Of a stretch of DNA of 64,000 bases, positions 1 to 64,000 are shown piece by piece. The position numbers and the translations under genes are program-made. The DNA is from Nitrososphaeria archaeon (GTDB taxonomy: Archaea; Thermoproteota; Nitrososphaeria; Geothermarchaeales; JDFR-13). The DNA is taken from the NCBI GenBank assembly GCA_027078545.1, contig JALWXN010000004.1, positions 896,001-960,000 on the forward strand. The letters run 5' to 3'. Each line of letters opens with the position of its first letter. The stretch's first letter is position 1. The notes below the pieces were generated by a model. That model was not told the origin of the DNA. It ran no database searches and saw only the letters and a list, made by a program, of their open reading frames with translations.

Positions 1-2
1 TG

Positions 3-428
3 GTGGAGACCTACTATGGAGACACGGTCGGAGCGGTTGCGCTCGACGAGTATGGTAACCTGGCCACAGCCGTCAGCACCGGTGGGCTATGGCTGAAGCT
101 CCCCGGGAGGGTTGGGGATACACCTATATATGGGGCGGGCTTCATAGCCAACAGGTACTACGCGGCAAACGCCACTGGAATAGGTGAGTATATCGTCGAG
201 AGCCTCCTATGCAGGAGGGCCCTAGAGGAATACATGGAGATGGGCGACATATACAGGAGCATCCAGGTCCCACTAAAGGAGCTGGGGCTTAGGAGGCCAT
301 CCTCCGCCGGCCTCATAGCAGTAGACAGGTTTGGGAACATAGCCTATGGACACAACACCCCTAGCATGGTGGTCGCCTACTACAACGGTAGAAGGGCGAA
401 AACACTGCTTTCACGAAACAGCATTTAG
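3..428 (+). CDS. Isoaspartyl peptidase/L-asparaginase (Ntn-hydrolase), C-terminal part; 5' truncated by the window
   Basis: GDTVGAVALD (catalytic Thr of the beta chain), STGG, GRVGDTP and ATGIGE motifs of type-2 asparaginases. Confidence 0.9.
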   Translation: METYYGDTVGAVALDEYGNLATAVSTGGLWLKLPGRVGDTPIYGAGFIANRYYAANATGIGEYIVESLLCRRALEEYMEMGDIYRSIQVPLKELGLRRPSSAGLIAVDRFGNIAYGHNTPSMVVAYYNGRRAKTLLSRNSI

Positions 429-538
429 GGAGAATCCGAATCAGATCATCAACTCATTTTCAATACAAACGTTTAACAGTTCTTTAAAATATATATTCAA
501 GAGTAAATTGGAGTTTCGCCCCTAAAAGCCAAGTTGTA

Positions 539-1846
539 GTGGTCAGGAGGTCGATAAAATTGTCCATAGTGGAGAATAGAGAGGAGATACTTAAGAAGTT
601 CTTCGAGAAGGTGGACCCCGCCAAGCTGATAGAGGAGAATGTGAGTAGGAAGGGGGACGTCCTAAACATCGCGGGGGAGAAGCTAGACCTAAGGAAGTAT
701 AGGAAGGTCTATCTACTGGCCTACGGCAAGTCGGCATACAGGATGGCTGTGGGGCTCTACCCATACATCTCGGACAAGCTGGTAGACTCATTCGTCATCG
801 TCGACAGGAGGAGCGGGGCGAAGGACAGTAGGTTCAGGATCTTCTGGGGTAACCACCCAATACCTGACGAGGAGGTCTATACAGCCACTAGGGAGATCAT
901 CAAGAAGGTTAGGTACTCGAGGAAGAGCTTCCTCATGTTCAACCTCATATCGGGTGGAGGCTCCGCACTACTCGAGTATCCATTCGCAAACCTTAAGCCG
1001 ATAGACCTCGAGCGTATGTGGAGGATCCTCCTAGACCTAGGGCTCAACATACACGAGATGAACACTGTGAGGAGGCACCTCTCCGCGGTTAAGGGTGGAA
1101 GGCTGGCCAAGCTCCTATACCCCAGCAGGGTATTCAGCCTAGTCATAAGCGACGTGGTGGGAGACCCGATACACGACATAGCCTCCGGCCCAACCGCACC
1201 AGACCCGACGACATACAAGGATGCATGGAACATCCTCCTTAAATACGATGTGAATAGGAAGTGGAAGGCCTCCAGACTCATCAAGAGAGGTATGCAGGGG
1301 GCCCTGGAGGATACCCCCAAGCCTGGAGACCCCGTCTTCCAGAGGGTTACGAACAAGATCATAGCCAACATACCCCTAGCAGCGAGGATGTTCGCCGAGA
1401 CACTGGAGGAGTTCGGGATGAAGACTGAGCTGGTCGATACACAGGTCGAGGCCAGGCCTGAGGAGGCGGCTGACAGGATATTCAGGGAGCTAATGGATAG
1501 GCTCGAGCCTGGCAAGGCCTATATCTATGCCGGGGAGCTCTACGGCCCAGCCGGCAAGACGGGTATCGGCGGCACAGCCCACGAACTGGCTCTACAGCTA
1601 TACCTACGCTTCAGGGATGCGGATGTAGAGATAATAGCCTTCGACACCGACGGCCTAGACGGGAACTCACCCGCAGCTGGCGGGATACTCAGGACTAATG
1701 AGGTCGGCGTAGGTGTAAGGGATATACTAGCCGCTATAGAGTCTAAGGACACCTATACATTGATGCAGCAGGCAGGGCTCAGCCTCCACACAGGCTATAC
1801 AGGGGTGAAGATGGGGCAGATATGGGCCCTATACAAGCCTGGATAG
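539..1846 (+). CDS. Glycerate 2-kinase (MOFRL/DUF4147 family)
   Basis: GKSA, HPIPD, LISGGGSAL, RRHLSAVKGGRLA, SDVVGD, IASGPT, TDGLDG motifs. Confidence 0.9.
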   Translation: MVRRSIKLSIVENREEILKKFFEKVDPAKLIEENVSRKGDVLNIAGEKLDLRKYRKVYLLAYGKSAYRMAVGLYPYISDKLVDSFVIVDRRSGAKDSRFRIFWGNHPIPDEEVYTATREIIKKVRYSRKSFLMFNLISGGGSALLEYPFANLKPIDLERMWRILLDLGLNIHEMNTVRRHLSAVKGGRLAKLLYPSRVFSLVISDVVGDPIHDIASGPTAPDPTTYKDAWNILLKYDVNRKWKASRLIKRGMQGALEDTPKPGDPVFQRVTNKIIANIPLAARMFAETLEEFGMKTELVDTQVEARPEEAADRIFRELMDRLEPGKAYIYAGELYGPAGKTGIGGTAHELALQLYLRFRDADVEIIAFDTDGLDGNSPAAGGILRTNEVGVGVRDILAAIESKDTYTLMQQAGLSLHTGYTGVKMGQIWALYKPG

Positions 1847-1898
1847 CCACGCCACAACAACCCCGATTTAAAGCCTAGTGGACCCGGAATAGCTAGGT

Positions 1899-2801
1899 AT
1901 GGAGATAAGTATAGTAGACGTATCTCCCAGGCCGGGTATAGAGGGAGATATCTGCCTCTACGCCATAGAGACTGGAGAGGGGCTGATCCTCGTCGAGGCA
2001 GGGCCACCCAACGGGTTCCAACGCCTCGAGAAATGGCTGTTGGAGAGGGGATACAGCTTCAGCGACATCAAGTACGTCCTACTCACCCATATCCACCTAG
2101 ACCATGGTGGTGGAGCTGGATACATTGTACAGAGGGGTGGGAGGCCAGAGATATATGTACATCCACGTGGGGCTCCACATCTTGTAGACCCCTCCAAGCT
2201 ATGGAGGTCGAGCCTAGAGACGATAGGCGACGTAGCCAGGGTATATGGAGAGCCCCTACCAGTGCCGGAGGAGCTAGTGAAGATCCCGAGTGATGGGGAG
2301 ATGGTGGAGCTCCTAGGCCTGGGCTTCGAGTTCATCTATACACCTGGCCATGCCAAGCACCACATGTCTATCTACCTAGAGGATGAGGACATACTCTTCA
2401 CGGGCGACTCGGCAGGCCTATACCACGGAGGCACGGTGATCCCGACCACCCCGCCTCCCCACAACGTTGAGGAGAGTATTGCCAGTATCAGGAGGATGAT
2501 GTCCCTAGCCCCCGGGAGGCTGGGATATACACACTTCGGGATAGTTGACGACGCACTGGACTGGCTCGAGAGGTATGAAATAGTCTATAACAAGTGGGTC
2601 AACCACGTGGAGAGGGGCTATAGGGAGGGACGTGGCATAGACGAGATCTACAGGGAGCTGAGACGTGTAGACCTTGGGATAGAGGTCCAAGAGAGGTTCT
2701 TCAGGTATAGGGGGTATGGGGAGGAGGAGGTCCTACTCAGCCTCTACGGGATCTATAGCTACTACGAGTGGCTCGAGACTCGTTCCAGCTCAGGATCTTG
2801 A
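1899..2801 (+). CDS. MBL-fold metallo-hydrolase
   Basis: THIHLDHGGG metal-binding motif, TPGHAKHH, FTGD, THFG. Confidence 0.9.
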   Translation: MEISIVDVSPRPGIEGDICLYAIETGEGLILVEAGPPNGFQRLEKWLLERGYSFSDIKYVLLTHIHLDHGGGAGYIVQRGGRPEIYVHPRGAPHLVDPSKLWRSSLETIGDVARVYGEPLPVPEELVKIPSDGEMVELLGLGFEFIYTPGHAKHHMSIYLEDEDILFTGDSAGLYHGGTVIPTTPPPHNVEESIASIRRMMSLAPGRLGYTHFGIVDDALDWLERYEIVYNKWVNHVERGYREGRGIDEIYRELRRVDLGIEVQERFFRYRGYGEEEVLLSLYGIYSYYEWLETRSSSGS

Positions 2802-3102
2802 GGTGGTAGATATAGACCTTCGTATCCCTAGGTAGCTCACCATAAATATCCCTAAGAATCCCCTGGAGCTCCTCCAACGACTCGAACCCATCTATAACCG
2901 CGTCCCACTCATTCAGGGTCTCCAGACTCTTCTCAACAATATCCTCAACCACCGCCTTACCATAGATCTTACCATTGGTATCAGCTATGTAGACCGTCTC
3001 CCCCAGCTCATACTTCTTCTCAAGCCTGATAGTCGTCCTCTTCCTCCCACTCCTGAGGAGCTCGAGATACTCCGGCCTAAACTTCATCTTCCTATGCCTC
3101 AT
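2737..3102 (-). CDS. ASCH-domain protein (YqfB-like)
   Basis: GRKRTTIR (GxKxxTxR) and DAVIDGF motifs. Start refined to ATG 3102 (MRHRKMKF), which overlaps the tmcA stop; the longer ORF-track N-terminus lies inside tmcA. Confidence 0.85.
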   Translation of the reverse strand: MRHRKMKFRPEYLELLRSGRKRTTIRLEKKYELGETVYIADTNGKIYGKAVVEDIVEKSLETLNEWDAVIDGFESLEELQGILRDIYGELPRDTKVYIYHLKILSWNESRATRSSYRSRRG

Positions 3103-5413
3103 CCCCCTCACCCTTGAGGACGTAGTAAAGCCTAAGCTTAGCCACAAGCTCCCTAGTCTTGTTAACCACCTCCTCCATATCCAGGTCGAAGTACATGGCA
3201 ACCTTCTCCCAAGGCCTAGCCTGTAGAACCCTGTTTATCAATACATACTCCCACAGCCTGGGTATCCGGACCCTCTTATCGGGGCTCCTCATAAAGTGGG
3301 TCTTAACCACCTCCCTTATGGCGTCGTAGGCCCCTCCGAAGGCCATCCCGCCATAGATATACATCTTCAGCCTCTCCCTCTGGGCCCTGCTCAGGCTCGG
3401 CTTATAATCCATCTCGAAGGGGTCCATGGAGAGGAGCTGGTACGCAAGCTTTGGCTCAAGGTTGAAGTGGCACTCGAACAGGGTGGTCATCAAGAGCTTC
3501 TTAAACTCCTTCCTAGCCCTCCTGACAACCTCCTTCGCCCTCCTACTCAGCGGCCTTATAACCACTGTGCTGAACTCCCCTGAGACGGCGTTCCTAACAG
3601 GGCTTAGGTATAGGGGGGCGAAGCCGTTCCTCCACCAGAAGTCTAGGAGCTTATCAGTAGCCCCGAAGCTCGCGCCCACCCAGTCCATACCCATCTCCCT
3701 AGCCTCCTCCACAACCTTCTCCAACGCCTTGCTACCAACACCCTTCCTCATAACGTCTGGATGGGTCGCTATCCTCACTACCCTTATACCTCTCATCTCC
3801 GGTATGCCTTCAAGGTGTGGATAGTAGCGGAGGAGTATCGTGGGTATAACATGTCCACTGGGCGGGTCTCCAGCCAAGGTGCGCATCACGTCCTCCTCGG
3901 TCATCGCCCCCTCATAGGCGAGGTGTAGGCTATTTATGACATGCCCCCTATACATCATCGCCCGCATGAAGTGGTGCGGAGCATCCATCAGGATCATCAG
4001 GTCGTTGGGCCTGTTCCTATAGTGTGCATAGATGTAGATGCCGATATACTCCTTGAGGAGGTCACGCTTCTTGAATAGCCACTCCTCGGGATCCGGCTTG
4101 ACGTATCGGAGTCTAGAGAGGTCTAGGTCGAAGATCTCCGCCTCACTATATGGATATGGGTCAGCGTCTAGGAAGAAGGTCTTGAAGAGCCAGTCCTCCA
4201 CAGGGTCTTCAGGGGCGTATCGGATCGGCTCATCCATATCCACCTCTATAAGCCTACCCCCGAAGACCTTCCTAACCATTGGTAGGAACCTTACCTGGAA
4301 CCCCCTACCAGCACCCTCATAGCCGTGGAGGGTGCTTGAGAAGACCGACTTCTCAAACTTCTCGGCGATATGCTCTAGGATATGGGTGGGTATACCGCTG
4401 GCCTCATCCACAACTATGAGGTCCGCCTTCACCTTGTAGCTGGTGGGCGGGTTGATATAGGCTATCTTACCCAGCGTACTATTGATCTCCACGATCACCC
4501 CGCCCTGCTTCTTAACATTATGCTTCACCCCATGCTCCCTGAAGACCATCCTGATGAAGCTGAATATCTCCTTGGTGTTTACCGGGTCTGGAGCCGTGAC
4601 ATAGATCTTCAGCTTATCCTTCTTCGAGGCCTTCTTCAACATATAACCTGCAACCCCGAGGCCCACGGCGGCAGATTTGCCCCTACCCCTATCAGCCGTC
4701 ACGACCACGCTTCCACGGGGCATTGAGGAGAGCTTATCGATAGCCCTGATCACCCTTACCTGGTCCTCGGTGAGGGCCCTCCTATATATCGACTCGTCGA
4801 AGGATATGTCGCTAGGTATCTCCGGGGGCCTACGTACATAGTCCGGATACCTCACCTCCCTACCCGCCAGGCCACCATCCTCATGGAAGAAGACTCCTGG
4901 ATGCTCCTCCAGGCTCTCGACGAAGTATCGCTGGAAGATCGTCTGTACATCCTCCAGGGTGAAGGGGGAGGTGACCATATCCCTGTGGAAGGGTGTCTTC
5001 ATATTCTTCCACCTCTCCCTCTCAGGGGAGAGGACTATTATGTAGCCCCCGCCCCTCACAACCTCTATTACGCGGCCTACATCGTTCGGCCTCATATCCC
5101 TCCTGAGATCAACTATCAGGGCGTCCCAGGTGGTGCCGAGTATCCTGTTGAGATCCTTGAACTGGACATACTCAGGCCTCGCCCTCGAGTCGATACCCTT
5201 TGATAGTGGCTTCCACATATTGTTCTCAGACTTGGGCTCCTTACCCGCGAATAGTAGGCTGTAGGACTCCCCCCTCACCCCGTCATACCTATTCACGATG
5301 TCTAGGAGGGCCTCGGGGGAGGGCTCCTCGATAACAATCATCCTCCTATGGAACTCCCTAAGCGCGTTCCCAAATATCTCCTCCGGCCTATATATCTCAA
5401 CCTCCCTCTTCAT
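3092..5413 (-). CDS. tmcA: tRNA/rRNA cytidine N4-acetyltransferase TmcA/Nat10
   Basis: Helicase-like ADRGRGKS, DEAS, STLHGYEGAGRGF, PIRYA, AHYRNRPNDL; GNAT RVVRIATHP...GVGS; 773 aa. Confidence 0.95.
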   Translation of the reverse strand: MKREVEIYRPEEIFGNALREFHRRMIVIEEPSPEALLDIVNRYDGVRGESYSLLFAGKEPKSENNMWKPLSKGIDSRARPEYVQFKDLNRILGTTWDALIVDLRRDMRPNDVGRVIEVVRGGGYIIVLSPERERWKNMKTPFHRDMVTSPFTLEDVQTIFQRYFVESLEEHPGVFFHEDGGLAGREVRYPDYVRRPPEIPSDISFDESIYRRALTEDQVRVIRAIDKLSSMPRGSVVVTADRGRGKSAAVGLGVAGYMLKKASKKDKLKIYVTAPDPVNTKEIFSFIRMVFREHGVKHNVKKQGGVIVEINSTLGKIAYINPPTSYKVKADLIVVDEASGIPTHILEHIAEKFEKSVFSSTLHGYEGAGRGFQVRFLPMVRKVFGGRLIEVDMDEPIRYAPEDPVEDWLFKTFFLDADPYPYSEAEIFDLDLSRLRYVKPDPEEWLFKKRDLLKEYIGIYIYAHYRNRPNDLMILMDAPHHFMRAMMYRGHVINSLHLAYEGAMTEEDVMRTLAGDPPSGHVIPTILLRYYPHLEGIPEMRGIRVVRIATHPDVMRKGVGSKALEKVVEEAREMGMDWVGASFGATDKLLDFWWRNGFAPLYLSPVRNAVSGEFSTVVIRPLSRRAKEVVRRARKEFKKLLMTTLFECHFNLEPKLAYQLLSMDPFEMDYKPSLSRAQRERLKMYIYGGMAFGGAYDAIREVVKTHFMRSPDKRVRIPRLWEYVLINRVLQARPWEKVAMYFDLDMEEVVNKTRELVAKLRLYYVLKGEGDEA

Positions 5414-5445
5414 CTCCGCCCAATATAGGATAATAGCTATGTGTA

Positions 5446-6588
5446 TTAAGCCTCGGCCACGGCTATCCTGGTTATCAGCTTCCCATGGAGGACCTGTAGA
5501 TTCTCGAGAACCCTATATCCCGACGCCTCCAACGCATCCCTTAGGAGGCGGTACTCACTTGTTATGGCGACTATCCTCCTGATACCGAGGCTCGAGAGCT
5601 CGTCAACCACATCTCTATATAGATCCTCCAGGACCTTGCGCCGAGTCATCCTGATCCCATAGGGAGGGTTGAAGACGGCCACGCCACTCTCGAGGCTGGG
5701 TAGGTGGCTAGTCAGGTCACGGGCATCTACACACATGAACCTTATAGCCCTATCCACACCCGCCGACTCGGCGTTTCTCTCGGCGCCCGACATGTATCTG
5801 CAGGAGATATCGTTGTAGATTATCTCTGGCCCCTCCCCCGGTGGGAGCCTAGCGTTATAAGCCTCCTCACGGGCCTCTAGATATGTCTCCAATGGGTAGT
5901 ATGGGATCTTAGTTATCATGTGGTTAGGCCTATAGAGGCCCGGTGCATACCTATATCTATACAGTGCCGCCTCAATAGGAATGGTACCCCCACCGGCCAT
6001 CGGGTCTATGAAGGGCTCATCCCAGAACCCGCTGAGCAGAACCATAGCAGCTGCCAGACTCGTCTTTATAGCGGCTGGGTGGTTCCACACCCTATACCCC
6101 CTTATGTGGAGGCTCTCACCCACCAGGTTAACCCCAAATGTATACCTGTCATCAACGATCCTGAGGATATACTCCCTATCGGGGCTGGTCAGATCTACAC
6201 TAACCTTATACCCAGCCCTCTCCAACGCCCTATAGACAGCCGCCCCCACAACCCTATTGGCATCCAGGCTTGTGAAGCCGTGGCTCCCATACCTACTACT
6301 CCTGAGGGCGAAGGAGCCATCCCCACCGAAGAGCCTCAGGTCAAGAGACTCGACACGCCTAGCAATATCCTCCAGACTATTGAACACACCCTCGTCGAGT
6401 ACATGTATCACCTTGTAGATAGTCCTACCCCAAAGGATCAGCCTAGGGACGGCCTCCACACCGAGCCTAACCCTAAGCGTATTCTCAGCCTGTATAGGCA
6501 TAACACCAGTGATATCCCTAACCTCCTCAGCAGCCACCCTGGCTATCCCCTTCGTAATAGTGATTAGTATATCGGCATCGCCCGGCAA
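5446..6588 (-). CDS. trm14: THUMP-domain tRNA (guanine(6)-N2)-methyltransferase, Trm14-like
   Basis: THUMP N-terminus, SLHIRGYR..HPAAIK, DPMAGGGTIPIEAA, NPPYG. Confidence 0.85.
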   Translation of the reverse strand: MPGDADILITITKGIARVAAEEVRDITGVMPIQAENTLRVRLGVEAVPRLILWGRTIYKVIHVLDEGVFNSLEDIARRVESLDLRLFGGDGSFALRSSRYGSHGFTSLDANRVVGAAVYRALERAGYKVSVDLTSPDREYILRIVDDRYTFGVNLVGESLHIRGYRVWNHPAAIKTSLAAAMVLLSGFWDEPFIDPMAGGGTIPIEAALYRYRYAPGLYRPNHMITKIPYYPLETYLEAREEAYNARLPPGEGPEIIYNDISCRYMSGAERNAESAGVDRAIRFMCVDARDLTSHLPSLESGVAVFNPPYGIRMTRRKVLEDLYRDVVDELSSLGIRRIVAITSEYRLLRDALEASGYRVLENLQVLHGKLITRIAVAEA

Positions 6589-6623
6589 TTTTATCCACCA
6601 TATCCTCTAGTTAATATTCGGAA

Positions 6624-7460
6624 ATGGAGCTGGATAGGATTTATAGCGAGGCCAATCAAGATCCAGTAGGTAGTCTTGAATGGGTCCTTGAGAAGTGGAT
6701 AGATAATTCTAGGGAGCTCCCAGGTCGTAGGGGTGGGGTGGTCTACCTCGAGGTTGATAGATGTCTAGTCATTGGCGATATACATGGGGACCTAGATACG
6801 CTCCATAGACTCCTCACAAAGACTTGGAGGGGCGAGCCACTACTCTTCCTGGGTGACTATATTGATAGGGGGTTCCAGCAGCTGGAGACCCTGAAGTATA
6901 TAGCCCTCCTAATGGATGATGCAGATGTGATTACCCTTAGGGGTAACCATGAGCCGCCTAGATGGCTACCGGTATATCCCCATGACTTCCCCCATATCCT
7001 CAGGACGCAGGGGGTGCACCACCTATACGATCTTGCCCAGGAGATGTTCGACAGCCTACCTATAGCAGCTGTGCTTAACGGTGAGGCCCTAGCTATACAT
7101 GGTGGGATACCGGTCAGCATATCGAGGGTGGAGGAGCTTGAGAGGCCTAGGAGGGAGGTCTTGGCAGAAGCATTGTGGAACGACCCCTTCGAGGGCGTTG
7201 GTATAAAGCCTAGCCCAAGGGGTGTGGGCCACCTCTATGGGATCGACGTGACGAGGAGGTTCCTAGGTAATAACGGGCTTAGATACCACCTCAGGGGGCA
7301 TGAGGCGGTTGACGGCTATAAGGTCTTCCATGAGGGGATGGGGATAACCCTATTCTCACGGCTAGGCATACCATACGGAAACTCTAGGGCCGCGATATAC
7401 ATCTACGAGCCTGGCGGTAACCATCTCGACCCGGCAAGATTCATATACGTATTTAGATGA
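6624..7460 (+). CDS. PPP-family Ser/Thr protein phosphatase
   Basis: GDIHG, GDYIDRG, RGNHE, HGG, LWNDP, SPRG, RGHE motifs. Confidence 0.92.
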   Translation: MELDRIYSEANQDPVGSLEWVLEKWIDNSRELPGRRGGVVYLEVDRCLVIGDIHGDLDTLHRLLTKTWRGEPLLFLGDYIDRGFQQLETLKYIALLMDDADVITLRGNHEPPRWLPVYPHDFPHILRTQGVHHLYDLAQEMFDSLPIAAVLNGEALAIHGGIPVSISRVEELERPRREVLAEALWNDPFEGVGIKPSPRGVGHLYGIDVTRRFLGNNGLRYHLRGHEAVDGYKVFHEGMGITLFSRLGIPYGNSRAAIYIYEPGGNHLDPARFIYVFR

Positions 7461-8009
7461 TCAGCACCGGGACAACTGTCTAGACGCCTCCTCCAGGAAC
7501 ATCCTATAGATATCATCGGTGTATAGGACGAAGATCACCTTCTTAACACTCCCAGGATCAGTGGAGAAGTCCTTCACAGCCCTTATCATCCCCCTTGCAG
7601 AGACCTCGGGCTCCACCCTATAGACCCCGGTAGATATGGCTGGGAAGGCTATAGACTCTAGTCCCTCAGACTTCGCTAGGAGAAGGCTATTCCTAACTGC
7701 ACGATATATCTTACTCTCCTCGTCACCCTCCCCCTTGATCGGGCCAACCGTATGTATCACCCACTTGGCCTTTAGCCTACCAGCCGTGGTCTTGACCGCG
7801 TCACCCACCTCTAGGGGGCCACGCTCCCTGATAATCCTGTCCGACTCCTCCTGTATAACATATCCACCCCTCCTCACTATGGCTCCAGCCACACCGCCGC
7901 CATGCTGGAGATACTTGTTAGCCGCGTTGACGATAGCATCGGCCTCCACCTCTGTGATGTCCCCCTTGATGAATATGATCTCAAGCCCCCCACACCTGAA
8001 CCTCTCCAT
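7461..8009 (-). CDS. Macrodomain (ADP-ribose-binding/hydrolase) protein
   Basis: GDIT, AIVNAAN, HGGGVAGAI, VIHTVGP, PAISTGVY. Start refined to ATG 8009. Confidence 0.93.
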   Translation of the reverse strand: MERFRCGGLEIIFIKGDITEVEADAIVNAANKYLQHGGGVAGAIVRRGGYVIQEESDRIIRERGPLEVGDAVKTTAGRLKAKWVIHTVGPIKGEGDEESKIYRAVRNSLLLAKSEGLESIAFPAISTGVYRVEPEVSARGMIRAVKDFSTDPGSVKKVIFVLYTDDIYRMFLEEASRQLSRC

Positions 8010-8082
8010 AGCCAGCACCCCGCGACAGTAATACCATCCCCTTAAATCCGTTAAAACGGGATTCAATGGTGGTGCCTAGGAG

Positions 8083-9687
8083 ATGAAGGTATACGAGGCC
8101 ATAGCCGATGCATTGGTCAGCCTAGGATATAGGAGGGCCTATACTATACCCGGGACACACATATATCATTTGAACCACGCCCTGGGAGACAGGATTCACC
8201 AGACGGTTTTCAGGCATGAGATGGGCGCCACCTTCGCGGCCGATGCATATGGAAGGGTCACAGGTACTCCAGGCCTAGCCATAGTGACGGCCGGCCCTGG
8301 CATACTAAACGGGTTATCAGGGCTTGGACAGGCATATGCAGAGGCATCACCACTCCTATACATAACCGGCGAGGTCGCCAGGGGCGAGAGGTACGGCTTC
8401 CACGGAGTTGATGACCCCCTAGCCGTCACCTACTCATCCATACCAGTGGCTAAACGCGTATACCTCGTCGAGGATCCAGGCAGCATATGGAGCGTAATGG
8501 GTGAGGCTCACTACACAGCACTCACAGGTAGGAGGGGACCCGTACATGTATCTATCCCCTATGACGTACTGCAGAGCGAGGTTGGTGAGGGGAGGCTGGA
8601 GCAGAGGGAGACGGATGGTATAGCTAGATGTGTAGATGTTATCAATGAAGGACTTAGAGACGGTGTGAGGGGCGTCCTGGTAATCGGTATGGAGCTATAC
8701 CCAGAGCTGGCGGATAGGCTACTAGACCTCTTTGAGACATGGCCCTACATAGCCACGGTAGGCCAGATAGGCATGGCTCGGCTTAGGAGGGATAGATATG
8801 CAGGCCATATAGAGAAGAAGTTCCAGATCCACCCAGTAGCCAAGGAGATCCTTAGGGAAGCTGAATATATACTCGCAGTCGGGATACCGCCAGACTCACC
8901 AGAGGCGGAGCATATCTCAATGCTAAGCAAGGATGCCAGGATAGACTTCCTAAGGCCTAGCGAGGCCGGGTGCAGCGTGGAGAGGATAGGTAAGGGCTAC
9001 CATGTAGAGGCACCCCTCAGCGAGGCGATTGACCTCCTAAGCCCCGGAGAAAGCGGCCTAGACCATGACGTGGAGAAGATGATGAGAGAGCGTCTTGAAT
9101 GGGCTAGAGAGACTGTCTACTCCGAGAAGGGGCCAAGGATACACCAGGGAGTGGCTGCACACATGATATCCCAGCTAGAGATAGATGGCTACACAGTCAC
9201 CTGTGACACTGGCGGGAATGAGCAATGGATAAGGGAGTTCATACCACCCACCCGCGACGTCAGATATCTATACTCAGGGGGCTTCGGATCAATAGGGTAT
9301 AGCCTACCAGCATCCATAGGAGCCTACGACGCTGAGCGGGAGGTACTAGCCGTCACTGGGGACGGGAGCCTGATGATGAGTCTGGGCGAGCTCAAGACTA
9401 TAGTGGAGCATGGATATAGGGTGAAGATAGCGGTATTCAACGACTCTACCTATGGAATACTAGAGATGCTGAGTAGGAGCGATATAGGTGAGGAGATCGA
9501 GGGAGGGATAGGGAGCGTCGACTTTGCAAAGGTTGCGGAGGCACTGGGTATGGAGTCCATGGCTGTAGAGACATATGAAGATCTTGAGGAGGGGCTTGAA
9601 GAGCTCATGGATAGTACCGGGCCATTCCTCCTAGACATCAGGTGTAGCCCGGAGGAGGTCCCTACACTACTGAGGAAGAGTGATTAA
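8083..9687 (+). CDS. Thiamine-diphosphate-dependent enzyme, acetolactate-synthase large-subunit family
   Basis: RHE..A.F.ADAYGR, AGPG..N, GPVHVSIP.D, GDGS...NDS ThDP-binding motif. Confidence 0.88.
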   Translation: MKVYEAIADALVSLGYRRAYTIPGTHIYHLNHALGDRIHQTVFRHEMGATFAADAYGRVTGTPGLAIVTAGPGILNGLSGLGQAYAEASPLLYITGEVARGERYGFHGVDDPLAVTYSSIPVAKRVYLVEDPGSIWSVMGEAHYTALTGRRGPVHVSIPYDVLQSEVGEGRLEQRETDGIARCVDVINEGLRDGVRGVLVIGMELYPELADRLLDLFETWPYIATVGQIGMARLRRDRYAGHIEKKFQIHPVAKEILREAEYILAVGIPPDSPEAEHISMLSKDARIDFLRPSEAGCSVERIGKGYHVEAPLSEAIDLLSPGESGLDHDVEKMMRERLEWARETVYSEKGPRIHQGVAAHMISQLEIDGYTVTCDTGGNEQWIREFIPPTRDVRYLYSGGFGSIGYSLPASIGAYDAEREVLAVTGDGSLMMSLGELKTIVEHGYRVKIAVFNDSTYGILEMLSRSDIGEEIEGGIGSVDFAKVAEALGMESMAVETYEDLEEGLEELMDSTGPFLLDIRCSPEEVPTLLRKSD

Positions 9688-9706
9688 AAAGGGGGAGGGG
9701 TTTGGA
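9686..9706 (-). terminator. Pyrimidine/oligo-T tract downstream of the protease operon
   Basis: Minus strand reads TCCAAACCCCTCCCCCTTTTT immediately after the stop at 9707. Confidence 0.45.
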
Positions 9707-12700
9707 CTAGTCCTCAAGCCTAGTCCCACAGCTCATGCAGAACTTGGCAGTAGGCCTATTCACATGTCCACAGCTGGGGCAGACCTTGCCAGCCCTCTCC
9801 ACCCTTGTAGGCCTCGTGGGCCTCGGGATCTGTGGCTTTGGTAGGCCTCCCATGCCACGTCTATAGAGGAGGAAGCCCGTTATACCGAGCCCTATGATAA
9901 TCACTATGGTGATACCCAGCGAGGCGGGTGTGAACATTACCCCTATCTCTAGGCTGGTGGCTCCCCTCCCGAGTGAGGCTGTACTCGTCGTCACGAAACC
10001 GGTCTCTAGGACTAGATCCCTATCTGGTAGTAGGAGTGTGAACCTCCCTGAGCCGTCGGTCTGAGTGGTGGCCACCACCTCGCCTGTAGACGGGTTCACC
10101 GCCCTTACCTCTGCAGAGCCTAGTGGTAGGCCAAGGAAGTCCCTGACAGTCCCAGTCACCCTCTTCACCTCTGTGGATATAGTGACAGTGGAGTCGGAGG
10201 CTAGGCCGACCTCCTGGGTACCCACGGTGTAGCCTAGGTATCCGATCTCCACCCTATAGCTTCCTGCGGGCAGATTGTTCAGAACCGCCTCTCCACCAGC
10301 CTCTCCAGCTATTACGCTCCCATTGGGGTGGTATACCTTGTAGCTGAAACGCTCGAGAGCCTCCCCATCCATCGTCTCGGGCCTGATGACCAGGTCGTAG
10401 ATAGCCAGCTGGATAGTCTTCTCACCGGGGGACGACTCGGCGGAGTATGTTGTTGGGAGTAGTACTCCCTGGTAGACGATGTTTGTTATCGAGATCGTCC
10501 CCTTGGGCAGGAGGAGCTGTGGATTATCCACTGGGAACTCCCTACCCTGTATCGAGAGGGTGAAGGAGACCTTCCCGAAGGGTATCTCCTCCCCATCTGC
10601 ATCGACGAATCTTAGGCTGACGCTGTATACAGCCGCCTTGATTGAGAAGGACTGGTCCCCACCCGTGAACTGGATCGTCCTCTCACTTGGGAGGACGTCG
10701 AAGCCCCTCCAGCTTAGGCTCTCTATGGTATATGTACCTATGACCGCGTACTCAAGGACGAGGCTACCCGTGACCGTATACCTCTTACCACCCGGACCGA
10801 TCAGAACAGCCTCCACATCGTCCAGGACTATTGATCCTGAGGAGTCGGATACGCTTATGCCAAGCCTACCCACTGGGAGCTCAACCTGTACATCCCTGTT
10901 ACCATCTAGCTGTACATCGATGCCTAGGCCATACTCCACACCATCGATATAGACGGCCTCTACACGCCAGAGCCCCTTCACAGCCTGTTCAACAGTCAGT
11001 CCACCGGTGAAGGTTATGGTGGATCCGTTGGGGTGTCTAAGCACGAGCCTGAAGTCTAGGCCAGAGCTGGATAGATCCCTTCCGAGGGTGTCCCTGGCGT
11101 CTAGCCTAAGCCTATAGACAGCGAGGCCCACCTGCATAGAGACGTCTCCATCGACCTGTATCGAGACGGGGCTGGGCAGTACGTTTACACCCTCCATGTA
11201 GACACCGATAAGTCTATGTGTACCCCTGGGCATCTGGTAGGCGGCTCCCCTAGCCTCGAGGCTTATGATCCTACCAGCCACGTCCAGCTCTATCCGGAGA
11301 GCCCTGTCTATAGCCCCTCCATTGGCGTCTCTAAATGCCAGGCTGAGGTGGTAGACCTCGAGGTTAACAACAACCTCACCAGGACCATCGACGTTGAAGC
11401 TGTTCTCACTGGGCGTCACGTCCACACCTAGGTAGACCACCCTCTCAATGGTTATCGTGCCAGGCACGAGGGCGACTCCGTCAGGCGAGTATACCAGGCT
11501 GCCAAGCCGGTCATGCCTGATACTAACCTCCTCAGGCGGAGTGGTAAGGGGCTCGCCATCCCTATCCCTGAATACGAGGTTTATCCTGAATACACTGGTC
11601 TCAACAGTCCTGACCCCGCTGCTCGTCTCCCTGAAACTGGTGTTCGCCACCTCGACACCCGACCATATAACCCTTATCCTATAGTCCCCCCAGGGCGCAC
11701 GGTCAACCGTTATTCTACCAGCCTCGTCGGTCCTGAAAGTCCTTACCGTGCCGTTTGGATATGTGACCTCCACATCTACATTGGGGAGTGGCTGCCCAGT
11801 CTGATCCACAACGGTGTAGCTGAGGCTTAGGAGGTAGTCCTCCACGTTGAAGGTCACGTTACCCATATTCTTGTATGCGTCGAGGGCGTTGGAGAGGGCG
11901 TTCTCATAGTTGCCAGCCCCGGACTTTATGATGTTTATCGCGGTGGATAGGCTCTGGTTATACTGGCCAACCTGGCTCCATACATCGTCTGGTATAATGG
12001 TGAAGCCGTACCGCTTGAAAGGCTCAAGAGCCGTGTCGAGCTTACCATATGCCTTGTCGATATAGTAGAGTGCATAGAGCATACTCGCCTGCTCGATCTG
12101 GAAGACATCGTTCCTACCCCAGCTATGGAGGTAGGTCATGTATCCCCAGGTCATGCTCCAGAGCCAGAAGACATCAAGAGCCCGGCTAGGGTTACGTGTA
12201 GCCATCAACTCCCTCCAATTAATCCCGTTGTGGGGATGGTTTAGGGAGAAGATATGTCCTGCCTCGTGTACAAGTAGGGTGGTAAGCCCTAGCCATGGCG
12301 GTACCTTACTAAGTATTGTTATGTTAACGTAGGTGTCAAACCACTCGTTGTTCTGGACGAGGACTACATATGTATCCCCGATGCCACGGGGCTGGACACG
12401 GGCGTTTACCACCCCATTAAAGGTCTGCCGATATATGGGTGTGGGGCTACCACCGTCTAGGAACTCCCTATACCCTGCACCATCTAGAACTATTATATCC
12501 ACCTCTCCGAATGTGAAGCCCTGTATAACTATCTCCCCACCAGTGACCTTGGGGAATATTGGCACAGGTTGAGCCGCTATCTGGAAGGCGGGTAGATAGC
12601 CTATCAACGGTTCGGAGGGGATATACCCGCCGATAAGTGCAGGTGTCTGTAGGACGGCTATGATATGGGATGGGATGGTGTTCTCATCGGTAAGGGCGAT

Positions 12701-13948
12701 CCCGCCTGCATACGCTATCCTCACATCGAGGAAGATGAACATGGGGACTTCATAGACTGGGTCGGGATCCCTAAACCTATCGATATTCTCCATGATCCAG
12801 TTATGGACGACTTCCAGTGGCGCTCCCTGGCCAAAATACATATTGTAGAGAATCTCATCCCTCAGGTCGGGGAAGTCGTCAAGGGTATACAGACCCTTAT
12901 CCTCATAGGTTATGTTCAACGCTCCGCCGAAGAGGTTCCTTAGCTCTGATAGGAAGACCTCAGGTGTGAAGTAGTTCCTAGGGTCTAACTGGGTGCCGTT
13001 GACTATGTAGTAAGCCTCGAAGGATATGTTGAGGGCGGGTATAGGTGGGTAGACAGCGGTGTGTACAAACTTGAAGATTACTGCAGAATCGATAACCCTA
13101 GCGAGCTGCTGGTTCAAAAGCTGCTTATCACCGGGTAGACTCAGGAACCTCATCGGCCTTATCTCGACCGATACGTTGTTGAAGGAGGTGGGGCCGGCGC
13201 TCAGGTCGAAGAAGATCAGCCTCGTCGAGCCTCCACCAGCCACCGATTGCATAGAGTCCTTCCTTAGGTAGACGTTCCACCCCTGGTCAGGGTCTGGGAG
13301 CGTTATGTTGTAGAAGTATAGGTATGAGATGTCGGGATACGTGTTTATGATAACCAGTGTATACTTCCCCTCGGTCTCGGGGAACTCCTGCCTAACCCTG
13401 TTTACGAGCCACTCCTCGAACTCCATGGCGTTGATGTAGGCGGCGTCCCTCTCACCAGTCTCGAGCTGGGCTCTGAATGGAGCTTCTCCCCAGACTCGAT
13501 TATTATTGATGTAGCTGACTATATCGCTCTTCAACTGGCTAGATGCATATAGGAACCGGTAGTTCAGGGTGAAATTGATATAGATATATGCCTCACCCTT
13601 CTCCAGGATCCTCTGTAGATCAGCCCTTGCATACCACTTGTGTACATTCGAGAGTATATACTCCTCATCGACAAGATCTTGGCCAAGGCCTACGAAGACC
13701 ACATAGATATCCAGCGGCACCCCATTAAACAGATCCCGTAGGGTGCCCGAGACCCACTCCAGCTTCCTAAGACTAGTCGCCATCTCATCGCCCTGGGCAA
13801 CCAGGTCTAGGAAGCTGTTGGCAGTATACTCAGACCCTGCACCACCAACATATCCAGATAAGTCTATAGATGGTGGTATCGGTACGGCAAGGAAGACTAG
13901 AAGGGTAAAAAGTAGTGGGAGTGGGGATCTCCTCGGCCCAACACCCAA
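9707..13948 (-). CDS. Large membrane-anchored surface zinc metalloprotease (metzincin-like) with beta-sandwich repeats and a cytoplasmic C-terminal zinc ribbon
   Basis: Signal peptide; HEAGHIFSLNHPH zinc motif with a downstream Met-turn-like GYMTY; about 8 CarboxypepD_reg/Cna-B-like repeats (D..G.PL...YPNG, TD..G); C-terminal TM, Pro/Arg-rich linker, CPSCGHVNRPTAKFCMSCGTRL. Confidence 0.8.
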   Translation of the reverse strand: MGVGPRRSPLPLLFTLLVFLAVPIPPSIDLSGYVGGAGSEYTANSFLDLVAQGDEMATSLRKLEWVSGTLRDLFNGVPLDIYVVFVGLGQDLVDEEYILSNVHKWYARADLQRILEKGEAYIYINFTLNYRFLYASSQLKSDIVSYINNNRVWGEAPFRAQLETGERDAAYINAMEFEEWLVNRVRQEFPETEGKYTLVIINTYPDISYLYFYNITLPDPDQGWNVYLRKDSMQSVAGGGSTRLIFFDLSAGPTSFNNVSVEIRPMRFLSLPGDKQLLNQQLARVIDSAVIFKFVHTAVYPPIPALNISFEAYYIVNGTQLDPRNYFTPEVFLSELRNLFGGALNITYEDKGLYTLDDFPDLRDEILYNMYFGQGAPLEVVHNWIMENIDRFRDPDPVYEVPMFIFLDVRIAYAGGIALTDENTIPSHIIAVLQTPALIGGYIPSEPLIGYLPAFQIAAQPVPIFPKVTGGEIVIQGFTFGEVDIIVLDGAGYREFLDGGSPTPIYRQTFNGVVNARVQPRGIGDTYVVLVQNNEWFDTYVNITILSKVPPWLGLTTLLVHEAGHIFSLNHPHNGINWRELMATRNPSRALDVFWLWSMTWGYMTYLHSWGRNDVFQIEQASMLYALYYIDKAYGKLDTALEPFKRYGFTIIPDDVWSQVGQYNQSLSTAINIIKSGAGNYENALSNALDAYKNMGNVTFNVEDYLLSLSYTVVDQTGQPLPNVDVEVTYPNGTVRTFRTDEAGRITVDRAPWGDYRIRVIWSGVEVANTSFRETSSGVRTVETSVFRINLVFRDRDGEPLTTPPEEVSIRHDRLGSLVYSPDGVALVPGTITIERVVYLGVDVTPSENSFNVDGPGEVVVNLEVYHLSLAFRDANGGAIDRALRIELDVAGRIISLEARGAAYQMPRGTHRLIGVYMEGVNVLPSPVSIQVDGDVSMQVGLAVYRLRLDARDTLGRDLSSSGLDFRLVLRHPNGSTITFTGGLTVEQAVKGLWRVEAVYIDGVEYGLGIDVQLDGNRDVQVELPVGRLGISVSDSSGSIVLDDVEAVLIGPGGKRYTVTGSLVLEYAVIGTYTIESLSWRGFDVLPSERTIQFTGGDQSFSIKAAVYSVSLRFVDADGEEIPFGKVSFTLSIQGREFPVDNPQLLLPKGTISITNIVYQGVLLPTTYSAESSPGEKTIQLAIYDLVIRPETMDGEALERFSYKVYHPNGSVIAGEAGGEAVLNNLPAGSYRVEIGYLGYTVGTQEVGLASDSTVTISTEVKRVTGTVRDFLGLPLGSAEVRAVNPSTGEVVATTQTDGSGRFTLLLPDRDLVLETGFVTTSTASLGRGATSLEIGVMFTPASLGITIVIIIGLGITGFLLYRRGMGGLPKPQIPRPTRPTRVERAGKVCPSCGHVNRPTAKFCMSCGTRLED

Positions 13949-13954
13949 TCCGGG

Positions 13955-15652
13955 TCACCCCTCAAGCTTGGTTCCACACTTGACGCAGAACTTGGCGCCA
14001 GGCTTATTTGGATGCCCACAGCTCGGGCAGTATAACGCACCCTCCACCGGCTCAGGCGGAGCCTTCCTAGGTACCTTGACCCCTACTCCTCCCCTCTTGA
14101 GGAATATGTAGGCGCCGACGCCTATTAGAGCCAGTACTGGTAGGGCGATCATCCATAGTGGTATGCCTGGTGAAGCCACCTTTACCGTGAGGGTGCTCGA
14201 CGCAGGGTTGAAGTCATCGTCCCCAACAAAGCTGGCTGTGACCACGAGGTCTCCACCAGTAGATGGGGTGTATGTAAGGCTGAAGGTGTTGTCCTCACCG
14301 ACCCTCACGGTACGTGTCTCGGTGTTGCCCCCAAGCTGTATGGTTATATCCACCAATACGTCTTTGAAGGAGACGTCTACGCCTAGTGGGTTGGGCCCAT
14401 CATAGCTCAGCGACCCAGTTATAGTCACTGTCTCACCAGCATTCACCTCGGTGGCATTTGCCTGCAGCGATAGCGTGACGTCGCTCTTAGCACCCTCGGC
14501 CAGCTTCGACTGGGCCTTCTGGATCATGTACGACGCGTACCAGTTGAAGGGGTAGAGGTTCCTAACATCCTCGAAGACCTTCTTGGCCCTTGAGTAGAGC
14601 CCTGCATAGAAGTATCCAACACCCTCCTCCCACATCTGGTCGACAGGCCCACGTGTATTGTAGCTCACACCCTGCTCAGCCAGATATTGTTTAAGCACGT
14701 CACCCGGTATGAAGAAGTTGAACCCCGCTACAGGCTCTAGATTCTCATCTACAGAGGCCATATTGGCTACACCTATGACTTCACCCCTCTCGTTAACCAC
14801 TGGCCCACCACTATTGCCTTTACTAATGTCCACATTCGTCTGTATAGCCCTTACATCCGTGATCGTCCTCCTCTCACCACTGATGATACCGTTTGTATAT
14901 GAGGGGAAGAGCAGAGTGTCCTCACTCAGCATAGTGTGGAAGTTGACCACACCTGGATAGCCGAACGCGTATATCGTCTGGCCAGGCTGATACTCATCTA
15001 CCTCGCTAATCTTGAGTGAAGGGGTATTCGCCACATCAATCTTGAGTACGGCGAGGTCCCTACCCACTAGGAACGGATCGGGAGTACCTACGACCCTAGC
15101 GATTATACCATCCTCCCTAATCTTTCCTCCGCTTGACTCGCCGACCAGGACATAGACTATCCGGATGGCGTTCCTCACCTCACCATAGGTAAGGACATGG
15201 TTTATAATGAACTCTATGTCCTCCTGGGTAATATTATAGCCGCTCTCTATAAGGTTGTTGATGATGTCGATAGCTGCACTCCTAACTAGCTCCGTCTTCA
15301 CGAAAATATCCTCGAGATAGTCCGAATGGGTCATGGCGAAGACTACATGCCCATTGGTCACTATGTAGCCATCGTTATTAACGAAGAATCCGCTCCCAAT
15401 ACCCCCTATCATCGAGGTGACGGTGAAGAAGTCGGCTGTGGGGCGTCCATACCTATCCACATATGGAACCTTTATCTCGGCCTCTATAATCGTAACTATG
15501 AAAACGACTCCGGGCAGGACTAGGTCGTAGATAGCCTCTGGACTGATAGCCTCCTGAGCCGCCACAGGCTCCACGACGGGCGTGTATGGATTAGCTGTCG
15601 GGCCGAGGAGTATTCCCAGCAGGATCAATACGATTATCCCATTCCTAACCAT
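13955..15652 (-). CDS. Membrane-anchored trypsin-like (S1C/HtrA-like) serine protease with TPR, Ig-like domain and cytoplasmic zinc ribbon
   Basis: Signal peptide; GSGF, TNGHVV, DLAVLKI, GNSGGP catalytic triad; TPR-like helix pair; Ig-like domain; TM; CPSCGHPNKPGAKFCVKCGTKL. Confidence 0.88.
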   Translation of the reverse strand: MVRNGIIVLILLGILLGPTANPYTPVVEPVAAQEAISPEAIYDLVLPGVVFIVTIIEAEIKVPYVDRYGRPTADFFTVTSMIGGIGSGFFVNNDGYIVTNGHVVFAMTHSDYLEDIFVKTELVRSAAIDIINNLIESGYNITQEDIEFIINHVLTYGEVRNAIRIVYVLVGESSGGKIREDGIIARVVGTPDPFLVGRDLAVLKIDVANTPSLKISEVDEYQPGQTIYAFGYPGVVNFHTMLSEDTLLFPSYTNGIISGERRTITDVRAIQTNVDISKGNSGGPVVNERGEVIGVANMASVDENLEPVAGFNFFIPGDVLKQYLAEQGVSYNTRGPVDQMWEEGVGYFYAGLYSRAKKVFEDVRNLYPFNWYASYMIQKAQSKLAEGAKSDVTLSLQANATEVNAGETVTITGSLSYDGPNPLGVDVSFKDVLVDITIQLGGNTETRTVRVGEDNTFSLTYTPSTGGDLVVTASFVGDDDFNPASSTLTVKVASPGIPLWMIALPVLALIGVGAYIFLKRGGVGVKVPRKAPPEPVEGALYCPSCGHPNKPGAKFCVKCGTKLEG

Positions 15653-15656
15653 CTAA

Positions 15657-16088
15657 TCACCTCTTGAAGATCTTCTTGACACCCCCTAGGAGACCCTCGT
15701 CCTCCACCAGCTTGGCGCCACAATTCTCACAGAACCTACTACCAGCCGCGTTTGGATGCCCACACTCGGGGCAGTAGATAATGTTACCGGTATGGCTATG
15801 CCTAGCCGGAGTCGTAGAGGTAGGCTCCGCCTGTTGTGTCTGCTGGGCCGGCGGCTGGCTCGAGACACCTCCAGACCCGCTTAGCCCACTGGTCTTCAGG
15901 AGAACCACGTCCCCAACGGCCTGGATATTGCTGAAGAAGACATAGTTCTGCTCCTCACCCTCGCCGATGACCATCACTAGGTTGCCCTTCAGGTCGAAGC
16001 CTATGTCACTGACCTTCCCGAGGATCTTCCCGTTGGCGTCGATTACGGTCTTACCGACTACATCCTCCCTTCGGAAGAAGGAAGTCAT
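15657..16088 (-). CDS. PRC-barrel protein with Q/P/T-rich linker, zinc ribbon and C-terminal amphipathic helix
   Basis: DVVGKTVIDANGKILGKVSDIGFD...IQAVGDVVLL PRC-barrel pattern; CPECGHPNAAGSRFCENCGAKL; GLLGGVKKIFKR tail. ATG 16088 is favoured by TATA spacing (ORF track gives 16109). Confidence 0.85.
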   Translation of the reverse strand: MTSFFRREDVVGKTVIDANGKILGKVSDIGFDLKGNLVMVIGEGEEQNYVFFSNIQAVGDVVLLKTSGLSGSGGVSSQPPAQQTQQAEPTSTTPARHSHTGNIIYCPECGHPNAAGSRFCENCGAKLVEDEGLLGGVKKIFKR

Positions 16089-16117
16089 GCTATCACGAAA
16101 TACAATCAATCCACAAA

Positions 16118-16126
16118 TTTATATAA
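16118..16126 (-). promoter_or_regulatory. TATA box of the PRC-barrel/protease operon
   Basis: TTATATAAA on the minus strand about 30 nt upstream of ATG 16088, with an A-rich BRE-like element upstream. Confidence 0.6.
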
Positions 16127-16200
16127 CTAGTATTTTCTGTGAGGAGGGGTTTGGAGGCCAGGCATTTCCATATGCTTAGAAACTTAAAAGACTCTATTCC

Positions 16201-16581
16201 CTAGATTTCTACACCGTGTTCCTTCAACATTTTTGAGAGTTTTGAAACCGTGTTGATGATATAGTCGACAGCTCTATCCATATCGATTATCCTTACTAGG
16301 AGCCTATGTCGCCAGAGGATCCTCTGGTTATTATGGTCTATGAAACGTGTGAAGACCCTTTTAAGCTCGTCGGGAACCTGGATATCATTCTTCTTTAGGA
16401 AGAAGTCTACGTAGCACCATGTATAGGCATCCTCCTTATAGTCACTGGCATGGGCCAGGTCGAAGGATATGTAGAAGGGTATCCCGTTGGAGACGGTTAT
16501 CCTATCCTCACTCCCCTCTATGGGGAACTCGACCTCCTTGAGGCCATAGCCCTTGAGGTCGTTCCTGACTAGGAACTCCAC
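16201..16581 (-). CDS. Hypothetical protein (true start possibly ATT at 16626)
   Basis: 126-aa ORF with host-like codon use; the frame stays open upstream to a GGAGG-preceded ATT. Confidence 0.7.
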   Translation of the reverse strand: MEFLVRNDLKGYGLKEVEFPIEGSEDRITVSNGIPFYISFDLAHASDYKEDAYTWCYVDFFLKKNDIQVPDELKRVFTRFIDHNNQRILWRHRLLVRIIDMDRAVDYIINTVSKLSKMLKEHGVEI

Positions 16582-16768
16582 AATAGCCCTTCGCCGCTTC
16601 TTATTCAGCTCTGCTAGATTCGAAATCGCCCCTCCCCTCCCGACTCACTGGGATCTCCATATTAGCCCGGTATTACCAATATCTAACTATATGGTTAATA
16701 TATTACAAAAACACCCACCTTGACATATATAGCGCCCAAGAGGGGATGATGAGGGAGCGGTGCATATC

Positions 16769-18451
16769 ATGTCGCAGGAGATAACCCTCAACAACCTTGT
16801 GAAGGAGTATTTCTCCAGCCTCCTACAGATATATCCCCATCTAGGCCTAGACCTAGACATCAATATCAGCACCGAGCTTCCCGACATGTCTATAGACGTC
16901 ATAGAGAGGGAGAAGGGGCTCATAAAGCTGACCCTGGAGAGGCTGGAGGACATAAGCTTCGAGGATCTAAGCCTGGATGGGAAGGTACAATACCTAAGTT
17001 TTAGGGACTATCTCAGGCTTAGGCTCTTCTTCATAGAGGACTGGCAGCTATGGCGTATGTATCCCGAGTCCCTCGACATACTCATCAAGATCCTGACATA
17101 CATCCTATACAACCCGAAGATAAGCCTGGAGGAGAAGGTCGTACAGATAGCCGAGTATCTAGACGATCTACACCGCTTCCTAGAGCTTAGTAAGCAGAGG
17201 ATTAGGAGGCCCCTGAAGCTGCTTGTGGAGCTGGGCCTCCTCATGGTGACGTATCTCAAGCAGCTACTGACATATATCGAGGAGGAGGCGGGTAAGGATC
17301 CGAAGGCTGCAAAGGTTTTCAGCAAGTATAAGCAGAGGTTCGACAGGGCGATGGACTACCTCGACGACTATAAGAACTGGCTAACCAACCTTAGGCAGAG
17401 GGAGCTCTTCGACATATCGATGGGTGAGCAGCTCCTAGAGAAGCTTATAAGGGTTAGGAAGCTGGGCTCAAGTGTCAAGAGGATTCAGAACATATTGAAG
17501 GCAGACATCCTGAAGATAGAGGAGGAGATCGAGAGGAAGCTCGCGGTCATGAACATGTCCAGCCTCAGGGACTACCTAGAATCGGTGAGGGAGGTAACGT
17601 ATAAGGATCCATACATGATCTCCTCGAGGTATGAACAGGTATTCGTCGATACTAGAAGGCTACTCCTCGAGAACAACCTACTAGAGCTGCCAGAGATAGA
17701 GCTCGACATCAACATAGTCCCCTTCAGGGCATACTACGTAACCCCTATATTCAGCTATAGAACAAATGTGCTCGATGGTAAGCTGAAGATAGAGATCTAC
17801 ATCAGGGTGAAGGACGAGGAGGACGCTAAGTGGCACAACGAGTTCGAGAGCCAGCTGAGAATCGTCAGGGACATCATACCGGGCTCAGCCCTAATAAGCT
17901 ACTACCTCAAGAAGTCTGGTAACCTGCTGCAGAAGATCCTCGACATCCCCGAGTACCAGGTGGGCTGGGGATACTTCGTACAGGACATGATGGTCGATGT
18001 AGGTATACTCAGCGGCGAGGATATGGAGCTCCTAAACCTGGTGGAGAAGTATAAACTAGCACTCCTCGCAAAGATGGATCTAGAGATGAATCTGGGGAAG
18101 ATAACCCATGTACAGGCGGCCAAGTTCCTGAAGCAGGCCGACGGAGTCTTCAGCGACGACGAGGTGATAATAGGGACGATGGAGATCATGACAACCCCGA
18201 CTATGCACCTATCAAACTACCTCGCATACAAGTTCTACAAAAGGATGATCAGGATACTCAGGGGCATCTCAGACGAGGGGCCCTACGCAGCGGACAGGGA
18301 TGCGGAGAAGGAGAGGGAGTCGAAGATCTTCAACTATAGATGGTTCGCCGAAAAGATCTTCAAGTATGCCGTGACCCCACATAGATACCTGGAGAGCCTA
18401 CTCCTAAGGGACTATGCTTCGGACAAGATAGATAGGGAGTTTAGAGGCTAG
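16769..18451 (+). CDS. DUF885-like all-helical protein with degenerate metal-binding motifs
   Basis: Size and layout of DUF885; RDIIPGS where HExxPGH is expected, VGWG where EGW is expected, PTMHLSNY at the P..alsY position. Confidence 0.6.
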   Translation: MSQEITLNNLVKEYFSSLLQIYPHLGLDLDINISTELPDMSIDVIEREKGLIKLTLERLEDISFEDLSLDGKVQYLSFRDYLRLRLFFIEDWQLWRMYPESLDILIKILTYILYNPKISLEEKVVQIAEYLDDLHRFLELSKQRIRRPLKLLVELGLLMVTYLKQLLTYIEEEAGKDPKAAKVFSKYKQRFDRAMDYLDDYKNWLTNLRQRELFDISMGEQLLEKLIRVRKLGSSVKRIQNILKADILKIEEEIERKLAVMNMSSLRDYLESVREVTYKDPYMISSRYEQVFVDTRRLLLENNLLELPEIELDINIVPFRAYYVTPIFSYRTNVLDGKLKIEIYIRVKDEEDAKWHNEFESQLRIVRDIIPGSALISYYLKKSGNLLQKILDIPEYQVGWGYFVQDMMVDVGILSGEDMELLNLVEKYKLALLAKMDLEMNLGKITHVQAAKFLKQADGVFSDDEVIIGTMEIMTTPTMHLSNYLAYKFYKRMIRILRGISDEGPYAADRDAEKERESKIFNYRWFAEKIFKYAVTPHRYLESLLLRDYASDKIDREFRG

Positions 18452-19304
18452 CAAGTATAACGGCCACGGTATAGACTACGAAGAGGTATGGACTCGTAAT
18501 CTTGAAGAGCGTCCATACATCCCTCATATTGGGCCGGGTAACCACGCGGTAGGAGTAGTATAGCACCAAGATGTTAAGCGCCGCCAGGGTCCCTAGGAAG
18601 GCTGGATGGGTATATATACCACCTGCAAAGGGGAGGAGTAGGCTAGAGACCGCCAGTGCAACAGCGGATAGGCCTATGACCTTGATACTACGGTCCTCAT
18701 CAAGTATAGAGGTGTACATAGGCACACCAGCCCTCCTATAGTCATCCCTATAGACGAGGGCCAATGTCCATATGTGAAGGGGAGTCCATATCACGACTAG
18801 GAGGAATAGGAGCCAGGCATCGAGCGGGATAGTCCCATCATAAGCGGCGTAGCCGATGAGTGTGGGTACACCCCCTGAGGGGGCGCCCAGAATAATGTTT
18901 AGTGGGGTCCTCCTCTTACTCCATAGGCTATATACAACCACGTTGTCGAAGAGGCCTATAGCCATCAGGATGGCTGAGAGGGGGTTTAGGAGGAGGGCAA
19001 GGGTTATGCTCGATATGGATAGGAGGAGGCCATAATACAGTGCATATCCAGGGTCGAGCCTCCCACTAGGGATAGGCCTCTTCATAGTCCTCTTCATAAC
19101 AGCGTCTATATCCCTATCGATATACCCAGTCAATGTGTTCGCCCCACCCGTCCCCAGGATGAGAGCTATGGTTAGGATGAGGAGCCTAGTATCTATAGAG
19201 CCACGAGAGGCTATCAGGTATCCAGCCACACCTGTATAGACCAGGAGGGACCATATACGTGGCTTAGTAACCTCGATATACTCCCTAAGCCCCATTACAA
19301 TCAA
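18441..19304 (-). CDS. ctaB: Protoheme IX farnesyltransferase (heme o synthase)
   Basis: TKPRI, DRDIDAVMKRTMKRPIPSGR, KRRTPLNI, WTPLH, DDYRRAGVPM; multi-TM. ATG 19295 is an alternative start. Confidence 0.95.
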   Translation of the reverse strand: MIVMGLREYIEVTKPRIWSLLVYTGVAGYLIASRGSIDTRLLILTIALILGTGGANTLTGYIDRDIDAVMKRTMKRPIPSGRLDPGYALYYGLLLSISSITLALLLNPLSAILMAIGLFDNVVVYSLWSKRRTPLNIILGAPSGGVPTLIGYAAYDGTIPLDAWLLFLLVVIWTPLHIWTLALVYRDDYRRAGVPMYTSILDEDRSIKVIGLSAVALAVSSLLLPFAGGIYTHPAFLGTLAALNILVLYYSYRVVTRPNMRDVWTLFKITSPYLFVVYTVAVILASL

Positions 19305-19358
19305 GTATTAAAGTCGGGCCTACAACCGTTAAATTGGGGTCGTATAATAGGATATATA

Positions 19359-20435
19359 TTGGCCTCCCGGGGGATGGGGCCCTTGCTAAACACGGTCTTC
19401 AACAAACAGGTATTCAGACCCGGCGAGACGATAAAGGCATACATAACGTTGAATATCCCCGACAGGATAGAGGTGGAGTATGGCCAGCTAGATCTTAAAT
19501 ATATCTTCCGATCCCGGGAGGTCGACGGAGGGTTCAAGAAGATCTATATCGATGAGAGCCTAGGCTTCATGAAGCCCGGCCCCTACAACCCAGGCGTCTA
19601 TAGCTACAACGTGACATATACGATCCCCACCAACGTCCCCCCATCCTTCAGGGGGAGGATACTGGAGGGGGTGCTTCGATACGAATGTATAGTGAAGGCT
19701 AGGGGAGGCTTCTCACTCAGGAGGACGGGCGAACTCATCATCACCAAGGGGTATGAATCGCCTAGCCAGGAGACGCTATACTCCATCTCCTCAGGCGATA
19801 TACACCTCACCCTACTCCTCGACAGGCCGGTCAAGGGGAGGATACTGAGGGGTGTACTCACCATCGAGGAGGGTAGGGAGCTGGTCAGGAGGATATTCCT
19901 AGACCTATGTATCTACGAGGGCTACAGGGTGCAGAAACTCCTATTCCTGAAGAACTTCAGGGAGACGAGTAGATGTATAACGATCCACTCTATAGGGGTG
20001 GATAGGCGTGGAATGGGGAGCTACCCCTTCAGGGCCGACCTATCAAGGATGCTTGGGGGTAGGGCGATATATACAGCCCCCTATGCAGACGGCGATATCC
20101 GTTTCCAGACATACCTGAGGCTCAGGATGATAACAAGGGAGGGTATGAGGACATACTACCAGCCCATAGAGTGGTATCCATATGAGGAGAGTGAGGATAC
20201 CCAGGTAGAGACAGAGGTCCTCACCATGGAGGAGAGGATTAGGAGGGCGATCATAGAGTTTTTCGAGGTGAACCTAGAGGGGGACATCATAGATATCCAG
20301 GAATACCTTGAGGTGAAGGGCTTCAGCGTAAATATCCACATGCTGGAGAGGATGATCAGGGGGCTGATAGAGGAGGGCGTCCTACAGGAGGCCGATAACA
20401 ACCCGATACTGAAGAAATATAGGCTCAGGGGCTGA
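19359..20435 (+). CDS. Arrestin-fold (Spo0M/arrestin_N-like) protein with C-terminal winged helix
   Basis: F.PGETI.A.I.L; PGVYSY...YTIPTNVPPSF.G...LRY arrestin-N signature; second beta-sandwich; acidic linker; wHTH-like C-terminus (LERMIRGLIEEGVL). Confidence 0.6.
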   Translation: MASRGMGPLLNTVFNKQVFRPGETIKAYITLNIPDRIEVEYGQLDLKYIFRSREVDGGFKKIYIDESLGFMKPGPYNPGVYSYNVTYTIPTNVPPSFRGRILEGVLRYECIVKARGGFSLRRTGELIITKGYESPSQETLYSISSGDIHLTLLLDRPVKGRILRGVLTIEEGRELVRRIFLDLCIYEGYRVQKLLFLKNFRETSRCITIHSIGVDRRGMGSYPFRADLSRMLGGRAIYTAPYADGDIRFQTYLRLRMITREGMRTYYQPIEWYPYEESEDTQVETEVLTMEERIRRAIIEFFEVNLEGDIIDIQEYLEVKGFSVNIHMLERMIRGLIEEGVLQEADNNPILKKYRLRG

Positions 20436-21342
20436 GCCTCCTATAGACCGTATAGGCAAGGTAGCCATCCTGTACAGCGGTGCCCACACTCTTGAATATC
20501 GTCAGCTCATCACTAGACTCCCTACCAGCTACACGCCCAAGCAGGAGCTCCGAGAAGAGATGTACATCACCCCTGGATACCAGGCCCTCCCTAATAGCGA
20601 GTCCAACCTCACCCACTTCATAGAGGTCGGGACTATCTATGAACACCTTGTCAGCCGACGCCACTAGCCGTGGATCCAGCTCGGCACTATCCCTACCCAT
20701 ATAGCCCATACTAGCTATGTGCCTACCCCTAGGCGAGGAGTCTATAACAGGCTCACTACTCGTAGTAGCTGTGATGACCACCTCAGCTCTCTCCACGACC
20801 TCGCCTGGTGAGGACACTACATATGCCTCTACACCCCTCCTACCCAGCTCCTCAGCATACTTCACGGCCTTCCCAACCCTCCTGTTATGGAGATATACAC
20901 GCCTAACCCCTGGGAACCACTCTAGATGCATCTCTAGGCTCGCCCTCCCTATACGGCCCACCCCAATAAGCCCAATAGTCTCCGGCTCCCCGTAGAGCTC
21001 GATCGTCGATACTAGGGCCATACCAGCTGTACGTAGAACGGTTATAGAGACACCGTCGACGAGGCATAGCGGCTCCATAGACCCCAGGTCGTATACAAAG
21101 ACATATGCATTGAAGGGCCTACCGTCGAAGGGATAGTCCACAACCTTCAGCGTATAGACCCCATACTCCCTGATGTGGCATGGCATAGCCCCTAGGAAGC
21201 GTGACCCACCCTCTATCAGGAGCTCAGACCTGGGGGGCTGGTCGACACCCGGGTCTAGGAAGCCTCGGAACGCCCTGTACACAGACTCTACGACATCCCT
21301 GAGGGGTAGAGACTCAACCTCCTCCCTACCTATCACCCTCAT
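20425..21342 (-). CDS. Ornithine cyclodeaminase/mu-crystallin/alanine dehydrogenase family protein
   Basis: AMP, TVLRTAG, GLIGVGRIG, ITATTS..P, ELD, GRES..ELTIFKSVGTAVQD. Confidence 0.9.
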   Translation of the reverse strand: MRVIGREEVESLPLRDVVESVYRAFRGFLDPGVDQPPRSELLIEGGSRFLGAMPCHIREYGVYTLKVVDYPFDGRPFNAYVFVYDLGSMEPLCLVDGVSITVLRTAGMALVSTIELYGEPETIGLIGVGRIGRASLEMHLEWFPGVRRVYLHNRRVGKAVKYAEELGRRGVEAYVVSSPGEVVERAEVVITATTSSEPVIDSSPRGRHIASMGYMGRDSAELDPRLVASADKVFIDSPDLYEVGEVGLAIREGLVSRGDVHLFSELLLGRVAGRESSDELTIFKSVGTAVQDGYLAYTVYRRLSP

Positions 21343-22274
21343 GGCTCCTCTACACCCACATACTCCATGATTAGAGCCCTATACCTATCGGGATCCTCTA
21401 CATAGCCCATATACATGCCCTGACCACCTCCACCCCGGCCTCCACACTCACCCCTTATCCTAGCCTTAAGACCCTCTATATCCACACCAGAGCTGGCTAG
21501 GAAGACCCTATGCCTCTCGCCATCCCAGCTGAGTACCGAGAGGATATCTACTCCACGCTCATCCATAACGTGTCTAGCCCGGCTAGTAACCCTCTTCATA
21601 TCGAGGTGGGGAAGCTCTATAGCTAGGAGGCTATACCTACCCCTCAGCAACGGCCACCTCGAGAGGGCAGTGTCGACCACCATCCTCGAAGCCTTCTCCA
21701 ACCTATCCTCAAGCTCCTTAAGACCCTCTACACGGCTATAGAGATCCTCTAGGGACGAGCCTAGTAGGCGTGACATGCTATACATGTTGGAGGCGCTCTC
21801 AAGGGCATACTCGACGGCCCTCTCCCCAGTATAGAACTCCAGCTCATAGAGCCCGGAGCGGACCCTCCTAAGCAGCCTAGGTACCACTAGCCGTACTTCT
21901 GACGCCCTCTCCACATGAGGGTTTATACATGCCGAGGCGTCGTAGTCACCTATCCTGACCACCCTTATAAACTCCTTATCACCCAGCCTCTCCTCATATG
22001 CCCTGAGGCCGGGATACCTTGCCCTAGCCTCCTCAAGGCTCCCGAAGACCTCCACGTGGAACGGCAGGTCATCAGTGATAGCCCTGTTAGCCATCCTCGC
22101 AGCCTCCACAACAGTCTCCCAATCAATATCGCCGTCATACCTGAGGAACGCCTTGTCCACACCTGTATCTTCATGGACTACCCTCACCACCTTGAGCCCG
22201 GGCACTAGCTTGTATAGACTACCCACGAGGAGATGCTCCCCCGAGTGTCTAACCCTTATATCCCTGTTCTCCAC
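21339..22274 (-). CDS. alaX: Free-standing alanyl-tRNA editing protein (AlaX) with C-terminal DHHA1 domain
   Basis: HSGEH and C..PH zinc ligands, IRVVRIGDYD, GGRGGG DHHA1 tail. Confidence 0.85.
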   Translation of the reverse strand: MENRDIRVRHSGEHLLVGSLYKLVPGLKVVRVVHEDTGVDKAFLRYDGDIDWETVVEAARMANRAITDDLPFHVEVFGSLEEARARYPGLRAYEERLGDKEFIRVVRIGDYDASACINPHVERASEVRLVVPRLLRRVRSGLYELEFYTGERAVEYALESASNMYSMSRLLGSSLEDLYSRVEGLKELEDRLEKASRMVVDTALSRWPLLRGRYSLLAIELPHLDMKRVTSRARHVMDERGVDILSVLSWDGERHRVFLASSGVDIEGLKARIRGECGGRGGGGQGMYMGYVEDPDRYRALIMEYVGVEEP

Positions 22275-22348
22275 CTCGAGACACCCCGTGGGGACAAGCC
22301 ATTATAAACACCCCAAGCCGGAATAATTATTTTAACACGCTCCGAGGG

Positions 22349-25042
22349 GTGGTCATTATTGAATACAACCTCAGGATCGGCCTCGAGGTACACATCCCAC
22401 TCTCAACAGTAGAGACCAAGCTGTTCTGCACCTGCCCAAACCCGTTCAGACATCCTCCTGAGAGGCCTAACCAGTACGTATGCCCCACATGCCTAGGCCT
22501 ACCCGGAGCCCTACCCAGCCCCAATATGGAGGCTATTAGGAAGGCGATAATCCTAGCGAAGGCCCTGAAGATGGAGATACCCAGGAAGATACAGTTCTAT
22601 AGGAAGCATTATCTATACCCAGACCTACCCAAGGGATACCAGATAACCCAGTACATGGCTGGTGGAGACCTCCCAATAGGGATTAGGGGAGGGATGCTCT
22701 TCAGGGAGAGGTATATAGGGATAAGGAGGATACAGCTGGAGGAGGATCCAGCCAAGCTGGAGCACCCAGGGGGGCTAGGCGAGTCGAGCAGGACGCTTAT
22801 CGACTATAACAGGTCTGGCGCCCCACTGATAGAGCTTGTTACTGAGCCCGAGCTATACAGCCCTAGGGAGGCTAGGATATTCATAGAGGAGCTGACCAGA
22901 CTCCTGGTCACCACGGGCATAATAGCTGAGGATACACAGCCAAAGGTGGATGCAAACATATCTATCGAGGGTGGGCCTAGGGTAGAGATCAAGAACATAT
23001 CCTCCCCAAGGGATGTGGAGAAGGCCCTGAGCTACGAGGCAATGAGGATGGCTAGATACATGGAGCAGGGTGTAAGGATCAGACGGGAGACGAGGCACTG
23101 GGACGATAGGAGGAGGGTCACGATACCCCTTAGGGAGAAGGAGTATGAGGAGGAGTATAGATACATACCCGATCCCAACCTCCCACCGATAGACATATCC
23201 GACATGATAGCCGAGGTCGAGGAGCCGGAGACCCCCCTGAAGATCCTGGAGAGACTCATCAGGGATGGGGTCGATGTATACCCGGCCAAGATCATAGCCT
23301 CGGACAAGAGGCTCCTAAGAATCTACGAGGAGGCCTCGGAGGGTCTTGGTAAAAAGGCTAGGATGGAGCTGGCGAAGACACTTGTAAACGAGGCTAAACA
23401 CATGCTCAACACAGGGAAGACTGTGGAGGAGCTCATAGAGACTATGAAGCCCCTATACCAGCTGGTGGATAAGGGCATCATCACCCCGGCAGAGGCGAGG
23501 AAGAAGCTCCTAGGGAGGAGGGGGCTGAGACAGGCCGACACAGGGGAGATACTCAAGACGCTTGAGGAAGTCCTCAGAGAGGTGGATCCAAGTAGGAGGA
23601 GGAGCCTAGACTACGTGGTCGGCACCGTGCTCAGGAGGCTCAGGGAGAGGGGGCTCGACGCAGATCCAAGGATTATTGCTGAGTATGCCCGTGGAAAGAT
23701 CGAGACTGCTAGGAAGATAGAGGTTAGGAGGGCTAGGGCTGGAGGGGAGAGGGTGTATAAGGGCGCCGTGGAGGCCCCTAGGCCGCTGGATCCCAGCCAG
23801 CTACCCAGCCTGGTTGGCTCAGAGGCGGTCATAGGCGGCTGGATAGAGACTCGGGCATACGTGGGGGACAAACTATTCCTAAGGCTCAGGCATTGGAGGG
23901 GCACTATACAGGTGGTGGCCCATGGGGATATCCGGGCCTACCAATACCTGTCGAGCCTCCCGAGAGAGGCATACATAGTCGTTAGGGGAAGGGTAGTCAG
24001 GGACTCCAGAGCCCCAGGCGGGCTAGAGATCCACGCATCAGAGGTAATCCCCATAGGTACATCCACCGACCCACCAATGACGCTGATGGACCTGGCCAGG
24101 TCAAGTCTCCCAACCAGGGTCAGGCATAGATACCTAGACATTAGGAGGCGTAGGGTAAGGGCTGTCCTATACATAAGGGCGAGGCTACTAGAGATCGTTA
24201 GGAGCCTCCTAACCAGGAAGGGCTTCGTGGAGATACAGACACCCACGATAATAGCCTCGGCCACGGAGGGAGGGGCGGAGCTATTCCCACTGATATACTA
24301 TGGTAGGGAGGCCTTCCTAGCCCAGAGCCCCCAGCTATATAAACAGATGGCTATAAACGCCTTCGAGAAGGTCTTCGAGATCGATAGCTACTACCGCGCC
24401 CAGAAGTTCGACACCCCACGCCACCTAGCGGAGTTCTGGTCCCTAGACGTCGAGGTCGCCCACCATGGGCTGGATGATCTGATCAGCCTAGCCAGGGAGA
24501 TACTCCTAGAGATACATGGGACGCTCCCCTCAAAGGCGGGTGACGAGCTCATGCTCCTAGGGGTTGAACTTGAGCCAGGGCCTAGCTTCGCGGAGATGAG
24601 TTATGACGAGGCTGTGGAGATATCGGGGACGAGGTATGGCGAGGACATCTCTGCAGAGGCGTTGAGAGAGGTGTATAGGGAGGCGGGCGCTAGATACCTG
24701 TTCATAACCCACTGGCCAGAGGAGACCAGGGCCTTCTACTACCGCTCGATAGACGGTATAACCAAGAGCTTCGACCTCGTAGGACCCTTCACAGGGACGC
24801 CTATAGAGCTCGCCAGTGGCGGGGAGAGGATAAACAGCTATGACGAGCTCGTCAGGAGCATAAGGAGGAGGGGTCTGAGGGAGGAATCGTATGGATGGTA
24901 CCTAGAGATGTTTAGGTATGGAATGCCCCCACACGGAGGCTTCGGGCTGGGGATAGACAGGCTACTAGCATCCCTCCTAGGCCTCGACTCAGTGCTGGAG
25001 GCCACTCTAGTGCCCAGGACGCCCAAGTACTACATCCCATAG
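22349..25042 (+). CDS. gatB-aspS: Fusion: Asp/Glu-tRNA amidotransferase subunit GatB + archaeal-type aspartyl-tRNA synthetase
   Basis: N-half: IGLEVH, TKLFC, CPTCLGLPGALP, YPDLPKGYQITQY, LEED, DYNRSGAPLIE, DANIS, VEIKN, YRYIPDPNLP. C-half: OB fold, RHRYLDIR, ATEGGAELF, LAQSPQLYKQ, RHLAEF, GMPPHGGFGLGIDR. Single uninterrupted ORF of 897 aa. Confidence 0.93.
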   Translation: MVIIEYNLRIGLEVHIPLSTVETKLFCTCPNPFRHPPERPNQYVCPTCLGLPGALPSPNMEAIRKAIILAKALKMEIPRKIQFYRKHYLYPDLPKGYQITQYMAGGDLPIGIRGGMLFRERYIGIRRIQLEEDPAKLEHPGGLGESSRTLIDYNRSGAPLIELVTEPELYSPREARIFIEELTRLLVTTGIIAEDTQPKVDANISIEGGPRVEIKNISSPRDVEKALSYEAMRMARYMEQGVRIRRETRHWDDRRRVTIPLREKEYEEEYRYIPDPNLPPIDISDMIAEVEEPETPLKILERLIRDGVDVYPAKIIASDKRLLRIYEEASEGLGKKARMELAKTLVNEAKHMLNTGKTVEELIETMKPLYQLVDKGIITPAEARKKLLGRRGLRQADTGEILKTLEEVLREVDPSRRRSLDYVVGTVLRRLRERGLDADPRIIAEYARGKIETARKIEVRRARAGGERVYKGAVEAPRPLDPSQLPSLVGSEAVIGGWIETRAYVGDKLFLRLRHWRGTIQVVAHGDIRAYQYLSSLPREAYIVVRGRVVRDSRAPGGLEIHASEVIPIGTSTDPPMTLMDLARSSLPTRVRHRYLDIRRRRVRAVLYIRARLLEIVRSLLTRKGFVEIQTPTIIASATEGGAELFPLIYYGREAFLAQSPQLYKQMAINAFEKVFEIDSYYRAQKFDTPRHLAEFWSLDVEVAHHGLDDLISLAREILLEIHGTLPSKAGDELMLLGVELEPGPSFAEMSYDEAVEISGTRYGEDISAEALREVYREAGARYLFITHWPEETRAFYYRSIDGITKSFDLVGPFTGTPIELASGGERINSYDELVRSIRRRGLREESYGWYLEMFRYGMPPHGGFGLGIDRLLASLLGLDSVLEATLVPRTPKYYIP

Positions 25043-25051
25043 GTGGTGCAT

Positions 25052-26470
25052 ATGCTGAAGCTACTAGACCTCTTCGAGGCGGACGACCCGATAAGCCTGA
25101 GCGAGAAGTACTATGAAAGGTTAAAGAGATGGGAGGAGAGGATAAACATCTTCATAACACTGAGGGAGTGGGGGGAGATCCAGCTTGTCCACGAGCCTGG
25201 TAAGCCCCTCTCAGGAGGCCTGATACCCGTCAAGGACAACATATCAACAAGGGGGGTGAGAACCACCTGTGGAAGCAGGATACTCGAGAACTACATACCC
25301 CCCTATGACGCCTATGCCGTGGAGAGGCTGGGGGAGATAGGCCTAAAAGTGGTTGGGAAGACCAATATGGACGAGTTCGGGATGGGGAGCACCGGGGAGA
25401 ACAGCGGGTATGGACCGACACGTAATCCATGGAACACCAGCCACGTCCCCGGGGGAAGCAGCTCAGGGAGCGCAGCAGCTGTAGCGGTGGCTGGCGGGAC
25501 TTCCCTCGGGAGCGATACTGGTGGTAGTGTCAGGCTACCAGCTGCATACTGCTACGTACTGGGTTTGAAGCCGACATACGGCCTGGTGAGCCGCTACGGA
25601 CTAGTATCCTACGCCGATAGCCTGGAGCAGATCGGGATACTCGCTAGATACCCGGAGGACATGGCCTACATACTATACCACATATCCAAGCTCGATAAGA
25701 GGGACATGACCATGCCACGTACAGAGGATAGGGAGGAGCTTAGGGAGAGGCTTATAAACCTCTACACCGGAGGAGCCGATGGGCTGGAGGGGTTGAGGAT
25801 AGGCTACTCCCCAGAACTGATAGAGATGGCCGACGATGCCGTGGCGAGGGAGGCATACCGGGCGCTGAATAAGCTGGTCGAGCTGGGGGTAGAGACCCTT
25901 GAGATAGACCTGGGATTCATGGAGGCAGGCCTACCCACCTACTACGCCATAGCTATGGCCGAGGCATCCTCGAACCTGATGAGGTACGACGGCGTCCTAT
26001 ACGGCTACATGGAGAGGGAGGGGGAATACTGGAGCAGCGTATATAGGACACGGGCGCTGAGGCTTGGAGAGGAGGTTAAGAGGCGCATCGTCTACGGCTC
26101 CCTAATAACCTCTGCAGGCTACAGTGGGAGGTACTACATAAAGGCGCTCAGGATAAGGAGGTGGATAAGGGACATGATGATAGATAGGCTTAGGAGGGTC
26201 GACGCCGTGCTGATGCCAACATCACCATCCACACCGCCCAGGCTCGGCGAGGTTGAGGGTGTGGACATGTATGCCCTAGACCTATACACAGTGATACCCA
26301 ACCTAACAGGCCATCCAGCCATAAACATCCCAGCCGGATTCGTGGGCGGCCTACCAGTGGGGATACAGCTTGTAACCAGTTATTTCAACGACGACCTATT
26401 GATAAGGATCGCCAAGGGGCTCGAGGGAGTCCTATACGACCCTTCAAAGGAGGTGGATACCGATGGATAG
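25052..26470 (+). CDS. gatA: Asp/Glu-tRNA amidotransferase subunit A
   Basis: VKDNI, GKTNMDEFGMGS, PGGSSSGSA, GSDTGGSVR, SSNLMRYDG, EVKRRI. ATG 25052 follows a GGTGGTG SD (ORF track gives 25043). Confidence 0.95.
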   Translation: MLKLLDLFEADDPISLSEKYYERLKRWEERINIFITLREWGEIQLVHEPGKPLSGGLIPVKDNISTRGVRTTCGSRILENYIPPYDAYAVERLGEIGLKVVGKTNMDEFGMGSTGENSGYGPTRNPWNTSHVPGGSSSGSAAAVAVAGGTSLGSDTGGSVRLPAAYCYVLGLKPTYGLVSRYGLVSYADSLEQIGILARYPEDMAYILYHISKLDKRDMTMPRTEDREELRERLINLYTGGADGLEGLRIGYSPELIEMADDAVAREAYRALNKLVELGVETLEIDLGFMEAGLPTYYAIAMAEASSNLMRYDGVLYGYMEREGEYWSSVYRTRALRLGEEVKRRIVYGSLITSAGYSGRYYIKALRIRRWIRDMMIDRLRRVDAVLMPTSPSTPPRLGEVEGVDMYALDLYTVIPNLTGHPAINIPAGFVGGLPVGIQLVTSYFNDDLLIRIAKGLEGVLYDPSKEVDTDG

Positions 26471-26729
26471 GGAGGATGTGGAGAAGGCCTTAAGACTAGC
26501 CGGTATAGGGGACGACCCTGAGAAATATATTGAGCAGCTGGAGAAAGTGGAGAGGCTCTTCAGCCAACTCGACAAGTGGCTCGACGAGGCTCCTGAGAGG
26601 CCTCTCTACCATCCCCTCGACATCAATACAGAGCCAAGGAGGGACGAGCCCAAAACCAGCGACACTAGCACCTGGATAGAGGGGGATGAGGAGGGCTATG
26701 TAGAGGCCCCACCCCTAAGACGTAGATAG
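26463..26729 (+). CDS. gatC: Amidotransferase subunit C (GatC-like)
   Basis: 88 aa, overlaps the gatA stop; ...LRLA..., RRDEP, GYVEAP pattern typical of GatC. Confidence 0.75.
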   Translation: MDREDVEKALRLAGIGDDPEKYIEQLEKVERLFSQLDKWLDEAPERPLYHPLDINTEPRRDEPKTSDTSTWIEGDEEGYVEAPPLRRR

Positions 26730-27194
26730 GCTCCCCAAGAGACTCTCAACATACCCCTCCTTAACACCCTCGGATACGATGTTGAGTATGAGCCTAGTAT
26801 GGGTCCGGTCGACATACTCGATCCTCTGAACCTCCTTTATGAAGCTGTCCAGCTCACTCCTGGTGCGGAACCATGCATAGAGGGTTATGTCATACTCACC
26901 AGTAATGTCATACACGGCCTGGACATTAGGCATCGATGCCAGTCGCTCCTCAACCTCCCTCAGGAAGCCGCCCCTAACCTTCACATCGATCATCACTGGG
27001 AAGATGTATCCAAGCTTCTCCAGGTCGATATCCACGGTATACCTCCTAATAACCCCCATGTCCTCAAGCCTCTTCCTCCTCGCCTCCACAGTTCCCACGG
27101 AGACGCCCAGCCTCCTAGAGAGTTCACGGCTACTTATACGCCCCTCCCTCAGGAGGATCGAGAGGATCTTGAGGTCCAGCCTATCCAGCTCCAT
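26715..27194 (-). CDS. Lrp/AsnC family transcriptional regulator
   Basis: LDRLDLKIL..L..EGR.S.RELSRRLGVS..TV..R...LE..GVI; YDITGEYD RAM domain. Start refined to ATG 27194. Confidence 0.93.
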   Translation of the reverse strand: MELDRLDLKILSILLREGRISSRELSRRLGVSVGTVEARRKRLEDMGVIRRYTVDIDLEKLGYIFPVMIDVKVRGGFLREVEERLASMPNVQAVYDITGEYDITLYAWFRTRSELDSFIKEVQRIEYVDRTHTRLILNIVSEGVKEGYVESLLGSLSTS

Positions 27195-27339
27195 ATGTAT
27201 CTCTATATGCACCGCCCTACATAAACAAATGTCCAGTTTAGAGTCGACTAGATGGATGAACATTAAACATGTGTCTAGATCCGTTTTATGACTGACCCGT
27301 GAGAAGCTCTTTACATATACATCCATGGGGTGGTAATCC

Positions 27340-28743
27340 TTGGACGAGGTTGTCGAGAAGGTATTCGAGGATATGGAGCTGAACAAGGTGAGGTGGGTAA
27401 CACTCACCTTCACAGACCTAAGGGGCTACCAGAAACAGGTCACGATCAAGAGAAAGCCAGAGAAGGAGTGGCTCGAGAAGCTCTTCAAACGGGGGGTGGG
27501 GAAGCTTGACGGGAGCAGTATCGAGGGGTTCCAAGACATATCGGAGAGCGACCTGATGCTGAGGCCCGACCCCACGACCTACGCGATACTCCCGTGGGCC
27601 GGGGACACCGCCAGGCTAATATCCAACATATTGATCAGGGGTGAGGACTATCCAAAGGACCCCAGGGGAGCCCTAGCCAAGACCGTGGAGAAGATGGGTC
27701 CATACATACCATTGATGGGTGCAGAGGTAGAGTTCTTCATACTCAACGGAATATCCACGGTTGTCAACGACCTGGAATATACATTCCTGACAAGCCTGGA
27801 GACGCTCGAGGCACCAGTTACACAGGGATATCCCTACAGGCCGAAGACCGGGTACTACATGGAGTGGGGCCTCGACACTGTGATAGGCTTTAGGAGGAGG
27901 CTGGTAGAGGTGCTGGAGGGCTGGTTCGGGATGGAGGTCGAGAGCCACCACCACGAGGTGGCCATAGCTGGGCAGAGCGAGATAAACATCAGGTATGGAG
28001 ACCCCGTCTCCACGGCGGACAACGTGATGACCCTGAAATACGTGGCCCGTGTACTGGCTAGGGAGGAGTATGGGGGCATAACACCCCTCTTCATGCCTAA
28101 ACCCATACCTACCGATAACGGCTCAGGCCTACACATGCATATAAGCCTCGTGAGGGATGGTAGGAACATCTTCTACGACCCAGACGACGAGTATGCACAT
28201 CTAAGCCAGGAGGCCAGGTACTTCATAGGTGGGCTGCTCGAGCATGGACGGGCATTGTCAGCACTGGTCTCCCCAACAGTCAACAGCTACCATAGACTAG
28301 TCCCAGGCTACGAGGCACCGATATACCTGACATGGGGAAGGTCCAACAGGAGCGCGGCTGTCAGGGTACCATTCTACGACCCCGAGAGTAGGAATGCGAA
28401 GCTGGAGTATAGACCCCCAGACCCGTCATGCAACCCATACATAGCCATGGCAGGGATACTCGCGGCTGGCATGGACGGATTAAAGAAGAAGAGGGATCCA
28501 GGGCCACCGGTCGATGAGAACGTTTATAAAATGCCTAAGCAGAGGGTTAGGGAGCTGGGTATAAAGACCCTACCAGCCAGCCTACTAGAGGCTCTGGAGG
28601 AGCTGGAGAGCGACATGACATTCCTCGAGAAGTATATCCCGAGGGAGCTCCTAGAGAGCTATATAGAGCTCAAGAGGGAGGAGGCCAAGACACTGGCTAA
28701 GTACCCATCCCCCGCCGAGTTCCAGCTATACTCATCCCTATAG
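27340..28743 (+). CDS. glnA: Glutamine synthetase type I
   Basis: DGSSIEGF..I.ESDL, GAEVEFF, HHEVA..GQ.EI, FMPKP...DNGSGLHMH, NSYHRLVPGYEAP, NRSAAVRVP, EYRPPDP. Confidence 0.97.
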   Translation: MDEVVEKVFEDMELNKVRWVTLTFTDLRGYQKQVTIKRKPEKEWLEKLFKRGVGKLDGSSIEGFQDISESDLMLRPDPTTYAILPWAGDTARLISNILIRGEDYPKDPRGALAKTVEKMGPYIPLMGAEVEFFILNGISTVVNDLEYTFLTSLETLEAPVTQGYPYRPKTGYYMEWGLDTVIGFRRRLVEVLEGWFGMEVESHHHEVAIAGQSEINIRYGDPVSTADNVMTLKYVARVLAREEYGGITPLFMPKPIPTDNGSGLHMHISLVRDGRNIFYDPDDEYAHLSQEARYFIGGLLEHGRALSALVSPTVNSYHRLVPGYEAPIYLTWGRSNRSAAVRVPFYDPESRNAKLEYRPPDPSCNPYIAMAGILAAGMDGLKKKRDPGPPVDENVYKMPKQRVRELGIKTLPASLLEALEELESDMTFLEKYIPRELLESYIELKREEAKTLAKYPSPAEFQLYSSL

Positions 28744-28862
28744 CCGGCCTACCCACACACTTTTTAAACACTACATTCCTAGAGAGATCCCTGGGAAGCC
28801 TTATTTATAGAGTAGGCCCCGTATAATCTTGTTAGTCCACATCCAAGGAGTTGAAGGAGGAG

Positions 28863-29300
28863 ATGCCGAACGTATTCGTCTTCAACAGCCTGATGAGTAC
28901 CTACCGCCACCCCTGGCGAGAGAGCGTGGAGGACGGGAAGCTGAAGATACTGCTGGGGGCCTACAGGAGGAGCGTAGGCGTACTCGACGAGTACATAATA
29001 GTCTGGAAGAGGGACAGCTCCTACCCATACCTAGTCAGGGACCCCGAGGGCCTAGTAATAGGAGAGGTGATATTCGACGTACCCCAGGACGTTATAGGCG
29101 TCCTAGACGAGTATGAGATGAGTCCGAGGAAGAACTATAGGGTGGAGGAGCAGATACGCCTACCCGATGGACAGGTCGTAGACGCGTTTGTATATGTATG
29201 GAAGGGAGAGGACACCCATGAGAAGGATGAGGAGTTCAGGACACTCCTACCCGCGGATAAGATACCTGAGGAGCTGAAGAGCGAGGTAAAGACCGACTAG
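28863..29300 (+). CDS. Gamma-glutamylcyclotransferase (AIG2/GGACT-like) family protein
   Basis: VFVFNSLM, YP.L, GEV, LDEYE, Y.V......A.VYV. Confidence 0.7.
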   Translation: MPNVFVFNSLMSTYRHPWRESVEDGKLKILLGAYRRSVGVLDEYIIVWKRDSSYPYLVRDPEGLVIGEVIFDVPQDVIGVLDEYEMSPRKNYRVEEQIRLPDGQVVDAFVYVWKGEDTHEKDEEFRTLLPADKIPEELKSEVKTD

Positions 29301-29302
29301 AG

Positions 29303-30295
29303 ATGCTACGTAGGATAATCGAGACAGTGGGTATAACCATACTCCTACTATTTATCCTAATAGTCCTGGGAGCCATAACCTTCTCCATAATAGAGGGGAG
29401 GAACCTACTAGACTCCCTCTACTACATGATAACCGTCCTAACCACCGTGGGCTTCGGAGACATAACACCCCAGACCGAGCTTGGGAAGATACACTTCATG
29501 ATAACCATCTTCCTAGGCCTAGCACTATTCGGATACTTCATATCCAGCGTATCCTCAATACTTTCTGAGGATAGGCTGGCCAAGCTATTCCCCGGCCTGA
29601 TCGGATATGGAGTGGAGGGGGAGAAATTGAAGAACCACGTGATAATCATAGGGTGGAACGAGTTCGCCAGCAACGCCTACCAGGAGGCGACGCTCAACGG
29701 CATCGAGGTGGTCGTCCTAGTCACCAGTGAGGACCAGGCTAAGACACTGGCGAGGGAGGGGATAACCACCTACCCAGGCAGCCTAGACGACCCAAAGACA
29801 TATGAGGAGCTGAGGATGGAGGAGGCGAGGGGGATAATACTTACCGAGCCAGACCCGACGAGGCTCATCATAGACATCCTGAAGATCAGGAAGAGGGTTA
29901 AGGAGACCCCGATAACCGTGCTTGTATATAGCTCAGAGCTGGAGGACGTCCTGAAGCAGGCGGGAGCCAACTTCGTCCTAAACATAGCCGAGGTGGGTGG
30001 GAGGCTACTAGCCAACAGCGTGATAGAGCCTAGGGCGACACATATAGAGATAGACATGCTGAAGAGGGGCGGCCTAGACATCATGGAGTACGAGGTGAAG
30101 GAGAACCTGACAGGCAAGACCATGGGCGAGGTGGAGGAGGAGATCGGGAGTGATATACTGGCGCTAGTCAGGGGCGACGAGTATATCCTCAAGCCGGACA
30201 GGAACACGAGGCTGAAGCCGGGGGACAGGATAATACTGATGGGCTACAGCGACCAGATGCAGAGGGATATGGATAAGCTGGATAGGAAGGGGTAG
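29303..30295 (+). CDS. Two-TM potassium channel with RCK (TrkA-N/TrkA-C) domains, MthK-like
   Basis: TTVGFGD selectivity filter between two TMs; NHVIIIGW RCK-N; TrkA-C with GDRIILMG. Confidence 0.92.
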   Translation: MLRRIIETVGITILLLFILIVLGAITFSIIEGRNLLDSLYYMITVLTTVGFGDITPQTELGKIHFMITIFLGLALFGYFISSVSSILSEDRLAKLFPGLIGYGVEGEKLKNHVIIIGWNEFASNAYQEATLNGIEVVVLVTSEDQAKTLAREGITTYPGSLDDPKTYEELRMEEARGIILTEPDPTRLIIDILKIRKRVKETPITVLVYSSELEDVLKQAGANFVLNIAEVGGRLLANSVIEPRATHIEIDMLKRGGLDIMEYEVKENLTGKTMGEVEEEIGSDILALVRGDEYILKPDRNTRLKPGDRIILMGYSDQMQRDMDKLDRKG

Positions 30296-30381
30296 GGCCG
30301 TCACGGGCTATACGGATCGGGCGGAACACTTTCACACTACACATCACCTGGATGATATACACCTAGGCAGTCCATACACTA

Positions 30382-31026
30382 TTGATGAGGAGCACCGGCG
30401 TATGGTTCCTAGACGAGGTATTCGGCGGTATAAGGCCTGGGAAGACTTATGAGGTGGACGGCTATCCATGGAGCCTCCTAAAGGAGGTTATGCACCGTGT
30501 GGTGGCCCACCTCTCCATGGAGAGCCGCGTAGTCATCATATATGGACAGTACTTCGACGGGCTTGATCCATACCTCCTGATAAGGATTGGGCGTGAAGAA
30601 GGGCTAGACACGGGCCTCCTGAAGAGGAATATAAGGCTCGCCCGCTGCTTCAAGGGGGAGGACATGGCGACGAATATCAGGAGGGGTGTTAGGACGGCTG
30701 GATACCTATTGGTGGTCGACCCCTACCTACACACCTACATGACTGGTAGGGCCGATCTCTATCCCATGATAGCCTCCGAACTATACAGGGCCAAGATGAG
30801 GGGTAGGGGGATACTCATCTTCAACAGGATAAGGTGGGATGGGAAGCCCCTAGGCGGAAACCTCCATCGACACTCCCTCGACTATGTAGCCAGGCTCGTT
30901 ATGATGGATAGGCTTATACATGTGGAGCTGGTGAAGGCACTGGACAGGCCATCCATAAGCTTCGCCATCGACTCCTCAAACCCCTGGAGAAGGGGGATAC
31001 AACACCTCCTCGACAGGTGGATATGA
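30382..31026 (+). CDS. RadA/RecA-fold protein with degenerate Walker A (PolB2-associated)
   Basis: STGVWFLDEVFGGI..G, GLDPY, NIRLARCF, GGNLHRH; no GKT/S; C-terminal QHLLDRW. Confidence 0.8.
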   Translation: MMRSTGVWFLDEVFGGIRPGKTYEVDGYPWSLLKEVMHRVVAHLSMESRVVIIYGQYFDGLDPYLLIRIGREEGLDTGLLKRNIRLARCFKGEDMATNIRRGVRTAGYLLVVDPYLHTYMTGRADLYPMIASELYRAKMRGRGILIFNRIRWDGKPLGGNLHRHSLDYVARLVMMDRLIHVELVKALDRPSISFAIDSSNPWRRGIQHLLDRWI

Positions 31027-31027
31027 G

Positions 31028-31294
31028 ATGGGGAGGTCTATACCCAGCCCAACCAGGCATATAGACCGTGAGATAAGGAGGATTAGGAGGCTGGCCAGGA
31101 GATACCCGATGTATAGAGAGGGGCTCGAGAGGCTGGCGAGGATACTGAGGAGGCGGAGGAGCATAGTATACCTCCTAACCGACCCTGAGGACGTGGCCGA
31201 CCTACCATACCTAGTCGCCGCATCGGTGCTACAGGGTGGTGAGGATGGGGACGGGCTGGATACTCAGGGTATTGAGAGACCTAGAGAGGGATAG
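31028..31294 (+). CDS. Small basic helical protein of the PolB2 operon
   Basis: MGRSIPS N-terminus, Arg-rich helices, position between RadA-like and polB2 as in described PolB2 operons. Confidence 0.7.
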   Translation: MGRSIPSPTRHIDREIRRIRRLARRYPMYREGLERLARILRRRRSIVYLLTDPEDVADLPYLVAASVLQGGEDGDGLDTQGIERPREG

Positions 31295-33248
31295 ATACGT
31301 ACTCGTCATCAGGGAGTTTAGTGGTAGGAAGATCCTCAGGGACCTAGTGCACCACCCCTCGATATACGTCAGCGGGGATAGGGAGGACCTGAGGGAGCTG
31401 CTTAGGGGGCTGGAGGCCTCGGACTACCTAGTCGACTATGTATATGAGGAGTGGCTCCTCCCACCCTGGTATAGGAGGAGGGGGAGGATACTTAGGATAG
31501 ACCTGCCAGGCCCTAGGGAGTATGACGAGGTCCTTAGACACCTTAGGCTGGACGGGAGGTATAGGCTGTGGAACACCTATCCAAGCGACACCCAGATGAC
31601 GATGTATAGGATGGGGATAGCCCCCTCACTACTCCTCAGGACAATGGATCTCCACCCAATAGACAATCCATGGGACATGAACTATCTAGAGCCCAGGTTC
31701 AGAAGGGTGGTCATAAGGCTCCTAGACTGGTACGGAGAGGTGGTGAATCCATGGGCTAAGGAGCCGACGATCTACGAGGTGTCCTACAACCTGGATGGCT
31801 ACTGGGACGAGGCTATCTATAGAGGGCTGGACAGCCTCATAGACGACCTGAGGGAGTACGACCCCGACGTGGTGGAGTTCACCTCATCATCCGCATATAT
31901 ATGGCTGAGGGAGAGGGATGAGTTCTTCAGAGACACTTCGAGGGCATATATAGACTATGAGAGGAACGTCCTGGAGCCCCATGAATACCACGGCTTCATA
32001 GAGCTCAGCAGGCTCAGCAGGACGGATATACACGAGGTATCAAGATACAGCATAGGGAAGATACTCACCACGATAGAGGCCTACGAGGCACTATCAATGG
32101 GCCGCGCCATACCTGAGGTGAGGACTGAGTGGGAGGGCTTCAAGGACATCAGGCTCCTAAGCAGGGTCGACAGGGGTGGATACATAGCCAGCCCGAGGCC
32201 CGGGCTATACTGGAACGTGGCCCAGTGCGACTTCACAAGCCTATACCCCTCCATAATCGTGAGGTACAACATTGGTAACGAGACCGTCAATAGGCCTGGC
32301 TGCAGCAGGGAGATAAGGGTTCCCGAGGCTGGGCACAGGATATGCCTAGACACTAGATCCGTCGTGGCAAGCACGCTGGAGAAGCTCTTGAAGAGGAGGG
32401 TCAGGCTTAAAGACATGGCTAGGGAGACTGGCAACCCCATCCTGAATAGTCGGCAGAACGCCTTGAAATGGATACTCGTCACATGCTTCGGATACCTAGG
32501 CTATAGGAACGCCCGGTTCGGGAAGATCGAGGCCTATGAATCGGTGACCTCCTACGCGAGGCAGATAATGTATAGGGCTGCAGAGATAGCCAGGGAGATG
32601 GGGCTGGAGGTGATCCACATACTGGTGGACAGCATATGGGTATCCGGCGGAGACGAGGAGACCTATAGGAAGTACTGTATGAAGGTAACCCTAGAGACGG
32701 GGTTCAGGATGGAGCTCGAGGCCCTCTACAGGTGGCTATACATACCCCCCAACAGGTCGGGCATGGGTGAGGCGGCGATAAACAGGTATGTAGGCGGACT
32801 GATGGAGGGTGGCTACAAGGCCAAGGGTGTAGAGATGGTTAGGAGCGATGTCCCCAGGATAGTAGCCGAGTTCCAGCGCTACGCACTCGCACTACTAGCA
32901 ACCGCTAAGACCCCTGAGGAGCTTGAACACATGGCCAGTAAGATCCCAGTGCTGATAGATAAGTTCAGAGCCGCCATGTTAAGCGGGGAGGTAGAGCTGG
33001 AGGACCTCGTAGTAACACGTAGACTCTCCAAGAAGCCGGGTGAATACCTGTCTAGACAGCCACATGTAGAGGCGGCCAAGAAGCTTGGTAGATGGGTGGG
33101 CAAGGTGAAGTATATACTCACATCCAGGGGGCCGGTGCCGGTGGAGCTATGGAGACCCTCGATGGGCTACGACGTCGATAAATATGTCGAGATGATGGTT
33201 AGGAGCCTAGCCAGCCTACCAGTACCACTAGAGAGGCTGGGCCTATAA
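31245..33248 (+). CDS. polB2: Family B DNA polymerase, PolB2 (Dpo2) group
   Basis: DRGG, CDFTSLYPS, RQNALKWILVTCFGYLG, degenerate motif C HILVDS, NRY.G, KGVEMVRSD; eroded exonuclease motifs. Confidence 0.9.
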   Translation: MGTGWILRVLRDLERDRYVLVIREFSGRKILRDLVHHPSIYVSGDREDLRELLRGLEASDYLVDYVYEEWLLPPWYRRRGRILRIDLPGPREYDEVLRHLRLDGRYRLWNTYPSDTQMTMYRMGIAPSLLLRTMDLHPIDNPWDMNYLEPRFRRVVIRLLDWYGEVVNPWAKEPTIYEVSYNLDGYWDEAIYRGLDSLIDDLREYDPDVVEFTSSSAYIWLRERDEFFRDTSRAYIDYERNVLEPHEYHGFIELSRLSRTDIHEVSRYSIGKILTTIEAYEALSMGRAIPEVRTEWEGFKDIRLLSRVDRGGYIASPRPGLYWNVAQCDFTSLYPSIIVRYNIGNETVNRPGCSREIRVPEAGHRICLDTRSVVASTLEKLLKRRVRLKDMARETGNPILNSRQNALKWILVTCFGYLGYRNARFGKIEAYESVTSYARQIMYRAAEIAREMGLEVIHILVDSIWVSGGDEETYRKYCMKVTLETGFRMELEALYRWLYIPPNRSGMGEAAINRYVGGLMEGGYKAKGVEMVRSDVPRIVAEFQRYALALLATAKTPEELEHMASKIPVLIDKFRAAMLSGEVELEDLVVTRRLSKKPGEYLSRQPHVEAAKKLGRWVGKVKYILTSRGPVPVELWRPSMGYDVDKYVEMMVRSLASLPVPLERLGL

Positions 33249-33344
33249 ACCCCTCCAAACATATCCGCCCCGGTATAGACCGAATCTCTGAATATATATT
33301 CAATAAGCAATATACAATGGGGACACAGATGGGTATGATGCCTC

Positions 33345-35423
33345 TTGAACCGATACCTCTACCTACTATTATCCATACCAATACTCCTCCTACTGCCACA
33401 GACAGTGGTGACGGCTAACACCTATATAGTGCCGATAGACTACCCCACCATACAGGACGCGGTGGACAACGTACCGCCAGGATCCACGATAAGGATACTC
33501 GGAACAGTGGTGGAGAACGGGATAGTGATAGACAAGACCCTGACAATAGAAGGCGGAGTGGTGGACTATGGAGATGACTGGGGCTTCTACATAAGGCGGG
33601 GAACAACCACCTTTAGGGACATCACACTCAGGGCCAGGTATCTCTGGTACAACAGTATAATCCCGCCGACATTCACATACTCAGCCTCGGCGGGCATAAT
33701 AGCGATGGACTCCGAGGTAGTTATAGACAACGTCACTATCCATACCGATGGCCGTATCCAGGATAGGTCGGAGAAGATCTCCTACTACTACGGCATAGTC
33801 GGTAGGGACAGGAGCATAGTCAGGGGCGACGGGCTCAACATATCCGAGATGGATATAGGGATAGAGATGAGCGACACCCAGAAATCTATCACGCCCCAAT
33901 GCTACCTGATATACACCGCATATACGAAGTGCCTAGTAGGCGGTGTCGACAAGAGTGTTACCCTAGACGTCTCTAACGTAACTATCCAGAGCGAGGTAGG
34001 CGTAGCCATATTCAGCATGTATCCAAATGACTACTACAGGGTTAGGGACTTCAACATCACCGGTGAGATCCCCATCTATATAAGGAACACATTCAAGGAC
34101 ACTAGCAAGACCGACTTCTCCACATTCATCTTCGCCGGGGGAGAACTGAGGAGCATACCCGACGAGGGAAAGTTCATTCAGCCCTATGGAACAGGGGTAT
34201 ACATAGTATCGATGGGGATGACCGACTTCACGCTCAGTGACGCCCTGGTATATGGCGAGAGGTATGGAGTACAGCATCAGGAGGCGGGTGGAGAGGTCAA
34301 GTATACACGTTGGCGAATAGCGGTTGAGAGGAGCAGCATACTGGCATATACAAATGGGTTTAGGTATGACTCGGCCCAACCAAAGGCAACAGTATCTAAC
34401 GATGTAGACGTCTTTATCAGGGATACGTTGATAAACTCTTATGCCAGTACTGTCAGTGAGGGAATATTTATAACATCGACAAACCCGTTGCGGAACTATC
34501 TACATGTAGAGGTGATCAACACAAATATCAGCGGCTTTTATATAGGCCTATCATTCAGGTTCGACAGGATAAACATGTTCAACTTAACGATGCACCGTCT
34601 ATTCTTCCTAAACCCGAGTGGATATGGACTCAGCGTATGGACAGTAACCTTCGAAAAGGGATATTTATGGGCAGGATATAGCCTACTATACAGCATAATA
34701 GTAATGACAGAGACAGACTACCCCTTCTACCTCTATGAGACGGTCTATGACGAGAAGAACTCCCTGATCTGGGGCAAGATAGAGATAGAGGTCTGGTGGA
34801 CACTCCTGACAGAGGTATTCAGCAGTCTAACCAACAACCCGATCCAGGGAGCCACGGTAACCTATAACTGGGACATAGGCACAGCCTCAGGCCTCACCGA
34901 CTCCGCTGGAAGATATACCTACCAGTTCCACTACAAGTATGGAAACGGGCCTAGATATGGGCCGGGATATACCTTTGTAAACACCATATGGGTGGGCGCC
35001 AACTACTACGGAGTATCAGCGTCGACTACGCATCTAACATACTTTGGAGACACATTGACGAGTCCCAGCTGGTATAGACACATAGACTTCTACCTACCCG
35101 CCCTGATCCTCAAGGTCCTAGGCTTCAGCCACGACATGGGGACTACATACCTAGTCATAAGGGGTCTTGAGGGGGCCTTCATAGGCTACTACAGCTATAC
35201 ACCTGACGAGATAAGGGTTCCGCCGAGTATCCAAGACCTCTCCACAGGGTATAGGAAGTACCCCCTGAGGATAGCCTCGATAATCTTCCAGGGAGCCTAT
35301 ACAAGGGTCGATGCACAGATATTCTACGATGGCTATTGGCAGCCGACCACGATATATATTGGACGGGTAACCGGGATGGTCTGGAGCCCAGGCCCGGTAG
35401 ACTTCAGGGGCTGGCTAGGATAG
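33345..35423 (+). CDS. Secreted right-handed beta-helix (pectin-lyase-like) surface protein
   Basis: Signal peptide, VPIDYPTIQDAVD beta-helix cap, repeated G-I/V beta strands, PIQGATV..TD..G Ig-like domain, many N-x-S/T sequons. Confidence 0.7.
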   Translation: MNRYLYLLLSIPILLLLPQTVVTANTYIVPIDYPTIQDAVDNVPPGSTIRILGTVVENGIVIDKTLTIEGGVVDYGDDWGFYIRRGTTTFRDITLRARYLWYNSIIPPTFTYSASAGIIAMDSEVVIDNVTIHTDGRIQDRSEKISYYYGIVGRDRSIVRGDGLNISEMDIGIEMSDTQKSITPQCYLIYTAYTKCLVGGVDKSVTLDVSNVTIQSEVGVAIFSMYPNDYYRVRDFNITGEIPIYIRNTFKDTSKTDFSTFIFAGGELRSIPDEGKFIQPYGTGVYIVSMGMTDFTLSDALVYGERYGVQHQEAGGEVKYTRWRIAVERSSILAYTNGFRYDSAQPKATVSNDVDVFIRDTLINSYASTVSEGIFITSTNPLRNYLHVEVINTNISGFYIGLSFRFDRINMFNLTMHRLFFLNPSGYGLSVWTVTFEKGYLWAGYSLLYSIIVMTETDYPFYLYETVYDEKNSLIWGKIEIEVWWTLLTEVFSSLTNNPIQGATVTYNWDIGTASGLTDSAGRYTYQFHYKYGNGPRYGPGYTFVNTIWVGANYYGVSASTTHLTYFGDTLTSPSWYRHIDFYLPALILKVLGFSHDMGTTYLVIRGLEGAFIGYYSYTPDEIRVPPSIQDLSTGYRKYPLRIASIIFQGAYTRVDAQIFYDGYWQPTTIYIGRVTGMVWSPGPVDFRGWLG

Positions 35424-35513
35424 CCCCAAAACCTATATTTTTTAACCATAGCCCCAAGACACTCCTCCAAAGCCACACCATTTAATCCCCATCATACAGG
35501 GATTATTATCCAC

Positions 35514-37427
35514 ATGGAGATGCTTTGGCACCCGCCCCAGGAGCTCGTCGAGAACAGTAATGTGATGAGGGTTATTAGGGAGCTTGGGCTGGACAGCTAT
35601 GAAGACCTACTCAGGAGGAGTATAGAGGACCATGAATGGTTCTGGGGATGGCTCCCAGAACTCCTAGGAATAGAGTGGTTCAGACCCTTCGACAAGGTCG
35701 TCGACTATAGCGAGGGCGTCGAGTGGGCTAGGTGGTACATAGGCGGCCTGATCAACGCTACATACAACGTGCTGGATAAACATATGGATAGCGAGGTGGA
35801 GAGGAGAACCGCCTTCATATGGCAGGGTGAGGACGGATCGGTGGTGGAGTATAGCTATAGGAGGCTCTACAGCGAGGTCAACAGGCTAGCATCAGCCCTT
35901 AGGAGGAGGGGTGTGGAGAGGGGGGAGACCATAGCCATGTATATGCCGATGATGCCGGAGACCGTGGTCGTCCTACTAGCAGCTATGAGGATCGGGGCGG
36001 TGCCCACACCCATATTCTCCGGCTTCGGTAAGGAGGCCGTTAGAACCAGGGTGGAGGACGCCCACTCCAGACTCATATTCACAACCGATGTTGGGTATAG
36101 GAGGGGGCGTAGGATAGACCTCCTAACAACCCTTAGAGAGGCGGTCGAGGGCCTAGACTATGTGGAGGACATCATAATAGTTAAGAGGGCCGGCTCAGAT
36201 GGGACGGACTATAGAGACTTTATAGCCGAGGGCGGGTCATACCAGAGGCCCGAGGAGCTAGACCCCAACCACCCCGCCCTACTCCTATACAGCTCCGGAA
36301 CAACTGGTAAGCCCAAGGGAATAGTGATCTCACACATAGGCGCTTTGATCCAGCCGAGCAAGGAGATATACTTCAACCTAGACCTCAAGCCGGAGGACCT
36401 CTTCATGTGGATAACCGATATTGGCTGGATGATGGGGCCATGGCAGATAATCGGTGTTGGAAACCTAGGGGGGACCCACGCAATCATGGAGGGGGCTCCA
36501 GACTATCCCGGGCCGGACAGGATATGGAGGTTCGTGGCTGAGCACAGGGTGACGATTCTAGGCGGCTCGGCAACACTCTTCCGGATGTTCAAGAAGTATG
36601 GGAGGAGATATGTCGAGATGCACGACACATCCTCTATAAGGATACTCGGGAACACGGGTGAGCCGATAGACGAGGACACCTGGAGATGGGTGATGGAGGT
36701 TATCGGGAGGTGGAGAGCCCCCATGATAAACCTGAGCGGGGGGACAGAGATATTTGGATGCCTAGTCCTACCCTCCCCCACAGTCCCCCTGAAGCCCTCA
36801 ACCGTCTATGGACCCGGCCTAGGGATGGATGTAGACGTATTCAACGACGATGGGGAGCCCGTCAGGGAGGAGGTTGGATACCTAGTCTGCAAGACCCCAG
36901 TACCATCCATGACCAGGGGCTTCTGGCGAGACCCGGAGAGATACCTCGAGACCTACTGGACCAGGTGGGAGGGCATCTGGTACCACGGCGACTGGGCCTA
37001 CATCGACAAGGACGGCTACTGGTTCCTACTGGGTAGGGCCGACGACGTGATCAAGATAGCTGGGAAGCGCCTAGGCCCAGCTGAGGTAGAGACAATACTC
37101 AACTCACACCCCATGGTCGCCGAGTCCGCCTGTATAGGCGCCCCAGACCCGTTGAAGGGTGAGAAGCTGGTCTGCTTCGTAAAGACCGTTGGTGAGCCCG
37201 GGCCTGGACTAATAGATGAGCTAAGGGATATGGTGGGGGAGAGGCTCGGGAAGCCCTTCAGACCGGAGGAGATCTACATAGTCCCAGACCTACCCAGGAC
37301 GAGGAGCGGCAAGATTATGAGGCGGGTTCTTAGGGCTATATATACGGATAGCCCGGTCGGCGACGTATCAACCCTGGAGAACCCGGAGGCACTCGAGGGG
37401 GTCAAGGAGGCTCTAGGACGCGCCTGA
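35514..37427 (+). CDS. acs: AMP-forming acetyl/acyl-CoA synthetase
   Basis: YSSGTTGKPKG, DIGW, GEP, SGGTE, HGD, GRADD, LPRTRSGKIMRR. Confidence 0.9.
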   Translation: MEMLWHPPQELVENSNVMRVIRELGLDSYEDLLRRSIEDHEWFWGWLPELLGIEWFRPFDKVVDYSEGVEWARWYIGGLINATYNVLDKHMDSEVERRTAFIWQGEDGSVVEYSYRRLYSEVNRLASALRRRGVERGETIAMYMPMMPETVVVLLAAMRIGAVPTPIFSGFGKEAVRTRVEDAHSRLIFTTDVGYRRGRRIDLLTTLREAVEGLDYVEDIIIVKRAGSDGTDYRDFIAEGGSYQRPEELDPNHPALLLYSSGTTGKPKGIVISHIGALIQPSKEIYFNLDLKPEDLFMWITDIGWMMGPWQIIGVGNLGGTHAIMEGAPDYPGPDRIWRFVAEHRVTILGGSATLFRMFKKYGRRYVEMHDTSSIRILGNTGEPIDEDTWRWVMEVIGRWRAPMINLSGGTEIFGCLVLPSPTVPLKPSTVYGPGLGMDVDVFNDDGEPVREEVGYLVCKTPVPSMTRGFWRDPERYLETYWTRWEGIWYHGDWAYIDKDGYWFLLGRADDVIKIAGKRLGPAEVETILNSHPMVAESACIGAPDPLKGEKLVCFVKTVGEPGPGLIDELRDMVGERLGKPFRPEEIYIVPDLPRTRSGKIMRRVLRAIYTDSPVGDVSTLENPEALEGVKEALGRA

Positions 37428-37934
37428 AGCCAAGAACCTGGAGGCCTCCCTCCTAGCTACGACCCTATCCAGTAGGAGGAGGGCCACACCTATACCCATT
37501 ATCGGACCCCCAAAGACAATGGTAAAGTCGTAGTCAGGCTCAACCAAGATGTCCAGCAGCAACCTCGGCCTAGAACCATTCACCAACTCCTTGGTCGGCA
37601 CCAGCTCGATATAGACATAGTAGGAGCTGGGAACATCAGCCGTATACTCAAACTTCTCCAAACCCTCGACAACCCCTTCAAACAGCTTCTCAGGACCACC
37701 GCCAAACACACTCCTATAGATAGTTACGTAGGCCTCAGCCTCACTGATGATGCTTATCCTAACAACACCAGAGGTTAGCGAGACGTAGTTAACACCCTTC
37801 TCAGGGATTATCTCGTGGAACTCGTAGAGGAAGCTCTCCGAGATAGGCTCCTGAACACCCCCCAACACCCCCATTAGGACTATGGCTACACCGATGACGA
37901 TGAAATATATCGCCAATACCCTCAACCAGATCAA
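37413..37934 (-). CDS. Hypothetical membrane protein (2 TM flanking an extracellular beta domain)
   Basis: Hydrophobic N- and C-terminal helices; overlaps the permease stop. Confidence 0.7.
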   Translation of the reverse strand: MIWLRVLAIYFIVIGVAIVLMGVLGGVQEPISESFLYEFHEIIPEKGVNYVSLTSGVVRISIISEAEAYVTIYRSVFGGGPEKLFEGVVEGLEKFEYTADVPSSYYVYIELVPTKELVNGSRPRLLLDILVEPDYDFTIVFGGPIMGIGVALLLLDRVVARREASRFLASGAS

Positions 37935-38890
37935 TCCACCTCAACCCTCCTCAGGAAATAAGCAGCTAGGAGGATAACCATGAGGGATAGGCCAAGGATG
38001 ACAAGGAGATAGACGGATAGGGCAACCAGGGATCCGGGGGCATCCACATAGGGAGGAATTCCATAGGGGCTCATCATCAAGCCTCCTAGGAAACCCTCCC
38101 TCTCGAGTTCATCCAGTATGCCTAGTAGTGCTACATAGCCAATGAATGGTGATGCTGTGGGCTCACCAAATTGAGGATTACCACTCCTTGTGAGCCATCT
38201 CTCAATATGTATGACAAGCTGTGTAAAGACCATGTAGAGCACTGCACTCGAGAGTATGAAGGCAGGTATCTCCCTCCTCACGACCAAAGCGACGGAGAAT
38301 GCTATGGATGACATCAGTATCAGCTCGGGGAGACCCATTATAGACGCTAACAATAGAGAGGAATCGGGACGATAGAAGATGCTACCCACAACGAAGTAGG
38401 TCGAGGTCACGTAGAAAGCCACCATAACGACGTTGAAGAGAATCCTTCCAACGAAATACTCATCCCTGGTTATCGGTAGAGTCATATACCTCTTAAACAC
38501 ACCAGGCCTCAGCATCGACGAAGCCTCCATAGACACATAAGCCGCGACCCCAAGTATCAGGAACATAGGCTCAATAGATACTCTCCAGACGGTCAGTAAG
38601 TGATGCGTAAAGCCGAAGATACCACTACGAACCAAGATGTAGAGCTTCCTCTCAAGATATGCCAATCTATTCAGATTCATAACCACTTCATCGCCAGTGA
38701 TTAGAGGGTCTCCGGATACCAAGATCTCTTCTAGACTTATTCTACTCCCTATACTTATCAAGCCACTTGTAACCAGTGGATAGAACATCAGTATCGTCGA
38801 GCCTACGAGAATCAGGAGATTGAGGAGGTTCAGCTGGCCTATCTCCATCCTCATAACCCTAAGTACAGCCCTAAGCCTCATCCCCACCAC
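37931..38890 (-). CDS. ABC-2 type exporter permease
   Basis: About 6 TM, MTLPITRDEYFVGR motif, FLRRVEVD C-terminus; coupled to the ABC ATPase. Confidence 0.8.
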   Translation of the reverse strand: MVGMRLRAVLRVMRMEIGQLNLLNLLILVGSTILMFYPLVTSGLISIGSRISLEEILVSGDPLITGDEVVMNLNRLAYLERKLYILVRSGIFGFTHHLLTVWRVSIEPMFLILGVAAYVSMEASSMLRPGVFKRYMTLPITRDEYFVGRILFNVVMVAFYVTSTYFVVGSIFYRPDSSLLLASIMGLPELILMSSIAFSVALVVRREIPAFILSSAVLYMVFTQLVIHIERWLTRSGNPQFGEPTASPFIGYVALLGILDELEREGFLGGLMMSPYGIPPYVDAPGSLVALSVYLLVILGLSLMVILLAAYFLRRVEVD

Positions 38891-39815
38891 CCAGCCGGAA
38901 GAACACCTGGGTCAAAGGATCCGGATAGAGGGAGACCTCCCAAACAGAGACCCCTAGATCACGGCAGAGCTCAAGAACCTCCATCAACGACTTACGTGGA
39001 TCCCTCAGGAATATGTGGAGGCCAAGCTCATCTATATGATACTCCTCCACACCCCCTATTGTTGAGAGGCCTTCAACCAAGCCCTCCACATCACCATCCA
39101 GCCTGAAGAGGTAGTGGAACCTATCTAGACGTGAGAGGAGCTCCCTAAAGCCTCCAGACGCTACTATCCGTCCACTCCTTATGAAGACGAAGTTGTCGCA
39201 GATCGGTAGGAGGTGTGGCAGTATATGGGACGCTATGATAAAGCTCTTACCACTCCTGGACAGCTCCCTAATCAGGCCGACAAAGGTGATTATACTCTCT
39301 ACATCCACGTTTGAGAAGGGCTCGTCAAGGATGTAGAGGTCGACATCAGGGTTTAGAAGAGTTCTAGCCATCAGGAGTCTCTTAAACATACCCGTCGAGT
39401 AGCCTCCAACCCGCATCCCCAATGCCCAGTCAATCCCGACCATCCTAGCAAGCTCGAGGATACGCCCCTCATGATCATCGATACCCATGGCCTGAGCCTC
39501 CACTTTCAACAGCTGATAGCCAGTCAGCCAACCTGGAAACCCGATCTCATCAGGCATGACACCCATCCTGCTAAAAACCTCAGCCCTCTCCAACCAGGGG
39601 TCAAAGTCGAAAACCCTCACTACACCACTATCAGGCCTGATAAACCCACTAACAATATTGATCGTAGTAGTCTTACCAGCCCCATTAGGCCCTATAAAAC
39701 CAAGGACACCCCCACCAAACTCCAGGGACAACCCGTCCAGAGCCCTGACCTCACCAAAGCTCTTATACACATCCCTAAGCAGAAGAATCAAATGAAACCA
39801 CCCCATCAAGACCAA
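38871..39815 (-). CDS. ABC exporter ATP-binding protein
   Basis: GPNGAGKTT, YSTGM signature, ILDEP, SH switch. Confidence 0.92.
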   Translation of the reverse strand: MVLMGWFHLILLLRDVYKSFGEVRALDGLSLEFGGGVLGFIGPNGAGKTTTINIVSGFIRPDSGVVRVFDFDPWLERAEVFSRMGVMPDEIGFPGWLTGYQLLKVEAQAMGIDDHEGRILELARMVGIDWALGMRVGGYSTGMFKRLLMARTLLNPDVDLYILDEPFSNVDVESIITFVGLIRELSRSGKSFIIASHILPHLLPICDNFVFIRSGRIVASGGFRELLSRLDRFHYLFRLDGDVEGLVEGLSTIGGVEEYHIDELGLHIFLRDPRKSLMEVLELCRDLGVSVWEVSLYPDPLTQVFFRLGGGDEA

Positions 39816-39959
39816 TACTGCTCATGACAAAATAAATCATCCATTAAAGACCTAACAAAAATGTATCTATGGAGACTATACCACAAACTACAAGTATATA
39901 CAAAAAAGGCAGGGATAAGTACACAAACAAATAAGTTATATGGGATTTAATTACATATC

Positions 39960-40481
39960 ATGAGAACCCTGATTATACTAGTGACAATAATATTAAGCCT
40001 ACTAATCATAGGCAACATCTATGTACAGGGAAGGACAGCTCCAGAGTCCATCGACCCTAGATATGATGAGGACATGTATTATACGACGAGATACTTTCAT
40101 TATACACCTTACTATATGTATGGAAAAGTCGTTGGATGGTACGTACCCAGGGATTCCGGCTACTTTAGGACTATACACGCTGGATCCGGTGCAGATCGAT
40201 ATAACAGAACACTGAGTTATTATAACCATATAGTTATGCTTCGTTTATGTGGAAGGGCCTTCGACTCCAATGGAAACATGATTGCCAATCCCTGCGTTAC
40301 TGAAACCGCCACCCGCCAAGATCGGTATTTATATGAGGTGATTACCGTTGACTATGGAGCTGTAAGGGCGGTCAAGGCCCAGACCTATGTTTATGCCGTC
40401 TTCCACCATTATCATGATAGTACATTCGTAGTGTCATTTTCAGATAGCATTCCGTACAGCTACGTAGAGGTTAACTACTAG
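39960..40481 (+). CDS. Secreted Tyr-rich hypothetical protein
   Basis: Signal peptide, IDPR putative pro-segment end, two Cys; AT-richer than flanks. Confidence 0.7.
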   Translation: MRTLIILVTIILSLLIIGNIYVQGRTAPESIDPRYDEDMYYTTRYFHYTPYYMYGKVVGWYVPRDSGYFRTIHAGSGADRYNRTLSYYNHIVMLRLCGRAFDSNGNMIANPCVTETATRQDRYLYEVITVDYGAVRAVKAQTYVYAVFHHYHDSTFVVSFSDSIPYSYVEVNY

Positions 40482-40486
40482 GCGAG

Positions 40487-41350
40487 ATGAGGGGCCTAGC
40501 TATATCCCTCACCCTCCTATTTTTATTTATACAGCCACACCCATACTTGATACCCCTCGACGATGAAGGCATATATATGAAATACTCTGGATTCTTCGGG
40601 CTTTACACTCCACTTTACGGGGTTTATAGTGGAGAGCCCCTTGAGCCAGAAATACTGGACGCTACCCCCTTTGTCGAAGGTGAATTGTTGGTAAGGCTCG
40701 ATAAAAACTATATTGAATATGCCATCTACACCATAGAGATCAGGTTTAAGGGGAGTTACGAGGCCCTTGAGAGGCTGGGCCTAGGCACCAGGTTCACTGT
40801 CTCTGTAAAGGTTTACAGGGAAGGGGGCATGATAGACTTCCTGGGCCATCGCATCCCCTTCCTATTCGTAGCCGATCTTGACTATCTCTCCAATGGCCCC
40901 CATGAGATTCGAATATCTATAAACGGGACCTCCAACATCTCGATCAGTTTGCTGGAGCTTGAGGATAGGGTTGAGGAGATTGTTCTGAAGGGAGCATACT
41001 CTGTCCAGACCTTCGGATTGGACAATGGCCACAAGTATCTGGCTGGTATATTTAATGACAAGGATAAGAGGATACTCGCCACTTATTCATATCGTGGATA
41101 CGCCAGATTCTACAACTTCTTGGTTACGCCACTGCTGAGGATGGGTATAGTCATCACCTTCCATGGCAACCTAGTAGATACTAATCTAGAGGGGGTTCAG
41201 AAACAGCCAAGCCCACTAGAGATGTATAGATCACTACTATCCTCACTATTTGGGCCATTCGGGAGTGTCCTCTACTATACCAGCCTCATCACACTTTTAG
41301 GTCTGGTGATAGTGGCACTAGCTAAGCTAATTAGGAGGCTCAGAGGATGA
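40487..41350 (+). CDS. Membrane-anchored hypothetical protein, paralog A
   Basis: Signal peptide and C-terminal TM; aligns by eye with the downstream gene (KNYIEY/KNFVDY, PFL..DLDY, G.LVDTN, GP.G..YY, RRLR). Confidence 0.75.
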   Translation: MRGLAISLTLLFLFIQPHPYLIPLDDEGIYMKYSGFFGLYTPLYGVYSGEPLEPEILDATPFVEGELLVRLDKNYIEYAIYTIEIRFKGSYEALERLGLGTRFTVSVKVYREGGMIDFLGHRIPFLFVADLDYLSNGPHEIRISINGTSNISISLLELEDRVEEIVLKGAYSVQTFGLDNGHKYLAGIFNDKDKRILATYSYRGYARFYNFLVTPLLRMGIVITFHGNLVDTNLEGVQKQPSPLEMYRSLLSSLFGPFGSVLYYTSLITLLGLVIVALAKLIRRLRG

Positions 41351-41369
41351 GGAGATCAAGCCCTTGTTC

Positions 41370-42228
41370 ATGATACCCCTCGCCCTAATAGTAACGAGTA
41401 TAGCCGGGCCCCCACATGCTACCGCTACATGACGAGGATACATTCTTCAGATATGAAGGATATTTCAGTGTTTATGAACCGCTTGGGGGGTTGTATGACT
41501 TGGATATTAATATTTCCTGGATCGATTTTAAGGGGTCGTTACTCGTGACTGTTGAGAAGAATTTTGTGGACTATGTGGTGTATGGCCTAGTTGTTGAGCC
41601 GTATGAAGAGATCCCTCCTGAGCTGGAGATGTTGATAGGTGTTAAGACTCTCGTAAAGGTCTCTAGGGTGGGTGGGAACATCTATATCGATGGTCAGGAG
41701 CTACCCTTCCTCCTAGTCATAGACATGGACTACATCTCCAACGAGAACCCAGTTTATAACGTATCATTTGACGGCCTCACAAACTATACTATTTCCAACC
41801 TACGGCTGGTGGAGTCGGAAGGGGGGCTGATTCTAGAGACGAATCTCAGCATGCTATCTACGATCGTCCCAATAGGCCATGGATACCCATTCTCAATAAC
41901 TTCACAGGGGAAGTATACCACCCGGATCGGTGTATATTCCCGGTATGGCTATGCAGTGAGTTACTCATATCTCATGATCCCCTTTTTCGAGAAGGGGCTC
42001 GCGATAGACTTTGTTGGTTGGCTCGTAGATACCAATGCTGAGAGGGAGCCCGTGAATATGGTGGCGGTTCTCCTCGAGGGCTACCTTAGGTTCCTGGTGT
42101 TCAGCCTTGGGCCTCTGGGCATCGCGATATACTATGGCACTATGATTCTCGCCGCTGGTCTAGTAGCCGCCTTTGTCTACTGGCTTGTCAGGAGGCTTAG
42201 GTGGGGTTTTGGCGTGGCCGCCACCTAG
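41370..42228 (+). pseudogene. Membrane-anchored hypothetical protein, paralog B; signal peptide frameshifted from the main ORF (41416..42228)
   Basis: ATG 41370 gives MIPLALIVTSIAGP in a different frame; deleting one C from CCCCC (41409-41413) joins it to HMLPLHDE, matching paralog A PHPYLIPLDDE. Confidence 0.6.
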
Positions 42229-43102
42229 ATAGTCTCCTGTCGAACTCCTCGTACTCCTCGTATCCTATTAGTCTGTAGAACTCCCTCCTCTCCATCAGCC
42301 TGTCTAGGAAGGGTTTCTGCGTCCCGTGCTCCCTGAGGGCCTGGTATATCTCCAACGCGTTCTTGGCGTTGGCCCTGAATACGGTGACTGGGAAGACGAC
42401 GAACTTCACCCCTACACTCCTAAATTCCTCGTAGCTGATGTATGGCGTCCTCCCAAACTCCGTCATATTGGCTAGGATGGGTGCGTCGACCTCCTCGACG
42501 AAGACCCTATACTCCTCTAGAGTCTCCAGGGCCTCCGGGAATATTATGTCCGCCCCGGCCTCCACGTATAGCTTGGCCCTCCTCAGAGCCTCCTCCAGCC
42601 CATATACATTCCTCGCATCAGTCCTCGCCACTATCAGGAAGTCCCTACTCCTCCTAGCCTCCACAGCCGCCCTGATCTTCCTGGCCATATCTATAGGGTC
42701 CACCAGCTCCTTCCCGGAGAGGTGTCCACACTTCTTGGGGAGGACCTGGTCCTCGATCTGTATAGCGGCTGCCCCCGCATCCTCCAGCTCCCTCACGGCT
42801 CTAGCAACGTTTAAGACCTCCCCAAAACCTGTGTCGGCATCGACTATCAGTGGGATACCTACGACCTTAGTGATCAGCCTTGTGAAGAATACGAGTTCGG
42901 AGAGGGTGATAAGCCCTAGATCAGGCATGGCTAGGCTCCCGGTCAGGGCAGCCCCGCTCAGATATATAGCCCTATAGCCCACCTTCTCAGCCAGCAGGGC
43001 TGTGAAGGGGTTGTATACACCGGGGACTATATAGGCCTCCCCATCCTCCACCAGCTCCCTCAGAAGCGGCTTTACGTCACCAGTGGGTAGGAGATGCCTC
43101 AT
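42197..43102 (-). CDS. prpB: 2-methylisocitrate lyase
   Basis: YLSGA, MPDLG, DADTGFG, IEDQVLPKKCGH, ARTDA, NMTEFGRTP. Confidence 0.95.
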   Translation of the reverse strand: MRHLLPTGDVKPLLRELVEDGEAYIVPGVYNPFTALLAEKVGYRAIYLSGAALTGSLAMPDLGLITLSELVFFTRLITKVVGIPLIVDADTGFGEVLNVARAVRELEDAGAAAIQIEDQVLPKKCGHLSGKELVDPIDMARKIRAAVEARRSRDFLIVARTDARNVYGLEEALRRAKLYVEAGADIIFPEALETLEEYRVFVEEVDAPILANMTEFGRTPYISYEEFRSVGVKFVVFPVTVFRANAKNALEIYQALREHGTQKPFLDRLMERREFYRLIGYEEYEEFDRRLSRWRPRQNPT

Positions 43103-43103
43103 A

Positions 43104-44486
43104 CTAGATCACCAGTAGCTCGAGGAGCTCGTAGTAGTTGTGCTTCTCGAAGTTCATCGTGACCTCTATAATCTCCTCTATCACGTCTTCGGGGTAGTAG
43201 GGCCTGAGTAGTCGGAAGACCTTCTCCCTCAGTAGGTCGTCGACGTTGTGGCCGGAGCCTGGGTATCCCCTCGGCCTTGTGACGAGGCTCTCTAGGACGG
43301 TGCCATCCCTAAGCCTGACAACCACCCTGTTCGGCACCTCCCTCGGATAGAGCCTATCGAGCTCCGGGTCGACCTTGACATCCATCTTGGCCATAACCCT
43401 CTTGATATCCTCGTCCCTAAGCTTATCGTCGCTATAGGCGTCTAGCCAGATATCGCCGTGTAGAAGGGTGTATGCCACTATATATGGGAGGCTGTGGTCA
43501 GCCGTCTCCCTATTCTCCGGCCTCCACTTCTCGGGATGCTTAACTATTATGTCGTAGGTAGCCTGCACAGTATAGACCTCCACCCTCTCAATCTCCTCCG
43601 GCCTGAGGGGCCTACCACCAAGGAGCTCGAGCACTGCGTCGACAGCCGACTGGGCGTGATACTCCACCGGGTGGAACTTCATATACGTCCTCAGTATACC
43701 GGTGGGCTCAGGCCTCTCCCTAAGCTCCTTTATAGGGCCCGGGTCGAACTCTATACCCAGCTGGTTAATAAACCCCATCTCACCCGTGAAGGGCTCCGCA
43801 GGCCCCTCATAACCCGCCCTAGCCAGGTATGTCGCGTACATCGCGTGTCTACATGCATCGGCGGCTGCCGAGGCCTTCCACATCGTGATCCTACCCGCAC
43901 GGGTCTGCCTCAGAGCTATGTGGGGGACGGTCGCTATGGCCAATGCCTCTGCAGCCATCTCCTTAGAGAGTTTTAATAGGTTTGAGAGGGCGGCCACAGC
44001 TGCTATCATGGTGAAGTTGACGTGGTCCCACCCCTTCACACGGAGGGAGGCAGAGTCGCATAGACGGACACCCACCTCATAACCAACTGCTATAGCCGTC
44101 AATAGATCGGCCTCCGGACTCCCAGACTCCTCCAACGCGGCAGCCAAGACACCTATCATGTCGCTGGGGTGTAGGGGCTCCTTCGATAGGTAGGTATCGT
44201 TGAAGTCGAGGGCCCGGGTCATGGTGCTGTTTAGGAAGCCGGCATACTCTGGGAGGGTTGTGAAGTGGGTGAACCATATTGTCGAGCCGAGCTCCAAGGG
44301 GTATAGGCCTATGAACGCCTTCCTCAAGACCTGGACGGGCTTGAAGGGTAGAGAGGCTGCCGAGACGGCTATGGAATCTAGGAGGCGCCTCTTAGCCTCC
44401 AGTACAGCCTCTATAGGTATGTCCTCCCAGGATATGCTCGTTGCATACTCCGCGATAGCCTCCTGTATATAGTCGTACCGACTCAT
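43104..44486 (-). CDS. prpD: 2-methylcitrate dehydratase (MmgE/PrpD)
   Basis: RALDFNDTY..KEPLHPSD, GWDHV, RQTRAG...WK, KFHPVEYH, ETADHSLPY. Start refined to ATG 44486. Confidence 0.93.
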   Translation of the reverse strand: MSRYDYIQEAIAEYATSISWEDIPIEAVLEAKRRLLDSIAVSAASLPFKPVQVLRKAFIGLYPLELGSTIWFTHFTTLPEYAGFLNSTMTRALDFNDTYLSKEPLHPSDMIGVLAAALEESGSPEADLLTAIAVGYEVGVRLCDSASLRVKGWDHVNFTMIAAVAALSNLLKLSKEMAAEALAIATVPHIALRQTRAGRITMWKASAAADACRHAMYATYLARAGYEGPAEPFTGEMGFINQLGIEFDPGPIKELRERPEPTGILRTYMKFHPVEYHAQSAVDAVLELLGGRPLRPEEIERVEVYTVQATYDIIVKHPEKWRPENRETADHSLPYIVAYTLLHGDIWLDAYSDDKLRDEDIKRVMAKMDVKVDPELDRLYPREVPNRVVVRLRDGTVLESLVTRPRGYPGSGHNVDDLLREKVFRLLRPYYPEDVIEEIIEVTMNFEKHNYYELLELLVI

Positions 44487-44514
44487 GTAAACAGAATCCC
44501 AGAGAGCGTTATAT

Positions 44515-44566
44515 GAATAGTGGCTATCGAGGAATATTTGTAAAAGAGGGGGAGAATAGTGGCTAT
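44515..44566. repeat. 13-bp direct repeat GAATAGTGGCTAT x2 upstream of prpD
   Basis: Exact copies at 44515-44527 and 44554-44566, each containing the ATAG-N3-CTAT palindrome. Confidence 0.8.
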
Positions 44567-45276
44567 GCACTGAGCCCGCTTAGGAACTCGCTGAGCGGGA
44601 CATCCCTCACCTGGGAAGCCCAGCTGGGTACTGGAACGTCACCCGCAAAGGGTTTGAGGCTAACTCTCCCATCCTCCACCTTGAAGACTAGTAGGTCTGG
44701 GATGTATACCGGCTTATCCCTGAGGAGGCCGGCCATAAACGCCATATTGGATGGTATACCCTCAGGACCCATCCTCCCGTTTATCGCTATTATGACCGTC
44801 TCCCCAGGCCTGTATAGCACGTCCGTACTCTTCACAGCCATCTTCCCAGTATCGGGGTCGTAGCCATATGACCAGAGGAAGATGTAGAACCTATCCTCTG
44901 GGAACTCGCCCCTGAGAACCTCCTTCACCTCCAGGAGTACAAGTGTATTCAAACGCTTGACCTCCCGTGAGCCCAGCCTCTCAACAGTTATGTAGGTGCT
45001 CAGCTCCCTAACCTCAGCCAATACGAGGGCTATACCCCTATCATTCAGAAACTCCTCAAGATCCTCTGGGAAGACGTCATGCCTAATCAGCGGCTCCGTA
45101 GTTACCACATACTCGCTTGGTAGGGGGCTCTCACCCAAGGGTCTAGGCCCCTCTCCAGGGACATGTTGATAGACGGTGACGCTGGGAATATCCTGCTGGA
45201 AGAGGGATACGCCCGGGAATAATAGGATCAACGTGACAGTCACTAGGACCACCGCTATAAGTGGGAGGCCCTTCAT
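44563..45276 (-). CDS. Hypothetical N-terminally anchored extracellular protein
   Basis: Hydrophobic N-terminus, beta-rich body, 237 aa. Confidence 0.7.
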   Translation of the reverse strand: MKGLPLIAVVLVTVTLILLFPGVSLFQQDIPSVTVYQHVPGEGPRPLGESPLPSEYVVTTEPLIRHDVFPEDLEEFLNDRGIALVLAEVRELSTYITVERLGSREVKRLNTLVLLEVKEVLRGEFPEDRFYIFLWSYGYDPDTGKMAVKSTDVLYRPGETVIIAINGRMGPEGIPSNMAFMAGLLRDKPVYIPDLLVFKVEDGRVSLKPFAGDVPVPSWASQVRDVPLSEFLSGLSA

Positions 45277-45443
45277 CTAATCCCCATCATGCACCTATTT
45301 CTAGCAAAGTATATTAGTTTAGAGATTTGTACACCGATAATTCTAGGGTAGATCGTTAATGGATGGTTAAGCCATTCCCCAAAACAGTTGTCGACATAGC
45401 CTATACCCCGGAATATATCGCCGGCCTAGGGATGAATATCTAC

Positions 45444-46598
45444 ATGGCGGAGGAGAGGGTGTCTATCTATAGGGGGTTGAAGAACGTCTATGTGGCTGAG
45501 TCGAGGATCTGCCTGATCGACCATGAGAGGGGGAAGATCTACTACTATGGATATGACCTGGATGAGCTGGCCCAGAAGAGTAGTTATGAGGAGGTCCTCT
45601 ACCTACTCCTCCATGGAAGGCTACCCACAAGGAGGGAGTATCAGGAGTTCCTGGATAGGATAAGGGGGTCATTGCGGCTAGAGCCTGAGATCCTAGACGT
45701 TATGAGACGGATCCCAAGGGATATCGATATGATGGAGGCCCTACGAACAGTGGTCTCATACATCGGTAACCTCCGGAGCCGGGATCCGGAGTATACGAGG
45801 GATGATGTAGTGGACTACACCGTCGACCTCGTGGCAAAGATGCCCAGCATAATAGGGGGGCTATACAGGATGTGGAGGGGTTTGGAGCCCCTCGAGCCCA
45901 GGGAGGATCTAAGCCTCGCCGCCAACCTCCTATACCTCATAACCGGGAGGGAGTATGACGAGAGGGATGTTAGGGGCCTAGACATGAGCCTAATCCTCTA
46001 TGCAGAACACGGCATGAACGCATCCACCTTCGCAGCCGTAGTGGTCGCATCAACAGGTAGCGACTACTACTCCTCCATAGTCGCGGGTATAGGGGCGCTG
46101 AGGGGCCCACTACATGGGTACGCCAACACCGGTGCATTGGAGCAGTTCCTAGAGATAGACGACCCCTCAAATGTGGAGAGGTGGTTCAAGGAGAATATCG
46201 AGAGTAGGAGGAGGCGGCTCATAGGGTTTGGCCACAGGCTATACAGGATACACGACCCGAGGGCGAAGCACTACAGGAGGTGGCTAGAGGAGAATAGGGA
46301 GAGGTTTGACGAGGAGACCCGGCGGGTATACGAAACAGCTATGAAGCTATACAACGTGGCTATGAACAGCTTCCTAGCGGAGAAGGGGATATACCCCAAC
46401 TGCGACTACTGGAGCGCACTACTATACTACGCCCTGAAACTCCCAAAGGAGGTCTACACACCAATATTCGCAATGTCACGAATAGCCGGGTGGAGCAGCC
46501 ACATAGCTGAGTACCGAGAGGACAACATACTGATAAGGCCGAAGGCATACTACGTCGGCGAGAGAGACAAAAAGTACGTGCCCCTTGATGAGAGGTAG
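45444..46598 (+). CDS. prpC: Citrate synthase family, probably 2-methylcitrate synthase
   Basis: GLKNV, YAEHGMNAST, LRGPLHGYAN, GFGHRLY...DPR, YPNCDY, LIRP; adjacent to prpBD. Start refined to ATG 45444. Confidence 0.85.
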   Translation: MAEERVSIYRGLKNVYVAESRICLIDHERGKIYYYGYDLDELAQKSSYEEVLYLLLHGRLPTRREYQEFLDRIRGSLRLEPEILDVMRRIPRDIDMMEALRTVVSYIGNLRSRDPEYTRDDVVDYTVDLVAKMPSIIGGLYRMWRGLEPLEPREDLSLAANLLYLITGREYDERDVRGLDMSLILYAEHGMNASTFAAVVVASTGSDYYSSIVAGIGALRGPLHGYANTGALEQFLEIDDPSNVERWFKENIESRRRRLIGFGHRLYRIHDPRAKHYRRWLEENRERFDEETRRVYETAMKLYNVAMNSFLAEKGIYPNCDYWSALLYYALKLPKEVYTPIFAMSRIAGWSSHIAEYREDNILIRPKAYYVGERDKKYVPLDER

Positions 46599-46602
46599 AC
46601 AG

Positions 46603-47829
46603 TTATAGCTTAACCAAGACTATTTTGGAGGAGCCAATCTGGGCCTTATACAACACTACATATACTTCTCCATTATTCTCAACAAGGCCTAGCAGTCTAT
46701 AGCTCTCACTGATGACCTCGTTGTCAAGCACCCCGCCACCAGGTATCTTCACCAGTGCCAGATAGGTATCGGCGAAACGCTGTCCAACCAGCAGATAATT
46801 ATCACCTCCTATGTGTATCATGCTCGTTATCAGTACTGCCTCCTCAAAGGGACTTGGTAGGATTCCGACTGCCGGGGATAGGGCCTCGAGATCTATGAAC
46901 TGGACCTCGCTACTTTGATCGGCATAGATCACCGTGAAGAATATCTTTCCATCGGCGGCTCCCAGGGGAAGTACGTTTACGACGGGTGTCTCCCCACCCT
47001 GTATAGGGTATTCGAAGACTGTCTTGTTCTCAACTATGTTATACACCATGACCTTGAAGCTGGACCCGTATCTAGTTACCGCGATAAAGTGGTCACCCAC
47101 TACCCTGAACCTTATGGCACTATCAATCCTAGTTAGGAACTTCTTCCCCGAGTCATCCACAAGGTATATCTCGTCATAGGGATATAGGGTCACGACCCTA
47201 ACCAGCAAATCATCACCAAAACGATATAGGCTTATAGGGGAGATACCGAAGTAGTAGGATCCTTCTACGACCAGCTCACCATCTACTAGACGTATAATAC
47301 TAACATTACCATCGACCACAGCGATGATACGATCCTCCACGACAAAGACTCTCGGGAAGGCACCGCCATCCAGTGTAATAGATGCCACTAACTCCCAGTC
47401 AATTCCATATACCCCGATCCATAGCTCGCTCTCCAAGTCGTTTGATATTAGGGCTGGTACCACCACCATATCGTCTAGGAACCGGGGCTCCAGAAATCCC
47501 AGTCTCGAATATTCGAGATGGGTGGGAAAACTCTCTAGAGTGCGGGTATCTACCTGACCATCACGTAGCTCGACGAGTACTGGATACCCCCCGGGTTCAC
47601 CATCCAGACCCACGATATATAGTTTACCGTCAACACTCCCAACGTCGCTTGGGAAATTAAGGGTTTTAACAACGATACTCTCTAGAGTTATCCCCGACAC
47701 GGGAGGCCCAGTAGCTGGTATGCCAGGGAATATTGGGAGCCAGCCCATCAACACTATCAGGATGACTATCAGACCCATGGCCACGAAGGCAGCGATTGGG
47801 AGCCTCCTATACCGATGATTTTCACCCAC
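46603..47829 (-). CDS. Hypothetical membrane-anchored beta-rich (propeller-like) protein
   Basis: N-terminal TM, repeated short beta strands (DGKLYIVG, DGKIFFTV, NGEVYVV). Confidence 0.65.
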   Translation of the reverse strand: MGENHRYRRLPIAAFVAMGLIVILIVLMGWLPIFPGIPATGPPVSGITLESIVVKTLNFPSDVGSVDGKLYIVGLDGEPGGYPVLVELRDGQVDTRTLESFPTHLEYSRLGFLEPRFLDDMVVVPALISNDLESELWIGVYGIDWELVASITLDGGAFPRVFVVEDRIIAVVDGNVSIIRLVDGELVVEGSYYFGISPISLYRFGDDLLVRVVTLYPYDEIYLVDDSGKKFLTRIDSAIRFRVVGDHFIAVTRYGSSFKVMVYNIVENKTVFEYPIQGGETPVVNVLPLGAADGKIFFTVIYADQSSEVQFIDLEALSPAVGILPSPFEEAVLITSMIHIGGDNYLLVGQRFADTYLALVKIPGGGVLDNEVISESYRLLGLVENNGEVYVVLYKAQIGSSKIVLVKL

Positions 47830-47964
47830 GCCTATCTTTACCTCCTTACTGAAATTCTATCTCATTAAGGTGTGTAAATAATCTATGCTGATGTTATTGC
47901 TATACCGAATAGTGATGAACCATATTTAAGATCGGCTGTGGATAGGCCAGCAACTCCTAATAAA

Positions 47965-49197
47965 CTATGTGCCTCTTGGCAGTCCTAGTACGTGTCTCGC
48001 TATGTAGTTCAGGGCGAGTTGCTGGGTTACCGGTGCTAGTCTGAGTAGGTTTATCTCTCTCCACCACCGCTCTACATCGAACTCCCTTGCATAGCCGTAG
48101 CCTCCGAAGGTCTGCATAGCCCAGTACACCGCCTCTATCCCCGCCTCTATAGCTACGTACTTCGCTATGTTGCTGTTCCTCCCAACCTCTGATAGGCCTG
48201 TAGACCTCGAGACGACCTCGTCAAAGCTCTTCGGATCCCTCGGCGGGGGCAGCCTGTCATAGGTTGCCGCGGCTCTATATGCTAGGAGGCGTGCCCCCTC
48301 GAGCATGGCGTAGGACCTGGCTAGTGGGTGCTGGACAGCCTGGTAGGAGCCTATTGGCCGGTCGAAGACGACCCTGTTCTTGGCATACTCGACAGCCCTT
48401 GACAAGGCTAGGTATCCGATGGCAACAGCACCTATTGAGAAGCCTATCCTCTCAGGGTTGAGTATGTCGAGGAGGACGTACCAACCAGCGTCGAGTGGGC
48501 CTAGGAGGTTCTCCTCGGGTATCCTTAGATCCTCTATGTAGACCTCGCAGGACTTGCTATAGTTTATCCCATGCTTAGGGATGGGGCTATACCTCACATT
48601 CTTATTCGGCATATCCACTATGAAGAGTGATAGGCCGAGGCTCCTCCTCCCAGCCTCCTCGGGGGTCTTAGTGCGGGCGACGAGTATGAAGGCCCGAGCC
48701 CTATCTATCCCGCTTATGAAGACCTTCCTCCCATTAACGACGTACTCGTCACCCTCCTTCACGGCTGTCGTCTTTATCGATAATGTGTTTGACCCTACGT
48801 CCGGCTCGGTAAGGGCTAGGGCCCCCTCGATCCTCCCCTCCGCTATGCCTGGGAGATACTTCTCCTTCTGCTCCTTAGTACCGAACCTAGCTATGGGCAG
48901 TGCCAGGAATATCTCGGTAAGCATTATGTACCATACACCGGCCATCCCCGCACCTCCCCTCACGAGGCCCTCTATAGCGACGGCCAGCTCCTCCAGTCCA
49001 TAGCCGCTCCCCCCATACTCCTGGGGTATAACGATACCCATGAACCCCTGCTCGGCTATCGCCCTGAAGAACTCCTCCGCAAACTCCTCCCTAAGATCCT
49101 TCTCCCTCCAGTACTCGGGTGGGAACTGGCTTGAGACCTCGTAGGCCGTCCTGTATATAAGCTCCTTATCCCCTGATAGGTCGGGAGGTATCTCCAT
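47965..49197 (-). CDS. Acyl-CoA dehydrogenase
   Basis: ALTEPDVGS, NGRKVFISG, LNPERI, RVVFDRPIGSYQAVQH, QTFGGYGY. Confidence 0.95.
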   Translation of the reverse strand: MEIPPDLSGDKELIYRTAYEVSSQFPPEYWREKDLREEFAEEFFRAIAEQGFMGIVIPQEYGGSGYGLEELAVAIEGLVRGGAGMAGVWYIMLTEIFLALPIARFGTKEQKEKYLPGIAEGRIEGALALTEPDVGSNTLSIKTTAVKEGDEYVVNGRKVFISGIDRARAFILVARTKTPEEAGRRSLGLSLFIVDMPNKNVRYSPIPKHGINYSKSCEVYIEDLRIPEENLLGPLDAGWYVLLDILNPERIGFSIGAVAIGYLALSRAVEYAKNRVVFDRPIGSYQAVQHPLARSYAMLEGARLLAYRAAATYDRLPPPRDPKSFDEVVSRSTGLSEVGRNSNIAKYVAIEAGIEAVYWAMQTFGGYGYAREFDVERWWREINLLRLAPVTQQLALNYIARHVLGLPRGT

Positions 49198-49230
49198 AGG
49201 AGACTATATCCAGCCCGGATGATTTAAGCC

Positions 49231-49476
49231 CTAGGGGGCGAGGGCGAGTAGGAGTAGCTGATAAGCCACAAACAATATGGTCAGGGGGATCAAGAGATAC
49301 TTAAGACTCTCTAAGATACCCCTGTACTCCCTCATGGCTAGGAATGCTAGGTATGCCCCAACACCCAGGAGGAATATCATGACGAGTATATCCCCATCGA
49401 CCCCAAAAGTATCCATGACCCACCTCCCGAAGAGGGTATATATGATGAATAGTATGGAGAAGTGGACGGCCAGCAT
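49231..49476 (-). CDS. Small hypothetical membrane protein (3 TM)
   Basis: Three hydrophobic helices from MLAVHF; start uncertain (ORF track gives 49593). Confidence 0.55.
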   Translation of the reverse strand: MLAVHFSILFIIYTLFGRWVMDTFGVDGDILVMIFLLGVGAYLAFLAMREYRGILESLKYLLIPLTILFVAYQLLLLALAP

Positions 49477-49732
49477 AGCGCCCTTCCTAGCCCCACCAGC
49501 CTCTGAACCCCTATAGATGGTTATCCACCCCCTGGGAGCCCCAACAATATACATTGTACAATTTAGATGTGGATATAAGGCCCCAGCACCCAACTATATA
49601 GCCGTTGACCAAAGACCGTCTATGGATGGCTCACCACACTCTGATTAGACGGTTTCCGGATAGAAAAGGGTAGCTTGATACTGGTGACTCTAAATATGTA
49701 TGTGGTGGATAGGATGATCAGGGTGGGTCTCC

Positions 49733-49897
49733 ATGATGATCCAGATTAGTTTCGACGATGAGGCGAATGCACTATATGTAAAGTTGAGGGAGGATGCTGT
49801 TGAAGAGTCTAGGGAGGTCGCTCCAGGAGTCATAATAGACTTTAATAGGGAGGGGAGGGTTGTCGGTATAGAGGTTCTGAGGGATATAAGTGGGTAA
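49733..49897 (+). CDS. DUF2283-family small protein (not in the ORF track)
   Basis: Manual translation MMIQISFDDEANALYVKLREDAVEESREVAPGVIIDFNREGRVVGIEVLRDISG; GGGTGGG SD-like sequence upstream. Confidence 0.85.
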   Translation: MMIQISFDDEANALYVKLREDAVEESREVAPGVIIDFNREGRVVGIEVLRDISG

Positions 49898-49927
49898 CGC
49901 CTCGGCTCCCGATGGCTGGTAAGCGCT

Positions 49928-50380
49928 CTATACTGGGATTATCGCTACATAGTGATACCCCTCAGGCTCCCTCTGCCTAACCTCGAGCCTCACCTCAATA
50001 TCCGGCTTCAGTGAGTCGAAATCACCCTCCACTAGGCCTAAGACCTTGAAGCCGTCGATCTCGGCTACGCCCACTATGTAGTCTGGGTAGTGGCTATGTG
50101 TCTTCGGCTTAACATTTATCTCAGTATATGTCACAAGCCTGCCCACCCCCTCTATCCTCCTCTCCTCCAGATCCCTAGAGCCGCAGCTCCTACATATGGG
50201 GCCGGGTGGGTACTGCCTATACCCACAGGCCCTACATATCTGTCCAAGTATTACGCCCTCCTCCAGCATCCTATAATACTTCTCCAGGCCGCCTAGTGAG
50301 CTCCTCAGGCTCAGTGGGAAGACCCTCTGATCCTCGAGGACCGGCATACCAGTCTTCTCATCCCTTGATATCCTACCCAT
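49928..50380 (-). CDS. DUF35 Zn-ribbon/OB-fold thiolase-associated protein
   Basis: CRACG..YPP..ICRSCGS, G.LVTYT; directly downstream of the thiolase. Confidence 0.9.
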   Translation of the reverse strand: MGRISRDEKTGMPVLEDQRVFPLSLRSSLGGLEKYYRMLEEGVILGQICRACGYRQYPPGPICRSCGSRDLEERRIEGVGRLVTYTEINVKPKTHSHYPDYIVGVAEIDGFKVLGLVEGDFDSLKPDIEVRLEVRQREPEGYHYVAIIPV

Positions 50381-50386
50381 AACGCC

Positions 50387-51550
50387 TCACCTCGATAGGA
50401 TCGATACATAGGCGTACTGCCCAACACCACCTATGTTGTGGGTCAGGCCTACACCCCTCCTTATAACGGCCTGCCTACCCCTCTCCGCTTCACCACGTAG
50501 CTGCTTAACAATCTCCACGTACATCGCCACTCCGGTGGCCCCGACTGGGTGGCCCTTCGCCTTCAAGCCGCCGTCGAGGTTGACCTGCACCTCTCCCCCC
50601 ACATATGTCTGCTCCTCCCTGATAAGCTCCACGCCACGCCCCCTATCGGCGAAGCCTAGATCCTCATAGGCCAGGATCTCCGCAATGGTGAAGCAGTCAT
50701 GGACAGTGGCCACGTCTATCTCCGCCCTGGGGTCCTCTATCCCCGCAGCCTTATATGCCTTCTCAGCCGCCCTCCTAGCAGACTCTATCGAGGTGTAGTC
50801 GGCCCTACCCGTCAGGCTGGCCGGCATCGATGAGTAGCCTATCCCCCTTATCCATATAGGGGTATCGACTCTTAGCTCCCTGATCGACTCCTCACTACTT
50901 ATGACCACCGCTGCTGAGCCGTCGGTGATCGGGCTACAGTCATAGAGCTTTATCGGCCTAGCTATATACCTACTCCCCATACACTCCTCGAGGCTTATCT
51001 CCCTCTGGTACTGGGCCTTAGGATTCCTGGCACCGTAGAAATGGTTCTTCACAGCCACTCGGCAGAAGTCCTCCTCCGTAGCCCCATACTCATGCATATA
51101 CCTCGTCATGAATAGGGCGTAGTAGCCTGGGAATGTTATGCCGTAGTCCCTAACCTCCCAGAAGTATGAGCCCAGCCTAGCTAGATACTCAACGGCACCC
51201 GGAGTCCCGAACTCATTCATCTTCTCCAGCCCAATGACGAGTACGTTCTTGGCGGCCCCACTCCTAACCATGTTGTAGGCGGTGTAGATCCCAGCACTAC
51301 CCGAGGCGCAGGCCGCCTCTACCCTATGAACAGCTATTGGGTTAAGCCCTAGATGCTCGATATAGACCCCTGCAGGGCTGAACTCTGGTGTGAAGCCCGT
51401 GCTCGTGAAGACGATATAGTCTATATCCTCAGGCGATACGTAGCCCTCGTCCCAGACCTCCCTCACAGCCTCCTCGACAAGCTCGAATATGTTGACGTCA
51501 GTCCTCCTACCGAAGCGTGACATGCCTATCGACGCTACTCCTACCCTCAT
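50387..51550 (-). CDS. Thiolase (SCP2/archaeal-type acetyl-CoA acyltransferase)
   Basis: VEAACASGS, KNH, DCSPITDGSAA, VHDCFT, GGLKAKGHPVGATG, HNIGG. Confidence 0.93.
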   Translation of the reverse strand: MRVGVASIGMSRFGRRTDVNIFELVEEAVREVWDEGYVSPEDIDYIVFTSTGFTPEFSPAGVYIEHLGLNPIAVHRVEAACASGSAGIYTAYNMVRSGAAKNVLVIGLEKMNEFGTPGAVEYLARLGSYFWEVRDYGITFPGYYALFMTRYMHEYGATEEDFCRVAVKNHFYGARNPKAQYQREISLEECMGSRYIARPIKLYDCSPITDGSAAVVISSEESIRELRVDTPIWIRGIGYSSMPASLTGRADYTSIESARRAAEKAYKAAGIEDPRAEIDVATVHDCFTIAEILAYEDLGFADRGRGVELIREEQTYVGGEVQVNLDGGLKAKGHPVGATGVAMYVEIVKQLRGEAERGRQAVIRRGVGLTHNIGGVGQYAYVSILSR

Positions 51551-51562
51551 CCCAATCCACAT

Positions 51563-51585
51563 GATTGTATAGGGGGTTTACAATC
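51563..51585. promoter_or_regulatory. Inverted repeat GATTGTA-N9-TACAATC upstream of the thiolase
   Basis: Perfect 7-bp arms at 51563-51569 and 51579-51585 in a short intergenic gap. Confidence 0.45.
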
Positions 51586-51592
51586 CATAAGT

Positions 51593-52027
51593 CTATACTG
51601 TGAATATCCCTCCATACCCCAGGTACGCCAGGCCTAGTAGGAGGAGTATACCCAGTAGGAAGCCCAGCCTCCTACCCGTGAGGAGCATAAGCCCCGAGGG
51701 GATATGTATAGCCCCCAGCAGGGGGAGAACCATGAACCATTCAACAGGCTCGAGGGGCATCAATAAGGTGTATATGATTGGGGTGGCCAGCAGTATTGAT
51801 CCGAGGATCTTGGCTAGGGCTCCGTCTCCACGTATCGATATGCTCCCAACCAGGATTAGGATCGACGAGAATAGGTATATGGCTCCTCCTATCAGGGCGA
51901 GTACTAGGAAGAGGCCTATGGCTCCAAGCCCACCCTTGAAGTCCGTCAGCTCCCTCAGGAGGTACCACCCAACTATAGATAGGAGCTCGCCGGAGAGTAT
52001 TAGGAGGATCCCTAAGCGACGCGACAC
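51593..52027 (-). CDS. Hypothetical membrane protein (about 5 TM)
   Basis: Almost entirely hydrophobic helices; co-oriented with neighbours. Confidence 0.7.
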   Translation of the reverse strand: MSRRLGILLILSGELLSIVGWYLLRELTDFKGGLGAIGLFLVLALIGGAIYLFSSILILVGSISIRGDGALAKILGSILLATPIIYTLLMPLEPVEWFMVLPLLGAIHIPSGLMLLTGRRLGFLLGILLLLGLAYLGYGGIFTV

Positions 52028-52063
52028 ACCTAGTAAATGGGTTGGGAGGGATAAATTAATGGG

Positions 52064-53293
52064 CTATCCCCTGATATACTCCCTCCCTATATAGTCCCTG
52101 GCGATGATGATCTTCATGATGTTCTGGCCGCCCTCAGCCCCTACGAGGTAGCTGAGTATACCTAGCCATCCACGGTATACGTTGGACTCCTTCATATAGC
52201 TATAGGCACCCATCCACTTCATAACCTCCTCATATATCCTGGCCGCAGCCTCAGGCCCCTTATACTTCGCCAGGGCGACTGGGATATTCAGGTCCTTAGG
52301 GTTTAGGGTAGGGTCGCCCTCACGGTATATCCTGTCAACCATCCAGGCAGCCCTGAGTGTGAAGAGCCTAGCCGCCTCCAGCTCGGCGTAGAGCTCTGAG
52401 AACCTCATGTATATCCCCTGGAATGAGGAGAGCCTCCGTCCATTGAAGAGCCTCCTATTACGTATCCACTCGACACCCTGGTCCAATGCCCACCTGGCAC
52501 TCCCTACACAGGCGGCTGCCACGAGGATCCTGGCTATGTTGAAGCCCTCCATCAGGATGTAGAAGCCCTTCCCCTCCTCACCAACCCTATACCTATCCTC
52601 GATGGGGAAGCCCTCGACCTTGAAGCCCCCTGTTGAGAGGCCGCCCCTACCAATCTCCTCGAATATCGTGTAGTCTATCTCGCCCAGGAGCTCACCATCC
52701 CTCCTGGGTAGGAAGGCGAAGGTCGTTATATTCCTATGCCCATAGTCGAGGCTCCCAGTCTTGGATACGAGGAGCCAACCACCACCATCGAGCTGCTCCA
52801 ACACCTCCCGGACACCGCTTATATAGATCTTCTCGCCACTCACCCTCCAAACACCATCACCCTTCTCGGCGAAGGTTTTTATACCAGCCACGTCGGAGCC
52901 TCCATGGGCCTCTGTAGAGGCTATCCCGAAGAAGTACTCGCCCCTCACTACCCTGGGCAGCACCTCGGCCTTCACATCGTCATTGGCATAGAGCTGTAGC
53001 AGGTATGGCCACCCATTGTTGAGGAGTACGTATACAGCTATAGCTACGGCCGGGTCGTGGTATGCGAGCTCCTCTATCGCTAGGGCCGTCCTGAGATATG
53101 TCTCCCCCAGGCCTCCATACTCCTCGGAGATCGGCATACCTAGGAGGCCCTGCTCCCCCATCCTCCTGATGAGGTCCGTGGGTATCACGCCCGACTCGTC
53201 GATCTCCACCCACCTAGGCTCTATATACTCCTTGGCAAACTCGGCTACATTCCTCTTGAAGAGCTCATCCTCCCTGGATAGGCTGAAGTCCAT
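52064..53293 (-). CDS. Acyl-CoA dehydrogenase
   Basis: STEAHGGSD, GEKIYISG, FNIARI, R.LF...SFQGI, GAYSY, GAEG. Start refined to ATG 53293. Confidence 0.93.
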   Translation of the reverse strand: MDFSLSREDELFKRNVAEFAKEYIEPRWVEIDESGVIPTDLIRRMGEQGLLGMPISEEYGGLGETYLRTALAIEELAYHDPAVAIAVYVLLNNGWPYLLQLYANDDVKAEVLPRVVRGEYFFGIASTEAHGGSDVAGIKTFAEKGDGVWRVSGEKIYISGVREVLEQLDGGGWLLVSKTGSLDYGHRNITTFAFLPRRDGELLGEIDYTIFEEIGRGGLSTGGFKVEGFPIEDRYRVGEEGKGFYILMEGFNIARILVAAACVGSARWALDQGVEWIRNRRLFNGRRLSSFQGIYMRFSELYAELEAARLFTLRAAWMVDRIYREGDPTLNPKDLNIPVALAKYKGPEAAARIYEEVMKWMGAYSYMKESNVYRGWLGILSYLVGAEGGQNIMKIIIARDYIGREYIRG

Positions 53294-53342
53294 CTCAGGA
53301 CACCTAGGTATTAGATCCCGGATCCCCGTATTTATTGCCGGC

Positions 53343-54233
53343 CTACTCCCCACGCCTCCTATATGGCATGCCCAGAGTCCTAGGCGCCCCGACCAGCCTC
53401 CTCAGCCTAGGTATGTGGAGCATGGTTAGGAAGATTATCGTCGCTATGTAGGGCGTGGTAGAGGCTAGGCGGGAGTCTATCGGGATGCCCAGAACCTGAA
53501 CCAGTATACCCGCCTGTGTCAATAATCCGAAGAGGTGTGACACGGGCAGAGCAAGTAGGGGGTTCCACAGGGAGGTTATCACCAGTGCAAGGGCTATCCA
53601 TCCCCTTCCACCGGATACGCCGAAGCTCCATACAGGGATTAGGGAGAGGGTGAGCTTGGCACCCGCCAAGCCTACTATGAAGCCACCAATAACTACAATG
53701 TAGAGCCTAAGCCTATAGACGTCGTAGCCCAGGTAGTCCAGCCCCTCAGGATTATCCCCGAGACCCCTGATGACTAGGCCGGTCTTCGTCCTACTCAGTA
53801 TGATGTATAGGGTCGGGGCTAGGAGATAGGCCAGTAGTGTCAGGATATCCAGCATCGGGAGGAGCTGTGGGAGCTTCTCAACCTCAATACCTGTGAACCC
53901 ACTACCCAGTGCACTGCTTAGGCCCAGGCCTATGAAGAGGACGGCCAGCCCACTCAGGACCTGGTCGCCCCGCAGGTATATGCTTAGGAAGCCATGGATA
54001 GATGCTAGGAGCGACCCTGCCAGGCCGGCTAGTAGGATGGCCAGGAGGTGGCTCCCAGTTGTGATGTAGACAGCGACCGCTGTGAGGGCGGATAGTGATA
54101 TGATCCCCTCGACGCCCAGGTTTAGTATACCCGCCCTCTCCTTCAACAGCTCCCCAAGCGACGCGAGCAGTAGTATGGTGGAGGAGTCTATAACTAGCTG
54201 GACTATAGCCTCCTGGCCAGCCATCCTATCCAC
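53343..54233 (-). CDS. Nucleoside/sugar (CUT2-type) ABC permease
   Basis: GELLKERAGILNLGVEG, GDQVLSG, GDNPE, GRGWIALA, PY. Confidence 0.9.
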   Translation of the reverse strand: MDRMAGQEAIVQLVIDSSTILLLASLGELLKERAGILNLGVEGIISLSALTAVAVYITTGSHLLAILLAGLAGSLLASIHGFLSIYLRGDQVLSGLAVLFIGLGLSSALGSGFTGIEVEKLPQLLPMLDILTLLAYLLAPTLYIILSRTKTGLVIRGLGDNPEGLDYLGYDVYRLRLYIVVIGGFIVGLAGAKLTLSLIPVWSFGVSGGRGWIALALVITSLWNPLLALPVSHLFGLLTQAGILVQVLGIPIDSRLASTTPYIATIIFLTMLHIPRLRRLVGAPRTLGMPYRRRGE

Positions 54234-55231
54234 CTCTCCAGGTACTGGGTAGAGACGAGCATAGCGAGGAGGAGGCCAGTCATCAGGTATGTAGCCTCCG
54301 TAGGGATGTCAGCCACTATGGCTAGGGTATAGGAGCCGTACAGGAAACCCGCAAAGAGTATAGACGCTATGGGGACTAGCAGGGGGTGGTTAGAGGCTAG
54401 TAGTGCTACTATAATAGCCGTGTATCCGAGGCCGGAGGAGAACCTCGGCATAAGCCTGTAGTAGCTCCCGAGGAAGTCGCCAGCACCCGCCAGGCCAGCC
54501 AGGAAGCCGCTTATGAAGAGGCCGCTCACTATGATCATCCTCCTGTCATATCCAGCATACTCAGCCGCCTCACGGTTAAGGCCGTAGACCCTCAATTTGA
54601 AGCCATACCTCGTGTGGAAGAGGAGGTGGTACAGCACAGGCGCCAGTAATAGCATGATAGCCAGGCCCCCCACGAACCCCCCTATCTCAGGAAGCCTATA
54701 GAGACTGGGTATCTCAGGCGTGACGGGGAACCCGGTCTGGGGATCCCTCCAGACACCGTAGACCACGTAGTAGAGGAGGTATAGAGCCACGTAGTTCAAC
54801 ATGAGGGTTGTGAGCACCTCGTTAACCCCTAGCCTCCACCTCAACACCCCTGGGAGAGCCGCGTATAGACCACCTATCAACGCACCCATTAGGAGGGGGA
54901 CTACAGGCCCTCCACCGTGGAGGCTAAGGATATATACTACATATCCAGCAGCCAGCCCTCCAAGGACATACTGCCCCTCGGCACCTATGTTCCAAAGACC
55001 CGCCCTGAAGACTATGGATAGGCCCAGCGATATTATCCCTAGGGCCGCCGCAAGCCTCATCGTCTCCCTCAGACCGTAGGGGTCTAGGAAGGCGTTCCTA
55101 AACATCTTGAGGTAGGCCTCAACAGGGTCTCCACCATATAGGATGATCACACCACTATAGGCGGCGACGGCTATAGATACTGCTAGTAGAGTGGCCAATC
55201 CCCTGTATAGCTGCATAGGGCTCAGCTCCAC
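54203..55231 (-). CDS. Nucleoside/sugar ABC permease
   Basis: FRAGLWNIGAEGQ, VNEVLTTLMLNY, GLNREAAEYAG, GLGYTAIIVALL. Confidence 0.9.
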   Translation of the reverse strand: MELSPMQLYRGLATLLAVSIAVAAYSGVIILYGGDPVEAYLKMFRNAFLDPYGLRETMRLAAALGIISLGLSIVFRAGLWNIGAEGQYVLGGLAAGYVVYILSLHGGGPVVPLLMGALIGGLYAALPGVLRWRLGVNEVLTTLMLNYVALYLLYYVVYGVWRDPQTGFPVTPEIPSLYRLPEIGGFVGGLAIMLLLAPVLYHLLFHTRYGFKLRVYGLNREAAEYAGYDRRMIIVSGLFISGFLAGLAGAGDFLGSYYRLMPRFSSGLGYTAIIVALLASNHPLLVPIASILFAGFLYGSYTLAIVADIPTEATYLMTGLLLAMLVSTQYLERWIGWLARRL

Positions 55232-56538
55232 CCGATCCCGGACATAAGCATCTTGAGACGGTCTACATCTGCCTTATCAGCGGGCACCGGCTCGGATACC
55301 CGGCCCCTATAGACTACAGAGACTAGACCCCCCAGCATAAGGGCCTCCTCAATATCCTCCGTGAAGTATATCACCTCACAGCCCCTCTCAACCGCCTCCC
55401 AAACCCTCCTATGTAGGAGGGCCATGCTCCTCATGTCAAGGCCCCTGGTTGGATACATGAGGACACACCTATCCTGGGAGAGCTCCACCTCCCTACCTAC
55501 TATGAACCTCTGCATATTCCCACCGGATAGACGGTCTATAGGGGTATAGATATCCTTGGCGACCACCTCATAAGACCTCACGATCCTAAGTGTAAACTCC
55601 TCATAATCCACATCCCTCTCGAGAACCCTGAACCTGACATTGTCCACCAGTGACATACCCGGTACCACAGCCCGGTAAGGATTGCCCGGCACATAGCCCG
55701 TGAAGCCCCTCGAACCCGATAGATACATGTTAGCCAGCTCCTCCTGACCATTACCCTCGATCCCCAGGTAGACCCTAAGCAGATCGGTCCCCCCACCACC
55801 ATGCCTGTCCCCAAGGAACTCCTCCCCCCTGAACATCAGTCTATAGAGCCTATCCACGTCATCAACACCACCTGTATAGGCTACCTGCCCATCCCTAAGG
55901 ACGGTGACCCTGTCACATATCTCGACGACCTCGTCCAGCCTATGGGATATAAATATGAAGGAGAATCCAGCACCCCTGAGAGCCCTTAGAAGCCGGGCCA
56001 GGTCCTCCACCTCGACGGGCGACATGACGGAGGTGGGCTCATCAAGTATAACTATCCTGGCGCCGGTGGATAGAGCCCTCAGTACCTCTATCTTCTTAAC
56101 CATACCCCTCTCAAGCCTCTCTACAGGCGTCTCCAGGTCTACCTCCAGACCCAGCTCATCAACTATCCTGTGGACCCTCTCCACAGCCCCTTTTCCATTG
56201 GATAGGCGTATATTCTCGATCCCTGTGAGGCTGGGTATCAATACGTTGTGCTGTGGAACCATGAATATCCCGTGTCTCCGGGCGTCCTGGGGACTCGATA
56301 TCCGTGTCTTGACACCCCTTATAGATATCTCGCCGGCCGAGGGCCTCACCACGCCGTAGAGTACATGGACGAAGCTCGTCTTACCAGCCCCATTCTCACC
56401 GACCAGGCCGTGTATCTCCCCCTCGTAGAGGGTTAGGGATACCCCCTTATTCGCAACCGTCCCGTCGCTATAGACCACCCAGATATTCCTAGCCTCTAGG
56501 AGTGGGCTACTCCTCCCCTGGGAGGTCACCCACCACAC
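55222..56538 (-). CDS. Nucleoside/sugar ABC ATPase with shortened second NBD
   Basis: GENGAGKT, ILDEPT, FISH; second half GNGQEEL, LSGGNMQR, PTRGLD but only 438 aa. Confidence 0.88.
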   Translation of the reverse strand: MWWVTSQGRSSPLLEARNIWVVYSDGTVANKGVSLTLYEGEIHGLVGENGAGKTSFVHVLYGVVRPSAGEISIRGVKTRISSPQDARRHGIFMVPQHNVLIPSLTGIENIRLSNGKGAVERVHRIVDELGLEVDLETPVERLERGMVKKIEVLRALSTGARIVILDEPTSVMSPVEVEDLARLLRALRGAGFSFIFISHRLDEVVEICDRVTVLRDGQVAYTGGVDDVDRLYRLMFRGEEFLGDRHGGGGTDLLRVYLGIEGNGQEELANMYLSGSRGFTGYVPGNPYRAVVPGMSLVDNVRFRVLERDVDYEEFTLRIVRSYEVVAKDIYTPIDRLSGGNMQRFIVGREVELSQDRCVLMYPTRGLDMRSMALLHRRVWEAVERGCEVIYFTEDIEEALMLGGLVSVVYRGRVSEPVPADKADVDRLKMLMSGIGWS

Positions 56539-57646
56539 CCTCTAGGAACCACTTCATACTGAGCAGCTCAGACTTGGTCAGCTGCCTACCAGGCTCCGCC
56601 CTAACCCTTCCACGCCTATCGACTAGGGGGCCTGTGAAGGGTTCATAGCTATTCTCAGCCATCAACTCCCTAATCCTCATTATCTCCTCCCTTACATCCT
56701 CGGGGACCACGTCCGATATAGGGGAGATCTCTACAGCCCCCTCGTAGAAGCCCCACCAATAGTCCTTACTCTCCCAGACACCTGTGTATGCCCTTATAAG
56801 TACATCCTCATAGATCACACCCCAGTTAGCCAGGTGACCAGTCAGGTGGGCGTTGGGGCCATACTTAGACATGTCGCTATAGTGGCTGAAGCTATAGACA
56901 CCATTCTCCTCAGCCACCTGGAGAACGGTGGGCGTATCCTCGGTGAAGGCTAGGACGTCGCAGCCAATGCCTATCAACTGCTCAGCAGCTGCACGGGCGG
57001 CCTCTGGGTTGAACCATGCGTTTATCCATATCACATGGGTCTCAACATCGGGGTTCACCCTCCTAGCCCCGAGGTGGAAGGCGTTGATATGCCTTATGAC
57101 CTCAGGGATCGGGTGGGCAGCCACATATCCAAGCTTGTTAGACTCGGTAACGGCACCTGCAGCCATACCGTTGAGGTAGAAGGGCTGATACATACGTATG
57201 AAGTATGTACCCACATTCTCCCTCCTCTTGAAGCCGGAGCAGTGCATGAATATCCTGTCGGGATACCGCCTACCAGCCTCTATAGTGTCGTCCATGTAGC
57301 CGAAGCTGGTCGTGAATATGACCTCATACCCCTCATTGACTAGCTGGGTAATCACGGGTAGAGACTCATTCTCAGGCACAGACTCCACATACTCCGTCTC
57401 GAGGAAGTCCAGCCTCTCAGCCACATATCGCCTACCAAGGTCATGTGCATATGTCCAGCCGAAGTCCTCGACATTGGAGATGTATATCCAGGCGGCCCTA
57501 AGAACATCCCTCTCTCCGCCAGGGGTGGCAGCCTCCTGAGCATCCCCACCAGCGGATAGCCTACCCGCCAGGAAGCCACCGGCTAGGCCTGCAACACCAG
57601 CCCCAAACACCTTAACGAACTCACGCCTATCGCTCATGTTTGACAC
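56507..57646 (-). CDS. BMP-family (purine nucleoside) ABC substrate-binding protein with Tat signal
   Basis: DRREFVK twin-arginine leader; DFGWTYAHDLGR, TSFGY, PIPEVIRHINAF, WFNP. Confidence 0.92.
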   Translation of the reverse strand: MSNMSDRREFVKVFGAGVAGLAGGFLAGRLSAGGDAQEAATPGGERDVLRAAWIYISNVEDFGWTYAHDLGRRYVAERLDFLETEYVESVPENESLPVITQLVNEGYEVIFTTSFGYMDDTIEAGRRYPDRIFMHCSGFKRRENVGTYFIRMYQPFYLNGMAAGAVTESNKLGYVAAHPIPEVIRHINAFHLGARRVNPDVETHVIWINAWFNPEAARAAAEQLIGIGCDVLAFTEDTPTVLQVAEENGVYSFSHYSDMSKYGPNAHLTGHLANWGVIYEDVLIRAYTGVWESKDYWWGFYEGAVEISPISDVVPEDVREEIMRIRELMAENSYEPFTGPLVDRRGRVRAEPGRQLTKSELLSMKWFLEGVVGDLPGEE

Positions 57647-57656
57647 CTTGACAAAA

Positions 57657-57669
57657 ATGTTTAAAACAT
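57657..57669. promoter_or_regulatory. Palindromic operator candidate ATGTTT-A-AAACAT in the divergent BMP/regulator promoter
   Basis: Perfect palindrome in an AT-rich intergenic region; related TGTTTAAAA at about 57796. Confidence 0.5.
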
Positions 57670-57803
57670 GGGACTTGAATAAAAATAAATTTTAAGTGTT
57701 TATGTAAAGTATGGCATATAAGGGGTCAAGGGTTTAACGATATGCTTAAATAATGTGGGGTGGATTATTTAGAGAGACCAGCGAATTTAAAGGGTTGTTT
57801 AAA

Positions 57804-58535
57804 ATGAAGATGAAGTATGGATACATTGTCAAGACGATGTATTTCAGGGAGCTCCTGAGGCAGGCCAAGAAGCTCTATAGCTGGGAGCAGATAAGGGAGA
57901 GGACTGGGATAGCCCCCTCCACACTCAGCAGGTATCTACATGGCAGGATAATCCCGAGTCCCGAGAGGCTCGACAGCCTGATAACAATCCTCGAGGAGAT
58001 GGTGGATATTAGGGAGCTTATACTAAACTACCTCGCCACGGATAGGTATGGATACCTCAACAACCAGAGGATCATAAGCGACATAGGACTCCTCAAGTTC
58101 ATAGCCATCAAGACCAGCGTGAAGTATGGAGGCACACCCGACGTCGTCCTGAGCCCCGCCACGGACGGGGTTCCATACGCAACCCTAGTGGCGGAGTATC
58201 TAGGGACACCACTGGTTATAGCTAAGGATAGGAAGGAGGTGGGTGTCCAGAGGCATATCGAGGCATCAGTGATAAACGAGGATGGGAGTGTGAGGACGCT
58301 CTACATAGCCCGTGGCCTCATAAACAAGAACTATAGGGTCCTGATAGTTGATGACGTGATAAGGACTGGGGAGACCCATAGGGCGTTGCTACAACTGGTG
58401 AAGAAGGCTGGTGCAATACCCATAGGGATCCACGTCATAGTAGCGGTTGGCGAGAGGTGGAGGAGCCTGGTGGAGGAGCATGGCGTGGAGGTGGATGCTA
58501 TCGTCCAGATAGGTTCGCGGCTCGGACAAGGCTGA
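57804..58535 (+). CDS. HTH + phosphoribosyltransferase-domain regulator (PurR-like)
   Basis: TGIAPSTLSRY..G...P HTH; ATDGVPYA, VLIVDDVIRTGET PRPP-binding loop; divergent from the nucleoside ABC operon. Confidence 0.85.
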   Translation: MKMKYGYIVKTMYFRELLRQAKKLYSWEQIRERTGIAPSTLSRYLHGRIIPSPERLDSLITILEEMVDIRELILNYLATDRYGYLNNQRIISDIGLLKFIAIKTSVKYGGTPDVVLSPATDGVPYATLVAEYLGTPLVIAKDRKEVGVQRHIEASVINEDGSVRTLYIARGLINKNYRVLIVDDVIRTGETHRALLQLVKKAGAIPIGIHVIVAVGERWRSLVEEHGVEVDAIVQIGSRLGQG

Positions 58536-58586
58536 ATACGTCATCCCCCGGGGTAGGTCAGCTCCGGGTAGTGTCGTCATAGCCAC
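58517..58586 (-). ncRNA. C/D-box sRNA (dual guide) predicted to target 16S rRNA
   Basis: GUGGCU-[C AUGACGA]-CACUACCCGGAG-[D' CUGA]-spacer-[C' AUGACG]-UAUUCAGCCUUGU-[D CCGA]-GCCGC with a terminal stem; guides complementary to conserved archaeal 16S CCGGGUAGU and CAAGGCUGAA. Confidence 0.8.
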
Positions 58587-58717
58587 TCATCAATATTTAC
58601 AGATCATCCTGATAAGGCTTCTACTCATTTCTGATACTGAATATAGATACGCCGGGTCGATACATGCATAGCTTGGTCCACCGTTAAATCCCTTCTACGC
58701 CCTACTATCTCTATGCG

Positions 58718-59326
58718 ATGAGGAGGAGTAAGTATATCGCCCTCACCTCAGTCTTCGGTGGACTCGCAATCCTAACATCTATATCCGGCCTATCCAGGGT
58801 ATTGGTCTACCCACTAGTCCCATACCTGAAGTTCGATCCGGCCGAGATCTTCATAGTAATAGCATACCTGATAGGGGGTCTACACGTAGGGCTCACCACA
58901 TCGCTTATACACCTGGCCGGACTGATGCTCCTGGCTGACGAGCCTATAGGCCCGGTTATGAAGTTCCTAGCCGTCGCCTCGATGCTCCTAGGGCTGGAGA
59001 TAAGCGGTAGGCTCGGCCTGGACAGGCTGAAGAGATACGTATTGACGACGGGGCTCAGGGTCTCCGTGATGACCCTTGTCAACGCTGTGGTCCTATACTT
59101 CCTATTCCCAGGCTTCCTAGAGTTCTTCAATGGATACGTCTCCAGCCTTGGGCTCGAGGGGGCGCTCGCCGCGCTATTCCTAGCTTTGATACTCACAGGG
59201 GTCTATAACGCCATCCATACAGTCTTCACCCTCCTACCCTCCGAGGCTGTGGTTGCCAAGATACTCCCCATCATATCTCCTGTATCACCCTTACGACATC
59301 GAGGCGACGAGCCTTTAGATAGTTGA
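58718..59326 (+). CDS. ECF transporter S-component (RibU/PanT-like)
   Basis: PYLKFDPAEI motif, about 6 TM, PIG. Confidence 0.8.
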   Translation: MRRSKYIALTSVFGGLAILTSISGLSRVLVYPLVPYLKFDPAEIFIVIAYLIGGLHVGLTTSLIHLAGLMLLADEPIGPVMKFLAVASMLLGLEISGRLGLDRLKRYVLTTGLRVSVMTLVNAVVLYFLFPGFLEFFNGYVSSLGLEGALAALFLALILTGVYNAIHTVFTLLPSEAVVAKILPIISPVSPLRHRGDEPLDS

Positions 59327-61640
59327 CCAGGTAGACAACACCAAGAACCAGTAGGAATACGATGAGGATGTTCTCGCTGAATAGAGAGGCTATAGGCCTC
59401 AAAGGCTCGACGTAGCCAATAGCCGTGGCTCCACTCCTAGAGATAAGGTCTGCGAGGAGCATCCCAACGCCTAGGGCCAGGGGCGCGGCTATCGGGAGTA
59501 TAACCACCAACTGTAGGACGCTGAGCCCCGCTATCAAGCCGTTCCCCATACCCAGGCTCTTCATTATGGCGAGCTCCTTGTTACGGGCCTCCGAGTCCAC
59601 GGAGTAGATCGATGATAGGCTTATAAGGCTGGCTATTAGGAGGGCAAATACTATGCCCGTGTTGAGCCCCAGTATGAAGTTCATCATGAACTGTATATTA
59701 TCGATGATCTCCTCCTTCGTGACGTAGTCAACGGAGACCAGTGGGTTCTCCTCAATGGCCTCCTTTACCTGCTCAGAGACCTCCTCAGGGTCTCCGGAGA
59801 CGTCGAGATAGGCGACTAGGGAGCGTCTACCAAGCTCATCCTCAGGTGTATCAGTCATGAGTATGTACTGCTCCTGGGTCACGAGGAGGTAGTACCCATT
59901 ATTAAGCCTCGAGATGGAGATACCCACCACCTTCAGCCTATATATGTCCCCATCAACCGCCGCCTCAATATAGTCACCCACATCTACACCCTTGAGTAGG
60001 GCCAGGCTCCTAGATATGACAGCCTCACCTAGGGCACTAGGGTATCTACCCCTCTCCAGTGGGAAGGCCACACCGGGGTCTCCTGCTAAGCCAGTCACGA
60101 TCTGTGAGACCTCTACCTGGCCGAAGACGTCTAGTACAGTATCCCTAGCTATGAGGTAGTAGCCAGTGACATTCTCATTATTCAAGAGGGCATCCTCGAC
60201 TATGGATGGTAGGTCTTCCAGGACTATACCCGATGTGGTGGATATGAAGAGGTTGGTCTCGAAGGGGATATCACCCCTATAGTTCTCCACTATCCCGTGT
60301 AGGCCATAAGCCTCCATGTTAAGGGCTGCCACCGCGCCCCAGAGGATGACTATGCTTAGCAGGACCCCCACAAACTTCCAGGGCCTTGAGAAGAGGTCCC
60401 TCACACCTATGCTTATCGATGTCCTGAGGAGCCTCAGCCTGACTGGCGTCCTTACCGAGTATAGCCCCGTCGTAGATATGGACCTGACGATATTTACCGA
60501 TGAGGCTATGGCGAAGGGTATCAACGCCCCGATGCCAACCATCCCCATCACGATCAGGGTTATTGAGGCTATCACGTCCTCACCGGCGTAGAAGCCTAGG
60601 GTCGAGATCAGTATCTCAGCAATCTCCGAGTCCCTTACTATGAAGTTGACATAGATATACTCTGCAGCCATTGGGGCGAAGGCTACACCGAGAAGTGTGC
60701 CTATCAGGCCCCTGATGATCCATGGGAGGCTATAATACTTGAATATACCCGCCCTAGACATGCCCATCGACTTGAGCGTCGCGACTATCTTCACCTCCCT
60801 AATAACTAGGGTTGACCCTGCAGAGGCTACGAGCAGAGGGATGAGGCCTATCACTATGGAGATGGGTATGGTTAGGATCGTGGATGCACTCTCGAGGAGT
60901 ACCACAACCGGGTTCGTCTCCTTCTTATTGACGAGGGTGAAGAAGTGTCTATACCCATTCTCTTCGACGAGGGCCTCAAGCCTCTCAGCCAGCCGGTCCA
61001 GATCAATGCCGGAGTCTGGGTCTACATATACCCCTATCACGATAGCCCTATCACCAACCAACTCGTCGATAAACTCCCTATCCAGGACAAGGGCGTGGGA
61101 CATCCCACCTAGGTGTGCGAATCCACGGGCGACACCCACTATCTCAACAGTGGTGTTGACCTGCCTACCGTCGGGTGAGACGGCTAGTATCTCGACCCTA
61201 TCCCCAATCTCTAGGAGCTGCTCACCACCCGGTGAGGGGCCTGTCAAGGCGTAGTAGAAGACAGCCTCCCCAGTATCCCTAGGCATCGAGCCGTTCAGGT
61301 CGAATACTGTTAGGGGCTCTACATACCTCTCATCGGTGAGGCTAACCGCATATTTAGACCCGTTGATTTCGATATCTCCGAACCAGACCTTGTAGGACTT
61401 AACCGTATCTACACCGGCCTCCTCCCTAACAGTATCGACGAAGTCCAGTGGGAAGACCCCGAATATGGCGACGTCACCTATAACGGCCCTGAACTGTTTA
61501 TATGCATGTTCAGACATGTTCTCCGCAAGTATGACTAGGGAGCCGTAGGACATTATCGAGACGAATATGAGGAGTATGATTGAGACTGTCTCCACCTTCC
61601 TCCTATATACCAGGCGGAGGCCCCCCTTGGCAATCGTCAT
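59271..61640 (-). CDS. FtsX/MacB-family ABC permease (duplicated)
   Basis: Two MacB-like halves, REVKIVATLKSMG and RNKELAIMKSLG, GRYP...GEAVIS. Confidence 0.88.
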   Translation of the reverse strand: MTIAKGGLRLVYRRKVETVSIILLIFVSIMSYGSLVILAENMSEHAYKQFRAVIGDVAIFGVFPLDFVDTVREEAGVDTVKSYKVWFGDIEINGSKYAVSLTDERYVEPLTVFDLNGSMPRDTGEAVFYYALTGPSPGGEQLLEIGDRVEILAVSPDGRQVNTTVEIVGVARGFAHLGGMSHALVLDREFIDELVGDRAIVIGVYVDPDSGIDLDRLAERLEALVEENGYRHFFTLVNKKETNPVVVLLESASTILTIPISIVIGLIPLLVASAGSTLVIREVKIVATLKSMGMSRAGIFKYYSLPWIIRGLIGTLLGVAFAPMAAEYIYVNFIVRDSEIAEILISTLGFYAGEDVIASITLIVMGMVGIGALIPFAIASSVNIVRSISTTGLYSVRTPVRLRLLRTSISIGVRDLFSRPWKFVGVLLSIVILWGAVAALNMEAYGLHGIVENYRGDIPFETNLFISTTSGIVLEDLPSIVEDALLNNENVTGYYLIARDTVLDVFGQVEVSQIVTGLAGDPGVAFPLERGRYPSALGEAVISRSLALLKGVDVGDYIEAAVDGDIYRLKVVGISISRLNNGYYLLVTQEQYILMTDTPEDELGRRSLVAYLDVSGDPEEVSEQVKEAIEENPLVSVDYVTKEEIIDNIQFMMNFILGLNTGIVFALLIASLISLSSIYSVDSEARNKELAIMKSLGMGNGLIAGLSVLQLVVILPIAAPLALGVGMLLADLISRSGATAIGYVEPLRPIASLFSENILIVFLLVLGVVYLVNYLKARRLDVVRVIQEI

Positions 61641-62305
61641 TGCAGGACACCGTCCCTTATCGAGATTATCCTATCGGCATAGCTGGCTAGCTGGGTATCA
61701 TGAGTAGCAAAGACAACCGTCTTACCCAGCTCCCTAGCCCTCCGGAGAAGCTCTACTATACGCAGCTTATTGGTATAGTCCAGGTTGGCTGTAGGCTCAT
61801 CCGCAAGGATCAGCTTGGGATCCCCAGCCAATGCCCTGGCTATAGCCACCCTCTGCTGCTCCCCACCACTCAGCTCAGAGGGGAAGCGGTCCATCTTATC
61901 CCCAAGCCCCACAAATTCTAGGAGCCCCCTAGCCCTCTCCATCCTCTCCTTCTTGGGTAGTCCCGCCAGCTCAGCCTGTAGAAGGACGTTCTCATAGGCC
62001 GTCAACACGGGTATGAGGTGGAAGAACTGGAAGACGATCCCTACGTTACGCCTCCTCCACATCGCTAGGCGAGAGTCTGAGAGGCCTGTGATATCCTCGC
62101 CACTCACCCTTATAGAGCCCTTAGTAGGCCTGTCAAGCCCACCCATCAAGTATAGGAGCGTTGACTTCCCAGACCCGCTGGGGCCCACCAGAGCCACAAA
62201 CTCAGACTCACCGATCTCTAGGGAGACACCCCTGAGGGCTGGTACCACCACCTTACCTATCCTATACTCCTTCCAGACATCCCTGACCTCCACCATAGCC
62301 CCCAT
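61637..62305 (-). CDS. LolD/MacB-type ABC ATP-binding protein
   Basis: [43 protein letters not shown]. Confidence 0.95.
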
Positions 62306-62414
62306 AGCATATCCCCCAGCGGGGTATTCACTAAACCCAATGCCTACACCGATTATCTAGCCTAATATATATCCCGCTGAGACATCAAGTTGATTAAAGC
62401 CAAGGTAGGTCGTC

Positions 62415-63017
62415 ATGGCTAGGTACCTAGTACTGGGGGGTGGGGAGCCTAGATACACCTATATCCTCATGGGTATCAGTATAGGGGCATACATAGCTGG
62501 GGCCATAGCCTCTGGCAACCCCCTCCAGATCTATAGGAGTGGCTACTTCTACCTCTACGCATTCACCAAGACCGTGTTCGGCGGGATCTATCCATGGCAG
62601 CTCGTCACATCCCTATTCATCCACCTCGATATAATACACATCATGTTCAACATGTTCTTCCTCTTCCTCCTAGGGACGCAGCTCGAGAGACTGGCTGGGA
62701 GCACCAAGCTCCTCGAGGTATACCTCCTCTCAGGACTGGCTGGGAACATACTCAGCCTACTTATGGCGCCGAGGGTTATTGTAGCCGGTGCAAGCGGAGC
62801 AATATTCGGGATCTTTGGCTACCTCATAATGTTCTCAGGAACCCTAGGCGGCCAGATAAGGACGATGCTGCTCTACGCCCTATTCATATTCCTGATAAAC
62901 TCCCTGATACCGGGTGTCGATATAGCCGGGCATCTAGGTGGGCTCTTCGCCGGCCTGGTTCTAGGCTACATGGATGGTAGGAGGTTAATATCGGAGATCC
63001 GCCGTTTCAGGTTTTAG
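62415..63017 (+). CDS. Rhomboid intramembrane serine protease
   Basis: WQLVTSLFIH, HIMFNM, GASG, GHLGG. Confidence 0.93.
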   Translation: MARYLVLGGGEPRYTYILMGISIGAYIAGAIASGNPLQIYRSGYFYLYAFTKTVFGGIYPWQLVTSLFIHLDIIHIMFNMFFLFLLGTQLERLAGSTKLLEVYLLSGLAGNILSLLMAPRVIVAGASGAIFGIFGYLIMFSGTLGGQIRTMLLYALFIFLINSLIPGVDIAGHLGGLFAGLVLGYMDGRRLISEIRRFRF

Positions 63018-63025
63018 ACACGGCT

Positions 63026-63925
63026 ATGAAGATCCTCTCGATCGACGGTGGGGGGAGCAAGACAGAGATACTCCTATGGGAAGACGGGGCGACACACCTC
63101 GAGAGGCTTGGGGCTGGGATAAACCACCACATCCATGGCGGCGATGCTAAGAAGAGGGTACAGGAGATACTAGATAGGTATGAAGCCGATATAGTTGTCC
63201 TGGGCCTGGCGGGCCTCGACACACCTAGGGACTGGATCTATTGGAGAAAGGCCATGGGCGAGAGGGTTGGAGAGGACATCATCCTGGTCCATGACGTTGA
63301 TATGGCCCTCTACGCAGGCGAGGGTAGGGGCGTGGGGATAGTCGTCATCTCAGGGACGGGATCCAACGTATATGCCAGGAATGGGGATAGATGGGTAAAG
63401 ATGGGGGACTGGGGATCCCCATATGGAGACGACTACTCCGCCCATGAGCTGGGCAGGATAGTCCTAAGGAGGTTCCTAAGGATGTATGACGGTAGATCCC
63501 CGAGAACCTCTCTCTACAACTACCTAGTGGATAGGCTGGGCCCCAGCCCCATAGACACGATATATGGCCTAGACATACCCGGCGTGGCAAGGATAGGTGT
63601 GGAGACATGTATAGAGATGCCCCATGAGGTGGTAGACGCCTTAGATGGTATAGCCTATGGACTGGCCAGGACCGCCCAACTAGCCGCTGAGAGGCTGGGA
63701 CTATTAAACGCCAGGATCCACTATACTGGTGGGCTTTTCCGATGCCCTTTATACGCCAAGCTCTTCAGGAAGCATATTAGGTATAGGGGGCTAATACTAG
63801 GTAGGTATATAGGACACCCCGTCGTGGGTGGGGTGGCAATAGCCCTCGAGAAGACGGGCCAACCAGTCGATCCCCAGGTTATTGAGGAGCTGGATAAGAG
63901 GCTTGATAGTGATGAGCAGGGCTAG
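63026..63925 (+). CDS. BadF/BadG/BcrA/BcrD ATPase family, N-acetylglucosamine-kinase-like
   Basis: IDGGGSKT, GLAG, ISGTGS, GDWGSPYGDD.S, TGG. Confidence 0.85.
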   Translation: MKILSIDGGGSKTEILLWEDGATHLERLGAGINHHIHGGDAKKRVQEILDRYEADIVVLGLAGLDTPRDWIYWRKAMGERVGEDIILVHDVDMALYAGEGRGVGIVVISGTGSNVYARNGDRWVKMGDWGSPYGDDYSAHELGRIVLRRFLRMYDGRSPRTSLYNYLVDRLGPSPIDTIYGLDIPGVARIGVETCIEMPHEVVDALDGIAYGLARTAQLAAERLGLLNARIHYTGGLFRCPLYAKLFRKHIRYRGLILGRYIGHPVVGGVAIALEKTGQPVDPQVIEELDKRLDSDEQG

Positions 63926-64000
63926 GATAGCTGGCTACACAGCCTACACCGCGATATTCCTACTAGGCATCCTACTCGGGGGTGGGATGCCCGATGAGGC
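63912..64000 (+). CDS. Start of a hypothetical membrane protein, truncated by the window end
   Basis: ATG 63912 MSRARIAGYTAYTAIFLLGILLGG, overlapping the previous stop. Confidence 0.5.
   Translation, partial: MSRARIAGYTAYTAIFLLGILLGGGMPDE

What the first reader, a model, noticed from the sequence alone, without database searches (positions are those of the whole stretch)
9707..16126. Three-gene operon: a PRC-barrel scaffold and two membrane proteases sharing one cytoplasmic zinc-ribbon tag
Seen: one TATA box drives three tightly packed genes (gaps of 4-6 nt). All three products carry nearly the same ribbon, CPxCGHxNxxxxxFCxxCGxxL (9716-9781, 13964-14029, 15708-15773); the last two share near-identical DNA (tttggatgcccaca..ctcggg..cagta). 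Two are single-pass membrane proteins with extracellular proteases of unrelated classes: a metzincin-like HEAGHIFSLNH enzyme on a long beta-sandwich stalk, and an HtrA-like H-D-S protease. Their ribbons sit after the TM helix, so they face the cytoplasm. The third is a soluble PRC barrel. Known: PRC barrels oligomerise and organise archaeal division machinery (CdpB1/B2 with SepF/FtsZ; the N-terminus of CdvA). Inference: the ribbon is an address tag that clusters surface proteases on a PRC-barrel scaffold or a common partner, giving spatially controlled envelope or S-layer proteolysis. I know of no described system with this architecture.
Basis: partly seen in the sequence, partly recalled or inferred. 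Interest (0 to 1): 0.88.

Follow-up and report, generated by a model that had tools for sequence, protein, structure and literature searches.

The report
Three-gene zinc-ribbon protease cassette
A small archaeal genome carries a 6.4-kb accessory block of three genes (a PRC-barrel protein and two membrane-anchored surface proteases), each ending in the same kind of small cytoplasmic zinc ribbon and gained or lost as one unit, which suggests, but does not prove, that the ribbons join the three proteins at the membrane.

Summary
Three co-directional genes, 4 to 6 nt apart behind one conserved TATA-like box, encode:
- A: PRC barrel, disordered linker, PF13240 zinc ribbon and a conserved amphipathic tail.
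- B: secreted S1C serine protease (H102/D199/S281, no PDZ), one Ig-like domain, a TM helix and a cytoplasmic ribbon.
- C: 1413-aa metzincin (HEAGHIFSLNH plus Met-turn) with a PIG-S-like head on an Ig-like stalk, a TM helix and a ribbon.

Three of the genome's four PF13240 ribbons, and its only PRC domain, lie here.

New evidence that the genes form a unit: relatives at 65-92% identity keep the whole block. Three other relatives have an empty site where the flanking genes abut. Ribbon-bearing genes also sit side by side in other lineages, including a second case of PRC-ribbon followed by two ribbon-tagged membrane proteins.

Corrections: ribbon DNA is 59-76% identical, not near-identical. A probably starts at 16088 and is probably membrane-peripheral. 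No FtsZ or SepF was found, so the CdpB division model does not apply.

Ribbon-mediated assembly remains inference, and the complex prediction gave no verdict. The scan had noted this same stretch in overlapping windows of this genome, not on other DNA.

The parts
16118..16126 (-). TATA-like box TTATATAAA, 30 nt upstream of the ATG of gene A
   Evidence: Read. An AG(TT/AA)ATAT element is conserved in 4 orthologous upstream regions.
15657..16088 (-). Gene A, 143 aa: PRC barrel, disordered linker, zinc ribbon and amphipathic tail
   Evidence: AF2 model: PRC confident, linker pLDDT <50. Orthologues start at this ATG.
15873..16058 (-). PRC-barrel domain of A (residues 11-72)
   Evidence: PF05239 E 1.5e-8. 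Foldseek top hits are MTH1859 (33% id), A. fulgidus CdpB1/CdpB2, RimM and CdvA.
15708..15773 (-). Zinc ribbon of A (CPECGHPNAAGSRFCENCGAKL), net charge -3 with its flanks
   Evidence: PF13240, 35.5 bits. Charge. The FCE.CG signature is conserved in most PRC-ribbon proteins aligned (7 of 10 ribbon-bearing rows).
15660..15695 (-). C-terminal amphipathic tail GLLGGVKKIFKR, a candidate membrane-targeting helix
   Evidence: Highest hydrophobic moment in the protein (0.60). Conserved as GLLGGFKKVFKR and GVIGGVRKLFKR in orthologues. Function is inferred.
13955..15652 (-). Gene B, 565 aa: signal peptide, S1C trypsin-like protease, helical region, Ig-like domain, TM helix, ribbon
   Evidence: Below all HtrA/DegP equivalog cut-offs and no PDZ.
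14768..15397 (-). Trypsin_2 catalytic domain of B. Triad codons: H102 (15347-15349), D199 (15056-15058), S281 (14810-14812, GNSGGP).
   Evidence: PF13365 E 2e-23. Motifs located.
14099..14164 (-). Transmembrane helix of B (IPLWMIALPVLALIGVGAYIFL), followed by KRGG
   Evidence: The positive-inside rule places the tail in the cytoplasm (inference).
13964..14029 (-). Cytoplasmic zinc ribbon of B, net charge +3
   Evidence: PF13240, 33.9 bits. The ribbon is conserved while the linker is not.
9707..13948 (-). Gene C, 1413 aa: signal peptide, PIG-S-like metzincin head, Ig-like stalk, TM helix, ribbon
11849..13750 (-). Ectodomain head of C (residues ~67-700): metzincin catalytic fold with an inserted GOLD-like beta-sandwich and a three-helix bundle
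   Evidence: AF2 pLDDT 91, pTM 0.90. VIA scores: PIG-S Z 15.6, ADAM17/TACE/adamalysin Z 8-8.8, p24 GOLD Z 10.2.
12236..12268 (-). Zinc-binding motif HEAGHIFSLNH. The Met-turn GYMTY follows at residues 602-606 (M604 = 12137-12139).
   Evidence: H, E, H, H and P are invariant in 44 family members. The family profile aligns the motif and Met-turn with serralysins, E 2.6e-8.
9974..11836 (-). Stalk of repeated CarboxypepD_reg / Ig-like domains (residues ~705-1325)
   Evidence: PF13620 E 1e-18, 3 stretches, plus weaker Big_1, SpaA and PEGA hits.
9863..9931 (-). Transmembrane helix of C, followed by RRG
9716..9781 (-). Cytoplasmic zinc ribbon of C, net charge +1
   Evidence: PF13240, 30.2 bits..

Best explanation
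This is a 6.4-kb accessory cassette, transcribed from one promoter, that puts two active proteases on the outside of the cell.

- B is a short-stalked S1C serine protease.
- C is a metzincin held far out on a roughly 620-residue Ig-like stalk.
- Each is anchored by one C-terminal TM helix and carries a small, basic PF13240 zinc ribbon on a flexible, poorly conserved cytoplasmic linker.
- A is a cytoplasmic PRC-barrel protein with its own, acidic ribbon. Its C-terminal amphipathic helix probably holds it on the inner face of the membrane.

Proposed mechanism (inferred): the ribbons are protein-protein docking modules. Through them the two protease tails associate with A, by ribbon-ribbon pairing as in 'double zinc ribbon' domains or by ribbon-PRC contact. 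The PRC barrel self-associates. The two ectoenzymes are thereby co-localised, stabilised or regulated from inside the cell.

Shown here: the gene structure, domains, catalytic motifs, topology logic, unit-like gain or loss of the block, and recurrent clustering of ribbon genes. Inferred: membrane binding of A, any physical contact, and the substrate (extracellular or envelope proteins).
For: (1) Unit behaviour. A, B and C are kept together, with ribbons, in the same synteny in G002, L013 and L015 at 92, 65 and 71% identity of A. In G003, G001 and G008 the flanking genes (DUF885-like, hyp126, TPP enzyme, Macro) are contiguous with no A, B or C. In G003 the hyp126-TPP gap is about 12 nt.

(2) Concentration. 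Three of the 4 PF13240 ribbons and the only PRC domain of the genome lie here.

(3) Selection on the ribbons. Ribbons are conserved while the TM-ribbon linkers diverge. Each gene keeps its own ribbon signature, and A is acidic whereas B and C are basic.

(4) Independent parallels.
- G015:C162 has PRC-ribbon, then a Vps62-like multi-TM protein with a C-terminal ribbon, then a protein with an N-terminal ribbon and 4 TM helices.
- L071 and L072 have B-like proteases (36-41% identity) next to another type-I membrane protein with ribbon tail(s).
- G016:C112 has a small TM-ribbon protein next to a ribbon-PrsW intramembrane protease.
- By my count, about 21 of 57 ribbon ORFs in the 17 genomes of the order lie within 3 kb of another ribbon ORF. 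Random placement would give a few percent.

(5) Domain swap. Bacterial cousins of B carry a cytoplasmic FHA domain, a known protein-docking module, where B has the ribbon.

(6) About 7 of 115 representatives of C's family independently carry a CxxC...CxxC tail after the TM helix.

(7) A's tail has the highest hydrophobic moment in the protein and is conserved.

(8) In a Nitrosopumilus-like family, the PRC-ribbon homologue sits directly upstream of a membrane signal peptidase in all 30 loci examined.
Against: - No direct evidence of binding.
- The ribbons are close to the generic PF13240 consensus, so 'the same tag' is partly a family property.
- Other genomes of the order carry up to 13 such ribbons on unrelated proteins, many of them alone.
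- The full cassette is confined to one narrow clade. B was found at E<=1e-25 in only 2 of 301 genomes of the class.
- Synteny among close kin is weak evidence.
- PRC-ribbon homologues in two other families (f12, f14) are not next to proteases.
- A distant metzincin with a ribbon tail (L050) has no PRC-ribbon neighbour.
- The G015 PRC-ribbon is not acidic, so charge complementarity is not general.
Confidence: 0.4

Rival explanations
1. The genes form a co-regulated unit but the three products do not touch. Each ribbon binds a common partner encoded elsewhere, or anionic lipid at the inner leaflet. A is a separate regulator or adaptor that uses the same partner.
For: - Ribbons occur singly on many unrelated membrane proteins in related genomes.
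- The genome's fourth ribbon sits on an unrelated multi-pass membrane protein.
- The B and C ribbons are basic and membrane-proximal.
Against: - No candidate common partner was identified.
- Ribbon genes cluster far more often than random placement predicts. A shared distant partner does not require that.
- A's ribbon is acidic, which fits lipid binding poorly.
Confidence: 0.27
2. The ribbons are generic structural caps (folding, topology or stability elements on cytoplasmic tails) with no partner. The cassette is simply two secreted nutritional proteases plus an unrelated small PRC protein that travelled with them.
For: - PF13240 + TM + ectodomain is a widespread architecture of unknown function. 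In bacterial YARHG proteins it was proposed to be a membrane-tethered transcription factor (PMC3355149).
- The cassette is dispensable (empty sites).
- PRC-ribbon homologues occur without protease neighbours.
Against: - The ribbons are more conserved than the surrounding tails.
- The same pairing of PRC-ribbon with ribbon-tagged membrane proteins recurs in a different family with different ectodomains.
- A, B and C are never seen apart in the genomes examined.
Confidence: 0.2
3. This is a trans-membrane signalling device. The ectoproteases sense or process an outside substrate, and the ribbons pass a signal inward, for example as membrane-tethered nucleic-acid-binding fingers, with A as the soluble relay.
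For: - Zinc ribbons often bind nucleic acids.
- A membrane-tethered transcription-factor idea has been proposed for bacterial ribbon-TM proteins.
- Bacterial cousins of B carry FHA, a signalling domain.
Against: - A 22-residue ribbon on a low-complexity linker has no recognisable DNA-binding surface.
- No transcription-factor domain is present in the cassette.
- No site-2-type protease is adjacent in this cassette.
Confidence: 0.06

Closest known systems
CdpB1/CdpB2 PRC-barrel division proteins (Haloferax, A. fulgidus; PDB 8QZO, 8ONW) and stand-alone PRC protein MTH1859 (1PM3)
   Same: Small archaeal PRC barrel. These are the best structural matches of A's barrel. PRC barrels of this kind oligomerise and act at the membrane through partners.
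   Different: - CdpB proteins work with SepF and FtsZ, and neither was found in this genome.
- They lack the ribbon and the amphipathic tail.
- The literature says only that 'a few' archaeal PRC proteins carry a zinc ribbon, with no function given.
CdvA (PRC barrel + coiled coil + ESCRT-III-binding tail; PDB 9S9G)
   Same: An N-terminal PRC barrel followed by a C-terminal element that acts at the membrane. The host uses a Cdv-type system.
   Different: The genome has its own CdvA-like gene beside Snf7 at C4:339888-341049. A has no CdvA coiled coil and is dispensable.
Bacterial FHA-TM-S1C (trypsin-like) proteases
   Same: The same protease subfamily as B (27-32% identity over 51-68% of B) with a cytoplasmic protein-docking module across one TM helix.
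   Different: The cytoplasmic module is FHA (phosphothreonine binding), not a zinc ribbon. No PRC partner is known.
HtrA/DegP/DegS (S1C)
   Same: Catalytic fold, GNSGGP serine motif and extracytoplasmic location.
   Different: - No PDZ domain.
- Scores are far below all HtrA equivalog cut-offs (81 against 416 bits).
- It has a C-terminal membrane anchor, an Ig-like domain and a cytoplasmic ribbon.
Metzincins (serralysin, ADAM/adamalysin, archaemetzincin) and the dead metzincin-like subunit PIG-S of eukaryotic GPI transamidase
   Same: - HExxHxxxxxH plus an MxY Met-turn aligned to serralysin.
- ADAM-like catalytic fold.
- The whole head superposes on PIG-S, Z 15.6 over 380 residues.
- PIG-S is already known to contain a metzincin-like portion without an active site (PMC9098846).
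   Different: - C keeps the full zinc site.
- The motif's Gly is Ser, Ala or Thr in this clade.
- A GOLD-like sandwich is inserted.
- C has a long Ig-like stalk, a single C-terminal TM helix and a ribbon.
- No Pfam peptidase model or PF10510 match for C itself.
Cytoplasmic zinc-ribbon + TM + ectodomain proteins (e.g. bacterial YARHG proteins) and 'double zinc ribbon' (DZR) domains
   Same: The same PF13240, PF13248 and PF12773 ribbons on the cytoplasmic side of single-pass proteins.
   Different: Here the ribbons are C-terminal, sit on three co-encoded proteins, and include a non-membrane-spanning PRC protein. The function of the bacterial examples is also unknown.

Membership tests
PRC barrel (PF05239) | Sequence match above the Pfam gathering score and a PRC beta-barrel fold | tested here: met
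   35 bits against a cut-off of 21.2. Barrel pLDDT is about 90. PRC structures fill the Foldseek list.
CdpB-type division PRC proteins | Partners SepF and FtsZ present in the same genome | tested here: not met
   PF04472 and PF00091 were not found in the 92%-complete genome, while the control genomes rang.
CdpB-type division PRC proteins | Localisation at the division site and essentiality for division | not testable with these tools
   Only indirect: the gene is absent from close relatives with an intact site, which argues against an essential role.
CdvA | PRC barrel followed by the CdvA coiled-coil domain (PF18822), next to ESCRT-III | tested here: not met
   Gene A has no PF18822 match. A separate CdvA-like ORF lies beside Snf7 elsewhere in the genome.
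S1C serine proteases (trypsin-like, HtrA clan) | His-Asp-Ser triad in a Trypsin_2 fold | tested here: met
   PF13365 E 2e-23. H102 (TNGHVVF), D199 (GRDLAVL) and S281 (GNSGGP).
HtrA/DegP/DegS proper | One or two C-terminal PDZ domains and a score above the equivalog cut-offs | tested here: not met
   No PDZ in Pfam. Best NCBIfam score is 81 bits against a cut-off of 416.
Metzincin metalloproteases | Zinc motif HExxHxxGxxH | tested here: met
   HEAGHIFSLNH: the three His and the Glu are present and invariant in the family. The family consensus is HExGHxxGLxHP. The Gly is Ser here and Ala or Thr in the closest orthologues.
Metzincin metalloproteases | Conserved Met-turn downstream of the third His | tested here: met
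   M604 in GYMTY is nearly invariant in the family. It aligns with the serralysin SVMSY turn at E 2.6e-8.
Metzincin metalloproteases | Catalytic-domain fold | tested here: inconclusive
   ADAM17, TACE, adamalysin, ADAMTS and 3LMC score Z 7.7-8.8 with 162-194 residues aligned over model 275-602. That is near the tool's background level for Z and is convincing only together with the motif evidence.
PIG-S (GPI transamidase subunit, PF10510) | Overall fold of the luminal domain | tested here: met
   7w72_S Z 15.6 with 380 residues aligned. Foldseek E 4e-7. An Atlas cluster carrying PIG-S and DUF7906 gives TM 0.41/0.62.
PIG-S (GPI transamidase subunit, PF10510) | Sequence match to PF10510, two TM helices, part of a GPI-T complex | tested here: not met
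   No PF10510 match for C or 44 relatives. The architecture is a signal peptide plus one C-terminal TM helix. Other GPI-T subunits were not looked for.
PF13240 Zn_Ribbon_1 | CxxC-x(10)-CxxC ribbon above the gathering score | tested here: met
   35.5, 33.9 and 30.2 bits against a cut-off of 25.
MinD/FtsA-type amphipathic membrane-targeting sequence | Short, basic amphipathic helix at the extreme C-terminus | tested here: inconclusive
   Hydrophobic moment is 0.60, the highest in the protein, with net charge +4 over the 12 tail residues; conserved in 4 orthologues. AF2 gives low confidence there. Membrane binding is untested.

The most novel reading that the evidence does not exclude
PF13240 ribbons are a general archaeal 'cytoplasmic Velcro'. 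Co-encoded membrane ectoenzymes are joined through their ribbon tails to each other and to a membrane-peripheral PRC-barrel-ribbon scaffold. That would be a modular way of building and controlling surface enzyme assemblies from inside the cell, and this cassette is its clearest example, with the G015, L071, L072 and G016 clusters as variants.
Probability: 0.3. Interest if true: 0.8.

Novelty: new variant of a known kind. Interest (0 to 1): 0.6.

Why it matters
Small cytoplasmic zinc ribbons on single-pass membrane proteins are very common in archaea and bacteria and have no assigned function. This cassette offers a compact, testable case: three proteins, three ribbons, a natural presence/absence polymorphism, and parallels in other lineages. 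If the ribbons prove to be docking modules, that would explain a widespread orphan domain. It would also give a role to the PRC-ribbon proteins that are near-universal in ammonia-oxidising archaea, and show how archaea without a periplasm organise surface proteases. If not, the cassette is still a clean example of an accessory pair of ectoproteases.

Tried and rejected
- Complex prediction of A with the B tail and two Zn: score 0.17 against a mark of 0.32, so no verdict. It is not used as evidence either way.
- Recent gene conversion between ribbons: rejected. DNA identity is 59-76%, and each gene keeps its own ribbon signature across orthologues.
- PRC-ribbon next to distant ribbon-tailed relatives of C: none found in L050, L051 is uninformative, and L049 is too short.
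- CdpB/SepF/FtsZ-type role: rejected. A as CdvA: rejected.
- Word-based search for C homologues gave only 2 hits. The exhaustive profile search was needed.
- Sequence link of C's family to PIG-S: none in Pfam or the PDB profile search. The link is structural only.
- A 17-nt imperfect direct repeat (9585-9601 and 16140-16156) brackets the block. One copy lies inside the TPP gene, and two-copy matches of this size are expected by chance, so it is not taken as an insertion scar.
- Organism names could not be retrieved. The reading of the class as Nitrososphaeria-like is my inference from the relatives' genome sizes and gene content.

Full report
**What is there**

On the minus strand of the window lie three ORFs: A at 16109/16088-15657, B at 15652-13955 and C at 13948-9707. 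They are separated by 4 and 6 nt.

Orthologues start A at the ATG at 16088, giving 143 aa. A TTATATAAA element sits at 16118-16126, 30 nt upstream of that ATG. A similar AG(TT/AA)ATAT element is kept in four orthologous upstream regions. There is no room for internal promoters outside coding sequence, so one transcript is likely. Transcript data could not be obtained.

**Gene A**

- Pfam finds a PRC barrel (residues 11-72, E 1.5e-8) and a PF13240 zinc ribbon (residues 105-127 in the 143-aa numbering).
- The AF2 model has a confident barrel, a disordered Ser/Gln/Pro-rich linker and a moderately confident ribbon.
- The nearest solved structures are MTH1859, the A. fulgidus CdpB1/CdpB2 pair, RimM and CdvA.
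- After the ribbon comes E(D/E)EGLLGGVKKIFKR, conserved in all close orthologues. It has the highest hydrophobic moment in the protein, 0.60. I read it as a MinD/FtsA-like membrane-targeting helix. That is inference.

**Gene B**

- Signal peptide, then a Trypsin_2 domain (E 2e-23) with H102, D199 and S281 (GNSGGP).
- A helical region and one Big_3_5 Ig-like domain follow.
- Then a TM helix followed by KRGG, a Pro-rich linker and a PF13240 ribbon.
- It has no PDZ domain and scores far below the HtrA/DegP equivalog cut-offs. It is an S1C protease but not a canonical HtrA.

**Gene C**

No peptidase model of Pfam or NCBIfam matches it directly. An exhaustive profile search found a sparse family of 115 representatives at 50% identity.

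- Nearly all complete members carry HExxHxxGLxHP.
- In a 44-sequence alignment, H561, E562, H565, H571 and P572 are invariant, and M604/Y606 are nearly so.
- The family profile aligns this zinc site and the following (S/T)xMxY turn with serralysins at E 2.6e-8.
- Members weakly match Peptidase_M10, M66 and reprolysin models, and DUF7906.

The AF2 model of residues 30-700 is confident (pLDDT 91, pTM 0.90). Structure comparison gives:

- ADAM/adamalysin/ADAMTS/archaemetzincin-type catalytic domains, Z 7.7-8.8 over model residues 275-602.
- A GOLD-like beta-sandwich inserted at residues 411-521, Z about 10.
- A C-terminal three-helix bundle.
- As the best overall match, the PIG-S subunit of human GPI transamidase: Z 15.6, 380 residues aligned, Foldseek E 4e-7.

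PIG-S is already known to contain a metzincin-like part without the active site (PMC9098846). C is the live-site counterpart of that fold. Similar folds occur in many bacteria, and DUF7906 occurs in plants.

The rest of C is about 620 residues of CarboxypepD_reg/Ig-like repeats, a TM helix followed by RRG, a basic linker and the ribbon. The metzincin Gly is Ser here and Ala or Thr in the closest orthologues. Whether that affects activity is unknown.

**Is the ribbon sharing more than chance?**

Yes.

- The whole 1.24-Mb genome (92% complete) has four PF13240 matches over the cut-off. Three are in this block. The fourth is an N-terminal ribbon on a small multi-pass membrane protein.
- The only PRC match in the genome is gene A.
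The 66-nt ribbons are 70% (A-B), 59% (A-C) and 76% (B-C) identical.
- Across orthologous cassettes each gene keeps its own ribbon signature: A has CPECGHPN...FCENCG, and B and C have CP(S/N)CG..NKPTAKFC. This is old, separately maintained sequence, not recent conversion.
- Ribbons are conserved while the adjacent linkers are not.
- A's ribbon region is acidic (-3) and those of B and C are basic (+3, +1). This holds in the close orthologues by my count, but not in the G015 homologue.

**The three genes behave as one unit**

- Close homologues of A exist in only a handful of assemblies.
- In those with enough contig (G002, L013, L015) the full A-B-C block lies in the same neighbourhood: DUF885-like, hyp126, A-B-C, then TPP enzyme and Macro.
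- Two other genomes of the same genus (G003, G001) and a complete genome of another genus of the family (G008) have the flanking genes contiguous, with hyp126 next to the TPP gene and no A, B or C.
- B was found at E<=1e-25 in only 2 of 301 genomes of the class.

The block is therefore an accessory cassette, gained or lost whole. A single gain in the cassette-bearing clade is the simplest reading, but I built no tree.

**Parallels elsewhere**

In the 17 genomes of the order, about 21 of 57 ribbon-bearing ORFs lie within 3 kb of another one, at seven loci in four genera (my count). Random placement would give a few percent. Kin are not independent, so this is descriptive only. The loci include:

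- G015:C162: a 124-aa PRC-ribbon protein, then a Vps62-like multi-TM protein with a C-terminal ribbon, then a protein with an N-terminal ribbon and four TM helices.
- G016:C112: a small TM-polyPro-ribbon protein next to a ribbon-PrsW intramembrane protease.
- G009:C30: two soluble proteins, each with a charged linker and a C-terminal ribbon.

Relatives of B at 36-41% identity also carry TM plus ribbon. One is preceded by an Ig-ectodomain-TM-ribbon protein (L071). Another is followed, after 3 nt, by a 729-aa type-I membrane protein with two ribbons (L072). Bacterial cousins of B have a cytoplasmic FHA domain in the ribbon's place. That fits a docking role for this position.

About 7 of 115 representatives of C's family have independently acquired CxxC...CxxC tails.

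The PRC-ribbon family itself is class-wide. In a Nitrosopumilus-like family a longer form (Cys pairs, linker, PRC, ribbon) was found in 179 of 181 genomes. In all 30 loci examined it lies directly upstream of an S26 signal peptidase gene. In two other families it does not. The literature notes only that 'a few' archaeal PRC proteins carry a zinc ribbon. A Nitrososphaera PRC protein has been flagged as responsive to carbon limitation, with no function assigned.

**What it is not**

The genome has a Cdv locus (Snf7 and a CdvA-like ORF at C4:339888-341049) and no detectable FtsZ or SepF. Being dispensable, the cassette is unlikely to be core division machinery.

**Most likely mechanism, and how sure**

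I put about 0.85 on the following: the cassette is one functional unit encoding two active, membrane-anchored ectoproteases at different heights above the membrane, plus a PRC-ribbon protein acting on the cytoplasmic side.

I put about 0.4 on the three ribbons being the physical link between them, by ribbon-ribbon pairing as in DZR domains or by ribbon-PRC contact, with the PRC barrel oligomerising.

The main rivals are:

- A shared partner or lipid binding without mutual contact (0.27).
- Generic structural tails with mere co-regulation (0.2).
- A signalling device (0.06).

The single complex-prediction job gave no verdict.

**Novelty**

Every part is a known kind, and two of the architectures have been noticed before: PRC+ribbon, and ribbon-TM-ectodomain. 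What has not been described in the literature I searched is a cassette in which a PRC-ribbon protein and ribbon-tailed ectoenzymes travel together, with parallels in other lineages. I rate it a new variant of a known kind, with a testable and potentially general hypothesis attached.

Noticed in passing
window 11849-13750 (gene C head); model mb9d6111dcbb4: The whole ectodomain head of C superposes on PIG-S of human GPI transamidase (Z 15.6, 380 residues) yet keeps an intact metzincin zinc site and Met-turn. PIG-S is known to have a dead metzincin-like part. Similar folds are common in Actinomycetota and Chloroflexota, and DUF7906 occurs in plants. This family may be the active prokaryotic counterpart of PIG-S.
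   Followed up: partly
L007:1048-2577 and L022-L048, L064, L065, L069: In a Nitrosopumilus-like family, a ~245-aa protein (N-terminal Cys pairs, long linker, PRC barrel, C-terminal PF13240 ribbon) was found in 179 of 181 genomes. In all 30 loci examined it lies directly upstream of an S26 signal peptidase gene. This adjacency is not seen in families f12 and f14.
   Followed up: partly
genome C4:1028590-1028652 (outside the window): The genome's fourth PF13240 ribbon is the N-terminus (MKTCPKCGYENPDEAVYCLKCG) of a small multi-pass membrane protein of unknown function, conserved in G002.
   Followed up: no
window 16201-16581 (-): A 126-aa hypothetical protein lies just upstream of the cassette. 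It is conserved (48-76% identity) in relatives with and without the cassette, so it is not part of it. No family is assigned.
   Followed up: partly
window 9585-9601 and 16140-16156: A 17-nt imperfect direct repeat (TGAGGAGGGGCTTGAAG / TGAGGAGGGGTTTGGAG) brackets the cassette. One copy lies inside the 3' end of the TPP-enzyme gene. It is probably chance but could be a recombination scar.
   Followed up: no
L055:2044-3738 (G016:C112): A PrsW-family intramembrane metalloprotease with an N-terminal PF13240 ribbon lies next to a 139-aa protein made of a TM helix, a polyproline stretch and a ribbon. The ribbon of the PrsW gene lies upstream of the first ATG/GTG/TTG in its frame.
   Followed up: partly
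genome C4:339888-341049 (outside the window): Cdv-type division locus: Snf7/CdvB (E 1.6e-8) followed by a CdvA-like ORF (E 1.1e-5, below the Pfam cut-off). No FtsZ or SepF was found in the 92%-complete genome.
   Followed up: partly
one search hit list (P0169-P0240): Many bacterial S1C proteases related to B (Acidobacteriota, cyanobacteria) carry FHA and Yop-YscD_cpl domains. These are cytoplasmic phosphothreonine-binding modules coupled to an extracytoplasmic protease.
   Followed up: no

What the first reader, a model, noticed from the sequence alone, without database searches (positions are those of the whole stretch)
22349..26729. GatB fused to an aspartyl-tRNA synthetase: a covalently pre-assembled transamidosome
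Seen: one 897-aa ORF holds a complete GatB with a shortened helical tail, a basic linker (about 23690-23800) and a full class IIb synthetase, followed by gatA and gatC. QSPQLYKQ and SGGER indicate Asp rather than Asn specificity. The anticodon-domain loop RAPGG has the Pro associated with non-discriminating AspRS. Known: ND-AspRS, GatCAB and tRNA-Asn form a non-covalent transamidosome that channels Asp-tRNA(Asn). Inference: the fusion hard-wires this channelling and may dedicate the AspRS to tRNA(Asn). I recall a similar fusion being annotated in some bacteria, but I do not know of a characterised archaeal case.
Basis: partly seen in the sequence, partly recalled or inferred. Interest (0 to 1): 0.78.

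Follow-up and report, generated by a model that had tools for sequence, protein, structure and literature searches.

The report
GatB fused to aspartyl-tRNA synthetase
A heat-vent archaeon makes, as one protein chain, the two enzymes that first put aspartate on the asparagine tRNA and then convert it to asparagine; this natural fusion is conserved in a small group of archaea, and I found no paper that studies it.

Summary
Window 22349-25042 (+) is one open 897-aa gene. It encodes a catalytically intact GatB with a trimmed tail, then a 25-50-residue disordered linker, then a complete archaeal-type AspRS. gatA and gatC follow, then a divergent Lrp/AsnC regulator and glnA.

It is not an assembly artefact. 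Independent assemblies and a second-sample contig bridge the linker without indels. Full-length homologues at 42-93% identity exist in about 30 protein clusters.

In GTDB-style sampling the fusion occurs in 10 of 13 genomes of the window's family. It was in 0 of 387 other genomes of the class and 1 of 400 in the phylum. It also occurs in Baldrarchaeia.

In fact the genome also has a stand-alone discriminating-type AspRS and a true AsnRS, but no recognisable AsnA or AsnB. The fused machine is therefore best read as a hard-wired route for tRNA-dependent asparagine synthesis, like Thermus or Deinococcus AspRS2+GatCAB. Its AspRS accepts tRNA(Asn) and may be dedicated to it.

The AspRS half is a deep lineage lying between canonical archaeal AspRS and AsnRS.

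This scan has met the same fusion family before on other DNA, along with bacterial analogues. I found no paper on it.

The parts
22323..22336 (+). A/T-rich box (aataattatttta) 13-26 nt upstream of the GTG start. Possible archaeal TATA element for a short-leader or leaderless transcript. Tentative.
   Evidence: Sequence read. No promoter model for archaea was available, and the sigma-70 scan is not informative.
22349..25042 (+). gatB::aspS fusion gene, 897 aa.
22349..23209 (+). GatB cradle (kinase/amidotransferase catalytic) domain, residues 1-287.
   Evidence: Pfam GatB_N at 273 bits. The family-invariant residues include YRKHYxYPDLPKGYQI, EEDPA, DYNRSG..E..T.P, D.N.S and R.EIKN. Foldseek matches GatB chains 3kfu_F/I, 3h0l_B and 2g5i_B.
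23210..23734 (+). GatB helical domain plus shortened YqeY-like tail, residues 288-462.
   Evidence: Alignment A3 with stand-alone GatBs. AlphaFold predicts helices 296-462. Pfam GatB_Yqey is not detected here but is weakly detected in the Baldrarchaeia homologue.
23735..23812 (+). Disordered, charged linker, residues about 463-488. The poorly conserved stretch begins at about residue 448.
   Evidence: pLDDT is below 50 at 453-474. Length is 43-65 aa and the sequence is not conserved across 26 homologues. Bridged by contigs of two samples.
23813..24064 (+). AspRS anticodon-binding OB domain, residues 489-572. It includes GWIE (E500 at the T. kodakarensis W26 site) and RAPGG (P556 at the K85 site; nt 24008-24022).
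   Evidence: Pfam tRNA_anti-codon. Alignments to 1wyd, 1n9w and 3nel. Motif table.
24113..25027 (+). AspRS class II catalytic core, residues 589-893. Motif 1 is P632. QSPQLYKQ is at 659-666 (nt 24323-24346). Motif 2 is R683-A-Q685. SGGER is at 823-827 (nt 24815-24829). Motif 3 is GFGLGIDR at 864-871.
   Evidence: Pfam tRNA-synt_2 at 238 bits. NF003483 is above its cut-off. Invariant columns. Foldseek matches 1wyd and 3kfu_A-D.
25043..26470 (+). gatA (glutaminase subunit). The likely start is the ATG at 25052, as called in close relatives. The Ser-cisSer-Lys signature is intact (VKDNIST, GGSSSGSAAAVA, GSDTGGSVR).
26463..26729 (+). gatC, 88 aa, overlapping the end of gatA by 8 nt.
   Evidence: Weak GatC hits (Pfam E 0.0085; TIGR00135 E 0.002). 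The same position and size are seen in homologous loci.
26715..27413 (-). Lrp/AsnC-family transcription regulator, convergent on gatC. The true start is probably internal: relatives-203 aa, and the HTH begins at residue 76 of the longest ORF.
   Evidence: Pfam HTH_24/HTH_AsnC-type plus AsnC_trans_reg. The position is conserved in loci at 93% and 48% identity.
27340..28743 (+). glnA, glutamine synthetase, which supplies the amide donor of GatA. Conserved neighbour.
   Evidence: Pfam Gln-synt_N and Gln-synt_C. The same neighbour is present in L084-L087.

Best explanation
The gene encodes a natural single-chain GatB-AspRS. AspRS is an obligate class II dimer, and GatB binds GatA and GatC. The operon should therefore build a (GatB~AspRS)2.GatA2.GatC2 particle, that is, an asparagine transamidosome whose synthetase and amidotransferase are tethered 1:1 by a flexible 25-50-residue linker.

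Proposed mechanism. The AspRS half reads the GUU anticodon of tRNA(Asn) and esterifies Asp. The CCA end then swings to the GatB kinase/amidotransferase site. That site uses ammonia tunnelled from GatA-hydrolysed glutamine, with glnA next door, to give Asn-tRNA(Asn).

The genome also has a discriminating-type AspRS for tRNA(Asp) and a true AsnRS, but no recognisable AsnA or AsnB. The main job of the fused machine is therefore probably tRNA-dependent asparagine synthesis, with AsnRS re-using free Asn.

Shown: the architecture, intact catalytic motifs, conservation, operon, paralogue inventory and the ND/AsnRS-type Pro in the anticodon loop.

Inferred: complex stoichiometry, tRNA(Asn) charging, channelling, and the idea that the tether replaces the scaffold tRNA of the Thermus particle. 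Whether the AspRS half rejects tRNA(Asp) is open; I put it at about 50%.
For: Architecture and intact motifs in both halves come. Foldseek hits both the AspRS and the GatB chains of the solved Thermus transamidosome 3KFU. The GatA triad motifs are present.

The fusion is conserved with full coverage at 42-93% identity in about 30 clusters. It occurs in 10 of 13 genomes of the family with no internal stops. The linker is bridged in two samples.

The operon gatB::aspS-gatA-gatC-(lrp)-glnA is conserved from 93% down to 48% identity.

Paralogue inventory. The stand-alone AspRS has Lys at the K85 site and a shortened L1 loop, and its best PDB hit is the T. kodakarensis AspRS. AsnRS gives 477 bits to 1X54. 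GatDE is present for Gln. No AsnA or AsnB scores above cut-off in this genome.

The fused AspRS has Pro at the K85 site, like the proteins that databases annotate as aspartate--tRNA(Asn) ligase and like AsnRS.

There is one tRNA-Asn(GUU) gene and one tRNA-Asp(GUC) gene. They differ in D-loop size (8 vs 10 nt), and the D-loop is a known archaeal GatCAB discriminator (PMC2330236).

Precedents. T. thermophilus and D. radiodurans keep AsnRS plus an extra archaeal-type ND-AspRS plus GatCAB (PMC4206432). The Thermus particle is tRNA-scaffolded (PMC3367201).
Against: No biochemical data exist for any member. The second ND marker (His at the W26 site) is Glu, the same as in the genome's own discriminating-type AspRS. 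Motif 2 reads RAQ instead of the usual RAE in the Thermoproteota-type fusions, and the effect is unknown.

The GatB tail that normally reads the tRNA core is trimmed and its Lys-rich motif is altered.

A 376-aa protein with only the AsnB synthetase-like domain exists. The MAG is 92% complete, so an alternative Asn route cannot be excluded.

Within the family, presence of the fusion does not cleanly anticorrelate with AsnB or AsnA-like genes.

The fused gene is only 53% identical between two congeneric genomes whose AspRS and AsnRS are 73-77% identical. This could mean relaxed constraint.
Confidence: 0.72

Rival explanations
1. Neutral fusion of operon neighbours. The AspRS half is an ordinary non-discriminating enzyme that charges both tRNA(Asp) and tRNA(Asn). 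The floppy tether gives no kinetic or fidelity benefit; a lost stop codon between gatB and aspS simply became fixed.
For: In Baldrarchaeia the order is gatC-gatA-gatB::aspS, the expected product of stop-codon loss in a gatCAB-aspS operon. Adjacent but unfused gatB-aspS exists in a Spirochaete. The linker is unconserved and disordered. The W26-site residue is the same Glu as in the D-type paralogue.
Against: The fusion has been kept intact down to about 42% identity and across at least two phyla. The GatB halves form one clade (SH-aLRT 99). Fusions of AspRS to GatB, GatA or GatC arose independently several times, which argues for a selective advantage. The GatB tail was trimmed after fusion, suggesting functional integration. 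Every fusion-bearing genome examined also keeps a separate D-type AspRS.
Confidence: 0.17
2. The AspRS half no longer aminoacylates. It acts only as an anticodon-reading tRNA(Asn)-binding module that delivers tRNA to GatB, or it is an AsnA-like amino-acid amidating enzyme.
For: Motif 2 carries the Glu-to-Gln change (RAQ) in the Thermoproteota-type fusions. AsnA-type enzymes are known derivatives of archaeal AspRS (Roy et al. 2003, cited in PMC4206432).
Against: The motif 1 Pro, motif 2 Arg, motif 3 Arg, QSPQLYKQ, D/E of DVE and SGGER are all invariant. The OB anticodon domain is retained, unlike in AsnA. The only other AspRS in the genome is discriminating-type, so nothing else would make Asp-tRNA(Asn) for GatCAB. 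The Baldrarchaeia members keep RAE.
Confidence: 0.06
3. Assembly or frameshift artefact, or a decaying pseudogene.
For: The genome is a metagenome-assembled genome. The fused gene is unusually diverged between congeners.
Against: Identical-length ORFs occur in independent assemblies (GCA_027060065.1, GCA_015523545.1 and a Logan run). A second-sample contig bridges the linker with 0 gaps. There are no internal stops in 11 genomes. Catalytic residues are invariant.
Confidence: 0.02

Closest known systems
Thermus thermophilus Asn-transamidosome (archaeal-type ND-AspRS2 + GatCAB + tRNA(Asn); PDB 3KFU)
   Same: It has the same four protein activities. It uses the same archaeal-type AspRS without a GAD domain. 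Both halves of the model match 3KFU chains. The genomic logic is the same: AsnRS and a discriminating AspRS coexist with the indirect route, which serves Asn synthesis (PMC4206432).
   Different: There the parts are separate polypeptides held together by tRNA, including a non-substrate scaffold tRNA (PMC3367201). Here GatB and AspRS are one chain, which fixes a 1:1 ratio. The GatB tail is trimmed. The AspRS belongs to a different, deep lineage, and the W26-site residue is Glu rather than His.
Bacterial GatB-AspRS fusions (about 1100-1180 aa, bacterial-type AspRS with GAD domain), e.g. P0046 and P0060
   Same: The N-to-C order is the same: GatB cradle, YqeY tail, OB domain, class II core.
   Different: They arose independently. 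Their GatB halves branch elsewhere and their AspRS is the bacterial type (NF001750 at 711-776 bits). Their tail is full length. An earlier scan note says NCBI names these 'bifunctional amidotransferase subunit GatB/aspartate--tRNA ligase AspS'. I could not verify the name, and NCBIfam release 20 holds no such model.
AspRS-GatC fusion (NCBIfam NF009460 / PRK12820) and GatA-AspRS fusion (P0103, Spirochaetes)
   Same: Each is a covalent link between AspRS and a GatCAB subunit.
   Different: A different subunit is fused, at a different end of AspRS. They occur in bacterial lineages.
Operon-linked ND-aspS next to gatB in other families of the same class
   Same: These genomes have a second aspS with Pro in the L1 loop encoded beside gatB, plus a separate D-type aspS.
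   Different: They are not fused. Their ND-AspRS sits inside the canonical archaeal AspRS clade, whereas the fused AspRS does not. Those genomes show no AsnRS.

Membership tests
GatB (Asp-tRNA(Asn)/Glu-tRNA(Gln) amidotransferase subunit B) | Curated HMM score above cut-off | tested here: met
   NF004012 scores 384 bits against a cut-off of 338. TIGR00133 scores 334.8 against 314.8.
GatB (Asp-tRNA(Asn)/Glu-tRNA(Gln) amidotransferase subunit B) | Conserved cradle-domain catalytic, metal and ATP residues | tested here: met
   GLEVH, YRKHYxYPDLPKGYQI, EEDPA, DYNRSG.PL.E..T.P, DANxS and R.EIKN are invariant in the 26 fused homologues.
GatB (Asp-tRNA(Asn)/Glu-tRNA(Gln) amidotransferase subunit B) | C-terminal helical plus YqeY tail domain with a Lys-rich tRNA-core-binding motif | tested here: inconclusive
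   Pfam PF02637 is not detected. The alignment shows a homologous but shortened tail. The motif K.TKGKADP is replaced by RRLRERGLDADP.
GatB (Asp-tRNA(Asn)/Glu-tRNA(Gln) amidotransferase subunit B) | Partner genes gatA and gatC | tested here: met
   They lie immediately downstream, and the GatA triad motifs are intact.
Archaeal-type non-discriminating AspRS (aspartate--tRNA(Asn) ligase) | Curated HMM score above cut-off | tested here: inconclusive
   NF003483 scores 390 bits against 353, which is met. TIGR00458 scores 321.9 against 368.4, which is not met.
Archaeal-type non-discriminating AspRS (aspartate--tRNA(Asn) ligase) | Asp-specific active site (QSPQ..K, D.E, GGxR) and class II motifs 1-3 | tested here: met
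   The one exception is motif 2, which reads RAQ rather than RAE.
Archaeal-type non-discriminating AspRS (aspartate--tRNA(Asn) ligase) | L1-loop Pro at the T. kodakarensis K85 site. The ND marker is recalled from Feng et al. 2003 and Charron et al. 2003, which were not retrievable here. | tested here: met
   P556 in RAPGG is invariant in the family. The own stand-alone AspRS has Lys there.
Archaeal-type non-discriminating AspRS (aspartate--tRNA(Asn) ligase) | His at the T. kodakarensis W26 site (second recalled ND marker) | tested here: not met
   It is Glu500 here and Gln in the Baldrarchaeia members. Sulfolobales, Ignisphaera and Thermus ND enzymes have His.
Archaeal-type non-discriminating AspRS (aspartate--tRNA(Asn) ligase) | Membership of the canonical archaeal AspRS clade | tested here: not met
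   Canonical archaeal AspRS, both D and ND types, form a clade (SH-aLRT 99) that excludes the fused domains.
Archaeal-type non-discriminating AspRS (aspartate--tRNA(Asn) ligase) | Aspartylation of tRNA(Asn) in vitro or in vivo | not testable with these tools
   This needs an enzyme assay.
AsnRS | Curated HMM above cut-off and an Asn-type active site (Lys of QSPQLYK replaced; E.E instead of D.E) | tested here: not met
   NF003037 scores 238 bits against 414. The fused domain keeps K665 and DVE. The genome's real AsnRS has QSSQFYEE and EAE.
Asn-transamidosome (AspRS.GatCAB.tRNA(Asn) particle) | All components are encoded, including a tRNA(Asn) distinguishable from tRNA(Asp) by GatCAB | tested here: met
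   The operon is shown. One tRNA-Asn(GUU) has an 8-nt D-loop and one tRNA-Asp(GUC) has a 10-nt D-loop. The variable loops are both 5 nt, so the published variable-loop rule (PMC2330236) does not apply here.
Asn-transamidosome (AspRS.GatCAB.tRNA(Asn) particle) | Physical complex and substrate hand-over | not testable with these tools
   This needs biochemistry or a structure.

The most novel reading that the evidence does not exclude
The AspRS half is not a recently captured housekeeping enzyme. It would be a survivor of a deep lineage of GatCAB-associated, tRNA(Asn)-directed AspRS that is the closest aspartate-charging relative of AsnRS, in effect the kind of enzyme from which AsnRS evolved. 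If so, the fused protein would be tRNA(Asn)-specific: an 'AspRS(Asn)', the counterpart of H. pylori GluRS2 for tRNA(Gln). The covalent particle would then be a living model of the step before direct asparaginylation.

Support. An unrooted split (SH-aLRT 99) puts the fused domains with AsnRS and away from all canonical archaeal AspRS. The two share signatures (RAPGG, EFW, C-terminal PRTP). The OB domain is slightly closer to AsnRS (36% identity, against 29-33% to AspRS).

Not excluded, not shown. The root is unresolved (AU p = 0.5), AsnRS sampling was narrow, and the trees were quick searches.
Probability: 0.2. Interest if true: 0.85.

Novelty: new variant of a known kind. Interest (0 to 1): 0.6.

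Why it matters
Transamidosomes exist to stop mischarged Asp-tRNA(Asn) from reaching the ribosome. All studied ones are non-covalent and mostly tRNA-glued. A natural thermostable single-chain version fixes the stoichiometry and proximity of the two active sites. That makes it a clean system for asking how much channelling owes to tethering: cut the linker and compare. It also makes the 3'-end swing between the two sites accessible to structural study.

The genomic setting is a D-type AspRS, an AsnRS and the fused machine, with no asparagine synthetase found. This extends to archaea the Thermus/Deinococcus logic that the indirect route survives as the cell's asparagine biosynthesis.

AspRS has been fused independently to GatB (archaeal and bacterial types), GatA and GatC. 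This says that covalent coupling of this pathway is repeatedly favoured.

If the AspRS half proves tRNA(Asn)-specific and sister to AsnRS, it bears directly on how asparagine entered the genetic code.

Tried and rejected
1. Complex prediction on the two halves (residues 1-462 vs 486-897, family alignment) returned 'no answer', score 0.00. I do not use it as evidence either way.

2. The look-up of sequencing runs listed no RNA holder, so expression and co-transcription could not be examined. Only Logan contigs were available, not raw reads.

It returned mostly unfused genes and did not name the close relatives. I used the genome search instead.

4. I tested the idea that the fusion and asparagine synthetases are mutually exclusive within the family, and it is not clean. 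Canonical AsnB occurs only in one genus, which also has the fusion. A core-only AsnA-like paralogue is in one fusion-less genome (G007). G009 shows neither, with these queries.

5. I tried rooting the class IIb tree with bacterial AspRS. The free tree puts the fused domains and AsnRS in one clade. A tree with the root on the AsnRS side is equally likely (AU p = 0.5), so I make no rooted claim.

6. Literature searches for the fusion found nothing on it. I searched GatB-AspRS and variants, 'fused', 'bifunctional amidotransferase subunit GatB', and the accession numbers. Searches for K85P and W26H found no held paper, so those markers rest on my memory. PMC2944067 and PMC4299244 are not held.

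7. aragorn's second 'tRNA-Asn' (C4:109713-109800) is rejected. Read with the canonical 37/38 intron it has anticodon GUG, discriminator C73 and an encoded G-1, so it is tRNA-His.

8. An Rfam scan of locus L001 was irrelevant and empty.

9. I could not name the organism. An earlier scan note calls it Geothermarchaeota, which I did not check.

Full report
**Observation**

Window 22349-25042 (+) is a single open frame of 897 codons with a GTG start; homologues start M/V-V-T/I-I-E-Y at the same place.
- Pfam places GatB_N at residues 9-287, the aaRS OB anticodon domain at 494-569 and the class II Asp/Lys/Asn core at 589-891.
- NCBIfam scores both halves above curated cut-offs: GatB NF004012 at 384 against 338, and aspartate--tRNA(Asn) ligase NF003483 at 390 against 353.
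- gatA follows at 25043/25052-26470 and keeps the amidase-signature triad motifs.
- An 88-aa gatC follows at 26463-26729 and overlaps gatA by 8 nt.
- Next come a convergent Lrp/AsnC regulator (26715-27413, minus strand) and glnA (27340-28743).

**Is it real?**

Identical-length 897-aa ORFs are on record from independent assemblies: two NCBI MAGs and a Logan run.
- Contigs laid on the stretch bridge the linker in two hydrothermal-vent samples. One is identical. The other is a related strain with 36 substitutions and no gap over 23269-24083.
- A search of 5.8 billion proteins found about 30 clusters with the same full-length architecture at 40-93% identity.
- An alignment of 26 of them keeps every catalytic block of both halves invariant, while the linker is free to vary.
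- The frame is open, with no internal stop, in 11 genomes.

**Anatomy**

The AlphaFold2 model (mean pLDDT 77) has four parts:
- a GatB cradle;
- a helical domain and three tail helices up to about residue 462;
- a disordered segment with pLDDT below 50 at 453-474;
- the OB fold and class II core.

Foldseek matches S. tokodaii AspRS 1WYD. It also matches both the AspRS chains and the GatB chains of the Thermus transamidosome 3KFU.

Against stand-alone GatBs the tail is homologous but trimmed. It has a deletion of about 10 residues in the YqeY part and another of about 14-24 residues in the helical domain. The Lys-rich motif that PMC2811023 links to tRNA-core recognition has become RRLRER-GLDADP. 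The Baldrarchaeia homologues keep a more canonical tail.

The spacer between the last tail helix and the first OB strand is 43-65 residues long. It is charged but not consistently basic.

**Which tRNA does the AspRS half serve?**

The Asp-specific residues (QSPQLYKQ, DVE, SGGER) and class II motifs 1-3 are invariant. The one oddity is motif 2, which reads RAQ instead of RAE in the Thermoproteota-type members.

In the anticodon domain, the L1 loop reads RAPGG. Pro556 sits at the T. kodakarensis K85 position. Pro is also found there in S. tokodaii and T. thermophilus AspRS2, in the database-annotated tRNA(Asn) ligases, and in AsnRS. The discriminating T. kodakarensis enzyme has Lys. The link between these two sites and discrimination comes from my memory of Feng et al. 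2003 and Charron et al. 2003; I could not retrieve those papers. The second marker is not met: Glu500 replaces the ND-type His.

**Genome context changes the reading**

The 1.24-Mb genome is 92% complete and encodes three class IIb paralogues.
- The fused domain.
- A stand-alone AspRS. Its best PDB hit is T. kodakarensis AspRS at 346 bits. It has a shortened L1 loop with Lys at the K85 site, so it is discriminating-type.
- A genuine AsnRS. It scores 477 bits to P. horikoshii AsnRS against 272 to AspRS, and has QSSQFYEE.

GatDE is present for Gln. No AsnA or AsnB reaches its cut-off. The only related proteins are a 376-aa protein with just the synthetase-like domain, a GlmS-like protein and PP-loop enzymes.

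This is the Thermus/Deinococcus situation. There an extra archaeal-type ND-AspRS plus GatCAB coexist with AsnRS and provide asparagine (PMC4206432).

There is one tRNA-Asn(GUU) and one tRNA-Asp(GUC). They differ in D-loop length (8 vs 10 nt), a known archaeal GatCAB discriminator, but not in variable-loop length. aragorn's second 'tRNA-Asn' is a tRNA-His.

**Distribution and origin**

Counts of genomes with the fusion:
- 10 of 13 genomes of the window's family;
- 0 of 387 sampled genomes in 19 other families of the class;
- 1 of 400 sampled genomes across the phylum.

One named source is a Baldrarchaeia MAG. In 1.84 billion 50%-identity representatives, only about five clusters carry the archaeal full-length form.

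The GatB halves of all archaeal fusions form one clade (SH-aLRT 99) inside archaeal GatB. Bacterial GatB-AspRS fusions branch elsewhere.

In Baldrarchaeia the order is gatC-gatA-gatB::aspS. This suggests stop-codon loss in a gatCAB-aspS operon, followed by rearrangement to gatB::aspS-gatA-gatC in the Thermoproteota-type loci.

Other families of the class keep an unfused ND-type aspS beside gatB, plus a D-type aspS and no AsnRS.

The fused AspRS domains are not related to those ND enzymes. All canonical archaeal AspRS form a clade (SH-aLRT 99) that excludes the fused domains. The fused domains lie on the AsnRS side of the tree and share RAPGG, EFW and C-terminal PRTP with AsnRS. The root is unresolved (AU p = 0.5), so I claim only the unrooted position.

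**Mechanism (inference)**

Class II AspRS dimerises, and GatB binds GatA and GatC. The operon should therefore give a 2:2:2 particle with synthetase and amidotransferase tethered 1:1.

Known Asn-transamidosomes are held together by tRNA. The Thermus one, built on an archaeal-type AspRS, uses an extra scaffold tRNA (PMC3367201; PMC9499178). A covalent tether could replace that scaffold and keep Asp-tRNA(Asn) from escaping at high temperature.

Trimming of the GatB tail after fusion fits a reduced need for GatB's own tRNA affinity.

glnA and an Lrp/AsnC regulator as conserved neighbours fit a nitrogen-responsive Asn-synthesis module.

**Comparison and novelty**

Covalent links between AspRS and GatCAB subunits are catalogued or visible in databases:
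- AspRS-GatC (NCBIfam NF009460);
- bacterial GatB-AspRS (P0046, P0060);
- GatA-AspRS (P0103).

Earlier notes of this scan report the same archaeal family in another genome and several bacterial analogues. I found no paper that describes or tests any GatB-AspRS fusion.

I rate it a new variant of a known kind. It is real, conserved and uncharacterised, with a predictable core function. The open and interesting questions are its tRNA specificity and its relation to AsnRS.

Noticed in passing
window:21339-22274 (-): A 311-aa ORF is transcribed divergently from the fusion gene. Its only Pfam hit is sub-threshold, to tRNA_SAD, the Thr/Ala-tRNA synthetase editing-associated domain (21 bits). It may be an AlaX-like trans-editing protein beside the transamidosome operon. 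The ORF is conserved in the 93%-identical loci but not in the 48% one.
   Followed up: partly
G000:C4:109713-109800 (outside the window): ARAGORN calls this tRNA-Asn(GTT) with an odd 35/36 intron. Read with a canonical 37/38 intron it is tRNA-His(GUG), with C73 and an encoded G-1. Its acceptor stem is identical to that of the true tRNA-Asn.
   Followed up: yes
G000 contig C4 (whole genome): All tRNA genes that ARAGORN finds on the 1.14-Mb contig lie in its first 510 kb. None lies in the remaining 630 kb, including this window. Several isoacceptors (Gln, Trp, Lys-UUU and others) were not found at all, perhaps because of multiple or non-canonical introns or split genes.
   Followed up: no
P0099 (803 aa, Logan assembly): A complete GatB with a full YqeY tail is fused at its C-terminus to an asparaginase/GatD-like glutaminase domain. 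This is a GatB-GatD-type chimera that would bypass GatA.
   Followed up: partly
P0174, P0183, P0210 (about 419 aa; one named Desulfurococcales 'aspartate--tRNA(Asn) ligase'): These form a distinct class IIb clade that groups with AsnRS rather than with canonical AspRS. Their motifs are unusual (YGHVE.., QS(S/G)QLYKQ, EWSSGGLREH, PRTPD) and there is no Pro in the L1 loop. The amino-acid and tRNA specificity is unclear.
   Followed up: no
G003:C29:40228-42969 compared with window:22349-25042: Two genomes placed in the same genus share only 53% identity in the fused protein, but 77% in stand-alone AspRS and 73% in AsnRS. The fusion gene is either evolving much faster or was replaced by a xenologue in one lineage.
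   Followed up: partly
G007:C6:1612952-1613848: A fusion-less member of the family carries a 329-aa core-only AspRS/AsnRS paralogue. It scores 214 bits to the archaeal AsnA model, below the cut-off. It may be the alternative asparagine synthetase in that lineage.
   Followed up: partly
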